A stretch of 64,000 nucleotides of DNA from Selaginella moellendorffii. Lineage: Eukaryota > Plantae > Lycopodiophyta. Position numbers and translations under genes: made by a program. The notes under the pieces were generated by a model. The model had not been told where the DNA came from, did no database searches, and was given only the letters and a program-made list of their open reading frames with translations. Of this stretch, positions 1-64,000 are shown in pieces (the stretch's first letter is position 1; each line of letters starts with the position of its first letter). The stretch covers positions 424,684 through 488,683 of the forward strand of contig NW_003314340.1 in the NCBI RefSeq assembly GCF_000143415.4. Reading direction: 5' to 3'.

Positions 1-27
1 TTCTCCGCTTGAGGCCACCTCTGTAAC

Positions 28-993
28 TTACTTGTTGACGAACTGGTCAGGCAACCGATCCTTCGTAACTCTGAAAAGCTCTTCTCCAGGTGGTCGATCT
101 TCACAAGCTTCCCACCGATGTGATCTGTGGCCTCTTCTTTCGTGGCAAGAAGGCTGCAAGCTCTGAGAGCCGCCATGAAAACTCTCCCATCTGGGGAGAT
201 GTGGCTTTCCTCGTCGTCTTCTTGGATCATCCGGAAGAAGAGATCCATCGCCAGCTTTGCGTCGCCACACTCGACGTAGCCGAGCAGCAGGGAAGTCCAC
301 GAAACCACATCTCGAGCGGCCATCCTATCGAAAACCATCCGAGCGTCCCACACTTCGTATAGATGTCCGCGAGAGCGTTGGTGATGAAAGCGTTGGAGTA
401 GCAGCAGCGAAGCGTGGACACTGCCCGAGAGTGGATCTCCATCGCCGTGCTAAGCGCCCGGACCTTGACGAGCTTATTCCTTCCGGAGCTTCCCTCGCTG
501 CCAAGCTCGAGCAGGCCCTGAGAGCCGCCACGAAAGCTCTCGAGTCCGGCGATGGTGTTGCGGAGCTCTCATCCTCCTCACTTCCATCGTTTCTTCTCAG
601 CCGGTGGAAGAGCTCCAGCGCGATCTCTCCCCGCCCAGCCTCGGCGTAGCCCAGCATGAGATTGACGAAGGAGGCGGCGTCGCGCCGGGGCATGGCGTCG
701 AAAACCCTGTGAGCGTCGACGAGGCTGCCGCATTTGGCATACATGTAGATGAGAGCTCCGCCCACGCGAGTGGTGGAGCTGAAGAGCGCGCTGGCGATGG
801 CGTCGCTGTGGAGCCTCTTGCCCCGCTCCAAATCCCTCGACGCCGCGCAAGCCTTGAGCGCCGTGAGGAGCTCGCGAGCCGCGGGCTTGTAGCTGGCGAT
901 GGCATCGCTGTGGAAATCTCTCGCGAGTGAGCGCTCGGCGCGAAGGAATGCGGCAGAGAACTCACCTCCCAGTCGCTTGGCCCAAAAAAGCAT
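28..993 (-). pseudogene. PLS-class pentatricopeptide repeat (PPR) pseudogene with at least two frameshifts
   Basis: PPR motifs ALIYMYAKCGSLVDAHRVFDAMPRRD (ORF 325..993) continue in a second frame (AMEIHSRAV...NALADIYTKCG) after about 480 and in a third frame (DARMVFDRMAARDVVSW) after about 345. Confidence 0.85.
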
Positions 994-1044
994 AACCTAA
1001 GAGAGAGGCGAATCTTTTAAGGTCCAAGAGCATATTCGTATAAA

Positions 1045-1690
1045 TCGTAGAATATCCTTATTCTCCACTCGTCAAACTTTTCCAAGTCCTTATCGAATGG
1101 ATTCTAAACAGGGATAGAAATTCTTGGAAGGCGCTCTAATCTAATCATCTGTTTCCTCCCATGCAGCGAATCTCCCGACTGGAGCATTCTCTAAGCAGCT
1201 GGCAGAGAAAGTTTGCGGGATTTCCCTAGGGCTGGGCCGAGGCTTGTTTGGGATGGTGACGAACGTCGGCTGGAATCCATACTTTTGACAATGCAGAGAA
1301 AACAGTGGTAGGTCGACTCTTGTGTTTGCTAGGAAGAAAGCTCAATTAGTACCACTACAGGAACCCTGGGCATTGCAAGGAAGATTTCTATGGAGAGGAA
1401 CTCTAGTGCCGAAAGTACCTAGTTCACGATGAAATGATTTTAAATGGAAATAACGGTTGTTTTGACGAATCACACACTCTTAGCATTTTCTTGCGTGTTT
1501 TTTACTGCTCCTTAAGATCCACAAGTTTAAAGCTCTAGCAGAACAAAGCGACCTCCTCCAATCGTTTCAACGAATCGCTGGAAAGAGTAGTCGCTGAGCT
1601 TTTCCAACGAAAGTCAATACAAAGTCAAACATGACAATGACTTTGAGACTTAACGTAGAATTTCGCGATTCTTATGTTTCCATTCGAGGG
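1045..1690 (+). pseudogene. Internally deleted duplicate of the 3286-6920 region (promoter motif plus riboflavin-kinase 3' exons and 3' flank)
   Basis: tcgtagaatatYcttattctccac occurs at 1045-1068 and 3286-3309. gcagcgaatctcccgactggagcattctc (1163) matches 6071; cgtcggctggaatccata (1264) matches 6184; actgctccttaagatccac (1504) matches 6660. Confidence 0.85.
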
Positions 1691-1912
1691 AGAGCAACAC
1701 GGCCTGGATCTTAAATACGAGCCGAGATCCAAATCCATGCCTGCCAGTGTAGCCCCTTCCCTCCTCCTACAACCTTCAGCGAAAAAATTCCAGCTCGATT
1801 TCTTTGGCAAGAGTATCGATCGCCTGCTCTTCCACGGAGCATAGCTCCGCACACACAATAAGAACAAGATGTCTGAAATAATCTTGAAAAGGTTTCAATT
1901 TCAATTTCAATT

Positions 1913-3181
1913 TCATCTGGTATAAATGGTAACCGGAATGTTGGCCACACATGTTGCTAGCTCTTGGAGCTCACTACGGTTGGCCTCATTCCCAAACAAG
2001 ACAATACTTTGCAAAGCTGGGCAGGATTGCACAAACTTATCCAGCAAGACACGGAATTGTAATGGTTTGCCGCAGGATACGTCTAAACACACCTTCCTTA
2101 GCCTCGGAAGTTCTTGAATCTCACTTGGAAAACCCCTGCTGCATTGGCATCTGCTTCCAAAACAGCTGAGGATCAACTCCTGGCACTCCTTAAACTGTTC
2201 CAACACAAACACCGCCCATGCGACCTCATGAGGACAAGATCGTCGACAGAATGGTCCATTGCACTCCAACCTCATAGCTTTGAAATGCATCCTTTCCATA
2301 GCGGCAACTGTCGTCTCCAGCGCACCCAATCTAAACGCAAGAGTTTCCAATGCGTTACATACAAGCTTAAGCACCCCGGGTACCTTCTCCGACTCCACAA
2401 ATGTCTCACAGTAGCCAAGCGACAGCTTCTTCAGGCGCGGAGCTCTCATCTTGAGCCTCTCGCAGTCACCAATGCAAGCGGTCTCTAGATTGGGAAGGTC
2501 CAACTCGATCAGGCCGCCCGCGCTGCCTGGCGTTTGAAGGCTCAACACTCTCAGGCTTGATGACGATAGGGAGCCCCAGAAGCCCCACACGTTTGCCGAT
2601 AGCTCTTCAAGCGCTGGGCATGCAGGCAGGAGCTCCGTCACGAGGTCTAGACCAAGCACATTGTCAAAGCTGCAACGCGCGAGAGCTGGAAATGTGAGGC
2701 TTAGCGGAGCCTTTCTGCGGTACATGAGCTCCTTGCCCATGGGCACAAAGCAAAGCCTGTAAAACCTCACGAACTTGAGCTTGGGACACGACTTGGAGAC
2801 CAGCTCTAGATCAAAGCAGCTGTACGGCGTGTACTCGTCGTTCTCAATCGTGAGCTCCTCCAGAGTGGCTGCAATGCTTGTGATCCATGAGTAGTTCATG
2901 TGTAGAGAGGAATTGTATCTGTGAATGACGAGCTTTCGGATGGATTGATGCACCAGCTTGAGACCCATGCCTCGTGGCTTGAGATTGATTGATACGAGAC
3001 CAACCTCCTCCTTGGCAATTCTGTGCCACCTCTTGCTCACCAGAGCGTACATGATGTTGTGACGCGCGCCAGGAAACCTGGTATGGGGTACCTTGTCCAG
3101 GATGAGCGCAAGAACAGCGTCCGGTAGGCTGTCAATGGTGGTGCCCTGATCGCCAGGAAGATCTGGACCTTGGACGTCCAT
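1913..3181 (-). CDS. Single-exon F-box/LRR-like protein
   Basis: N-terminal F-box IDSLPDAVLALILDKV...ALVSKRWHRI followed by CPKL/CPALEEL LRR-like repeats; 422 aa. Confidence 0.85.
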   Translation of the reverse strand: MDVQGPDLPGDQGTTIDSLPDAVLALILDKVPHTRFPGARHNIMYALVSKRWHRIAKEEVGLVSINLKPRGMGLKLVHQSIRKLVIHRYNSSLHMNYSWITSIAATLEELTIENDEYTPYSCFDLELVSKSCPKLKFVRFYRLCFVPMGKELMYRRKAPLSLTFPALARCSFDNVLGLDLVTELLPACPALEELSANVWGFWGSLSSSSLRVLSLQTPGSAGGLIELDLPNLETACIGDCERLKMRAPRLKKLSLGYCETFVESEKVPGVLKLVCNALETLAFRLGALETTVAAMERMHFKAMRLECNGPFCRRSCPHEVAWAVFVLEQFKECQELILSCFGSRCQCSRGFPSEIQELPRLRKVCLDVSCGKPLQFRVLLDKFVQSCPALQSIVLFGNEANRSELQELATCVANIPVTIYTR

Positions 3182-3355
3182 CCGGTTAGAATTTCCCTAG
3201 CCACGATCCTTTATCCTTTATCCTTTATAGCGTCGCTAAATACACAGTTGTAACCTAAAGGAGCCAATAATAGCATAACTCATACTCGTAGAATATTCTT
3301 ATTCTCCACGAATAAAGAATATCCATATTTCAAGCATAGCTAGGGCTTTGCTGCG

Positions 3356-4589
3356 ATGTCTCTCGCTCAGCTGCCTCCTGCGCGGCTCTTCTCTCCTCCT
3401 CCATCGGCGCAGCAGCGCGAGAATCGCTGCGGCGTTCATCGAAATCTCCATCGCCGCGGGTGTGCGCCTGCGAAATTCGTAGCGGCGGCGGCGCAGGATC
3501 AGAACGCGGAGCCGGATGAGTGGGATGTGAGCCGGAGCTGCGTGAATCCGGTGTTTAGAGGCCCCATTTTCCAGGTACGCCGCCTGCATTGTCTTGTTCT
3601 TGTGATGATCGAAGCTCTCAGGAGCCTAGCAAGGGCGAGCGGCTCTATGTTGTGTTTGCCAGCGAAGGGAATGTGTGCCGGTCTATACTTGCGGAGGCCA
3701 TTTTCAACAAGCTCGCGGAAGAATCCGGCCTCTCGGACCTTGTGGAATGCAAATCAAAGGTTCTCTTTTCTCTTCTTCCTTTTCATAGTTTTCTTTTCCT
3801 CGTTCTCAAGCTTTGTGTTGGTGGTTTGTTCTTCGTTTTCATGGCCAGGCTACAAAGGAGTACAATGTTGGTGAATCTCCGGAGCCTCAGGCTATCCAAG
3901 TCGCGGAGGAACGCGGGCTAAAGCTCCCGGATGGAGCAGTGTCTAAGATGTTTGAGAACCCCACAGACATCGTAGAGGCGGATTTGATCATTGTCATGGA
4001 CAAGGTAAGACAGAACTTTGTTTTTTTCTTTGATTACTGGAGTAGGATGCAGGGCTGCGGCCGGATATTGGATTCGGCAGTTCAATGCGTCGGACTTGCT
4101 GAAGCAAATAGTTTTGCAAGAGGTTGTTGACAAGAGGACTTCTTACTCGCACAAAGTACGTCGGCTTGGAGACTTTTGTAAATCGCGACTGGTAACTACA
4201 GCTTGCATCTTTTGCTGCTTCTTACCTTCTGATTTGCATTGAATGACAGATAGAAGATATAGATGATCCTCTTTACGGCAATATGGGAGGCCCGGAAGAA
4301 CTTGTGAGTTTTTTTGCCATTCGGGTGTCTCCTCCTAAGTTTTTTGTTCCTGCAGAACCTTGTAAGACAAGTGTATAATGATATTTTGGAGTCCTGCGAG
4401 GGATTGGTACATTATCTGTTGCAAGTGAAACGAAATTTACAAGGTTTGCTACTTTACTACCGGAAATTTTGACTCACCAGATATAACACCCGAACAGGAA
4501 CTCAAACTATGAAAGAGGGAGTGTCCAAGTTAGTCACTGAGCTAGGAACTATTGACTGGGTGGCACCACCTATGCTGCAACGCTCGTGA
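3356..4589 (+). CDS. Low-molecular-weight protein-tyrosine-phosphatase-like protein, probable plastid transit peptide, multi-exon
   Basis: P-loop-like VVFASEGNVCRSILAEAIF, ADLIIVMDK and IDDPLYG across short GT-AG introns; ends WVAPPMLQRS*. Confidence 0.85.
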
Positions 4590-4920
4590 TAAACCCAGAA
4601 CCTTGCAGATTTTGAGAAACGCGTCTTACTTTGCAACAGGAGAGCTTGTAACTTGTAAGTGAAGTGGTGTCAGTGCTTGCTACTAAGAGTTTTCTTTTTC
4701 CAGAACTGTGATACTGTAATCCAATACCTAGGAAGAGCATATGTTTTGCAAGTTAAAAAAAGGTTTGCTGCCGCATTCCAGTGAGCTTTTGTTGACCACG
4801 ATCTGTATTCAAGCAGGACTGAAAGAGCTAGGAACCAAGATTCTCTCGCAATATGCTTCCACTAGAGAGTTGGGATTTAGGAATTTAACCTTTTTTGTGC
4901 GCAAGGGTAGCAATCTGGCA

Positions 4921-6548
4921 ATGGAGGAGCCAATGTCGAATGTGATTTTCGATTTGGACGGGACATTGTTAGACACAGGTGGGTGGGTTTGCTTTGCTTT
5001 GCGTCGCTGCTCCGACACCATCGGCCTTGCCTTGCAGAGAGAATTGTGGACGAAGTGTGTGAGGAGTTTTTGGTAGCTAAATACGGCAAACAGTGGGATG
5101 GGAGGAACCTGGAGAAGCGGCTTGGCAAGAAGCCTCTTCAAGCTGCAGCCGCGATTGTGGAGGATTACGAGCTTCCTTGCACTCCGGAGCAGTTTTTGGC
5201 TGAAACCGTGGATCTAGTACGTGGAAGGTAGTAAATCTTTTACAGCTTCCTTTTTTCTGAGGTCATTTACAGGTTCCGAAACGCTAAAGCGCTCCCAGGT
5301 GCTAATCGTCTTCTCAAACATTTAGTTGCGCACAAGATACCAATTGCGATCGGCTCGAACAGTTATCGGAGTTTTATTGCAGAAAAACTCGCTCCACATT
5401 CAGGTAACTCGGTCTGGGTAGAAGCGTTCGTTTACATATTACGATTTTTCTCAGGCTGGACTGAAAATTTTCCGGTGATTGTGGCTGGGGATGAGGTCCA
5501 AGAACCCAAGCCTTCTCCACAAATGTAACTGGCACATTTATTTATTTATTTTTCCTGGCTTTTGTAAGAAAAAATATGTTCCCAGATTCTTGGAGGCCGC
5601 TAAACGACTCAATGCCACTCCAAGCTGCTGCCTTGTCATCGAAGACTCTCCGTAAGTTCAAAACCTCCACGTTAGTTCTTGGCATTTTGTGCTAACTATC
5701 CGACATTATAGAACTGGTATCACAGCAGGCAAAGCAGCAGGAATGAAAGTAGTGGCTGTTCCGTCTCTGCCATCCAAGGCCTCACGTCATTTGTACGCAT
5801 CTGCTGACCAAATTCTTTCGTCCTTGCTGGATTTCAAACCAGAGCTATGGGGACTTCCTCCATTTCAAGACTGTAAGTCATCTCATCACACTTTTCTCAG
5901 TCCTGATCGAATGGATTCTCAACAGGGATAGCAAATGCGCTGCCAATAGAGCCCTGGTACATCTCTGGACCCGTGATCAGAGGCTTTGGTCGAGGCTCCA
6001 AAGTCCTCGGAATTCCCACTGGTACGTAAAACTTCTTGCAAGGCGGTCTTGATCATTTGTTTCCTTCCGTGCAGCGAATCTCCCGACTGGAGCATTCTCC
6101 AAGCAACTAGCAGAGCAAGTTTGCGGGATTTATCTAGGCTGGGCGAGGCTTTCGGACAAGGGAGTGTTTAAGATGGTGATGAGCGTCGGCTGGAATCCAT
6201 ATTTCGACAATGCAGAGAAAACAGTGGTAAGTGCAAGTTTTACGTTTGTTAGGAAGAAGCTCAGTTGCTGCTACTACAGGAACCCTGGTTATTGCACGAA
6301 TTCCCGGAAGATTTCTATGGAGAGGAGCTCCGGCTCATTGTTGTTGGCTACATTCGTCCCGAGGTAAACAATCTTTATCCATTTCGTTTCAGAAACATCT
6401 GTCGACAATGGTTGTATCTGTCCAGGCCAATTTCTCGTCGCTAGAGGATCTGATTAACAAGATCCACGAAGATGGACGTATTGCCAAGGCGGCTCTTGAC
6501 GTGCCACCTTATTCGGCTTTTCAGGAGGACAAATTCTTGCAACAGTAA
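4921..6548 (+). CDS. FHY: Bifunctional FMN phosphatase (HAD) / riboflavin kinase
   Basis: HAD motif IFDLDGTLLDT; riboflavin kinase motifs GFGRGSKVLGIPT, ANL, MVMSVGWNPYFDN and GYIRPEANF. Confidence 0.95.
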
Positions 6549-7520
6549 GTGTTAGTGTTCACGATCATCGAATCAAAATGGAAATAACAGTTCCTTTGGC
6601 GAACTTGGGCCAAAGGAAGAAGAAACCAAACACTCTTGGCATTTTCTCGCGTGTTTTTCACTGCTCCTTAAGATCCACGCGTTTAAAGCTGTAGCAGAAC
6701 AAGGATGTTTCAACGAATCGCTGATAGAACCAAAAAGAAAATCTAGAGCCGTCATTGTAGAGTTTTTGAGCTCACAAAAGCTCGAAATGTCAACGACAGT
6801 CACTACATAGTCAATATTAGTCAAAACAAATCTTCAAAGACTATGTGGACTTTCATTGACTTAAACGTAGAATCTACGGCAACTTCTCGCGGGCACAGGT
6901 GTTCTTATGTTTCCATGTGAGTCTCATGGAAAATGCGTCTCAATTTCTCAAAGATGAATACTGCAAGATGGTTTGAGTAAACGAGTAGAAGCTTGCCTTC
7001 ATAACAAGAACCGAGATACCATTTTTGGCGAAATGATTGTGCTGCCCTTGGCATGGACGGCAGTAAGGATTTCTGACGAAGACGGAGGAAACAATATCAA
7101 AAACTCGTTTTGTTCCAGATTTCAGTTTTGGCACAGCTCTTCGATTGTCGGTGATATTTGATTATTATTTGAAGTTGTAACTTTAGGAAAATACGATCCT
7201 TCCGCTATAAAGACATCCTTCCCATTGACATCGAGAATTCACAAGAAACCAACCATCCGCCACTCCAATGTCATCCCTCACGCATTCGACTTGTACCTCT
7301 CCAGGCGTGGGTGCTCCCCTACGGTCGCATCCTTTCCTTCTGAATCAAAGCTTGTTCCTGTGCAAAAGGAGAATTGGTAGCTGCTTAATCCAGTGCTGCA
7401 TCCTGCTGTTCATGACAAGAGCTCTTTGAATGCAACCTTACAAACACAAACACAACACTTGCTAAAAACAATTCTATGCAATCCGGTTTTCGTCATGAAG
7501 TCAAAAGCTAGAACACGAGG

Positions 7521-7582
7521 TGAAGATGCGGGATATCTATCCCAGTGCCTAAGCGAGCGCTCTACCATCTGAGCTACATCCC
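7521..7582 (-). pseudogene. tRNA-Ala(AGC) pseudogene lacking about 10 nt of the 3' anticodon arm
   Basis: Minus strand reads GGGATGTAGCTCAGATGGTAGAGCGCTCGCTTAG^GCACTGGGATAGATATCCCGCATCTTCA, the plant tRNA-Ala pattern with CATGCGAGAG missing. Confidence 0.85.
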
Positions 7583-8295
7583 AAAATTTGCAAGCTTCTC
7601 TTTTATGTTCTGTTAACTAGGAAATCCAAGTAACCTTCTTGACGATGAGCAATCTGGACAGACCTAGCTCTATACTACTCTCGGCTTCTAGAAGGCATAG
7701 TTTGGAATATCATTTGTTTTAAGCAATATTGGAGATGATGATTGATTTTATTCCTTCAAAGTTCTACTACATTTTCTACCTAGGGAAACGTTTTTTTCTC
7801 GTCCTTGTCTTCTCCCTTCTCACGCTTCTCTTGATTGTCTCTCAGTTCCTTGTCTTCGGCCTTGTGCTTTTCTTCTCTCTGGTCATCCTTTTCCTTGTGA
7901 ATGTCATCCTTTAAATCAGCACGATCACACCTATTTTTGAAGTTGATGTTGATGTTGATATTGTTGTTGTTGTTCATGTGCTTGCGCACACCTTGCCCAA
8001 TATCATCACTGTCTTCCACAGAGTGCAAAAGAAATTTAGGAACTGATTGAGCTTGATGTGAATCTTGCTATTCATGAACTTCGACAGAGAAGAGCTCCCT
8101 CTTTGAAGAAGACAATGCAACCTTCACAAACACAAGCACAAGAAACACTAGAGCAGCCTGAGAAGAGACAACCTTCAAACAAGTATTGCTTGCTTGGTGA
8201 AGCAGGTTTATGGTCTAGCATGCATTTCATACATTGCCAAGTGTGTCTTCATGCAATTACATCTTTTGCTATACAAGATTTGCAAAATTAAGAAA

Positions 8296-8333
8296 TGGAG
8301 ATGTCGGGTATCGATCCCGATGCCTCTCGCATG
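8296..8333 (-). pseudogene. tRNA-Ala 3'-half fragment
   Basis: Minus strand reads CATGCGAGAGGCATCGGGATCGATACCCGACATCTCCA (3' anticodon arm, T arm, acceptor strand). Confidence 0.8.
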
Positions 8334-8358
8334 AAGATTCTCCAATATCGAGAAACCT

Positions 8359-9611
8359 TTAAATGGATCTCTGATTCCATAGCAAAACCTCGTCGCTCCC
8401 CAACACCTCTACGATTTTGATGTCTCTAATGAGCCCATAGAGCTCTCCAAAAACTGTAGAATTTGGATAGAGCATGATCCACTCGTCCCAAACTCGAGCC
8501 CACGAAAATCTCTCCTCCGACCACAGCATCTTGGAATTGAATGCCAATCCAGTCCACTCGTGAGCGGGGACACTTTGAACAAAAGCGATGCTGGTGTTGG
8601 AGGAATTGGACGAAAGCTCCCAGCCGCTGACTAGCTTCCCCGCAGAGCCAAAGGTTGTTCTTTGAGTGAAAACTCCATGTAAAGATGGTGAGGTCCTTGC
8701 GAGACCTGCTGGGAATGCCGCTACCCTCGCCACCTTTTGGAGTTCGTCAAAGAGATGGAGGCTGGCGGTGCTGTGCTCGTCGATGAAGACGATGATGCCT
8801 TCCATCTTATTTTCTCGTATGAAACTGGCCAAAAAGATTGATCTAGTTTGTAGAAAAGATAAGTCTAGAGAACTTACCTGAGACTTTGGATCCTTCTCGA
8901 CAACGCCATGGAAGAAGCCAGATCATCCATCCGCGGCTCCAGCAGCGCAAACTTCGTAGCGCGGCTCCTCGAGAGAACCTCTCTCGTGGTGTCTCTTTGG
9001 TGATCATTCGTGAAATTGGAGCATTCCATGACGATCCACGAGATGGAGGCCCGCGAGGCAGCGCAAGCCAGAGTGTTTGCCATGGCCCCCAATCTGAGCA
9101 ACACTTGCATTCTTCGCTCTCGCTGCTGGCCACCTTTGCAATCTCCCAGCGTGGTCACCACGATCACCTCTTGCTTCTTGTTCATGAGCTCTTCCTCCTC
9201 AAACGCCCTTCTCTGCTCGAGCTGGACGCGATCCATGATCGCCTGTGCGGCGGCAAGTTCGCGCGGATTTGGGTGAGGCCAGGGGCGGACGATGATCGGG
9301 TGGCGACCCGGATGGACGCAACTCGAGGGGGAGGAGCTCGCCATCGTCTTGGGTGGACTGGCCGCGCTCATAGCCATCCTTGGAGCTCCTCCGGTTCCAT
9401 GGCTAGCTATCGTGGACTCGAGCAACAGGGGTTGACCACGATTGGCGCGGTGGTAATCGCTGGAAGAAGAGAAGAGGATCAAGGAGAGCTCCATCCCCAG
9501 CATCAAGCTCGCGATGCAAGCCACTAGATGGACCGACACGCCCAACGCCGCGATCGACGAGAATCCACTGCTCCATCCACTCCAAATCATCAGAGAAGAG
9601 CCACTGCTCAT
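8359..9611 (-). CDS. Divergent glycosyltransferase family 43 protein, IRX14-like (two exons, intron about 8825-8877)
   Basis: IIVRPWPHPNPRE..AQAIMDRVQLEQRR, FIRENKMEGIIVFID, EWTGLAFNSKMLW and VLLW motifs; N-terminal transmembrane segment. Confidence 0.8.
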
Positions 9612-9988
9612 TGATTGCTAGCATTATCCTCCTCGAGAAAGAATCGATAGAAGAGAGAAAGGAGCTGGAGAAGTCGATCGATCGATGGAGGAGAAACGCT
9701 GTGGAGGGCGTGAACTCACTCCTGGGGCGTGCTATGCCAGTGGCAGTGTTTCCTCTGTACTAAAGTCACGGGCTTCATGGCATGGCCAACTTTCTTCCAT
9801 TCTTTTTAATTAAATTTCCCTGCTTTGCAGGTCTTTTTTCTTGTTTTTCTTTTTAATTTCTGCAAATGCCAGCAAAGGTGGCATAGCCCATCATTCTCTC
9901 CAAAGTGTTTGCCAACTCACACTAGCTATGGGGTTTTATTCATTCCACTGCCGTATGGACCACCTGGCTGATACTATACGATCGTATA

Positions 9989-12047
9989 CTAAAAGTTGGC
10001 AGACTTCCCCGTGGAGACCAAAAGGTTCCTTCTCGCGAGAGGTGGCTTGCCTGGAGCTTTGACAAGCTTCTCCCTGAGCCACGATTCAGAGGGTCCTCTT
10101 GGAACCGGAAGAGCAATGCTAGCACCATCGATCTCCTCCCGAAGATCACGACTATCATCGCTCTCTCCCCAGTAGATCCTCGCGTTTGATGGAGATTTGT
10201 CGTGATCCTCGCGATCTTCGGCTTCTCCGAAGGGGTTGTTCTTCGATGATCTCGGTGTGACTGTAGAACTGGCTGTGATCTTGGTCTTGGAAGGCACGTA
10301 GATGAACAGCCGATCTTCCTCCACACGCTGCTTGGATCCCATCGACGAGAAGCTCTCGTCTGGGATCACCACGCCTGGATGAATGCCTCTCTCGTCCAGA
10401 GCGTTCGCGCTCTTATTCCTGGACGACTTGATCATCGTCTTGACGGGCTTGGCTGGATCGAAAGTTTCCGTGAGAACTCCCTGCCGCATCTGATCGAGCG
10501 TGTCGAGGCAGAAAACTTTCTCCGTGGCCAGGCCGCCACTGTAGGAGTTCTGCCTCGAAGCTCGTCTCGAAAGTTGGATCGACGTGAGTGACTCGCTCGA
10601 ATCGCTCTCGTTTCCATTCGCTGGATTGCTGGTAGCGTTCCTGCTGTTTGTCTGGAACTTTGCGGCTGTTTTGCTGTCCGACTTGACGATGGGATACATT
10701 CGCTTGATGAACGTGGATCCAACTCGTCGGTCTCTCGGCATTCCCAGGAAGCCTTTGCTCTCCACCATGGCCGGAGATTTGAGACCGCCGCGGGATGGAG
10801 TGTAGCGGCAAGCCAAGTAACTGGTGTTCTTCCGAAACTCGCTCGATTCGTCCTCGAGATCATTCTCGTCGCGACCACCATCGCCACCCTGAAGGAAGCT
10901 CAAACTTGTGTCAAGAGTTTGGAATGAAAATGAAAAAACGTAAAAGAATTTGCTACTCACCTCGTCACTCCACCACTCCGTGCTGCAGCTTTCATCGCCG
11001 TCATCTTCGCAATCAAGACTTTCTCGTTCCACCTCCAACTTTTTCTTTGAAGCTCTCGCTCGTCGAGGAGAAGAAGAAGATCCCCTGCCTTCATTGCCGC
11101 TGGCTTGGATCATCCTGAGCAGCGGGAAGAAACCACAAACGCTGCCAACAATGGTGGTGTAGCGCTGGCTGGAGAGATCCCCGTCGCCACCCTCCGAGTC
11201 ACGAAGACCACCACTCCTCCTCGGCTCACTCCGAGAGTTTCCAGCATCGTCATGCATCTTGATCAGCTCTGCAAAGCTTTTCTTCTCCGGCCTTGGCGGT
11301 GGATGGTGGTGTTGTTCTTTGCGATACTGGTGGCCTTGCGGAGAAGGATGAGCGATCAAAGGCCTCCTCCACGCCAACTCTGTTTGCTGCGCCATCTCGC
11401 GAGCCACAGCCTTGGCCGCCGGCAAGAACCTTTGCATGATCATATCTCGATCGCTCGAGTTATACTCCACCATAGCCATAGCCTCCTCTTCGTTGCAATC
11501 CCACTCGCCACCATCTTCTCGATCTTCTCCCTCTTCCTCTCCTCCTCCAAGCTCACTCACCATATAAGTTGGAGCAATCGACAGCGTCTCGGTGTGAGCA
11601 AAGTCCGACCTCGCGTCCGCGAACTCCAAGAAGCTCGTCGTCTCTTTCCTTCCTTTCTTCTTGCTCGTTGTCTCTGGAGGTGGAGCGAGCACCAGGGCAG
11701 TAGCAGTAGTAGCATCTGATTGGTCTCCACCATAGCCAGTCACAGCGCGATCGTCTCCCTCGCGAAGAGCGATGGATTCGATGGGTGGCCGCGGCGGTGG
11801 CAGCTCCCAAGTGAAGAATGGAACCAAAGGCCGCTGGCTGAAGCTACTGCTGCGCCGGGAAGTCCTGGCGGAACTGCGAGGATTGGGATCGCCGCGAGAG
11901 CCACATTCCCCGGGCGCTCCATCTCGATTCCTTCGCACCGACAGCAATGGCGCATTCAAATCCAGCTGCTTCTTACCGACATTGCTCGCGGGCGCGGGCG
12001 CCCTCTTTGCGTCCTCGACGCCGCGGAATTCCTCGCCCCAGATCCAT
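9989..12047 (-). CDS. Plant DUF688 family protein (in-frame intron about 10890-10959; start uncertain)
   Basis: KQLDLNAPLLSVRR, VPFFTWELPP and C-terminal VPRGPSESWL motifs. Confidence 0.75.
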
Positions 12048-12934
12048 GGCTTGAGCAGCCGCGCGTCGCCCGCCTCGACCTCTTCCTTGCACCCCCTGCC
12101 CTGGATTGGATAGAGTAAAAAAGGAAGAAAGAGCGAATTTTAGATAGATTCCTTCTTCTTCCAAGACGAGATTTTGGCCAACCTTGTGAAGCATTCTTCC
12201 AATCCAAGCGATTGCATTGACGAGGAATGGATTGCGCGCGGCGCTGCTAGAGCTCGTCCTCCATGAATCATAGAGGAAGAAAGGTTTGCTAGAAGATAGA
12301 AGAAGATAGAAGAAGCGAGGTAATGTTCTTGGGAGTATGTGGTAAAAATTGCAAAGCTTTGGTACTAGCACGCGCGATAAATGCCGGCTCCAAAGCTTGG
12401 TTTTCACAACACACCACGACGAAAACACGATATGCCCAAGTCTGGTATCCGCTGGCTACTTCCCACCAAATCTCCTTCAAGGCCAATCTTTCTCCTTCCT
12501 CCACGGAAAACTTTTCCTCCTCTCATTTTTTCTTGCTTGGACTCTCACGGGGGTTCGAATCTCACTTCCATACCGCTTAGCTTAGTTCGTTGCCACATCC
12601 TTTTCCTTGCCAAGCGATGGAGATTTCGCGAAACTCTCGTCGCTTTGATCGTCGCTTTTCTCTTACGTTGATCCACACAGAGATTGCTCGAGGAAAGCTG
12701 CCGCGCAGCGAATCTCTGCCGACATCTCACCAAACACACACGATGGACGAGAAAGTGAGACAAAAAAAGAACCAAAGAAAGCGTACGAAGCACAGACAAT
12801 CGAACCAACCTGGTTTTAAGGCATTCGTACGAAAGAATGGAGAACTTAGCTACGTGCCTGGAACTATATCTCTAGCTCTAGCTCGGTGGAATGCAAATGA
12901 ATGAAGGAGAGCCCAAGTACCTTGCTCCGAGAGC

Positions 12935-14254
12935 TCACACCTTGGTGGCTGGGAGGATTTCCTCCGGCTGCTGGATCTGCTGTGTGGACGACGAGGAGAC
13001 TTTGTGGCTCACGTATCCATAGAACGTACATCCCAGCAGCGTTATCGTGCAGCCGATCCCGTTCATGACAGAGATTGGATTCCGGAACACAAACCACGAC
13101 ACCGCAATTGCCACCGCAACCTGCAAAGATAGTAGTAGAAATGGAGAGGTTAGAACGCAGCTCGAGACAGCTGACGAGCCAACGACCGGAGCTTTCTCTC
13201 TTTCTTTTTGAATTGAAATGTCTATAGCATACCTTTAAGTTGCCGGCGACATTGAATGTTAAAGCTGTCGTGGACTGGATCACGTAGAAAATAGAGAAGT
13301 TGAGACAAAAGGCCACAACGCCAGAGCCGACGAGGACGAGAAGCGGCATGCCGAGAGACTCCTGCTCCTGGATCCATCTTAGAACGCCGCCGCCTTCTAC
13401 GAACGGTGCCACCAGACAAAGAACTGCTGCGGCGTTTGGAGCCATGTAGTAGACAGTGTTGATGCTGTGCAAAACCAAAACAGAGAAAAGAAGGCATCAG
13501 CTACAAACTTAAAACTCCGACGACGTTTCAACAATACCTGTCGAAGTTGAAGCCGTGTAGAAGCCTTTCTGCTAGGATTGTCTTCGTGGACGTAACCAGG
13601 CAGCCGAAGAAGGCAGCGAAGAAGCCAATTGTGTTGAAGCTAAGCTCCGTGAGCGAGGCCAGTAATATGCCACCCACAACAGGCAGCAGCGAGAGCCAGA
13701 CTTTTCGATCGAACACCTTCCCCCAGACCAGCCACTGCAAGATCACTAATCCAAGTCCAGGTACAAGTAAACAAACGGAAAAAAAAAACCAGAAAACTTA
13801 CGAGTTGTGGCTGGAGTGAGGGACTTGACCGTCTGCATGAAGGAAACCGGGATGTATTTCAGGCTCACATTACCCAGCACGATGTTGAGACAAAAGACAA
13901 GTGACATAGGGAGTATCCTCTGAGCGCGATCTACAGAATTTACATGGATCAGAGGTTTCAATCTCAACAAGCTTATACTGATGAAGGCTCCTACTGAAGA
14001 AACAACCAGGTGAATGATTGTTACTGTTAGAGGGAACTTAAACTCGAGAATCTGTCAAGCGGCATGCAAAGTCAGTGGAAGTACACTTTTTTTCTTGTCT
14101 CTCGTATTTGTTCTTGACTCTCTCTGTGTCTATCTCTTTCACAAGCCAAACTTACCTGAAAGATCCACTTATTTGAGACCACCGTCATAACGTTGAAACA
14201 CCACCACAGAAGTATAGCACCAACACCCATGCTCAAGCTCCTCTTGCCTTCCAT
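12935..14254 (-). CDS. Nucleotide-sugar transporter (UDP-galactose transporter 1 / GONST5-like, TPT family)
   Basis: ILLWWCFNVMTVVSNKWIFQ, NIVLGNVSLKYIPVSFMQTVKS, TALTFNVAGNLKV; several short introns. Confidence 0.92.
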
Positions 14255-14911
14255 CTTGGAGCTCCTAGTCCCTCCTTTATCCTGCACAGCAAGAGCAAAG
14301 GCATTAGAAAACCACTTCCTTCTCTCCAAACTTTTCTTTTGCTACACTTCTGACGGAGCCCATCTTTCCAATTCAGAGAAACGCTTCACAGATCTGCACC
14401 TGGAGCGAGCCAGCCGTTTTGCTCATCTCTCCTTGCGATAGCCCAAGCGAGCAACACTTTGCTCCACACAGCCGAAACAAGAAATGGTATACCTAGAAAA
14501 AGGAAAGGAAGAAAATGTTTGTACCTTGAAGCGGGACCGAAATGCTGGAAGGATCGACCTTCCCGATCTTCCTGTAAGCTTGAAAAGTGAGTGATACAAG
14601 GAAGAAGCGAGAGAGAAGTAAAGAGAAAAGGTCTCGTACAACAATAGGAAATACATGACAACCCACCAGAAGCTTACATCACTTTTATAGTCACACTCTC
14701 TTGCTTACTCGCTAAGGAGCAATGAACAGCTTTTTAGCTCGCTCACAGTTCGTTCTTTATTCTCGCTGCTAGTACCTATGGAGAAAAATATAAAAACCCG
14801 TTATCATCATCTAAAGCCGAGAGAAGAATAGCAGACTACCACCACCATCGCATTGGCGCTTCTCCGCTTCTTTGCGCAGCGTGTGCGAATGCCAGCCTTC
14901 GCTTCGGTCAC

Positions 14912-16563
14912 TCACAGCTTGTGATAGTTCTTCTCGATTTTCTCAATCTGTACCAGGCGCTTCAAAAATTGCTGAACCTGCGAGCCCGCCAAGCTCAGCT
15001 TTTGAGAACCTTCCTTCCTCGGAAGTTGGATGTGATAGATCAACGTACCTCAGATGTGTCCCGTAACGAGTAAGTCGCTCCTGTTGTTTTTGGAACGTTG
15101 GAAACTAGGATCCCGTAGCCATTAAACTTGTTATTTAGTATCTGCACATGCGCTGGAGTTTTAGACTGGAAAACCATGAGCTTGTACTTACCTCAAACGC
15201 ATCTTCGTCCGTTCGATCATCCCCAATATAGACCGGCAGAACATCTCGGCTGTCGCCTAGGCCTTCAACCAAAGAAGTTTAAAGATCGCACCTTCAACAA
15301 AAAAATAGCAAACACTTACCAAGAGCTTCTAGAAGATATTCGACTGCTTTTCCTTTGTCCCATTTTATGGATGGACGGATTTCGAGTACCTAAAAGTTTG
15401 AAACCAAGTCACGCAATGTCTAAAACAAAAAAGATAGACAAAATCACACGCGGCACAAACCTTTCGGCCGTGCGTTATGGATAATTCAGGATATCTCTTC
15501 AAAACGCTCTGAACTTCCTGAGCTAGAAATTGCCAATCCTGTAACGGCTTCCGGTTGTAGACAAAAGAAAAAGACAAGACAACTCCCACCTGTTCTCTGA
15601 CTTGGCGGAAATGTACGCTAAGACAAAACTTGTTGTCCTCAACGCGGGCTCCCTCAATGAAACTCATCTGCCTTTCCAAAATGTCGAAAACCTCCCTCAT
15701 TGTGGTAAGAAATCTACTGGCCGGCTGAAAGAAAACCACGTCTTCTCCCTGCACAGTTTTACGTGAAAATACTGGCACACGGAAAAATATCAAACCTCTT
15801 GATTTTTTGTCAGTGTTCCAGAAACAGTGACACCATGAGAACCTTTGGCAGGTCCCATAATATCCATCCCGTGGCTGCCTGCGTAGTAAAGTTCTGGCAG
15901 CTGAACAAATTCATACACCTGTAACATCAAAATCAGAAGATTAGGAGTTGCAAATATATATATGATTCACCTTCTCTCTGGATCTTCCAGTAATTATCGA
16001 TGTCGGGTACAGCTTAGCCACGCTCTTCACTGCCGATCGCATCTGAAACCGAAGAATTACTTCACAACCAGGAAGCAAAACACATGTATTTTATTTTACC
16101 TCCGTTGACATGAATGCCCGCGCAGGATCTTCAACAATGGGTGACAAAGTTCCATCGTAATCGAGGAACAACGCAAGTTGCCTTCCTTTCAGAGCATCGA
16201 CAATTTCTTCGAATGAGTCCAAAGCCGATGGATGTTCCACCTGCGCAATCAGATTCGAAGTAGTACCTTGCAAATCATAAACAGAACAGAGCACTCAGCA
16301 CTCACGACCCAGTCCAAGTAGTCAGGATTTCCAGGAAGTCGATGCCCCTCCTTAAGCGCGTCTATGTGAGCCTCTTCCTTAGAACGTGGAGGCGAGCTAG
16401 CTCTCATGACAGTAAGGCAGCCGTTGACAGAATCGCTTTGCACAGAAGTTTTCTTCCAGGCTGCAGAAAAATGAGCAAACAAAGGGCCCGATGGAGGTGA
16501 ACATTTCGATGGGAAAGTTGCAGCTTCTGTGAAGAGAATTGCCTGCTCGGAACTCAAAGGCAT
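14912..16563 (-). CDS. TPP: Trehalose-6-phosphate phosphatase
   Basis: [34 protein letters not shown] and [10 protein letters not shown]; about 11 coding exons. Confidence 0.95.
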
Positions 16564-18102
16564 GGCTGCAAGCGGCAGTCAAGCTGTACGAAGGATCCCC
16601 TGCGACCTTAGATACTTCGTGCAGCTTGTTTCCTAGGAGGAAGAACAGAGAACTGGTTCAAAACCAAAGCAATTTATCGCCACCACACAGCAACAAACAA
16701 GACTTGTCGAAATAATGGACTACAATGTAGGAGCGAAAGCTACACTGCCAAAGTGGACCAGTAGACAGGCAACAGCGCAACTAGGAAAAAAACCGAAGAT
16801 AATAAAATTTACCTCCTGCTTGAGATACGACGATCCTTTAATACTGTACTATCTTTGATACGTAACTATAGCTTAAAAGTCTGAAGTATGATCCAAACAA
16901 AATTGCACTTCCGAATCTGCGATGACAACATGAGCTCCCCGTAAGCAACAACAATAATGCACGCTACGAATCACTTAAAAACTCCCAGACGCAGACGCGG
17001 GAGCTAGAACAAAAGAAAAGAAAGAAAAAGAGTTGCCACAGTTCCATAACTCACATAAAAACAGGACCAAGTCGACGTAGCGTATATATGCCAAGAAATC
17101 CACACACACAGACAGTAAAAATTTAGGGATCCCATCACACAGGGAGGGAAATGCAGCTGGCTCTCACCAGAAATTCAAGCAGCCAGCCAAACTCTGGAAA
17201 AGCGAGAGACGAAAAGAAAGAACGCCCATCCTAGTCGAGGACAATGACAATGAATGCCGACCAGACCTGACCTGACCTCACCCCGCCTTGCCTGCTCTGG
17301 CCCGCGCGTCCAACAAATCCTGGAAATATCAGCCTGGCGCCAGGATCAAGTCACGCAATTCGAGCAATTCGTGGCCAGATCGACGAAATCTTTCACGAAG
17401 GACGAAGAACCCTAGAAATCCTCGCCCGAGGGAGGCGGAGGCGGAGGACTCCGAGAATGCCAAAGAGAAGAAAGAGGGGGAAAACCAAACGAAATACTAT
17501 ATTTATAAGCAAAGGGAATTGAAGCACGTGGCACAACGTGAGTCGTTAATCCGTTGGCGGCCGATGGCCTCCATTCCCTCTCACACTCGTGCGCGCTTTA
17601 CACTGTTGGATTAAGACAAATCCGACGGCTGGCCGATGCACTTTTGCCAGTTAGGCGGATATTCTGTCTCCAAGTGGCACCTTTTAAACCTTGCGTCGGG
17701 CATATTATATATAGCCACGTGGGCCCAAGCGCAATATTCTTTACAGATTATTAGAAAGAACGCGAGTGGAGTTGGCACAATGTGAATGGGCCAGATAATC
17801 AATAGAAAATTCCTAATTATTGGCGGGAATAGAAGCATCGCATTGTAGAAGAATCATAGCGATTTTAATAATCCAAAGAATCAGGTAAAGGACCAAAGAA
17901 AAAAACAGTGAAGATTCTTGGGATATCTTGACCTTCCGTGTCGTTTGGTATTTCGTACGGGGAGGCTACCTTTAAACTTGTTAAGTCAAAATGTTTAATA
18001 GAAGTGGTATAATAGAATATTCCCTTCATTGTATTTTCGTGAGAACTTGGCTAGGGTTTAAGCGCGTCGCCTAGGTCGCGGAGGAAGGGATGAGCTGATC
18101 CA

Positions 18103-20814
18103 ATGCGTCTCCAGGTAACGATAGCGCGCTTTGTGTAAGCTCGATTTGCTCTCGCGCAGGGATTTCTTTCCGAGATGATCGTCTCAGGCCGGGCTTCTCA
18201 TCGAATCTCTAAAAGAAGCCTCTACGCTGGATTATGGAAGTCCTTCGCTCGCATCAATGAGGTATTTTGATAGGTTTGAAACTTACATTGCCTTGCGATC
18301 GTTTCTCTTTTCTCTCTTTTCTAGAACGAGTCGCGAAGGTGTTTCTCGAGTCCTGCAAAGGCTCCAACACCGGATGAGGCCGGGCAGCAAAAATCCGAGG
18401 CTACGAATAAAGCTACTCCCGCTGGATCGCCGAAAGTCCAGCCAGCAGCTGGAGCGCCGCCAAAGACCTCGAATCCACAACAGGCTGTGCAAAAGCCTCC
18501 AGTAAAGCCCGCTCAAGTTCCAGTCGCCGGCGCAGCAAAGCCTATCGTTTCTGCTTTCAAACCTCAGGTAGCTCAAGCTGCTGGATCTGCTAGCCAGAAA
18601 CCACAAGCTCCACCTTCCACCGTCCACAAAACTCAAGCTTCTCCTCCTCCACCAGGTCAGAAAGCTCAGGTTTCTCCAGGTGGTGGTGTGAAGACGGTGC
18701 CTCCTCCAGTGACCAGAACTGTTCCTCCAGCCGGACAGAAAGTATCTCAAGCAACTTCTAGCGTGAGTCAGAAACCAAGTACGTGGAAGGTGTTAATGGC
18801 CTCCGGGGCTGTCGGAAGCGTGGTGCTGGGATTGTTCTACTGGCAGTTCCCCAGAATTCACGACGGATCGACAGATGCTGGAGATAAAGGGAAGGATGCC
18901 GGTGATGCTGGCTTTCTTCCTGATCAGCAGAACGCGGATGAGAAGTCAGCTGCGGAGGTTGGGAGTTCCGTGGCAACTGATTCTGGTGATACAGAGAAGA
19001 AAGAAGAAGAAGCTGTTGTGAACGTCGTGGTGGAGCCTGATAGCATCACAGTGGAAACTGTGCCGGTGGAGTCATTAGCTTCTGATCACGCTGAAAAGGA
19101 CGAAACCGAGACTGGGAAAAGTAATGAGGTAGTAGAAGTTATCGAGGCAGAGGTCCCCTCGGAAGAAATCGTCGTGGAGATCGAACCAGATTCGCATGAA
19201 GATGTTTCTATTATCGTCAGCAAATCGGAGGATGAAGAAGCTCAGATAACTGTATCTGACGATAATCTGGTATACTTTCTTTCCATTTCTACCTCGTTTG
19301 TTTCTAATCTTTCTGCATATAGGTAGTGAAAATAAGAGAAGGAAATGCAGATATCTCAGAACCTGTTTTGATTCAGCGCGGCCACGAAGATCTTGTTCAA
19401 AGGCACGACAAGGGAAACCTGGTGGCATCTGATGACAGTGCTACCCCGAAAAGCACTGGATTGGATGTTGTCGCTGCCATTCATGCAGCCGAACAAAGGC
19501 AAGCAGAGATTGATGCAATGGTTTTCAAGGAACAGCTACAATTTCTTCAGGTTTTAGTTCTTTTGGAAGCGTGTTGATGCCTGAATGTTTGTTCAGGAGA
19601 AGTTCCAACATGAGTTGACAGATGCAGAACGGAAGGCCTCGTCGTACCAAGAACAGATCAGACGCCTTCGGGAGGTACGTGGTTCTTGAACAATTTCCAA
19701 TGGATGGATGAAATATCGTTTATATTTATTATAGGGCATGGAGAACCAGAAGCTCACTCATGTCAGCCATCTGAAGAAGCAACAAGAGGAAGCTGAGTCT
19801 AGATTTCAAGAAAAAATGAAACTAAAGGTGATGATTTTGTTCTTGTATGGGTAGTCATCCATATTTTTTCAGGACGAAGAAACTCAACGGCAGTTGGAGG
19901 AAGCTGAGCTTCGTGCGAAGGCGGAATCGGCTGCTGCAATAATAGAAGAACGGACATCCTTTTTGAACGACATTGGTAGTGTTAAAGTGCATGTCCGTAA
20001 GAAAGTGTTGTAACTTTATTCTTTCTTGGCTGCTGAAACACGTCTTTTGTAGATGGAGGCTATGAACGCTGCCTTGGAAGCGAAATCGGAAGAAGCCCGT
20101 GAGGGCCACGAGATAAAGCAGCTTTCTTTGGTAATGTCCACAGCTTTCTTGGACGTGATCACTTACATTATCATTGTCAGGGGGCTTTCGCTTTGGAGGA
20201 CGCCTTGCAAAACGGAGCACCCATTGAGAAAGAGGTCACGTCACTTCTAAAATCGGCCGGTGGCGACCCGCTGGTGGAAGTTGCAGTGATGACACTGCCA
20301 AAAGAGGTATTGGAAGTGGGAACCTTGACCCCCGCAGAGCTGGACAGAAAGGTAATATTCTTTTTTCTCTTTTCCTTTGGGATAAGTCTTATACCTTGCA
20401 GCTGAAAGACATGGAGGGAGCATTGAGGGAACTTGCGTTGATGCCCCCCACTGGCGGGGGAGTCTTGTGCCACTTAATCGCTCGTCTCGCTTCGGCCCTC
20501 AAGGTTGCATCTATGAGATCAAACCACTGCTATTGTGACTTACAAGCTCGTGTACGCAGTTGCCTGATCACGCTTTGTATCTCGACTCTGGAGTGGACGC
20601 CGTCCTCGCTCGAGTCCAGGCCTTCGTGGCGAGCGGCAAGCTTCTCGACGCAGCCGAGGTCCTGTCGCTGGGCTTGTCTGGAACAAACGCCGATAAGCTT
20701 GCCGGGGAATGGGCCACTCAGGCCCGAAACAGAGCCGTCGCGGAACAGGCCTGCGCACTGCTGAGAGCTCACGCAGCGGCACTGGCACTGAGTGAGAGCG
20801 AGCAAGCAAGCTAG
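18103..20814 (+). CDS. MIC60: MICOS complex subunit MIC60 (mitofilin)
   Basis: N-terminal TM segment and coiled coil; mitofilin domain LEDALQNGAP..GGDPLV, RELALMPPTGGG..ALK, AVLARV..WATQARNRAVAEQ. Start exon inferred. Confidence 0.85.
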
Positions 20815-20864
20815 AGGTATAAACAACTCTTTTCTATATCAAAAAACATCGAAACGCGATTTTT

Positions 20865-21116
20865 TCAGATAGAAGACGCCATTGTGTGCTTCCTCTTTAG
20901 AGGCACAGGCAAGCGATTGACAAAGAAGATGAGATAGGTGACGAGGAGCAAGAGAAGTAGAGCAGCGATGAGAGCCAGCGAGATTCTATTCCTCTTGACG
21001 GCTTTTCCATAATGCTTTGGCCTTGGCGGCGGCTGTGCTGCATCCGAGGAAGAAGGGAAAACGATGCGAACTTCGTCTGACGATGCGCTCTTGTTCACTA
21101 AACACCACTCGTCCAT
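20865..21116 (-). CDS. Putative small single-pass membrane protein
   Basis: 83-aa ATG ORF with basic residues followed by the hydrophobic segment ISLALIAALLLLLLVTYLIFFV; no family recognised. Confidence 0.35.
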   Translation of the reverse strand: MDEWCLVNKSASSDEVRIVFPSSSDAAQPPPRPKHYGKAVKRNRISLALIAALLLLLLVTYLIFFVNRLPVPLKRKHTMASSI

Positions 21117-21239
21117 GGCTGCCCTAATAAAGCCGCTCGCCACCTTTTTTATACGGCCAACAAATAGCCATTGTCATATATGGAAAGCATTCCGGCCACC
21201 TTTAATAAGAATATCTTTAAGATAATGCCCAATGATGGC

Positions 21240-21560
21240 ATCAAGCTTAAAAGCTGCCTCTGCAAGCCTCGTTTCAATCTCATTTGGCTAGGGTATACAT
21301 TTCTTTTCTCTGCAACATCAATGGCACAATCCAAGCTGTTTCTTGCGCTTTTGGTAATGGCAACGAGTTTGTTGTGGTAGAGAATTCCATTTGCCCGATA
21401 TACATTGGACCAAGTGAATTATGTGTTCTTGGCTGCTTCTACACTTTCTACATTTGCTTTGCTACACTAGGCACTGTTCGGGGCTCAGTTTCTTCATGTT
21501 ACTGTTAAGCATGTCCCATCAAAGCTAGAAGCCACCTGACATGTGTGTGATATATTGAAT
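21240..21560 (+). repeat. Diverged direct repeat, copy 1 (AT-shifted)
   Basis: ggcactgttcggggctcagtttcttcatgttactgttaa and its flanks align with 23910-24255. Confidence 0.75.
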
Positions 21561-22299
21561 AATTAGTGTTCCATTTCATAAGAATCCATATTCCAATATA
21601 ACAAGAAGAAGAAATAAGGCACACGAAAAAAGCTATATATATTGTTTGCATGGTTTTGCAAAGCATGAAATTGGAAAGATATTTCTTGGATGATTGTTAT
21701 TACAATGCCCACACTGTTGTCTTCATCTTTTGCACCATCCTCATCCTCAAGAAAAAACTCATGAAAGCTTTATATTAACAAGGCCTCACCAAGCTCAAAA
21801 AAAGTCAAATGGAAAGTCAATAAGTCAAATAAAGTATTCAAAGACTGTTTGGCTACTAATTTTGATCTATAAGTTTTATATTTAGATTTAGTTTGACTAA
21901 GAAGCATTTTTATACAGCCAACAAATAGCTATTTTCATATTCATATAATTTTATTTCACTGTGCCACTTTTAAAATATTCTTTAGTGACTCAATTGATGA
22001 TAGTGTTCATGGTGTGTGGTGTAACTCTTTTGTTCTTGTTGTTAATATTTGTGTTTGGCTAGATTTCTTTTGTGAGAATCTCAGAGATAGTATGTGCCAT
22101 TGGATTGATCACTTTATAGTGATTGCCATCTATCATTTTTGAAATGATATGTAAAATTTGTGAGAGTTTACAAAGGATAGTGTTGCAGTATAATTTGAGC
22201 ATAATCATTTGCTTGGATTGGAGTTTTCTTCTAGATGTTTTCAAGCATGCATTTCAACATATTGATTAATATGACAATGCATTTTAACAATTACATTAT

Positions 22300-23650
22300 T
22301 TTTGTTAAGGGCTCTTTAAGTCATGGTATTTGCTTTTGGAGGCTCTTACTTTGTACAAAATTAAATATATTGGAATGGATTAAGTAGGACTCTTTATTTA
22401 TGTATTTTTTATGAAAGTTTGCAAGTTAATTCTAATAAACTTGTGGTTATTTTGACATCCCATATTCCAAAGTGTGTGAATAATATGCAACACAAAGTGC
22501 AATATTTCAATTGTCTTATTGATCATCTTTTTTATCATACTACACCATTACGAGTATTGTTGAAGTTATTAACACTATTTTTCATTTGGTCTCAAGATGT
22601 AAGCAAACATTTGTGAATTTCAAAGAATTATTAATGACTCCTTTAGTTTTAACGTATCATAACTAAACTTAATCTTTCATTTTGCACATAGATGTTTTTG
22701 ATATTAGTTTTAAGGGTATATTGATGCAAGAGACTATAAGTGTACTTGTTCAGTATCATCTTGTTGTATATCAATCATTATTATAATAAGTAAAGATGAA
22801 CCACTCTATAACATAGAAGGAATGTTTAACAATAGTTTAGGGTTTTGATGTAAATTTGCATGATTATACTGTTATTATTTCATTATTGAAGTGAAAGAAC
22901 TTAATTAGTTGTATTATTTGGTGAGCTCTGAAGCTAAAGATATATAATTTTGAGATTGTTCATCACCTAGAGAGTTTTATAATTATTATTAATGCCCTTT
23001 CTTGAATTCCTTTTCCTTCTTCTTTCTCTTCTCATGTTCTTAATAAATCTATTGTTTCAGTATTACTGAATTTTCTAAACAAGGATTTTATGTTGATGGT
23101 ACTTAATATTCAGTATCCACAAAGTGCAAAGCAAATTTTACTTTATTTTGATGAGGTTTATGAAGCTTATAAAGTCAAGCCATGGACTTGAAGGTTTTAT
23201 AATTGATTTAAAAATTTTGCATCATTTTCTAATAATTTATCATTTTGGCATTTACATTCTTTTAAGGATGACCCTTATTTTTTAAAGATTAATTTAAATA
23301 ATTATTTATGATTGGTGGTGCCTTCAATCTTTATTCCACACTTTCTTCACATTTACTATGACTCTCTAATTCTAGGCAAGCACATGGGATATTGTTGTGT
23401 GACCAAGAAGCTACATAAGTTTTTCTATTGGCAAAAAATATGGCATATTATCCAATATAATTGCATTTTGTGCAAATGTTATAATACTTCCCTTGTGCTG
23501 TAGAAGAACAGTTTGAGTTAATTGCAATTTCTCATTTGTTTGGGTTTGTGGCATTTAATCTTATATAGCCTTTTCCATGGTTGATTGTTAACAATGAATA
23601 TATCATTATTACCTTTATCATGGATTATTTAAATTAAGGGATGATTTATG
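22300..23650 (+). mobile_element. Degenerate Ty3/gypsy retrotransposon remnant (RT thumb, RNase H, integrase Zn finger)
   Basis: LQVNSNKLVVILTSHIPK resembles the RT thumb. LHIYYDSLILGKHMG..TKKL..FYW..CILC resembles the integrase HHCC and is homologous to 56750-56900. AT-rich, many stops. Confidence 0.75.
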
Positions 23651-23909
23651 TAAAGCACTATTATGTACTTAAAAGGAAAATGGAAGTTTTGTAAATGAAG
23701 AACCATCACTATTATTTACTGTGAATTGTTGATATCAGTGGACCTTTTAACCACCGAAAGTAAATGTTTAGAATATCAGCTTACAAGTTTCTGTCGTCCT
23801 TCTAACTCTTGTGCTTCTGGGACCATCTCCATAAAAACAAATTCATGTGTGTATCGGCAACAAAAAGCAGCCAGCCAGCTGGCTGAAATCAACGTTTCTG
23901 TCGTTGCTG

Positions 23910-24255
23910 CAAGCTTCGAGCATAAAAGCCTACGCAATCCTCTGCTCAATCTCGCTGGGCTCGCATATATATTTCTTATTTGCACAATTCTACACTTGTT
24001 GCTGCTGCTGGAAGTTGCGTTGAGGAGCGCAGCGCGCTTGTTGGAGCTGGCTGCGATGGATGCCACTGTACCGAATGCGTTTGCCCGGTAGGAGTTTGGA
24101 CCAGGATGCACTCCCGCGTGCCACTGCACTTCTTGCGTTTGCCCTGCCTCGCCGCTAGCTCAGGAACTGCTCGGGGCTCAGTTTCTTCGTGTTTCCGTTA
24201 AACATGCCTAATCTCTCATAGCTCATGGGAGAAGCCGCCTGATGTGTGTGTACTT
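23910..24255 (+). repeat. Diverged direct repeat, copy 2
   Basis: ggaactgctcggggctcagtttcttcgtgtttccgttaa; homologous to 21240-21560. Confidence 0.75.
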
Positions 24256-24482
24256 GTATCGAATATAATATGTTGCCACTGCATCGAATAATATGTGTTG
24301 CCATTTCATAGAAGAAGAGAAAGAACTCCAAACAATTCAGTGAAGGCCCCACAATGCAATAGAGTGAACATATATTGTCTGTTATTTTTAACTCTTGGAA
24401 ATCCCAAAACAAAACATTACAACAAAAAAGCCTATCAAAGTCTCTCGCGAGCTATACATCTCAATACACCTCATGTACACTT

Positions 24483-26441
24483 CTAGTCAACTTCCTCGAT
24501 CTTGGGCCCCGGGCCATCGGATCCGCCCGAGCCTCCTCCAAACCCAGCGCCGCCGCCTGGAGCGGCGCCACCAGCAGCAGCACCACCACCACCCTGGTAC
24601 ATTCTCGCGATCACCGGGTTGCAGATCCCCTCGAGCTCCTTCTGCTTGTCCTCGAGCTCCTCCACCTCCGCCAGCTGATTCGCATCCAGCCACTCGATCG
24701 TCTTGTTGATCGCCTCCTCGATCTTCTTCTTGTCCGCGGGATCCAGCTTCCCGGCCACATTGTCGTCCCGGATCGTGTTCCTCATGTTGTACGCATAGTT
24801 CTCCAGCGCGTTCCTGGCGTCGATCTTCTTCCTCGCCTCATCGTCCTCCGCCTTGAACTTCTCCGCCTCCTGGACGAGCTTGCTGATCTCCTCCTTGCTC
24901 AGCCGCCCCTTGTCATTCGTGATGACGATCTTGTTCTTCTTGCCGGTCGTCTTGTCCTCCGCCGAGACGTTGAGGATACCATTGGCGTCCATGTCGAACG
25001 CCACCGTGATCTGCGGGACACCCCTCGGAGCCGGAGGAATGCCGGAGAGCTCGAACTTCCCCAGGAGATTGTTGTCTCGGGTCCGAGCACGCTCGCCCTC
25101 GAACACCTGGATCAAGACGCCCGGCTGGTTGTCCGAGTACGTCGAGAAGATCTGCTCCTTCCTAGCCGGAATGGTGGTGTTCCGCGGGATGAGCGTCGTC
25201 ATGACTCCTCCGGCCGTCTCCAGTCCCAGCGAGAGCGGAGCTACGTCGAGGAGCACCACCTCTTGCACCTTCTCGTGCTCCACGCCGCTGAGGATCGCCG
25301 CCTGGACCGCCGCGCCATACGCCACCGCCTCGTCCGGGTTGATGCTCTTGCACAGGTCCTTGCCATTGAAGAAGTCCTGGAGTAGCTGCTGGACTTTGGG
25401 GATCCGGGTGGAGCCGCCGACGAGAACCACGTCATGGATGGATCCCTTGTCCATCTTCGAGTCCTTGAGGCACTTCTCCACTGGCTCCATGCACTTGCGG
25501 AACAAATCCATGCACAGCTCCTCGAACCTGGCCCGGGTGATGCTCGCGTTGAAGTCGATCCCCTCGTACAGCGACTCGACGTTGATCGTCGTCTGGGACG
25601 TGGACGAGAGCGTCCGCTTGGCTCGCTCGCAGGCCGTCCTCAATCGCCGCAGCGCTCTGGCGTTGTCACTGATGTCCTTGCGGTACTTCCGCTTGAACTC
25701 CTGCGCGAAGAAGTTCACCATCCTGTTGTCGAAGTCCTCGCCACCCAAGTGCGTGTCTCCGGCCGTGGCCTTGACCTCGAACACCCCCTGGTCGATCGTG
25801 AGGATCGAGACATCGAAAGTTCCACCGCCCAGGTCGAAGATCAAGATGTTCTTCTCGCCGGTGCTCGACGACTTCTTGTCCAGGCCGTAGGCGATGGCCG
25901 CCGCGGTGGGCTCGTTGATGATCCTCAGCACATTCAAACCCGCGATCACTCCAGCGTCCTTGGTAGCCTGGCGCTGCGAGTCATTGAAATAGGCAGGCAC
26001 CGTCACCACCGCGTCCTTGACGCTCTTGCCCACGAAAACCTCCGCGATCTCCTTCATCTTGGTGAGAACCATGGAGGAGATCTCCTCGGCCGAGAATTGC
26101 TTCTGCTCGTTCTTGTAAGTCACCACGATCATGGGCTTGTCGCTCGGCCCCGCGATCACCTTGAAGGGCCACAGCTTCATGTCCGCCTGGACGGATGGAT
26201 CGCTGAATTTCCTGCCGATGAGCCGCTTGGCATCGAAGACGGTGTTGGAGGGATTGAGCGCGACCTGGTTCTTGGCGGCGTCGCCGATGAGCCGCTCCGT
26301 GTCCGTGAAGGCGACATAGCTGGGCGTCGTCCGGTTGCCCTGATCGTTGGCGATGATCTCCACTCGATCGTGCTGCCAAACCCCGACGCACGAGTACGTC
26401 GTGCCCAGATCGATCCCGACTGCTGGCGCTGTCGACGACAT
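24483..26441 (-). CDS. HSP70: Cytosolic heat shock protein 70, intronless
   Basis: [33 protein letters not shown] and C-terminal GPKIEEVD; uninterrupted ORF, ATG at 26441. Confidence 0.98.
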
Positions 26442-26563
26442 TGCGATCTTCGCGCTGCTCACTCGATTTCTAGAGAATCTAGCTAAGAATTTCTCTCTTT
26501 CCACTCACCGATCGATCGAAATCTTCTTTCTTGCTTCTTGGAATGCCAGAGAAAAACCCTCGC

Positions 26564-26623
26564 ATTTATATACCGGGATTGGAAAGCTCCAGAGCGCTCT
26601 GGAAAGCTCCAGAGCGCTCTAGA
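26564..26623 (-). promoter_or_regulatory. HSP70 TATA box and heat-shock-element-like array
   Basis: TATATAAAT on the minus strand at about 26564-26572; alternating nGAAn-like pentamers within (ggaaagctccagagcgctct)x2. Confidence 0.7.
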
Positions 26624-26681
26624 TGAAATTTGCCACGTGTACACCACCAGTATTTTACCTGGCCAGGTGTCAACGAGTGGC

Positions 26682-26713
26682 AGGGTTAGGGTTTAGGGCG
26701 ATTGTTTAGGGTT
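26682..26713 (+). promoter_or_regulatory. Telo-box motifs upstream of RPL36
   Basis: agggttagggtttaggg and tttagggtt (AAACCCTA on the reverse strand), typical of plant ribosomal-protein promoters. Confidence 0.7.
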
Positions 26714-26725
26714 CTTGGGGCGGCG

Positions 26726-27170
26726 ATGGCGCCCAGCGTAGCGAGCGGCGGCATTGCCATCGGCCTCAACAAGGGCCATGTCGTCACCAAGAGGATGCCG
26801 GCGAAGCGGCCGATCGCGATGCGAGGGGTAAATCTTAGATCTGGTGTTTCAGCTGCTAGAAATCCTCGAAATCTCTCTTGTCTTTTGTGTAGAAAGGGCA
26901 GAAGAGGACGCTGTTCGTGAGGAAGCTCATCCGGGAGGTCGTGGGGTTTGCGCCCTACGAGAAGAGGATCACGGAGCTTCTCAAGGTCGGCAAGGACAAG
27001 CGCGCATTGAAGGTCGCCAAGCGAAAGCTTGGGTCTCATCTGAGAGCCAAGAAGAAGCGCGAGGAGATGTCCACTGTTTTAAGGAAGATGAGGTACCTAT
27101 GCATTTTTCTTTCTAGCCATTGTATCTTTAGCTCACAGTTCTTGTGACTTTCAGGTCTTCCGGGAAGTGA
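26726..27170 (+). CDS. RPL36: 60S ribosomal protein L36 (eL36), three exons
   Basis: [53 protein letters not shown]. Confidence 0.97.
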
Positions 27171-27275
27171 GAGACACTGTTTTTTCCAAACTTTTTTCTT
27201 TGAATCAATCGCAACGACTCGTATTGACAGATCGATCGAGCTCGATATGGTACAGACCCGTGTTTCGTGTTATCT

Positions 27276-28004
27276 CTATCGTTTCTTCTTGAGCATATCT
27301 CTGACTTCGTCTAGTACAAGCCATGCCTGGTGGCCGCCTATAACTTCGCCTTGCTTCTCTCCGTTTCGCCAAAGCTTGAGGAAAATCCGAAAGTGAGAAT
27401 GGACAAGGGAAGAGGATCGATCATTGCTTGCTTACCTGAATCGTGGGCATTTTCTGCAGATCAAACAAGCGAAGAACTCAGAACTTGGAACTTCAAAAGC
27501 AAAGAAAAAACTCGAGGTTCGTTCGATATTTTACCGTGACTGACGCTCGCTCTATGAGTGATTTTGGCACACAATTCACGTCCACGCAGTAGAAGTTGAT
27601 ACTGTTTCACGACTCGAGATGAGAATCGCCAAGAACGTCGAGACAAGAGGGATTTCTTACTGTGGATAGAACTCGGCCCCAAGCTTCTCGAGCTTGGGCT
27701 TCAAGTAGATGCACTTCCGACACCACAGTGCCATCCTGGAAGGTTTGGAGTTTACGAAATGATATACGGCGCTCGAAAGTTACCATTCGATCACTGCTCC
27801 TTTGTTGGATTCCTGGCAGTCGAGTAGAACTCGGTCGAATTCCTCCTCGCTTGTGATGGGGTGGAGCTCAACCTTGTCGGGCTTTTGGATTCCTCCCCAC
27901 CAGGTAGCGGCTTGGATTGCCATTCCTTTCCTTGAGTTGGGCGTATTGGGCGGACAGGGAGAGAATCTAATGAGAGATTGCGAGGGCAAGAGCGCGCACG
28001 CCAT
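27276..28004 (-). CDS. Chloroplast atypical thioredoxin, WCRKC type (thioredoxin-like 3)
   Basis: Spliced reading gives [19 protein letters not shown]; C-terminal [18 protein letters not shown]; transit-peptide-like N-terminus. Confidence 0.92.
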
Positions 28005-28158
28005 GGATAGAGATAAATCCGATAAGCGAATATTTTTAACCAACATGGAATATTCTTTATTAGGGCAGTTGAAATTAAAGGACGAATAGTTTCAACCCTA
28101 GAGCAATTAAGCAAATTAGAGAATATTCGTTAACCAGCAAAGAATATTCTTTAGGGCA

Positions 28159-29635
28159 ATGGCAAAGACGAAGAAGCACAAGCCGAATCCGCGGAAGAAG
28201 AGGAAGAAGGGGAGCGATTGCCTTGCGCTCAGCTGCTTAGAGGCGTGGTCTCGATGCGATGGCGCTGTGTTGGTGGATCTACACTGCCACACCACTTGCA
28301 GCGATGGATTGCTCAGCCCGCCAGCGCTCGTGGAGCGAGCTCACAAGAGAGGGGTACGCGCTGGCTCGTGTCTTTCTCGACTACACTCTTGTCTTCCAGG
28401 TTAAAGTTCTGGCGCTCACGGATCACGACACCATGGCCGGCGTCCCAGCCGCCATCGCCGCCGCTCGGAGCTATGGAATGCGGATCATCCCTGGAGTGGA
28501 GATCAGCTGCCGATATCTTTCCAGGTAGAGAAGAAGCAAAGTTTTCTCGTTTCTCCGATTGATCAACCCAGGCAATGATTTTCTTTCTGGCAGCTCCGGA
28601 GAGATGGGAGAGCTTGTCCATGTTCTAGCTTACTATGGATGCTGCGGTCCCGCTCAAGGATTGGAGGAGAGGCTGGCTCACATCCGCGAGGGGAGATACG
28701 CTCGAGCGCGTAGCATGGTGGACAAGCTCCGGGATTTGAAGAAACCAGTGAGGTGGGAGAGTGTTCTTGAGTTTGCTGGCGATGGAGTAGCTCCTGGACG
28801 GCCTCACGTCGCTCGGGCTCTCGTCCAGGCCGGGCATGTTAGCAGCGTTGGCGAAGCGTTTCACAAGTATCTCCACGATGGCGGACCTGCGTACTCCAAG
28901 TAAGTTTTTCTAGCGAGCTTTCATGGATGGAGATAGAAGTCTTTCTTTGGTTTTGTGCTATAGTGGCTCCGAGCTTCCGGCGGGAGAAGCTGTGGAGCTC
29001 ATCAGAGAAACGGGAGGGATTGCTGTGCTCGCTCATCCCTGGAGCTTAAAGAATCCCTTGGACGTTGTCAAGCAGCTAAAGGACGCCGGGCTTCATGGAA
29101 TGGAAGTTTACAAGTCTTCTGGACGGGACAAAGGTATGATCGTCTCATATTCACGTTCGTGTCATGTTTAGAACTTCGCTTTCCCGTTGCAGCCTTTGCA
29201 GATCTAGCTGACGCTTATCATCTCGTAAAGCTCGGCGGATCAGACTTCCATGGAACTGGCGCGGCGGACGAGACCGATCTGGGGAAAGTGGAAGTTCCCG
29301 CCAAGGCATTGCACGAGTTCCTCCGTGCGGGTGATCCGGTATGGTTGGATTCCGTGATGAGCATCTTGTCGAGTTTTGCGGCAGGGACAATCACGGCTCA
29401 AAGCCCGGATTGTGACCGGAAAGAAGCCAAGAGCAACACAAATACTCTAGATTTATCTGGAGACGCTGAGCTCCGAGTGGTTTCCAACGGGACAGCGCTG
29501 AAACTCTCGTCGTGGCTGAGTGACGAAGAGAAGCAGCGAGTGGTGGCAGCAGCAGCCGAAGCCCATGGTCTCGACGCTAGGATCACAGATGGTAGAGGAG
29601 AAGTTCTCGTAACCAAGATCACGCAGGGTGACTGA
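28159..29635 (+). CDS. PHP-domain phosphoesterase / 5'-3' exonuclease (TrpH/YciV-like)
   Basis: VDLHCHTTCSDG, LTDHDT, GVEIS, GRPHVARAL, VLAHP and GGSDFHG motifs. Confidence 0.93.
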
Positions 29636-29659
29636 GTTGTCTTGATTGTCCAAGTCCTT

Positions 29660-29950
29660 TTCTTTAAAACGTCCGGATCCACCACTGGAAAAGATCACCA
29701 GATTTCATGACATCATCCAGCAAGCACCTGTTCCTTGCAACGAGCCACCTCACTAGTGCTTGGACCTTCTACAAGTCCGATTTTTCGCAAGTTCGTCTTG
29801 CACTGAGAAGATGAGGTGTGTCTTGAAGCTGTGATAATGAATGTTAACATCACTGACCATGTGAACATAGTGCTAAGCTTTTGTAAGCTTTTGACAGTAA
29901 TAAAGCATCGCTTGCCTGATGAATTCTTCCAGTTCGTCAACAACTAAGTC
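29660..29950 (-). pseudogene. NB-ARC-like fragment
   Basis: aaaagatcaccagatttcatgacatcatccagcaagcacct is homologous to the LVLDDVWKSGDL region at 40800 and 63440. Confidence 0.6.
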
Positions 29951-30227
29951 ACAAAGGTGGCTTCAACCAGAGGTCCGTCACAGACAGGAAGTTCAGGCAA
30001 GTTTATGAAATGACAATGGAGAACTTGGGCGACGCCTCTCTCTTTTTTTCAGCTCAACACAACGATCAAGCGCAAGATCAACCAATCTAGAATCTCCAAA
30101 ATCCGCGAATGGGTTCTTCCAACAAAGCACCGGCCGGGATGGTGGGCGATGGACCAAAACGTCATGTATTTTCCAAAGACATCCTGCCATATGGTTTAAG
30201 TAGATGGTATGTTATTTTATTATCGGA

Positions 30228-30444
30228 GCCCGGTTGCTGAGATGATGGCTATCTGGTAAGTGTAGAGGTAAACCGTTGTAGAAGACCCGGGTTCGATGCC
30301 GAAGAGTCCAACCAACAAGGACTTTATGGTAAAGTTTTTTGCTCAATAAGTAGCCCTAGTTCTGGTTTGCTAGCTCACTAAAAAAGCTTAGACCAATCGG
30401 TTGAGGCTTTGGTCTCCCAAACCACAGCTCTCGGGTTCGATTCC
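30228..30444 (+). repeat. Double tRNA-like (A-box/B-box) element, copy 1 (type A)
   Basis: TGGCTATCTGG..GACCCGGGTTCGATGCC, then T6, then TAGACCAATCGG..TGGT-CTCCCAA-ACCA..GGTTCGATTCC. Confidence 0.75.
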
Positions 30445-30691
30445 TCTTTGTAGATAGAATAAAGTCAGGAATATTCATGGCCAGATGGTTAACCTAGTTT
30501 TCCCCTTGTCTAGCATCTTTCCATGGAACACAAAACGTTTGGTCTCCCAGAGTTTTTACTTCTCACCTTCGCTATCTTTCTCCAGGTGCAGTTTAAAAGT
30601 AAATTACATTTTTATTAAGCCTCGCCCTCTGCGAGTATAAAAGATCGCAAAGAACTAGGGCTTTCTCATTCTTCCAGTCAGCAAACGGGAG

Positions 30692-31969
30692 ATGGAGTGC
30701 GTTAAGGTGCGATCGTCAAAGAGATTGTCCAAGAAGTGCAAGAGGCATGCCGAAGACAAGGAGAACAAACTCAAACAACACCACGAGTGTGACACGGAGC
30801 ATATGGACGACGACTCTTCGTCCACACTCTTGGACTTGGAGGCAAGCCTAGATTGTTTGTACGAGAAGCGATCCAGCACCCGAGAGGCCGGCTTGAAGGG
30901 CATGATCGACGCTTTGGTGGCAAGGGTGATGACCCACTTCGTGGAGGACAAGTATGAAACGTTGACTCATCAAATCCTATCGTCAATCAAGCGGAGTTCT
31001 TCGACAGAGGCTGCTCTTGCGGGGCGTGCTCTGGCCATGGTTTCCATCACCGCGGGAGCAGGGAAAGTGGCCGAGCACGTATTCGAGGCTAGCTTCCCTC
31101 ATCTCTCCAAGATTTCCAAGCTCGGACGCGATTCTGCCGCGAGGGTTTCAGCGATTGAGGCTCTCGGGATGTTGGCTTTCGTTGGTGGCGTGGACTTGGA
31201 GGAGGCAAGCGCGATGGAGGTCCTGTGGCAGATTGTCATCCACAAAGGCAGTGCTCACGCAGATCAAACTCTTGGTACGAGCAAACCCACACCTCCAGTC
31301 AAGGCGGCCGCCATCACGGCTTGGAGTTTGCTGCTTTCTACGTTGAGCTCCAAGAGAGTCATGGCCCTCCAGCTCCCGAGTGTGTTGGGAGCTCTGTCCT
31401 GTTTGCTCGAGGATCCAGATGTAGGTGTTCGCAAGGCTGCCGGGGAAGCCATTGCTCTTCTCTTCGAAGTTGGCGGCATCCACCTGTTGGAGGAGCAAGC
31501 TCTTGGCGAAGGTGGAGCAACGGCAATGGAGCTGCAGGTGGTGGATCAGATGAAAGCGCTGGCTGCCTCTTCCAGCCGGAAGGGCCAGACGAAGAAAGAA
31601 AGATCCGAGCAGAGGAGCAGCTTCAGGGACATGGTGGCGACTCTCCAAGGTGGTGCGTGTCATGAGACTTGTGTCAAGCTCAAGCACGGTGACTCGCTCA
31701 AGATCAGTACGTGGAGCCAAACCGTGCAGCTCAATGCCTTCCGAAGCCTCCTGGGCGAAGGCTTTCAGAGGCACTTGCAGGAAAACGATCTCCTGCACCA
31801 AGTGTTCAACTTTGCTCCAAGCAACACTGTGGTTTACAAGGGGACGGCAAAACAGCAAAAGCATCAGAACTGCATGGCGAGTAAAATGAAGACCCAACTC
31901 ATGAACCAGAGAAGGTGTGCGCTTGAGGCCACTCGAAAGTTTAACGACGGTAGCATTGAAATATGCTAG
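30692..31969 (+). CDS. Interferon-related developmental regulator (IFRD/SAT32-like), intronless, copy 1
   Basis: LDCLYEKRSSTREAGL, AAITAWSLLLS, VRKAAGEAIALLFE, KKERSEQRSSFRD, LGEGFQRHLQENDLLHQVF; TATAAAA at about 30636. Confidence 0.92.
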   Translation: MECVKVRSSKRLSKKCKRHAEDKENKLKQHHECDTEHMDDDSSSTLLDLEASLDCLYEKRSSTREAGLKGMIDALVARVMTHFVEDKYETLTHQILSSIKRSSSTEAALAGRALAMVSITAGAGKVAEHVFEASFPHLSKISKLGRDSAARVSAIEALGMLAFVGGVDLEEASAMEVLWQIVIHKGSAHADQTLGTSKPTPPVKAAAITAWSLLLSTLSSKRVMALQLPSVLGALSCLLEDPDVGVRKAAGEAIALLFEVGGIHLLEEQALGEGGATAMELQVVDQMKALAASSSRKGQTKKERSEQRSSFRDMVATLQGGACHETCVKLKHGDSLKISTWSQTVQLNAFRSLLGEGFQRHLQENDLLHQVFNFAPSNTVVYKGTAKQQKHQNCMASKMKTQLMNQRRCALEATRKFNDGSIEIC

Positions 31970-32379
31970 AGGAGTGGAAATCTTTAACATTCAAATGTAT
32001 CAAACTTAAGATCACTTAAGAGAGAGAACTAAAACGACTTGTGTATGCTACAAAGATCTCAAGCTGAAAAAATGTCGAGAATTCTACTCGACCTCTTCAA
32101 GCGGTTTACTTTTCAGCTTGGCCTTTCTTGAGCGCTGAAACATTGAGTGCCTCGTTAGCATGTTTACAACTTCTCTCTAGCTTCGTACCCTCCAGGGGAG
32201 AAACTTTCTGCTCCTCATTCTGCAGCGCAAGTGAGAGGAAAACGAAGCCGAGAAGCTTACTCGCAGTACTTGCGGGCGAGACTTTGTAGTGACTGCGTGT
32301 TATACCTGTCTTTCATCTTCTCAACGCGTTTCATCTCCTTGAGTTTCACCAGGTTTTCCTGCCTCTTCTTTCAGCTCTG

Positions 32380-32830
32380 TATGGCAGCGACATAAGAGCA
32401 AAACAGAGCCCCCAATCTTGACTTCCCAAACCAAAAACATGCTCAGAATTAAAGTGAGCAAGTGAGAAAGTTGTGCACAAGTGTGGGGGTCTTGAAGGTG
32501 ATTGGCAGAAGAATGGCAGGCAGGCGTGGACTGTGAACAATTTCAAGATGTCGTCCTCTCCCAAAAAAGCCCCCATCTTGGTTTTAATTTCACCTTTAAG
32601 CTTTCGGGTGGTAACCAAGATCTTGCTTCGATTTTGTATCAAAACGATCCAAAAGATCACTAGATTTCGAGACATTCATTGTCGATTGGACCGATTTTTG
32701 GCAAGTTCGTCTTGCTTTGCCTCCACCTGAGAAGATGCAAGAAGATGTGATAAAGGAACGTAAATGTCACATGATTGACCGCGTGAACATAGTGGTAAGC
32801 TTTTGAGAGTAATGAGGCGATCGACCAAAA
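32380..32830 (-). pseudogene. NB-ARC-like fragment (duplicated at 37150-37600)
   Basis: NRSKILVTTR and neighbouring sequence are homologous to 40600-40930. Confidence 0.6.
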
Positions 32831-32887
32831 CGTAAACACACCCTGCCATATGGTTTAACTACATGGTATTGTTATTTTATTATCGGA

Positions 32888-33104
32888 GCCCGGTTGCCGA
32901 GATGATGGCTATCAGGTAAGTGTAGAGGTAAACCGTTGTAGAAGACCCGGGTTCGATGCCGAAGAGTCCAACCAACAAGGACTTTATGGTAAAGTTTTTT
33001 GCTCAATAAGTAGCCCTAGTTCTGGCTTGCTAGCTCACTAAAAAAGCTTAGACCAATCAGTTGAGGCCTTGGTCTCCCAAACCACAGCTCTCGGGTTCGA
33101 TTCT
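32888..33104 (+). repeat. Double tRNA-like element, copy 2 (type B)
   Basis: Offset +2660 from copy 1 with a few substitutions (ccgag, atcagg, aatcag, ggcctt). Confidence 0.75.
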
Positions 33105-33189
33105 TCTTGGTAGATAGAATAGAGAGTGGGAAAATGCGGCAATATGCTTGCAAAGCTTGAGCCCTAGTTTATTTTTCCCCTTCTCCGTC

Positions 33190-35110
33190 GTCGTTTCGCT
33201 TCGCCCTATCGCCCTAGCAACGACAAGATCGTCCAGCTCGAGTTCCATCCCGCGCAGCCCTGCCTCGCAGCTGCTCGTGGATCTGGCGCCGTCGCATCGC
33301 CAGGTGAGCTGCTCTTGCTCGGGAAATCGCGAAACCTCACATTCGGGGTTTCTACCTCCTGTATGAGCTCAATGCTGGGGCATAAGCGCCTCGTTGTGGA
33401 GATCCGGGTAACATATTTCTGGATGCGTCTCTTTGATCCACCCTGTTAGATACGATATTTGTAATTGAAGGAAGGTAACGACTGTGACAGGCTTCCTTAG
33501 TTGTAACTTGTAATGGTGTTCTTCTTCTTTGCCTTGGCAGTGTGAAGCACATCAGATTTGACGATGGGTGGATCAGTTGGACACGCTCATTCCTCTCCAG
33601 CTCACTTCTCTCCATCCCGTTGTTTGGGTAGCTCTGGCTCCACTCGAGGCCGACACTTCCTCCTCGTTGTCTGCTGCGAGAACAAAGACATCTTCTCCGA
33701 TCTCAGCACAGTGCGTGCTCGGCAAACAAATCCTGGAAAACAAAGCGCCTCTATGGTATGTTTGTGAGCGTCATTTCTTTTTTATCTAGCGTCGTCTTGG
33801 GTGATGCCAGGGTGCTTCGCTTGTGGAGATGGCACGACTCTTATGACGTCTAGCGCGGCGGTAAGTTGAGAGCTCTCGGGTTTTTGATAGAGAGCCTAGT
33901 TAAATCTCTGAATTTCCAGACGCTTTTGGTGTCCGTGGCTATGGAATGAATGGAATTGCTCTTTCCTGATTTGCCTCTGCGGGCTCACGATGGTGGTGTG
34001 CACGGGATGGAAATGGCCAAAGTACCACCAAAGGGACCTCCTCAACTTGTAAACCAAGATGGCATTGGCCATCTGGGATACCACTTCTTTCAGGGTAAGA
34101 TACAAGTATTTCAAATGATCGCTGCAGGAACTTTCTATTACTGTACAAAGGTTTCGTTTCTCTCGAGTCAGTTTGTGTTTACTGTGAATGCGCACCTGAC
34201 TTTCAGTTTTACCGTGCAGGTGTGTGTTCGTCGATGCGGGGGTACGTGCCATTGATGTTGAAAGAAGGAAGAGATGAAGAACCGTGCAGCTCAGGGAGCC
34301 TCCATGGCAGACTGCTTTGTTCGACCACCTATGTTACAGGTACGTTGGTTATACGCTTAGAAGTTTGGTAAGTTTAATTTCTGTCACAGGTTGTCCGGCT
34401 CGCTCCATGCCACACTGCTCCTTCAATTGCACGGCCTCCGCCAGCCAAGTGGATGTGGAAGACAAGAAGGTTGCAGGCGTGGCGTGGCGTTGCGATGGGG
34501 GAGGCGGCGTTGCTGTAGCAGTATGCAGATTACCGATGGAGCGTCCTTTGGATTGTTGACAGGTAACTGGATTGCATTCATTTTAACGGAGCATGATCAT
34601 TTGTGGACGTGCAGTTTGTATGACAGGTTCATGGTTTATCCACCGATGTCTTGCTGCTCACGGAGACGTTACATTGCTAGCGCTGTGAAATGGTATGCTT
34701 TACTGATTGGTAGTACTTGCTTTACTAGTAGTCCTTGTTTTGCAGGGCTTTCAGGCTTGGACGAGAGCACCATGACGACCTTGCTCAGTTTATGCTAGGC
34801 ATGGGCTATGCTACTGAAGCTTTACGTCTGCCTGGCATTCCGAAGGTGGGTTTGTCACTTACATCTCGAAGAGGTTTTGTGTTGAGCGAGTTGCTGGTGT
34901 GTAGGCTGGAGTGTGACCTCGCAAGCAATGCCTCGTCACGCTAAGCCAAGAAGCTGATGCAGTTTGACAACCAAGGAGAAAACAAGCGACGGTTTGTGAA
35001 GTTCTCCGATGAGCTAGTAGATGCCGAGTGCCAAAAAAGCTGGCAGTGGCTGGTCCTGTCGAAGGGGAATCGAATGAGAATACTCGGGCGCTCGTCCAGG
35101 TTTGTCTTTC
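33190..35110 (+). pseudogene. Heavily deleted pseudogene of the TPLATE-complex WD40 subunit (TWD40-2-like)
   Basis: RPSNDKIVQLEFHPAQP, LYELNAG, QLREPPWQ and HHDDLAQFMLGMGYATEALRLPGI|RLECDLA, with retained introns, stops and frameshifts. Family recognised from memory. Confidence 0.75.
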
Positions 35111-35504
35111 TTGACATTCACTTGACTCATTGTAACAGCTCGTGCCTATTAGTTTAGATACAACAGGAGGAGGCCCAGAAACATTGGTAGTGGTGAGCTT
35201 TTCAGAGTTATGAAGGATCGGTTGCCTGATGATCACTTCCAGTTCGTCAACAGGTAAGTTACACCAAGTTTATGAAATGACAATGGAGAACTTTGGTGAC
35301 GCCTCTCTCCTCTTTTTCTCAGCTCAACACAACGATCAAGCGCAGCGCAATCTATCGACCAATCTAGAATCTCCAAAATCCGCAAATGGGTTCTTCCAAG
35401 GACGAAGCGCCGAGAATGCGGGGGATGGTACCAAAACGTCATGTATCTTCCAAAGACATCCTGCCATATGGTTTAAGTAGATGGTATGTTATTTTATTAT
35501 CGGA

Positions 35505-35721
35505 GCCCGGTTGCTGAGATGATGGCTATCTGGTAAGTGTAGAGGTAAACCGTTGTAGAAGACCCGGGTTCGATGCCGAAGAGTCCAACCAACAAGGGCT
35601 TTATGGTAAAGTTTTTTGCTCAATAAGTAGCCCTAGTTCTGGTTTGTTAGCTCACTAAAAAAGCTTAGACCAATCGGTTGAGGCTTTGGTCTCCCAAACC
35701 ACAGCTCTCGGGTTCGATTCC
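35505..35721 (+). repeat. Double tRNA-like element, copy 3 (type A)
   Basis: Offset +5277 from copy 1. Confidence 0.75.
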
Positions 35722-35904
35722 TCTTTGTAGATAGAATAAAGTCAGGAATATTCATGGCCAGATGGTTAACCTAGTTTTCCCCTTGTCTAGCAAGATTGCC
35801 CTTGTTTAAAAGTAAATTACATTTTTATTAAGCCTCGCCCTCTGCGAGTATAAAAGATCGCAAAGAACTAGGGCTTTCTCATTCTCCCAGTCAGCAAACG
35901 GGCG

Positions 35905-36739
35905 ATGGAGTGCGGTTTCAGCGATTGAGGCTCTCGGGATGTTGGCTTTCGTTGGTGGCGTGGACTTGGAGGAGGCAAGCGCGATGGAGGTCCTGTGGCA
36001 GATTGTCATCCACAAAGGCAGTGCTCACGCAGATCAAACTCTTGGTACGAGCAAACCCACACCTCCAGTCAAGGCGGCCGCCATCACGGCTTGGAGTTTG
36101 CTGCTTTCTACGTTGAGCTCCAAGAGAGTCATGGCCCTCCAGCTCCCGAGTGTGTTGGGAGCTCTGTCCTGTTTGCTCGAGGATCCAGATGTAGGTGTTC
36201 GCAAGGCTGCCGGGGAAGCCATTGCTCTTCTCTTCGAAGTTGGCGGCATCCACCTGTTGGAGGAGCAAGCTCTTGGCGAAGGTGGAGCAACGGCAATGGA
36301 GCTGCAGGTGGTGGATCAGATGAAAGCGCTGGCTGCCTCTTCCAGCCGGAAGGGCCAGACGAAGAAAGAAAGATCCGAGCAGAGGAGCAGCTTCAGGGAC
36401 ATGGTGGCGACTCTCCAAGGTGGTGCGTGTCATGAGACTTGTGTCAAGCTCAAGCACGGTGACTCGCTCAAGATCAGTACGTGGAGCCAAACCGTGCAGC
36501 TCAATGCCTTCCGAAGCCTCCTGGGCGAAGGCTTTCAGAGGCACTTGCAGGAAAACGATCTCCTGCACCAAGTGTTCAACTTTGCTCCAAGCAACACTGT
36601 GGTTTACAAGGGGACGGCAAAACAGCAAAAGCATCAGAACTGCATGGCGAGTAAAATGAAGACCCAACTCATGAACCAGAGAAGGTGTGCGCTTGAGGCC
36701 ACTCGAAAGTTTAACGACGGTAGCATTGAAATATGCTAG
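35905..36739 (+). pseudogene. IFRD copy 2 with a 443-bp 5' deletion and frameshift
   Basis: atggagtgcg joins directly to gtttcagcg (copy-1 positions 30702-31144 missing), giving a TGA after 7 codons; a residual 266-aa ORF starts at 35939. Confidence 0.9.
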
Positions 36740-37657
36740 AGGAGTGGAAATCTTTAACATTCAAATGTATCAAACTTAAGATCACTTAAGAGAGAGAACT
36801 AAAACGACTTGTGTATGCTACAAAGATCTCAAGCTGAAAAAATGTCGAGAATTCTACTCGACCTCTTCAAGCGGTTTACTTTTCAGCTTGGCCTTTCTTG
36901 AGCGCTGAAACATTGAGTGCCTCGTTAGCATGTTTACAACTTCTCTCTAGCTTCGTACCCTCCAGGGGAGAAACTTTCTGCTCCTCATTCTGCAGCGCAA
37001 GTGAGAGGAAAACGAAGCCGAGAAGCTTACTCGCAGTACTTGCGGGCGAGACTTTGTAGTGACTGCGTGTTATACCTGTCTTTCATCTTCTCAACGCGTT
37101 TCATCTCCTTGAGTTTCACCAGGTTTTCCTGCCTCTTCTTTCAGCTCTGTATGGCAGCGACATAAGAGCAAAACAGAGCCCCCAATCTTGACTTCCCAAA
37201 CCAAAAACATGCTCAGAATTAAAGTGAGCAAGTGAGAAAGTTGTGCACAAGTGTGGGGGTCTTGAAGGTGATTGGCAGAAGAATGGCAGGCAGGCGTGGA
37301 CTGTGAACAATTTCAAGATGTCGTCCTCTCCCAAAAAAGCCCCCATCTTGGTTTTAATTTCACCTTTAAGCTTTCGGGTGGTAACCAAGATCTTGCTTCG
37401 ATTTTGTATCAAAACGATCCAAAAGATCACTAGATTTCGAGACATTCATTGTCGATTGGACCGATTTTTGGCAAGTTCGTCTTGCTTTGCCTCCACCTGA
37501 GAAGATGCAAGAAGATGTGATAAAGGAACGTAAATGTCACATGATTGACCGCGTGAACATAGTGGTAAGCTTTTGAGAGTAATGAGGCGATCGACCAAAA
37601 CGTAAACACACCCTGCCATATGGTTTAACTACATGGTATTGTTATTTTATTATCGGA

Positions 37658-37874
37658 GCCCGGTTGCCGAGATGATGGCTATCAGGTAAGTGTAGAGGTA
37701 AACCGTTGTAGAAGACCCGGGTTCGATGCCGAAGAGTCCAACCAACAAGGACTTTATGGTAAAGTTTTTTGCTCAATAAGTAGCCCTAGTTCTGGTTTGC
37801 TAGCTCACTAAAAAAGCTTAGACCAATCAGTTGAGGCCTTGGTCTCCCAAACCACAGCTCTCGGGTTCGATTCC
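37658..37874 (+). repeat. Double tRNA-like element, copy 4 (type B, followed by type A flank)
   Basis: Offset +7430 from copy 1. Confidence 0.75.
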
Positions 37875-38129
37875 TCTTTGTAGATAGAATAAAGTCAGGA
37901 ATATTCATGGCCAGATGGTTAACCTAGTTTTCCCCTTGTCTAGCAAGATTGCCCTTGTTTAATGTGTCATCAGCAGCTCTTTCCATGGAACACAAACTTC
38001 TCATGTTTGCTATCTTTCTCCAGGTGAAGTTTAAAAGTAAATTACATTTTTATTAAGCCTCGCCCTCTGCGAGTATAAAAGATCGCAAAGAACTAGGGCT
38101 TTCTCATTCTCCCAGTCAGCAAACGGGCG

Positions 38130-39407
38130 ATGGAGTGCGTTAAGGTGCGATTGTCAAAGAGATTGTCCAAGAAGTGCAAGAGGCATGCCGAAGACAAGGA
38201 GAACAAACTCAAACAACACCACGAGTGTGACACGGAGCATATGGACGACGACTCTTCGTCCACACTCTTGGACTTGGAGGCAATCTTGGATTGTTTGTAC
38301 GAGAAGCGATCCAGCACCCGCGAGGCCGGCTTGAAGGGCATGATCGACGCTTTGGTGGCAAGGGTGATGACCCACTTCGTGGAGGACAAGTATGAAACGT
38401 TGACTCATCAAATCCTATCGTCAATCAAGCGGAGTTCTTCGACAGAGGCTGTTCTTGCGGGGCGTGCTCTGGCCATGGTTTCCATCACCGCGGGAGCAGG
38501 GAAAGTGGCCGAGCACGTATTCGAGGCTAGCTTCCCTCATCTCTCCAAGATTTCCAAGCTCGGACGCGATTCTGCCGCGAGGGTTTCAGCGATTGAGGCT
38601 CTCGGGATGTTGGCTTTCGTTGGTGGCGTGGACTTGGAGGAGGCAAGCGCGATGGAGGTCCTGTGGCAGATTGTCATCCACAAAGGCAGTGCTCACGCAG
38701 ATCAAACTCTTGGTACGAGCAAACCCACACCTCCAGTCAAGGCGGCCGCCATCACGGCTTGGAGTTTGCTGCTTTCTACGTTGAGCTCCAAGAGAGTCAT
38801 GGCCCTCCAGCTCCCGAGTGTGTTGGGAGCTCTGTCCTGTTTGCTCGAGGATCCAGATGTAGGTGTTCGCAAGGCTGCCGGGGAAGCCATTGCTCTTCTC
38901 TTCGAAGTTGGCGGCATCCACCTGTTGGAGGAGCAAGCTCTTGGCGAAGGTGGAGCAACGGCAATGGAGCTGCAGGTGGTGGATCAGATGAAAGCGCTGG
39001 CTGCCTCTTCCAGCCGGAAGGGCCAGACGAAGAAAGAAAGATCCGAGCAGAGGAGCAGCTTCAGGGACATGGTGGCGACTCTCCAAGGTGGTGCGTGTCA
39101 TGAGACTTGTGTCAAGCTCAAGCACGGTGACTCGCTCAAGATCAGTACGTGGAGCCAAACCGTGCAGCTCAATGCCTTCCGAAGGCTCCTGGGCGAAGGC
39201 TTTCAGAGGCACTTGCAGGAAAACGATCTCCTGCACCAAGTGTTCAACTTTGCTCCAAGCAACAGTGTGGTTTACAAGGGGACGGCAAAACAGCAAAAGC
39301 ATCAGAACTGCATGGCGAGTAAAATGAAGACCCAACTCATGAACCAGAGAAGGTGTGCGCTTGAGGCCACTCGAAAGTTTAACGACGGTAGCATTGAAAT
39401 ATGCTAG
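38130..39407 (+). CDS. IFRD/SAT32-like protein, intronless, copy 3
   Basis: 425 aa; five amino-acid differences from copy 1. Confidence 0.92.
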   Translation: MECVKVRLSKRLSKKCKRHAEDKENKLKQHHECDTEHMDDDSSSTLLDLEAILDCLYEKRSSTREAGLKGMIDALVARVMTHFVEDKYETLTHQILSSIKRSSSTEAVLAGRALAMVSITAGAGKVAEHVFEASFPHLSKISKLGRDSAARVSAIEALGMLAFVGGVDLEEASAMEVLWQIVIHKGSAHADQTLGTSKPTPPVKAAAITAWSLLLSTLSSKRVMALQLPSVLGALSCLLEDPDVGVRKAAGEAIALLFEVGGIHLLEEQALGEGGATAMELQVVDQMKALAASSSRKGQTKKERSEQRSSFRDMVATLQGGACHETCVKLKHGDSLKISTWSQTVQLNAFRRLLGEGFQRHLQENDLLHQVFNFAPSNSVVYKGTAKQQKHQNCMASKMKTQLMNQRRCALEATRKFNDGSIEIC

Positions 39408-40599
39408 AGGAGTGGAAATCTTTAACATTCAAATGCATCATACTTAGGATCACACGAGAAAGAGTTAGTTACTAAATCAAAAAATTACTTGCTGAAAAAA
39501 TCTTGAGAATTCTAACTCTACCTCTCCAAGCGGTTTAGCTTTCAACTTGGCCTTTCTTGAGTGCTGAACATTGAGTGCCTCGTTATTACAACTTCTCTCT
39601 CGCTTCACACCCTCCACGGGTGAAACCTTCTGCTCCTCATTCCGCAGCGCAAGTGAGAGGAAAACGAAGCCGACAAGCTCGAGTGACTCCATTCGAACCA
39701 ACTATTTTCTTTCTTTGTTCGAGCGATTCGATTCACTATTATTGAGGAACTCTGTTGCAAAGAGAAGAAAGTTACTATATATCTAAACCATGTCAGAAAA
39801 GTGTAAAAAATAATCCATGCAAGTTGATGGGACCACGGCTTAAAGATTTTAAATCGCAGTACTTGTGCAGTACTTGTGGACCAGACTTTGTAGTGAATGC
39901 GTGTTATACTTCAACGCATTTCATCTCATCATCCCCAAGAGTTTCACCCTGTTTCCTCGCCTCTTCTTTCATCTCCGTATGCCAGCGGCGCAAGTGCTTG
40001 AAGGCTGGCCCCTGTTAGGTCACTGGAAAAAGAGACTCAGTAGTTCTTCCACCTCCTCGCCAGTTGTCCAAGTCCTTTCCAATTTCCTTCAAAAGCTCTT
40101 CGCATCTTCCGTATCTCCATCTTTTTCTACTTCTGCTTCTCTTTTTTCAAGTTTGGTTGATCAATGCCTGCTGGTTTATGCTTCACGGCACCACTATTGC
40201 TGCTGTCTCTTGCGGATTACAATTAGCAAACATTAGGAAACAAAATCTCATCGACTTACAGCGCTCCATTATCCAGTGCAGTCTGGTTGTTTGTGATACT
40301 CAGAACGGTGCTGGCTTTGGACTTTTCACGTTGGGCAGCCACATTTTAGGTGCCGTGATCAATCATTCTTGACACAACAGGAAAATCCATGCCCGAGTCT
40401 CGTACTGGATCTCCGCATCGTAGAGAAGTAGGATCATGCTGGATATCATGCCCCAACTTGAGTCTCTGCAGTACCTGTTGTTCCTCATCAAGGAGTAGCA
40501 GTTGATCATTGAGTTTGCTCAAATCGTTTTCGAGTGCTTGACGAGCCACTCAATGATTACTTCGATGTTGGTAGAGTTCTTGCGCGAGATCATGTAGCA

Positions 40600-41330
40600 C
40601 ATAACCCCAATCTTGTCTGCCTGCCAATCACCTTCAGAAGGCCCCCACCCGTGTCCACAACTTTCTCTTGACCCTGAACATGTTTTTGGTTTGGGAAGGC
40701 ACAATTTCAAGCTAAAAGCCTCATCTCACCTATCCTTTCAAGCATATCAAATTTTCAGGTGGTGACGAAGATCTTGCTTTGCACCACATTAAACAGATCC
40801 AAAAGATCGCCAGATTTCCAGACATCATCCAACACCAGCAAGCACCTCTTCCCTGCCAGCCCCCTCCTCAATGTTTCATTGCTGACACGATCTTCTAGTC
40901 TGATTTGTCTGGCATGTTCGTCTTGCTTTGCTTCCCATAGTAAGTAATGTGTCGAACATTGCTTAAGCTGTGATAAGGAACATACGCGACACGACTGACC
41001 GAATGTTGGCCACAAAACTGGAGCCTTCACTTGGTCGTTGTCACATATGCGTTTGGCCAAGAGTGTTTTTCCAGCACCTCTTACTCCATGGACTCCGATC
41101 CACTTGCTGGTTACAGGGGATCTCAGCAAGTCCGATACAACCTGCTCCCATCTCTTCCATGCCAAAAGTGTGGCCATCCGAGTAACAACATGCTCTTCTT
41201 CCTTTAGAACCACATGAGATGGTACCTTCTTCAACGTAACTCTGTTCAGAAGCTCAACCCCCAAGATTTCGAGGAGCTGCAGCCAAGTGCCCTTCAATTG
41301 CCTTGGAGGAGTGGTCAATCTTGGTAGCAA
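40600..41330 (-). pseudogene. Truncated NB-ARC (STAND) domain
   Basis: P-loop WIGVHGVRGAGKTLLA, kinase-2 CLLVLDDVW and RNBS-B SKIFVTT followed by a stop. Confidence 0.8.
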
Positions 41331-41776
41331 GTGCTATCCTGGAACAAAATCAGAACTCAATCAGGCAAGAGGAGCACAACACTAGCCAACCTTTTTGGGA
41401 AATCTAGAATGGGTGTTTGTAGAGATTGGCACTCGAGAACAAGAGGTTTAGCCTTTGCGACCTTACTTTTGAGTTTCAGCCAGGTGTCCAAGCGTGAGGA
41501 GCTCAGAGCCTTCAGTAGCAGAATTCACGAGCAGAGCCGATGCTTTCAAGGAATCTTCCAACTCGATGCAGTGCTCCTTGCAATGAATGGCAGACCTTGG
41601 AAAGCCCAATCATCACTTCATTGACAGCTGCAGAAACAAGCGCACTCAGCACACCGGTGGGATCAAGGTACAGGCCGGTCAACCTTTGTCTAAGAAAGTC
41701 AGCAATTCGGTCAACGGTCTCGAAGTTTAATAAGAGCTTTGAGCTAATTAGCGCTTAGGGTTTTGGCGCAGGAACG

Positions 41777-42541
41777 ATGCATTCGTTCCTGTTGAGAGGG
41801 AATGCGGTGCTCACCTTCGCGCTCACGGTCCTGGCCGTGGCTTGCGTCTTGGCATCGCTCACCGACACGCTCCACTCCTCCAAACCCGAGGTTAATGTCG
41901 AGGTATGGGATCGTGGTTTTGTTTGCGCTTCGATTTTTTGGCTCACGGATCCATTTCTGGCTGGATCGGCTGGCTTGTAGATCTTGAGCGTGGATGCGTT
42001 CGGCAGGAACCCCGGCGGCAATGACGAGGTTGTTTTGACACTGCACATATCGGCCGACCTTCAATCGGTCTTTACATGGAACACAAAGCAGGTGTTTTGA
42101 TTTTTCTTTGTTTGTTCTCCCATCTTTGTGTTGGGTTTTTTGTCTTGCTAGCTCTTCGTGTTTCTGGCGGCCGAGTATGAGAGCTCCAAGAACGTCTTGA
42201 ACCAGGTAAGAGATCTTCCTACAAGTGTTTAGTTGAGATTTCCAAGCTCGGCTGGGTTTCCTCTCTTGCGCAGATTTCTATCTGGGATTCGATCATCCAA
42301 TCCAAGGAAGACGCGAAGATTCATCGAAGAACTCGCAACAAGTACTCCTTCGTCGATCAGGTGACAAAAGAAAAGAAAACATCCCCCAAAACAGTGGATT
42401 TGATTTTTTTTCCAGGGAAGCAATCTCCGCGGCAAGGATTTTAACCTGACACTGCACTGGAACATCATGCCCGTAACCGGTGCAATGTTTTCCGAGAAGA
42501 GAGTGCTCACAGGCTTCCGCCTCCCTAAGAATTACATGTAA
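41777..42541 (+). CDS. SPCS3: Signal peptidase complex subunit 3 (SPC22/23)
   Basis: [28 protein letters not shown]|[35 protein letters not shown]. Confidence 0.95.
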
Positions 42542-43133
42542 GCTCATTAATCTCTCTGTTTTGGACTACACATTAAGAGACTATGAACGAAATAATTGGC
42601 CCTTTTTTGCTTAAAATCTTTTTTAGAGCCTAATATATACATAAATAAAGCTGTAGAGTGGTAATGAATATACTTTAAATATATTTAAATATTCTGGGAT
42701 ATTTTACAATTTAACAGTTATTATTTATTTAGATTAATTTTGTATTTATGATTTATAAACATATTTATAATTTACAAACTTTCTTTCTTTAAACACTTTC
42801 TAGTATATTCTAGTTTATTCTACCATTTAATAGTTAATTTGCAATAAAATTAATCTTACATTTATAAATTATAAACATGTTTATAATTATATGATCAATT
42901 GGATTAATTAATAGAAATAACACTACTAAAGTGCTGTTGCATGCAAATTATTATATTAGTGTTATTAACCAATCACATTCAAAATATTTATGGCAGACAA
43001 AAAAATTCATTATTATATTTTAGCAGGTTCTCAAATTATTAGGTTACAAATTTATGTTTCTTTTAATTGGTCCCGATAACCGTTAGTTTAAAAGCATATT
43101 CTAAAATATTACTAATATATGGCGTACACGTCA

Positions 43134-43173
43134 TTTTGGCGCCAAGAGATGCTTAATCTTTTGGCGCCAAGAG
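43134..43173. promoter_or_regulatory. Two direct copies of an E2F-like site, TTTTGGCGCCAAGAG
   Basis: The 15-mer occurs at 43134 and 43159, about 130-170 bp upstream of the tubulin ATG. Confidence 0.55.
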
Positions 43174-43305
43174 TCGTCCCGCTTACACTCTCCTGGGGAG
43201 TGCTTTTTTAGAGCCCGAATTTTGTCCAAAGTGCTGCAGGACTCTCTGCTTCACCCAGTGAGTCGTTGCACGTCAAGATCAACAGCACCATAGCAGCAGG
43301 ACAAG

Positions 43306-44830
<1,525 letters not shown>

Positions 44831-45904
44831 ATAACCAAACGCAGGCGCTGTAATTTTTACGAGACAGATAAAGATGCATTCACCGCCTGTATGTCTGTGT
44901 CTGCGTGTGTGTGTGTGCAAACCCGCAGGTGGAAGACGAACAGTATCCTGGAAACAGCAACTCGTCAAGTTGGCTCTAATAAGGCGTTTACCCTTGGCAT
45001 TTTTGACATTTTTTTCATTTCCCTTTGTTATGAATGGCTGACTTCGAAGCGCAACACTACGTTGACCCGTGGGATAAAGATTGGCCATGACTGCATTTGC
45101 TACATACTGCCAAATTTACATGCAAACGTTGAGCGTTAGCCACACGTCACGAACAACAACAGGCCGGTGACATAATCCGGTTCAAGCACACCTAAAACCA
45201 AGTTTTATAAAAGCTTTGGGTTTTAGGAGCACAAACATGGCATAATAATTTAGATCCCTCAATCTAGCCCTTTAACGAATCAGGGTCTGCGAGGAATATC
45301 TGTTTTTATTTTTTCTTGCAAAGTGATCCATAAATTATGACAAATGTTATAGCTAAATGTTAAAAAGATTAAGATTTTATCAACAATTTCAATTTACATC
45401 CCCAGTCAAATACAGAATATTAAGATCATTGATAAAGTATCTACCATTAGCTATCTAGTGGTTGCAGGTGTGTTTATAAATGCTAGATTTTTTTTATAAT
45501 TTATAAACTTTTTTAAATAGCCAATCACACAACAATACACCATCTTAGTGCAATTGTAACACCGTATAATTATAATTGTCAAGTTTCTAATGATCTGCAC
45601 CTTGCTCTTACCTGCAGGACAAGAAAGCCATATCCTTCCAACCACAAACTTAACTTATTCTAGAGTTTTTTTTAGTTTTATTTCGTAAATTTTAAATTTT
45701 ACTATTTTTTAATTAAAAACAATAAACAGGTATACAATAAAAGAAAGCAAAAGAACACGAAGTAATTGAAAATAATGTAAAAATAAAAAGAACAAGTAAA
45801 AAAGTAGCAGAACATTGACATAAAATAAATTGCATAATTTAAATTATTAATTTGTTTGGGACATTATTTAAAATTTAGATACGTACAAATACTTTATCAT
45901 CAGC

Positions 45905-46240
45905 CTTGGAAACGAGGTTATCTCTTTTATGGTCCACCTGGGACAGGCAAGTCTAGTCTCGTAGCATCTATATTATCTGGGATTTATGGTAATTAAGAAC
46001 TCTGAGGACATTGACTTCTCGGTTGACTTATAAAGGTCAACACAAGGGAGGTGGTCCAGTTCTCAACTTTTGCTGAGTGACAGTGGCGATGTGAAGATAT
46101 TCATTTTCACAAGTAACCATCCGGAAAATCTTGACCCTGCTCTGCTTCACAGTGATCGTATGGATCTCCAAGGGCACCTCACGTACTGTAGGTTTGAGGC
46201 GCTCGAGGCGCTCATGAAAAACTACATCTCCCAGCACAGG
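45905..46240 (+). pseudogene. Plant BCS1-like AAA-ATPase fragment
   Basis: WKRGYLFYGPPGTGKSSL, EDID and IFIFTSNHPENLDPALL..RMD..LTYC, with deletions and frameshifts. Confidence 0.85.
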
Positions 46241-46435
46241 AGAAGAAAAAAAACAGAATAAAGAAATATAAGTTAAAGAGAAGTTAAAAGGAAAGTATAA
46301 TATGGAACCTAACCCTTTTTATTCGAATTTCATTTCTTTCCTCGATACAAATATATATACATATATATATTTGTTTCGTTTGATACAGAACGGATTTTTT
46401 TTTTTCTCCTTTCCTCGTGTTATTGTTTTTCCATC

Positions 46436-49124
46436 TCATTGCATATAATAGACAGGCCCTGGCATTCCAAACGGTTGAGCGCCTCCATATTGCATTGGCG
46501 GAGGAGCAAAGTGTGAAGGCTGAGAGAAAGCACCTGGCATTGGCCCCGCCATTGGAGGTGGCGGCATTTGCTGCTGTGGAGGCATGGGTGCCGGCGGGGC
46601 GCTGTAAGCCATGGCGGGCATCATCGCTTGCATCTCCGGGACGCCCTGTGTGTGATCCCATGCCGCGTACGCCGTGTACTCGGCACCCCCGGGAGAGGTG
46701 GCCGGGGCCTTTCCCAGCACCGATGGCGATTGAGAGGAAGTGTAGTCTCGGCTCCGGTCGTTGTTAACCTGTGAGGAAGGACTTAGAAAACGAGCTCTAC
46801 CAGCGAAAAAGCTTTCTTAGCTTTTGCGAGACTGCTTACCCGTACCTTTACATTCAGGTCTGTGTGCCGGGAGTAAGAAAGGTGTAGCTTGCAGTATCCA
46901 CCTTCGTATATACAGTGGCCCTCCAGGGCCTCTTTGGCTGCCACTGCCGTGGTTACGTCTGGAAGAACAAGCTTTCGTTAGCTATGAGCCTTCAAGGAAA
47001 AAACTATGCACGCATCAATCGTACCAGCATATTGTATCAACGCTTGGAAGCCAGCGTTCTTCTCGAAGATAGCGATCTTTTGGATGGGACCAAAGGCGGC
47101 AAATACCTGCGGACAGAGAGCACAGCACACGGAGAGTTAGTGCCTCCCAGTCGTTTGAGTGTAAACAGCAAAGTATCTACGACAAAAAATAAAAACCCAG
47201 GCAAGAATACCGTGTGCAAGACATCAATCGTGACTGAATATTGCATATTTTCTATCGAAGCAAGTAAGACATTACTTTCAGGTTCCTTCCTCTTGCCATC
47301 AGGTCCAGTAGTGTATTCCTGCAAGAAAATCGAGTCGCATTAGGAAAGAAGAGATTTTTCGAGGCTCTTACCTGGCTAATACCATTGATCGCTGATGGAG
47401 CAACGGGTAAATAAGGATTTGTGTAGTCCCTGGAGTTAGAAAAGGAAAAAAAGAAAAGAAAAATGAGAATGGGTTGAGAATAACCTGGTGCTACCTGCTG
47501 CGGTGACTCTGAAATTTTACATTCAAATCAGTATGAGCAGAGAACGAAATACGAAGATGGCAAGAGCCGACGTGTTCTGGAAGTAAATATCTGAAAGACA
47601 AAGAAGTGTTAGTAAACGAGCACCAATATCTGGGCTGCCTACCTAGGAATGCTTCGCCCGTCTAGAGCTTGTCTAGCAGCAGATGCAGTGTTTGCATCAC
47701 TAAACTGTACCAAAGCCTACAAACTCGAGCAGGTCAGAAGCTGGGCAGGAGAACAAGATAATTACCTGAAAACCAGCAGTTTTCTCAAACGTTGCTATCT
47801 TATGGACAAATCCGAATGCTGAAAATACCTGCGTTCAATCAAAGTAAACGTTTTTAGGAACAGAAGTCTCAAGAGCTCGTCCAAACCAGCCAAAGCAGCC
47901 ACAATTCAAAACTACATGCAGGAAATCAAACGAAAACAAATAAATGCTGCCTATCCTGCAGAATGGAAAACATCCAGCAGCTCGTAGCCAAATACGATTC
48001 CTGAGCTAAAGTCCTCCAGGCTAAAGAAAGTAGAAAGCGAGCAAAGGAGAAAAGCGAAAGCCAAATAGGATGGAAGGAAAAAGAAATAATCACGAACTAT
48101 GAGCTTTTAATGGTTGGAAAAAACTAGTAGGGGTCGAGAGAGCAGGGATCGAAAACGAACACACATGCGCTTTCTCCCATGCAGCAACCTGCCATCGAGG
48201 GTGCAGCCGTGACATGGACCGGGCAATCCATGTATCGTTACGTCAAACACCCAAACCAAGCATAAAACAACCCATTAAACGACCTGCAATTAAAAATAAT
48301 GAAGGAGCTGAAAACCAAAACGTGAAAGTGTATAGACGTGTGACCAAATCGAAAACGAGCTTGCAAAAGTGAGAGTGACAAAAGAAAAAGAAATAAAAAC
48401 AAGCCACAAAACATAGACTTACCAAGTGTAAGACGTCAATGCTCACGTCGCCAGCCTCCACGCCCTCAATGGTAACGAGCAAAACGTTGCTGGCAACGTC
48501 ACCGGTGTTCTTGCTGTTTACAATCTCCTGCCGGTTGGAGTACTGTAAGTACACAGTCTTCCCCCTCACTTGCGCTGGCTCCGACGACGAGGCGTAGAAG
48601 GAGACCATCGCAATCGCTTGGTTTAAATCGGCCTACAACAAGAGATATAGCTTAGCAGTTCGTAAATCAAAACAGTTTCTAAAGAAGAAGAACGAGGCAA
48701 GCAAAGTATACAAGACCACCTTTGCCAGAAAAGTCACGAGAAGAACCAGCAGTAGCAGTGAAAGCAAGCACAAGGTATCAAAGAAGCTCGTTTGTCACAA
48801 AGATCATGGACCAGCTAGCTTAATTTTCAAAAGAAAACAAAACCAAGCAAGCAATTCATGGTGCTGGAGGAAAAAAATCTCCAAGAAAAAATCCGAAAAC
48901 AAAGCAAACCAAGCAAAAGGGAATGGAGGCGAGCTTACGAATTCCACGAATGCCTGGTTCCGGTTGGTTCCCACATTGCATTTGGTATTGACGACCTTGC
49001 CAAACATCTTGCACAGTTCGATGAGCTCCTCCTCGGTACACTCCCACGGCAAGTTCCGGATGTGCAAGACCTTGGACGGGGGCTGTGTGTATCGAAACTG
49101 GGGCTGGCTGGCTGTGGAAGTCAT
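46436..49124 (-). CDS. PTB: Polypyrimidine tract-binding protein, PTB1/2 clade
   Basis: QPQFRYTQPPSKVLHIRNLPWEC, SNVLLVTIEGVEAGDVSIDVLHL, HTDLNVKFQSHRSRDYT. Confidence 0.95.
48165..48283 (-). other. Putative PTC-containing cassette (poison) exon in PTB intron 2
   Basis: TTGCAG|GTCGTTTAA...GCGCAT|GTGTGT, flanked by pyrimidine-rich tracts; in-frame TAA at the third codon. Confidence 0.65.
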
Positions 49125-49763
49125 GCTTGCTCACTCAAACCCTAACGGAATGCTGCCTAGAAGCCCCGGCCTGGAATTCCAGCCATTACCAGCAGCGAAA
49201 TTCGATGCCGAGCGATCAGAATATCGCGGCAATCAGCGCCCGGCCAGCAGAGGAGGAGCTATCCGCGACGGTGCCGATGGCGACGACGAGATCCTCAGCA
49301 CTCGCAAGCGCCGGAGTACGGCAAGCTGGATCATCAAGTCCCGATCGCTGGCGCCCTAGTGATTCCTCCTTCCCTAGCGAGAGGCGTGCCACCGAGAGAG
49401 GGAAGGAGGAGAGAGAAAGAGAGAGGAAGAGAGAAAATGAGAGAATGAGAGGAGAGAGAGAGACAGTTTTAGGGCTTGTAGCGATAGGGCTGTGCTTGTT
49501 GTATGGAGAAGTTACCACTCATTCCGTTGCGTGTTCGATCCTCGTGGCCATTTTTCTATCTCTGGGAGGAAAGAAAGAGTTCGTGGTTCGATTCTCATCC
49601 CGCCGCTCATAATCAGTCAGCGAGGGTTGACATGTCAACGATAGTCAACGCCATTGCGAACGATCTCTATTGAAATATCTAAATGATCCAAAAGAAACAT
49701 CGGTCAATGAGCTTTGATTGGAAATCCACACGCCGAGAATGCGAGAAATCTTCTTTCAAGTCT

Positions 49764-50768
49764 TTAGAGCTGGATTGGAACTCTGGATGATCCAGAAGAA
49801 TCACCCCCCAGCACGTCCCAGGTGAGATCGGCGAGCATTGGCGTGCTCTTGTGCAGGCTCTCGTCAATCTCCGCCCAGTGATCACCGTCCATCACGCCTT
49901 TGCCGCTGCTAGATCCATTCTGGGCGCTGGAAACCCCGATCGATCCTCCTCCCGGCCCTGGCTCCGATTTTGCGCGACACATATGCTCCATTTCCTCGAT
50001 TTCTCGCGGCTGATACTGCTGCCGCCGCTGCTTGAAACACACTCTGTTGGACAGCGCCTCGATCTTGGCATCGAGCATAGATGGACTTCGCAAGAAATCT
50101 CTAGAAATCGGGATAGACATGCTCGGCATCGAAGGCGAGGAGGAGGATGAAGAGGACGAGGAGGAGGAGAATTGGGATCGCAAGTGGTGGATCAAGTGGG
50201 GGAAATTGAGGCGCGCGTACTCACCTCGGAGCTTGTAGGCTGCTTGATCGTAGGCAAACGCGGCCTCCTCGGCGGTCTCGAAAGTTCCCAGCCATAGCCT
50301 GGTCCGATTCCTGGGCAGCCGGATCTCCGCTACCCATTTGCCCCAGTGCCGCTGCCTCACCCCGCGGAAGAGCTTGGTGCCAACAACGGGCGATGATCGA
50401 TTGCTCGTGCTCTCGAGCAAATTCTTGTCCAGTGCTGCGATCTCGATGGAGCCGGTGCTGGAATTCAGGATGATCTGCTGCTGATTCTCGCGATTGTGGC
50501 CTGGATTCGCAATGCTGCTCGTGAGATCGATGCTCCCCTGCTGGAAAGAGGTGTGGAGTGCCGCATTGATGAGAGGGATTTGGCCACCCAGAGAGAGGAT
50601 CTGTGGGTAATTGGGCGTGGATTGGTGGTGATGGCGATCTCCCAACAACCATGCTGGGGATTGAGCTAGGGGTATTTGTTGATCGCCATCGCGTATAGAA
50701 CTTGAGCTTGCCGCAGCTAGATCCATCAAAGCACTTATTGCATTGTCACTTCGAGGGCGATCCACCAT
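49764..50768 (-). CDS. AP2/ERF transcription factor, DREB A-6 (RAP2.4-like)
   Basis: [66 protein letters not shown] and LTWDVL; first ATG at 50768. Confidence 0.93.
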
Positions 50769-53734
50769 CTTGTCACTAGATTTTGGCAACGATCGAATCA
50801 AGCGTTTTGCTCGATCGCTGGGCCAGGAATCTCCATCCACTGGGGCAGAGAAAGAGGATAGGAGCCAGCAGTCCCGGCTTCCAAGAAAAGGGACGAGTTT
50901 TTAAAATGGAATGTAGAGGAGAGGATGAGCAATGTGTGTGGAGAAAAAAAAAGAGAGAGAAAGGGGAAGAACACCTAAAGCCAAGGCCGAGGAATCAAAC
51001 AAAGCAGCTATATTAGATTCGGCTGCGCTGTGAATTGTGATCTGGCTGATTTGTTTTTGCCGGGGTTATAACTGTTGCTCGCGCGTGCTCAAAGAATTTT
51101 GCGGCAAAGCGTTCTTGAAAATGGTTTCTTCGCTCATTGATTTAGACCTTGGAGAAATCGAGACGAAACGCTAGCCCTAAAGTCTTTCTTTTAAAAACCC
51201 TGACCGGCGGTTAATGTCGTTAAATACTGACGTGGAATTTAAGCGAACGTGGCCAGCATCCATTCGCGGGGCTGCCTCGTGAGTCATCCCTTATATTGGC
51301 CACCTAACCCAGTAAAAGGGGAAAAGTGGGGGACCATGTCATAGCATCTGTCAGGACGCGTGTGCGTTGCGCTTTTTCTCGTGCACGGACAGCTGTCAGC
51401 TCTGCCCTGGCCAGTTAGGTTTCTTGTGTGACAATGTAGCACATTACTATGATGGGTGAAACCATATAAAATATTTCTCCCATGCGTCAAACAATGTCCC
51501 GGCGTTTGATTAGAGTATGGTATGATGTCATGGGTTTGTGTATTTTTAGTGGAATGGCCCAGCAAACAAGCATGATCGCTTTCATGTGACTACCATCCTT
51601 GTGGCGATAGACGTGTCTTTGCTTTAGCGTCTTATTGTGCCCACCACCACAAAGGAAAAGAAATGGAGAAAAGCTAGAAGATTGAGGCGACGATAGATCA
51701 CTCCAATCAATACTTTGGGCCTTGTTTTCTCAATCCTCTCCTCCTTGGCTTGATTCCACTTTGGTGAGAGTTCCAAAACTTCCTCTTGGATCGTCTTTGG
51801 GAGTATGCAGAAGTATGAAAGACTTGTAAACTAGAGACAAACACACATGCTTAAAGCGAAGGCTAAGAGTTATCAAAATCATAGTTTTGGTCAGCACAAC
51901 GCATGGTCCACCAAGTTATAGAAGCACTCACTTGGTCCCCACACTTACACTTTCGCGGGAAAACGCTGGAACTTGGAACTTGGAGTGGCAATCAAGGCAC
52001 AGATATAGCTCGAGCATCCATAGCTATAGCTAGATCCTTTATATCCTGGTGGAGTTTTCTTAGGATAAGAAAAGATACTGTGATGGATAGCGATGCAGCA
52101 AGCTTGTTCAATGATCTTCCATCACGAGGCAACTGTTTGGAGATGGGCCTCTGTTTCACGTCATCGTCCGAGGAAGAAAAAACTATTTCGTTAGAGACAG
52201 CCTTTGGCAACAGGCATTTACGCTTCTGTGGAAAAGAATGGTCGAAGTGTTTGAAGTGCTCACGCCCACCGTATTGTCTCAAGATCCGTTTGTGAATCAA
52301 TCCTCCTCCTAAGTCACAAAGGTGTTAGGAAAACTTCCAACTGTTTGCAGCCTTGAGGAAGGCGATTGATCACGCTTTTCGGCAGTACCAGGTAAGAAAT
52401 GTAAAGCTCACGGAGAATGCGATGTGAAGGAGTGAATGTTGCCTTTGAGAAAACCACGCATGCCTTTTTGACCACCTACAAACACAAGGCGAAGCCATCC
52501 TTGGATCAACTTGACGTAGAAGGAAAAGTGTAGCAATTTCATCACACGTTCCAGGACTACAAAAGGACCCTGCGCCGTCGATGAAATTTCCCACTTGGGT
52601 AGTTTGTAGCACTGTCACAGAGCTTGTCCACGCTTCCGAATACTAGATGCTCGTCATGCATACTTATGCAAAAATACCATGTTTTGCACAGCTCGCGATG
52701 TAATTCCTCCATCAGGTGTGTGAGATCTCTCTGTTTTATCTGTCCAATGCGGGCGATTATTTCATTGAAAGAGTGATAAATCGTTGATGAAAGTGCAACA
52801 GAAGAGTTTTACATGTATATATACAAGCAGATAGCCATAAAATATTTGTGAGGTATATGATATATGGTATACATGTAAATACCTGACAAATATTTGAATT
52901 TAGAATATTTCTTGAAAGTATGGCAATAAAAATTATTCGTCAAATCATTAAAAATTCTTATAATAACCAAACTTTATAGTTATTAAATTTACAAGAATAT
53001 AGTGATAATAAATTTTTATTTATAATATTATTTTTCATAAGTATAAGAAATAATCTAAACATTTAAACATATATTTTTATCATTCACTCCTTAGTTTCCA
53101 ATGATAGAATGAACAATTAAAATTCAAAAACTTTTAGCTATATTATAAGGCTTATTTTCTGAAAAAAACAAATGAAATGTTATTCATGCCTACTTCTACA
53201 TAATAATATTAAATAAAACTGATCCAGTCTAATAAAATAGCTTGTTATTATATATACATTATATTATACAAAACGTTATATTTTACATAAATGTTTCAAG
53301 ATATTGAAAAAATAGTTTAATAACAATCATATGTTAAATTTCATCACTTGCTTGTATAAAAATATTTTTAAAATATAATCAAATAATTGAGATTAAACTA
53401 GGTATATATTTTATTTGATTGCAATACACTTATTACTCTTAAATTAATTATCAAACTGTAATATACTATATCTAGAGTACATATATATATCTGATTATTC
53501 AAATATTTTTAGCATTTTAATATTTTGATATTATGAGTGCATGATGGAATATAGAAATATACATATCAATTAACCCAAAAACCATAACTTGTATATAGGA
53601 GCAAATGCTCTAGATTGAAACCAATTCGATAGCTATCAAAACTCTAATACACTAATCTTAGTGTATAGCTGTTAATATTAGTATACGGCATTATAGCTGT
53701 ACACTCATGCTCTCCTCTCATAAAAATGAAAGTT

Positions 53735-54345
53735 AATCAAGATCCTTTGGTTGACGGGCCAAGATTTAGAGGAACATTAAGAGGAAGCATTAATGAATTT
53801 TTAGGTGGTACCAATTGTTCAAAATCCCTTTGTACAAAGTGTTTCAGCTATTGCATATACAATTGGGGAATTAATCTATTGAACATTATGTTAAACCTCA
53901 TAAACTTATAGTTTAACTTGTCACAACACTTAATATAGTCCTTTTCACTGAGAAAGGAGCCCTTTAAACAAATCATATATTGTAAGATTGGGGAAATAGA
54001 CTAAACTTAAGTTATCCACTTTATACTCTATAGGTGGATGGTGATAGACATTATAGCATTGCTGTTGTCCCATTTGTATATGGCCCAAGTGTTCAATAAA
54101 ATCCATTCAGGAAGAATGCTCATTAAATTCCAGGATCTAGCATCGATAGCTCATGACAATCATGAAAGTAAGCTCAACTCTATTGGCAATATTAAATCAT
54201 GACTATATAAAAGTTTATATAATGAAGCACTAATAGAACTTTGTACCCCTATGACATACACATATTGAAAAAATAGCAAATAACCATTCCAATCCAAATG
54301 CTGAAAGTTTATATATTTTGCGATCATCCCTTTGAAAGTCTAGAT
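53735..54345 (-). mobile_element. Ty3/gypsy integrase 3' fragment in inverted orientation
   Basis: Its reverse complement aligns with about 57250-57890 (for example ttcaaagggatgat..aaata..taaacttt and caaagggatt..gaacaatt..caccac). Confidence 0.8.
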
Positions 54346-54919
54346 AAATTGTTTTTGTCGTGAATGTGATTGCAAGTATCGAAAGTTACTTATTGGATAA
54401 TCTTTTTAGATATTCTTTCCTTACTGCCATGACGGCAGGAAGTCAGTATTACTAGACCCTTTTTCAATTTCCCCTTAAACTAGTTGAATAACTAATCATC
54501 ATGTATGCATTTATGTTAGATAAACATAAGGTAAAAACTCCTATATATTTCTTGCTAAGCATATTCGGCCGGTATAAGAAACATATATGTTGGTTTACAC
54601 TTGCTAGTGTTGGAACCTTGTAATATTGAGTCTAGTCTCTCAATATCATTACGTGATAGTTTATTGTGTTTACCAAACACCCTCGCATCATGCTATTTGC
54701 ATTAGTCTCATTTTGGTCCCAAATACTATTTATGGAAAGTATTTAAATTTGTTCATTTGGCGTATTTATAGAATGTAAAGATTGTTTTAAACACAGTGGT
54801 GTTCGTACTATGTCCAAATTCACAATCTAAGAACATTCCATATTTAGTAGGTTTCAAGTTTGTCCCAGACCCTCGTTTTGTAGAGCAATAGGCTTGGAGT
54901 TTAGCTCCAAATTTAGGTG

Positions 54920-57890
54920 TGTTACATTTGGTATTAGAGGAATTGTCTCAACGATTCCTATCCAACTTTTGTCAGATTTTCTAACTCAAGTTGCATATGC
55001 AGAGACTTTTTTAGTAGATCCAAAGCAACTTGTGTAGGATTAATTGGATTGCACCATTCAGTAAGAATGTTGTAAGCATGTTTAATTACTAATAGAGGCA
55101 TGCATGTAGTTACTAAGATGGTGAAAAGGAATTGTGTTGATGATGCTAAAACCTCTAGAGGGGCGAATCAAAAGGAGGAAACTCCTGTTAGAGATGCTGC
55201 AAAAGAGGTTGAGGCTAAGTCAGAAGAGGAACAGTCAGATGTTGCAACACTACAGCATACGGCTCAAGAAGTTGAGATCAAGAATTTGCGAAGGGAAGTT
55301 CGCAAATTGAAGAAAGAGAACAAAAAACGGAAGAAAGAAGCTGAGGCAGCTAAACTAGCAAAACCTAAGCAATTGAACTCCTCTTCAAGTTTGAAGACGA
55401 TATAGTTCTACAACTGGCCCTAGTTGCATGAGTTTCAAAGTTCAAGCCTCCGAAACCACCCAATTTCAGAAGCATGCAAGACTATAAAGTTTTGGAAGAT
55501 TAGGTCTATGATATGGAAAACTATTTCATAGCAATATAAATGATCTTACGAAAGTTGCATGTGTGCATCCTTTCTTACTGATCATATGAAAACTTGGTGG
55601 TGCCAGGTGTGTGCTGAAAAAGGGTAGACTAGAAGTTAGACCAAGATGCAGTCTTGTATCCATAAGGAATACTTACCAGATGATCTTGTTTGAGACTTCT
55701 TGGAGAGTTGCGGCGGTTAAAGTAGCGAGGGGACCTTATGCATTATGTTAATGCGTTTGCTTAGAAGCGCATTATGATTGCAAATATGAGTGATAAAGAT
55801 GCTCAAAGTTATTTCCTAGAAGGTTTGAGTTCACTTTCTCGTAATGAAATTTTGAAGTTTAAGCCGAAAACGTACCTAGAGTGTAAGAAGGTAGCACAAC
55901 AAATTGTCTTTAGTCACTCACCTATAGAACAATATCAGCAGCCGTATGCTAGTACCTTGGACAAGAATAAGAATTCTAGGAATAAACAAGGTGATCAAAA
56001 ACAGGGGGTGGAAGGAAGGTTCTGCCTTGGAGGCTCACAAACAATGGTTATCAAAAGTGGTGGTGGTTGTCGACCACCAACAGCTTCTTCTAGTCCTAAG
56101 CTTTTTATTCCTTCTTCTGGTGGGTATAAGCAATAGCAACTTATAAAATCTGCTCCTAGTGGAATGGGTATTGTGGGTCATTGCTTCCATTGTGGAGAGT
56201 CAAGACATAGGTCCTTAGAATGTCCTAACAAGCATAAGACAAGGTTTCATATTAATGTCATAAGGGAAGACAGTGGTAGTGAAGCTGAAAGGGTTGACGA
56301 GTTGGTCAATGCAAACTATGAGGAAGAGGAGGTAAGTTACTTTCGTTGCTTTCCTCAAGTTTTTCTCACAGTCAATGCAAATTTGTTGATGTATTTGGTA
56401 GGTTTTGTCTGCGGACACTGAATCTGAGTGATGATTGATATGGGAGCTATACACAATGTGATATCTGAAGTCTTAGTTAAGTTGTTAGGATTGAATGCTG
56501 AGCAAATGTTGCCTATACAATTCTGGTTTGCAGAAGGTGGGCAAGTAGCTAGAAAATTTATGAGTGACGTTCTAATAAAAATATCCAAATGGAAAGAAAG
56601 AGTGGAAACAAATATATTAAAGGGATTCACTTACTAATGATTTACCATTTTGGCATTTAATATTGCTTTGACAGTTTTCTTTATTTTGTGGGGATGGATC
56701 TTAATGATTATTTATGGTTGTTGATGCCTTTGATATTTATTTTATAGTTTCTCCACACCTACCATGATTCTCCCATTCTAGACGGGTATATAGAACATCA
56801 TTGTGTGACCAAAAAGTTGTGTAGGTCTTTCTATTGGCCGGAAATGTGACATGATATTATTTTGTATATGCATAGCTGTGTTTGGTGTTAAATTTGTAAT
56901 ACTCCCCCTCATATTGCGGAAGGACGATTAGAGTTAATTGTAATTTCTAATCCATTTGAGTTGGTGGTGTTTGATATGGTGGGGCCTTTTCCATGATTGC
57001 TATTAGCAATAAGTATGTCATTATTTCTTTTAACTACTTGACTTGTTGGGTGGAATTCAATGCTCTTGCTAGCATGTTCGCAATTGCTATTAGATACTTC
57101 TTCCTCAATTTCAATATTCCTGTTTCAAGTGGATTATTTCAGATAATGATCTTACATTTATGGTTGAGGCATTTCACATTTTGATGTCTCAGTTGAGGAT
57201 ATACCACACTTTCACAAGTGTTTATCATCCGTAGTTAAACAGTTTGGTGGAACAGCTCATTTGAATTTTCAAAGGGATGATTGTTAAATATGTAAACTTT
57301 TAGTATTTGGATTAGGATAATTATTTGCCATATCTTTGGGATACATATATTAGAGAGGAGTAAAGTTTTGTTGGTGTTTCACTATATAAACTCTTATATA
57401 GTCATAATTCAATACTACCAACAAAATTGGGTTTATCTTCATGATTGCTACGAACTACTGATGCTAAATCATGGAATTAGTATTTGATGATCATTCTTCC
57501 ATTTGTCCGAATAGAGTCTACTAAACACCTAAGCTATGTACAAGTGGGACAACAACAATATTTTAACTCCCATCATCATCCACCTGTGGAGTACAAAATA
57601 GATGACTTAGTATTAGCTTATCTTCCAAATCTTACGATACATAGTTTATCTAAGGGGTTCCTTGCTCAATGAAAAAGATTGTATTACGTATTGTGGCAAG
57701 TTGGAATATAAATTTATAAGGTTTAATATGACATCCAATAAGCCAATCCTCTAGAAATTATGCATGTGCAATAGATAAGACACTTCATTCAAAGGGATTA
57801 GGAACAATTAGCACCACTTACAGATCCATTGATGCCTCACTTTAATGTTTCTTTAAATCCCGGCCCATCCACAAAAGAATCCTAATGGGA
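54920..57890 (+). mobile_element. Degenerate Ty3/gypsy LTR retrotransposon (gag-protease-integrase, RT/RNase H deleted)
   Basis: ..TTACA followed by PBS-like TGGTATTAGAG (54929); Zn knuckle CFHCGESRHRSLEC; protease IDMGAIHN; integrase remnants FYWPEM, PFELVVFDMVGP and YHP. No 3' LTR seen. Confidence 0.88.
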
Positions 57891-58654
57891 TATCCAAATG
57901 TACAATTACAATGCTGTATATTAATATTAGCATAATGGGATTTTGGTAGCTATTGGATTGGTTTCAATATGAACCACTTGCTCTTGTATATATATTTTAT
58001 TTTCATATTCCATGTCTATATTCCATGCATTCACAATATTTTATAATAAATATATATTTTTAATTTATTGATTTGGTGGATCTTCATTCATGTCATTCAT
58101 AAAGAAATCATTACAAAGAAAAAAAAGACCAAGATCTAGATGCTCTCTCATCTTAAACAATTACTTCTATCTAATTAAAAAATTTATGGTTTTTTAATTT
58201 CAGCTTAAATTATTTTTGTTACATATGACTAATATATATTTAAAAATATCTTCCTTATATAAATGAAATAATGCTTGTATTTCTAAATAGCATATAGATA
58301 GATAAAGGTCATCCACTAACTCCATGCTGGAATGCCACCAAATCACATTAGTACTGTGTGGTAGCAACCATTCTGGTTTTCTCCTTTTCATTTTGAGTGA
58401 GGAAGAGCAACAACTTAGCTCCGAGTTTTCCAGAGGGTTATTCAAAGTGATGCACGTTGAAACCTGCTTGCCAGTGGAGAGAACTTCGAGTGTCAAGAAA
58501 GAGGCTCTTCAGCTTAATGCCAACTTGCCGAGGTTTTCCTCCTGCAATCCCGAATAACACTCATCGCAGAAAAAAGAAAACAAAGAACGTACCAGCTCGA
58601 TTATCCAGCTTTTCATGCTCTGCTTTGACGGCAGCTACAATCGTGCTCGCTGCC

Positions 58655-60312
58655 TTACAGTAATAGGATGACCAGTAACACAACGACCAGTTCTCTGGGA
58701 TTACTTAGCACGGACGCTCCCAAAGATACCGCTGCTGCACAGAAACAAGTTAAATCCTCGAGAATATGTTTCTTGTGACGAACTTACACAAGCGGCAGGG
58801 AATGCTGACGAGCTTTCCAGCGAGGGGCTCAGAAGCGTTGAGAGCCGGATTCACCATCTGGATGTCCGAGATGATCGTCGAGCACTTGACAGCAATCGAT
58901 GGCAGCGTATCACCATCCACGGCCTTGTAGGCAACTCCACAGGGTCCACAGCCAACGTCCTCGTCGTGGCAAGGAATGCTAAGAACGTCTCCAAACGCTA
59001 CGTCGGCGAGCTTGATGTTGGTGGCTTCCTGGATACCTTTGACGCTCACGCCACAAACCCTCGCGACCGTGGCTAGATCGACTGCCACCAGAGGCGCTAC
59101 AGTAGATCCACAGATGGAGCAGCTTCTCAGTGGAGCGGGAGAGTCCTCGCAGGGGATTGCCAAGCTCTGACCCGGGTAGATCACTCCACTCTCCGGTATG
59201 CCGTTCGCATAGGAGATCAAGGCCGGTGTCACGTTGCACAGCTTGGCTACATCGAAAACGCTCGAGCTGTTCTTCACGACGATGGTGGTATCACAAAGGT
59301 GGCGGCTGCATTTGATCCCCAAGGTTGTCCGCTGCTTGCATGGGATCGTCAAACGCTGGCCGGGCTGGAGATCGTCCAAGTCAGTGGAAGGATTGCTGGC
59401 CTGGAGATCGATGAAGCCAACTCGGCATTTTGCTGCGACGTGTCTCCGGCTCTCGTGAAGAATAGTGTAGGAATTCCCGCAAGGCCCACAGCTCGCGGTG
59501 GAGTTGCAAGGAATTCGCAGCTTCTGGCCTTGAATCATGGTGGAGTTGGAGCTGAGATGGAGGCCTGGATTCGCCAACGAGAGCTCTTGGATCGAAGTTC
59601 CACAGTCCCTGGCAACTTGGTTGAGAGATTCTCCGTTCGTGGTGGCCGTGTACTCGATCCCACAGGCTCCACAGCCAGTGAGGGCGATGGTGGCGTTGTC
59701 TGCCTCGCAAGGGATGCGGATGAGCTGCCCAGGGTAGACGTTCTCGAAATCGATGTCCCGGTTTGCCATCTCCAGCTCCGCGAGATCCATCCCGCAAGAG
59801 TGGGCGATGTCAAAGAGGATGTCCTGTTCCTTGATCACGTAGGAAGCCCCACAGGTGCCACAGTGCGCCGGATCACTGTTGCGGCAAGGAATTCGTAGCG
59901 GCAGGCCCGTGAGATTCGCGGTGGAGTTGATGCCCGGATTGGCGTCGGCCGCGTCGCGTAGCGAGATCTTGCAATATGCCGCGACCGATTCCAGCGTCTC
60001 GCCAATGCTGGCGGTGTAGTTCGTGCCGCAAGCTCCACAGGTCGCATTGGCGATCAGCGGCGCCTCAACGATCGGCATCCCGGATGGATCAAGGAGACTG
60101 TCGAGACCATCGCGACCTAATATTTCGGGAGCTCTCGTCGTAGTGATCGCAAGAAGAGAAGAACGATCGATTAGCATACCTGATAAGAATGCGGCATGGC
60201 CAGAGCCGCTCCAGATGAAGAGCAGTAGTCCTAGCAGCAGCAATGACGAAGAACGCGCGTTTCTTGAATCATCGCCATGGAGAATCTGGAAGAACAGCGA
60301 AATATCGTCCAT
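58655..60312 (-). CDS. Secreted, probably GPI-anchored protein with seven tandem Cys-rich LysM domains (intron 58735-58787)
   Basis: Hydrophobic N-terminal signal; seven repeats of CxxC-xxY...IAxxC...ANP...GQxLxIPC; spliced last exon SAVSLGASVLSNPRELVVVLLVILLL*. Confidence 0.88.
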
Positions 60313-60408
60313 CGATCGCGGCTAGCTGGAGAAGAACCTGTGACGGCGAGAATGCGGCATCGGTGCTGTGGTAGCGCCGAGCCGATCGAGAGATCGCTCG
60401 GTCGCTCG

Positions 60409-60411
<3 letters not shown>

Positions 60412-60456
<45 letters not shown>
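60412..60456. repeat. (GA)n microsatellite
   Basis: About 22 perfect GA units upstream of the LysM gene. Confidence 0.98.
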
Positions 60457-60459
<3 letters not shown>

Positions 60460-60953
60460 TGGCAAAAACACAAGAACAAACAGTGATCGCGAGCAGTCGG
60501 ATGGACATTCGGGAAGGAACCAAAAGATTCGTTTTGTTCCGGAATGGGACAGCAGATAAGGCCATCGCCTGGAGATTCCTTCCCGGAATTTTAACGCTTT
60601 CTCGCTTCGTGCCACGAGAGAGGAACCACTTTAATTTATTAATGCTCTTTGTTTGGTGAATCTGTTTGGCTAGGTAATGGCGGCTCAAGATGTGTGGAGT
60701 CGCCGATTTCCAGGGGACTAGGAGGAGCTCCATCTTCTTCTCCTCCTCCTCTTCCTCCTCTTCCTCCTCGCGATCGCGATGCTTCTTGGCGGCCATCCGA
60801 GGCGCCGCGGATAGATCGATCGATCGATCGATCGCGCGCCTCCAAGCTGTTCTTATTGGGAATTTCGCGCAGATGAGAGCGCTGGAGCTAGATTCAAGCT
60901 AGAAGCTGCCGCGGCAGCAGCTATTAGGGTAAGGATCCCCCTATGAGGCAAGC

Positions 60954-63091
60954 ATGGGAATTTCTTTCGGCTGTTCTGCCTCGGGGGAGAGGTTAGTCTC
61001 CGCGGCTCGCGATGGCGACCTCGAGGAAGCGCAAGCACTGCTCCAATGCAATCCCCGGCTTGCGAAGTACTCCACTTTTGGTGCCAGGAACTCGCCGCTA
61101 CACTTTGCGGCAATGCAGGGTCACAATGAGGTTCGTTTCTTTCGCCAATTTATATTCTCATGTTGGGTCGGGATTTTGCTCCTTTTCTCTCGATTTAGAT
61201 CGTAACTTTGCTGCTGGAGCATGGTGTTGATGTCGATACCAGGAAATATTGCGGCCAGGTAGATTTTTTCCTTTGTTTTTTCTTGTATCTAATCTTCATT
61301 CCTTTCGATCTTTGTGGTTTTTGATGAATGGAGTAGACCGCATTGATGCAATCATGTCGGCATGGTCACTGGGAGGTTGTCCAGACATTGATTCTCTACA
61401 ATGCAAACGTAAGTGTTACTTTGCTTCCTCCACTGAATTAAATGGCGTGATTCTTCTCTCGATCTTGCTTGCCAGGTTAACAAAGGGGACTACCTTAACG
61501 GGTTGACGGCACTCCATTTTGCCGCACTCAATGGCCATGCACGATGCTTGAGGCTTTTGGTCGCGGACTACGTCCCAAGTGCTCCAAGCTTTTGGGGTCC
61601 ACGAAGAAATCTGTCCGTGCCAGACCAGGGCCCTGATTGTGTAAGCGAAGAGACGACGTCTTTGAGAAGGTACTGCCTAAAGTTTCTCTTTTTTTTTTTG
61701 CCTCGTACTGCTTTAAAACGAATCTCTTGGGTGTGTTGCTAGTTCTCTTTACAAGCTTATCAACAAGACTGCTGACGGAGGAGTAACAGGTCTTCATATG
61801 GCTTCCTTGAAGGGGCACGCAGAGTGTGTGCATCTGTTACTGGACTTGGGAGCCGACGTCTCGGCACTTACGTTTCAGTATGATACGACCGTCGACATGA
61901 TAGGTGAGTCTTTCCTCATTAAAATTTGAGTGTTTAAACTCTTTTGCTTCTCTCAGGTGCGGGAAGCAGTCCTTTGCACTATGCAGCTTGTGGAGGGAGC
62001 ATACAATGTTGTCAGGTTTGCTATAGCGTGTTTATGTAGCTCACGCGACTTTTGTTTCTGGCAGATGTTGTTAGCGAGAGGTGCTAACCATCTGGCAATA
62101 AATTGCAACGGGTACTCAAAGATAAGTTGGATTTGGATAGACGAATACTGATACAGCTTCCGCAGGTGGATTCCACAACAGGTTGCTCAGGTCTGGGGCC
62201 GGCATTGGCTAGATGGATTGCTTGCACCGCGCTCGCAATGTCCCGTGCAGCCACTTGGATTGTCCCCGTTCCTGACTTCGCCTCTAATGAGCATCATACA
62301 GATTGCAAGGTAAGAAGGTTTCAAACCTCGTTTCCACCTGACAAGTGTCTCTCCAGAGAATGCGGCTTGGGTGACATGAGCATTCTAGCGTCTGGAATGG
62401 ACTCCTGTGCCGTGTGTCTAGAGAAAATTTGCACAGTTGCTGCAGAAGGTCGGTTGGGTGATTTTACTGAGCAGCCTGACGTATCTTCCCATTTCTTACA
62501 GGATGTGGACACGAACTTTGTACAAGATGTGCTCTCTATCTCTGCTCGAACGGCACGAGCATGTCCGATCCAGCGGGAGCTGTTCCGTGTCCGCTATGCC
62601 GGCAAGGCATCGTCTCCTTCAGAAAGCTCCCTTCGGCTTCGCCTATCAAAGACCTGACGAGATCGTCGGCACTGGGCCTCTGTACAACGTGCACGGTGGA
62701 CGAGCCTGAAGCGCTATTTCCATCGGAGTTCTCCTGCAGGGCGGACAAGAGAAGCAGAGTTTTGCCGCTCTCCCCAGTCGGGAGGAGCGTTACGTGCACG
62801 GGATTCTCGACTATGAACCTCCCTTGCGGTAAATATGATCCAGCTCTTGCTACTCCAGACCAGGCGGAGGCTCAAGAAACCCGAGATCACCATCCGGAGT
62901 GGTCACTAGAGGGAGGATCTCACGAAGAAGCTCAAATTCCAGCTTCAGCTCCAGCGCCAGATCGAGCTACAACTCCTCGCTCCTTGTCCGAGTCGGCTCT
63001 GCGATCGAAATCGCCCAAGAGAGGCTGGCTCCAGGATTTTGTAGCGTGGAAGCAAAAGCACAATTGCTCCTCCAAGCCCACCTCGAGCTAG
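60954..63091 (+). CDS. Ankyrin-repeat RING-HC E3 ligase, XBAT32/33-like
   Basis: [22 protein letters not shown], ankyrin repeats and [30 protein letters not shown]. Confidence 0.93.
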
Positions 63092-63354
63092 CGCCAAAAA
63101 TTCAAATTTGAATGGAATATTTCTAGGGTTAAGGTTTGGAGTGACTATAATGAACGCGTAAACGTGTTGGCTAAACACCAAACATTCGTAAGTATATCAT
63201 TCACTCTGTTTACATATCTATTCGAGCAAAACACAGAGCTTGCAATCACCAGTCTCCACGGGTGTGGTGCTCAGCTGTCAACGAAGTGATTGGGTTTGCC
63301 AAGTCTGCCATTCATTGCCAGGACAAGTGCAAGATTCATTGATCCAAGCATCAG

Positions 63355-63960
63355 CTCAGATTGACCACTCCTCCAAGGCAATTGAAGGGCACTTGGCTGC
63401 AGCTGCTTCCATTCTCTTGCACAACATCAAACAGATCCAAAAGATCACCAGATTTCCAGACATCATCCAACACCAGCAAGCACCTCTTCCCTGCAAGCCC
63501 CCTCCTCAATGTTTCATTGCTGATCCGACCTTCTGGTCTGATTTGTTTGGCAAGATTGTCTGGCTTTTCTTCCACCTGAAAAGATGCAGCCATAGTAAGG
63601 TGTCGAACATTGCTTAACCTGTGATAAGGAACATACCTGACACAACTGATTGAATGTTAGCCACAGAATTGGGCCTTGACTTGGTCGTTGTCACGTATGC
63701 GTTTGGCCAAGAGTGTTTTTCCAGCACCTCCTACTCCATGGATTCTGATCCACTTGCTGCTTACAGGGGATCCCAGCAACACAACCCGCTCCAGCGTCTC
63801 TTCCATGCCAAAAATGTGGTCATCCAAAGGAACAACATGCTGTTCACCACATTAGATGGTACCTCCTTCTGCTTCTTCAACGTAAGTCTGTGCAGAAGCT
63901 CAACCCCAAGATTTCGGGGAAGATCTTCGTAACCACCCGAAAACTTGATGTGCTTGACAG
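63355..63960 (-). pseudogene. NB-ARC pseudogene fragment homologous to 40755-41330
   Basis: ISNETLRRGLAGKRCLLVLDDVWKSGDLLDLF; P-loop region at about 63710-63750. Confidence 0.8.
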
Positions 63961-64000
63961 CAGAAGTGCAATTAAAACCAAGATGGACATCCTTTTATCC

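Follow-up and report, generated by a model that had tools for sequence, protein, structure and literature searches.

To our knowledge, current accounts of how plants perceive chitin, peptidoglycan and symbiotic signals invoke three-LysM ectodomains exclusively, those of the LYK, LYR and LYM proteins. CxC cysteine pairs occur in all plant LysM-RLK/Ps, whose three LysMs form a packed ectodomain (Buendia et al. 2018), and the LYP clades with GPI anchors are reported to carry a tail of 149–193 aa. Among fungal effectors, Ecp6 contains three LysMs and Trichoderma Tal6 was described with seven, and bacterial LysM arrays provide the model in which additional repeats improve polymer binding.

In plants, Zhang et al. 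2009 (PMC2728734) presented SELMODRAFT_416289, with four LysMs, as the only LysM protein with more than three motifs; the protein receives a single mention in that article, and we did not find it in the supplementary files. The gene described here is the same locus, in which we count seven LysMs as against the four counted there. Searches by locus name and for multi-LysM plant proteins, in literature other than subscription journals, revealed no functional study of this seven-LysM family. Catalogues have overlooked the family because domain scans detect only two to five of its LysMs, and because neither targeting signal is included in the public Selaginella model.

Gene structure and expression

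We analysed a window of 64,000 nucleotides from Selaginella moellendorffii (contig NW_003314340.1), to which all coordinates refer. ORF calling identified a minus-strand ORF at 58750–60312, and the gene at 58655–60312 on that strand is an allele of SELMODRAFT_416289, with 97% identity between the public protein and that of the window allele. The Selaginella gene is real and expressed: stranded RNA-seq reads, together with transcript contigs from three further studies, show that transcription is strand-specific and, over the four studies, support all three introns. Both alleles are transcribed with an intact reading frame, and their comparison from read variants gave a dN/dS of about 0.45, indicating moderate purifying selection.

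The coding sequence is divided among three exons, all on the minus strand. The coding part of exon 1 (60180–60312) comprises the start codon and, as judged from sequence and hydropathy, a signal-like peptide. It is followed by intron 1 (60117–60179; 63 nt, phase 1), which was missing from the gene model of the sequence-only reading and is sometimes retained; its splicing was observed in five raw reads and transcript contig X9, and its retention in one X1 contig. This intron is in frame and, therefore, the main product has 513 aa, not 534. Exon 2 (58788–60116), delimited by RNA reads and Pfam matches, encodes a short linker and all seven LysM repeats. Intron 2 (58735–58787; phase 1, GT..AG) had been proposed from the letters alone and is spliced exactly as predicted, as a 53-nt intron, with the joint 58734/58788 present in nine reads and in contigs X1 and X4. 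A NAGNAG alternative acceptor at 58732, 3 nt further in, produces a 56-nt form lacking one Ala, found in four reads and contig X9. The coding part of exon 3 (58655–58734), a mini-exon that the ORF track had missed and whose proposal was borne out by RNA, contains a GPI-type C-terminal signal and the TAA stop codon (58655–58657); its signal-like character recurs in the relatives described below.

The 3'UTR (58332–58654, minus strand), with contig and read coverage to about 58332, holds intron 3 (58542–58592; 51 nt, GT..AG), located 62 nt past the stop codon. This intron was seen in RNA and is absent from the earlier gene model. A 66-nt skip in the reads of the same region (joint 58525/58592, with 13 letters between), which could be mistaken for an odd deletion, resolves as the 51-nt intron plus a 2-nt allelic indel. 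At the other end of the gene, transcript contigs cover the 5' leader as far as 60387, including an upstream ORF of 12 codons on the minus strand (60322–60360, with its uATG at 60360). A (CT)n microsatellite (60388–60466) adjoins the upstream end of the mapped leader and was excluded, as a repeat, from the read mapping.

The public SELMODRAFT_416289 model begins at an internal Met, which leaves it without the signal peptide, and splices across the stop codon into the 3'UTR, for which RNA reads give no support. The resulting C-terminal extension, of 76 extra residues past the hydrophobic tail, was rejected because its donor lies inside the stop codon and was used by 0 reads, and also because that frame contains stops in the window allele.

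Seven LysM modules with four cysteines each

The ORF at 58750–60312 matched the Pfam LysM model PF01476 (CBM50) with 113 bits (E 5e-33) and five passing stretches, against a gathering cut-off of 20.9 bits, in agreement with the LysM identity that the sequence-only reading had assigned. Splitting the protein at its seven 'IPC' motifs yielded seven units of 56–67 aa each, and the 28 cysteines of the array are distributed four per repeat in the same columns, so the proposed organisation of seven tandem four-cysteine repeats also holds. In each repeat, two of the cysteines form a C-x2-C motif (C-x4-C in repeat 5), the third follows helix 1 and the fourth belongs to the closing PC. Identity among the repeats of the Selaginella protein is 17–47%, which points to old duplications and not to a chance pattern.

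When scored alone, three repeats exceeded the Pfam cut-off: repeat 2 (59707–59883, minus strand, as are all the repeats; 32.1 bits), repeat 3 (59506–59706; 25.0 bits) and repeat 5, the C-x4-C variant (59149–59337; 25.2 bits), which forms its own clade in the repeat tree (SH-aLRT 98). Three others scored below it, at 15–19 bits: repeat 1 (59884–60057; 14.9 bits), with a beta-alpha-alpha-beta arrangement in the structural model; repeat 4 (59338–59505; 19.0 bits), which the repeat tree places as sister to repeat 2; and repeat 7 (58795–58968; 17.1 bits), which keeps the classic GDTL..IA motif and aligns to the chitinase LysM 5k2l. Repeat 6 (58969–59148) is the most divergent, and the only one of the seven with no Pfam match when scored alone. 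Its AlphaFold2 (AF2) model (pLDDT 72), however, superposes on LysM 4uz2 (Z 7.1, rmsd 1.1 Å over 47 residues), and its top 30 structural matches are mostly LysM domains, although the model is biased towards this fold because its alignment included the other six repeats. Repeats 5 and 6 had been considered degenerate from the sequence. This does not describe repeat 5, given its score, and it is a poor description of repeat 6, whose model superposes on LysM structures; between species, both show 36–37% identity and are as conserved as repeats 1 and 3.

For the whole array, the AF2 model shows seven beta-alpha-alpha-beta units, at low confidence (pLDDT 58, pTM 0.28), and all seven modules are predicted to adopt the LysM fold. 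A search of the ESM Atlas yielded nothing beyond generic bacterial LysM clusters, none of which reached 0.9. Pfam scans of the Selaginella protein and four relatives produced no other family above cut-off, and specifically neither a kinase nor a glycoside-hydrolase domain; with LysM as the sole family detected, the earlier description of the protein as kinase-less and enzyme-less is upheld.

From the geometry of the beta-alpha-alpha-beta unit we infer that all four cysteines lie at the base of the module, where they would most likely pair into two intramodular disulfides, with the glycan groove remaining free. Disulfides between neighbouring repeats seem unlikely, given that exactly four cysteines are present in the first and last repeats as well. 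Several of the C-x2-C motifs read CGPC, and weak matches to zinc ribbons appeared as noise in Pfam; zinc binding or a redox CxxC function was considered less likely for an ER-routed, N-glycosylated protein.

Targeting signals

At the N-terminus, basic residues accompany a core rich in Leu, where hydropathy over 10 aa peaks at 3.35 (residue 24), and the sequence SGSGHA followed by A places small residues at –3 and –1; relatives also have hydrophobic N-terminal segments. The ORF ends 28 aa past the last LysM, and its spliced C-terminus consists of a G-A-S small-residue cluster, a polar spacer of 7 aa and, immediately before the TAA, 11 hydrophobic residues, a stretch that is short for a GPI signal. 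In 10 of the 13 family gene models, a hydrophobic tail occurs 28–73 aa after the last Cys, usually preceded by a cluster of small residues and without sequence conservation, a recurrent pattern such as would be expected of GPI signals. The remaining three models end without a hydrophobic stretch and look like cases of a missed mini-exon. N-glycosylation sequons number 7–14 per array across the family, and 10 in the Selaginella protein. These features suggest that the signal peptide would be cleaved and a GPI anchor attached, and that the Selaginella protein is probably secreted and lipid-anchored. The distribution of the family outside angiosperms had also suggested a role with plastid peptidoglycan, judged unlikely because of the hydrophobic secretory-type N-terminus, the 28 Cys, the 10 sequons and the GPI-type tail.

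Distribution and age of the family

Seven further representatives, from a protein library clustered at 50% identity, were colinear with the Selaginella protein over the array (E 1e-60 to 1e-104; 37–45% identity), six of them full-length and one a fragment from Psilotum. The named sources are Marchantia (Mp7g16540), Diphasiastrum, Psilotum, Ginkgo and Cryptomeria, and on these sequence matches the family spans liverworts, lycophytes, ferns and gymnosperms; the Selaginella gene, which could have passed for a one-off, thus has colinear relatives across non-flowering land plants. No angiosperm, moss or algal members appeared among the best 150 matches in the 50%-identity library or in one search for close relatives, the range of the family being drawn from these protein-library searches. 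The family profile separates members (at least 467 bits) from everything else (at most 327 bits), and C-x2-C is found in members only. In the family alignment, the four cysteines are invariant in 54 of 54 repeats. In the tree, transcript P0004 groups with Psilotum and transcript P0007 loosely with Selaginella.

A tree of individual repeats clustered them by position and not by species, with six label changes, the minimum possible, versus a mean of 36.6 after shuffling, indicating that the sevenfold array is older than the split between liverworts and vascular plants. The Marchantia gene has the same three-exon structure, its two introns being likewise of phase 1 and equivalent in position. Seven LysMs are found in most full-length relatives; the Cryptomeria models have more, and this species carries at least four paralogues in tandem, which differ in repeat number. 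On these comparisons, non-flowering land plants have retained the array for over 400 million years. Outside plants, the closest sequence matches are to multi-LysM proteins of Oscillospiraceae.

Comparison with known LysM proteins

The LYM/LYP proteins (OsCEBiP, AtLYM1/2/3) combine a secretory signal and a LysM ectodomain with no kinase, and their C-terminal GPI-type signal is encoded apart from the LysM block; the Selaginella protein resembles them in its kinase-less LysM ectodomain and in its putative secretory and separately encoded GPI-type signals. By analogy, both are plausible cell-surface binders of GlcNAc polymers. They differ, however, in that LYM/LYP proteins have three LysMs packed by CxC disulfides and the Selaginella protein has seven, each with its own four cysteines and joined by linkers that contain PC followed by C-x2-C and no CxC pairs. 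Their tails also differ, with 28 aa in the Selaginella protein against the 149–193 aa of GPI-anchored LYP clades. LYM/LYP proteins are universal in angiosperms, whereas the seven-LysM family is absent from the angiosperm data searched. The LYK/LYP-type Pfam models PF23446, PF23472, PF23473, PF23577 and PF23457 all scored below their cut-offs, and the family profile matched CEBiP (E 1e-4) and CERK1 (E 9e-4) weakly. The placement of the protein in a class apart from LYM, CEBiP and LYK thus agrees with its LysM number, its linkers and these profile scores. Unlike LYK and LYR proteins, with their transmembrane helix and intracellular kinase or pseudokinase, the Selaginella protein shows no kinase family in Pfam scans and ends 28 aa after the last LysM. 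Marchantia and Selaginella possess canonical LYP and LYK genes besides the seven-LysM gene.

The best match by sequence to a solved structure was the fungal effector Ecp6 (E 1e-11 with the family profile). Fungal LysM effectors resemble the Selaginella protein in being enzyme-less, cysteine-stabilised and multi-LysM, but they are soluble and secreted, with other cysteine patterns, whereas the seven-LysM family is plant-encoded, with conserved plant introns and a putative membrane-anchor signal. The LysMs of chitinases (PrChi-A, 4pxv; EaChiA, 5bum; Volvox, 5k2l) share with the family a Cys before strand 1 and the terminal 'PC', and repeats 2 and 7 of Selaginella align end to end with these fern, horsetail and Volvox domains. 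They contain, however, one cysteine at each end of the aligned part (as seen for 5k2l), compared with four per module in the family, and the three chains are parts of chitinases according to the depositors' names, while the Selaginella protein has seven copies and no catalytic domain. Long tandem arrays also occur in bacterial multi-LysM proteins (Enterococcus AtlA, with six LysMs, and those of Oscillospiraceae), but their modules have at most two cysteines and no C-x2-C, versus four in the family; these proteins lack eukaryotic signals and introns, and are often fused to hydrolases.

Discussion

We consider it fairly probable that this expressed gene, with three coding exons, specifies a GPI-type, lectin-like surface protein with seven LysMs, belonging to an ancient family separate from LYK, LYR and LYM. 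Exon 1 would provide an ER signal peptide, the one large exon the seven LysM (CBM50) modules, and the mini-exon a C-terminal signal of the type that gives way to a GPI anchor. The anchored and heavily N-glycosylated array would sit on the outer face of the plasma membrane and may bind long GlcNAc-containing polymers, such as chitin and peptidoglycan, multivalently. Being kinase-less, it could either present the bound polymer to LysM receptor kinases or have a non-signalling role in which the polymer is captured, agglutinated or shielded. Glycan binding is not a property of every LysM module, which tempers the proposed ligand and role. More tentatively, and with somewhat less than even confidence, the family could be an ancestral land-plant class beside LYK, LYR, LYM/LYP, LysMe and LysMn. 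In this broader proposal, GPI-anchored proteins with seven two-disulfide LysMs would have arisen before the split between liverworts and vascular plants, served to sense or trap polymeric chitin or peptidoglycan, and been lost in angiosperms and, apparently, in mosses.

The same protein at the same location could instead have a non-immune job, binding GlcNAc-bearing glycans of the plant itself (N-glycan cores, arabinogalactan-protein or wall-derived fragments) or organising the wall or plasmodesmata, which is where AtLYM2 acts. Strict positional conservation over more than 400 My and a dN/dS of about 0.45 between alleles are no less expected of housekeeping or developmental proteins than of fast-evolving immune receptors. 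Additionally, the known chitin and PGN responses of Marchantia are already accounted for by MpLYK1 and MpLYR, MpLYP not being required for the PGN-induced ROS burst; Mp7g16540 is not listed in the main Marchantia LysM study. However, the characterised plant LysM ectodomains in the literature covered all bind microbial GlcNAc polymers, no endogenous ligand is known, and a tandem cluster such as that of Cryptomeria, with its variable repeat number, is more typical of defence genes, so we regard a non-immune job as unlikely. A soluble apoplastic or wall lectin, or decoy, whose C-terminal hydrophobic stretch is removed or acts as a transient ER anchor in place of a GPI signal, seems to us distinctly improbable. 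Such a protein would have a precedent in the fungal multi-LysM effectors, which act as soluble chitin binders, and would agree with the mere 11 hydrophobic residues of the Selaginella tail and with the three relatives' models lacking a hydrophobic end; nevertheless, the tail is encoded by its own conserved mini-exon in Selaginella and Marchantia, and the succession of small cluster, spacer and hydrophobic end is found in 10 of 13 models despite the lack of sequence conservation.

It appears very doubtful that the protein belongs to the known LYM/LYP (CEBiP-type) family as an expanded form: the predicted signal peptide, the LysMs, the GPI-type tail, the lack of a kinase and the weak profile matches to CEBiP and CERK1 would be accommodated, but not the seven LysMs instead of three, the linkers devoid of CxC, the sub-threshold LYK/LYP Pfam scores, the short tail (28 aa versus 149–193 aa) or the coexistence with canonical LYP and LYK genes in Marchantia and Selaginella. 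We give almost no credence to an artefact, be it a pseudogene, contamination or recent acquisition from a fungus or bacterium, in spite of the best structural match being to Ecp6 and of the nearest non-plant proteins being from Oscillospiraceae. The three spliced GT..AG introns, the strand-specific expression in several studies, the two transcribed alleles with an intact frame and the liverwort relative with the same intron positions refute the recent-transfer and artefact versions, and the bacterial matches lack the C-x2-C pattern; a transfer predating the origin of land plants is conceivable.

The favoured reading, that of an anchored seven-LysM surface protein, would add to the plant repertoire a separately built LysM protein that has seven modules and a cysteine scheme of its own. 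If its ligands are microbial wall polymers, the family would contribute a further component to the immunity or symbiosis of non-flowering plants and exemplify the loss of a receptor class on the lineage leading to angiosperms; should it indeed represent an ancestral class, flowering plants would do the same job with three-LysM receptors only. If the ligand is something else, the family would represent a new use of LysM in plants. In either case, a relative is available in a genetically tractable plant, Mp7g16540 of Marchantia.

A seven-unit LysM array with four cysteines per unit

The gene lies on the minus strand at 58655–60312. In a Pfam scan of its ORF at 58750–60312, LysM was the only family above the cut-off (113 bits, E 5e-33), with five stretches passing individually. 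Using the seven 'IPC' motifs as cut points, we obtained seven units of 56–67 residues, numbered here from the N-terminus. The 28 cysteines of the array are distributed four per unit in alignment columns that are identical between units: a C-x2-C immediately before strand 1 (C-x4-C in unit 5), one cysteine closing helix 1, and a terminal PC. The seven tandem four-cysteine repeats that had been proposed from the sequence were thus recovered. Pairwise identity among the units of the Selaginella protein is just 17–47%, indicating that the array derives from old duplications and is neither recent nor a chance pattern. Scanned singly against PF01476 (cut-off 20.9 bits), units 1 to 5 and 7 scored 14.9, 32.1, 25.0, 19.0, 25.2 and 17.1 bits, respectively, and unit 6 gave no match.

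RNA evidence corrects both ends of the gene model

We examined RNA evidence over 57800–61000, consisting of the raw reads of one stranded RNA-seq run alongside transcript contigs taken from three further studies. Coverage extends from about 58332 to 60387 in a single direction, which fits minus-strand RNA under the usual stranded library design. The 53-nt intron at 58735–58787, previously only a proposal, was spliced in nine reads and two contigs; an alternative acceptor of the NAGNAG kind, displaced inwards by 3 nt and found in four reads and one contig, drops one alanine. Another intron, at 60117–60179 (63 nt, phase 1, in frame), was absent from the model of the sequence-only reading; it lies directly after the signal peptide. 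Five reads and one contig show it spliced, and a contig from another run keeps it. The 3'UTR also contains an intron (58542–58592; 51 nt, GT..AG), located 62 nt downstream of the stop codon, which together with a 2-nt allelic indel makes up an RNA joint recorded as 66 letters skipped with 13 between. In many eukaryotes, an intron at such spacing after the stop can mark transcripts for nonsense-mediated decay. From the RNA-supported splicing, the main product has 513 aa. The transcribed leader includes a 12-codon upstream ORF (60322–60360), and a (CT)n microsatellite of about 80 nt (60388–60466) lies immediately upstream of the transcript-contig ends.

SELMODRAFT_416289 of S. moellendorffii is the nearest protein in the databases, and its 97% identity suggests that the window probably carries the other haplotype. 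According to the RNA reads (58655–58660, 58542–58592 and 60075–60116), this public model of 533 aa is wrong at both ends. Its start was placed at an internal Met, so that it has no signal peptide, and a donor overlapping the stop codon is spliced into the 3'UTR, adding 76 residues. We rejected this extension, because none of the RNA reads at the locus supports the junction and its frame carries stops in the window's allele.

The other allele is found in most RNA reads and in all long contigs (variant sites at 58669–60244), and that of the window in roughly one read per four to five of the raw-read run. The two are distinguished by 13 non-synonymous and 10 synonymous codon differences (dN/dS about 0.45), all of which leave the cysteines untouched. 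A divergently transcribed neighbour on the plus strand (60582–61205; start at about 60954), well expressed in the same run, codes for a protein with ankyrin repeats (Ank_3, 23 bits) and an N-terminal MGxxxGC motif resembling an acylation site.

Both protein ends resemble targeting signals

The N-terminus, with two arginines, a Leu-rich core and SGSGHA followed by A, has the textbook layout of a predicted signal peptide. Beyond the last cysteine there are 28 residues, comprising a G-A-S small-residue cluster, a polar spacer of seven residues (VLSNPRE) and a hydrophobic stretch of 11 residues that reaches the end of the protein; with nothing behind it, a stretch of this length cannot span a membrane. 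The layout is of the type of a putative GPI-attachment signal, for which the tail is short. Ten of the 13 family models (see below) have a hydrophobic C-terminal end 28–73 residues past the last cysteine, usually after a small-residue cluster, and the tails show no sequence similarity to one another. Targeting signals conserve properties and not sequence, and the family tails fit this behaviour.

A family of non-flowering plants

An exhaustive search over 1.84 billion representatives, from a library clustered at 50% identity, returned 2056 LysM-containing matches. Besides the Selaginella entry, only seven representatives were colinear with the array (37–45% identity, E 1e-60 to 1e-104); six span all of it, and a Psilotum fragment covers repeats 3–7. 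Members came from Diphasiastrum complanatum (two genes), Marchantia polymorpha (Mp7g16540/MARPO_0123s0036), Cryptomeria japonica (at least four genes with consecutive locus numbers on one chromosome: P0005, P0153, P0167 and P0168), Psilotum nudum (one incomplete transcript of the seven-repeat type plus a paralogue with four repeats), Ginkgo biloba (the full-length Gb_31558 and the partial Gb_22877) and two further transcript assemblies. The array is therefore not a singular oddity, but belongs to a widespread family of non-flowering plants, including a liverwort, lycophytes, the fern Psilotum and gymnosperms. Under the family profile, members scored at least 467 bits and all other sequences no more than 327 bits; these non-members are multi-LysM proteins without C-x2-C from Oscillospiraceae and other Bacillota. 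No angiosperm, moss or algal protein was among the best 150 of the 2056 matches in this library or in a search for close relatives, a good indication, at the level of annotated proteomes, that the family is absent from these groups.

The longer Cryptomeria models have an extra N-terminal repeat and 9–12 C-x2-C motifs, compared with seven elsewhere. A second, shorter lineage, formed by P0019 (Psilotum) and P0078 (Ginkgo), stands apart from the seven-repeat genes (support 99/99); P0019 has four repeats that follow the family's cysteine scheme, between a signal-like start and a hydrophobic end. Upstream ORFs of the transcript contig that carries the divergent member P0007 (L002, 280–1687) encode WWE, RING and Deltex C-terminal domains.

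The seven-repeat architecture is ancestral, on the grounds of cysteine invariance and shared repeat signatures, an alignment of 54 repeats and a repeat tree ordered by position. Cysteine columns are almost all invariant in the family alignment, and signatures specific to single repeats are common to the species, for example 'AAKCRVG' (unit 4), 'CSxCSP' (unit 5), 'CSICGSS' (unit 6) and 'AVKC' (unit 7). Across the 54 single repeats, from eight proteins, none of the four cysteines varies, and in their tree repeats cluster by position and not by species, with six label changes for seven groups, the minimum possible; shuffled labels required 36.6 changes, and none of 200 shuffles was as low as six. 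The sister pairs 5+6 (SH-aLRT 90) and 2+4 (SH-aLRT 96) hint at the succession of internal duplications by which the array was built. The Marchantia gene likewise has three parts (a signal-peptide exon, a single exon holding all LysMs and a mini-exon for the tail), with both introns in phase 1 and at the same two positions as in Selaginella.

Repeats 5 and 6 had been described as degenerate. Unit 5 contradicts this, since it exceeds the Pfam cut-off, and for unit 6 the description holds for Pfam detectability only. Between species, units 5 and 6 are 36–37% identical as against 35–38% for units 1 and 3, and are thus maintained variants rather than decaying copies.

Predicted fold and relation to known LysM proteins

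AlphaFold2 modelled the 442-residue array, from a nine-sequence alignment, as seven beta-alpha-alpha-beta units; confidence was low (pLDDT 58, pTM 0.28), and worst in the linkers, so we make no statement on packing. Unit 6, modelled from the 54-repeat alignment, which included the other six units and so is biased towards a LysM fold, reached pLDDT 72 and matched the Thermus NlpC/P60 LysM 4uz2 (Foldseek probability 0.99, TM 0.70; VIA-align Z 7.1, rmsd 1.1 Å over 47 residues). Its best structural matches were almost all LysM domains, among them those of SleL, YkuD, MltD, CHIP13, Ecp6, CERK1 and the Volvox and Pteris chitinases.

Among solved structures, the family profile found weak matches only: Ecp6 (E 1e-11), LytE (9e-9), a LysM receptor kinase ectodomain (2.5e-5), an Equisetum chitinase LysM (7e-5), CEBiP (1e-4) and CERK1 (9e-4). 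In all plant LysM-RLK/Ps, CxC pairs between LysMs pack three of these domains together (Buendia et al. 2018). The family, in contrast, has neither the three-LysM plan nor CxC, and so falls outside both LYM/LYP and LYK/LYR. With LysM as its sole Pfam family, seven LysMs and no CxC, the protein bears out one part of the earlier proposal, that of a distinct kinase-less and enzyme-less class with a GPI-type tail. Zhang et al. 2009 (PMC2728734) make a single mention of the Selaginella gene, in which they counted four motifs and which they present as the sole plant LysM protein to exceed three; SELMODRAFT_416289 was not found in the supplementary files of that paper, as far as these were accessible. 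A Marchantia LysM study covered four LysM receptor homologues only and did not include Mp7g16540. Literature searches outside subscription journals, for locus identifiers and plant multi-LysM proteins, found nothing further.

A putative GPI-anchored glycan-binding array

We are much surer of the structural part of our reading, namely a real gene with seven LysMs, a secretory route and a conserved family, than of its functional part. An artefact or a recent transfer is scarcely credible for a spliced gene with conserved intron positions, and an expanded LYM, despite the weak CEBiP match, is very improbable on the domain plan. A soluble, not anchored, protein, to which the shortness of the tail might point, is rather improbable given the recurrent hydrophobic ends. 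Binding of an endogenous glycan, or a developmental role, would be compatible with the same fold and family, and we consider it unlikely. A GPI-anchored seven-LysM array that binds GlcNAc polymers is the reading we regard as reasonably probable, with ligand and anchoring both putative.

From established LysM and GPI biology, we infer how such an array might work. The Selaginella protein has 10 N-glycosylation sequons; it would enter the ER and be N-glycosylated, and two disulfides would lock each module. The beta-alpha-alpha-beta fold brings the beginning of strand 1 and the ends of helix 1 and strand 2 together at one end of the module, so the four cysteines would cluster opposite the glycan groove. 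Pairing within modules is favoured, because even the two outermost modules carry exactly four cysteines. A GPI anchor would then replace the C-terminal signal, leaving on the outer membrane face a chain of seven modules with short linkers of some 6 to 13 residues between them. By avidity, like the tandem LysMs of bacterial wall-binding proteins, the array may favour long polymers such as chitin or peptidoglycan and, having no kinase, would signal via LYK partners or act by capture or shielding.
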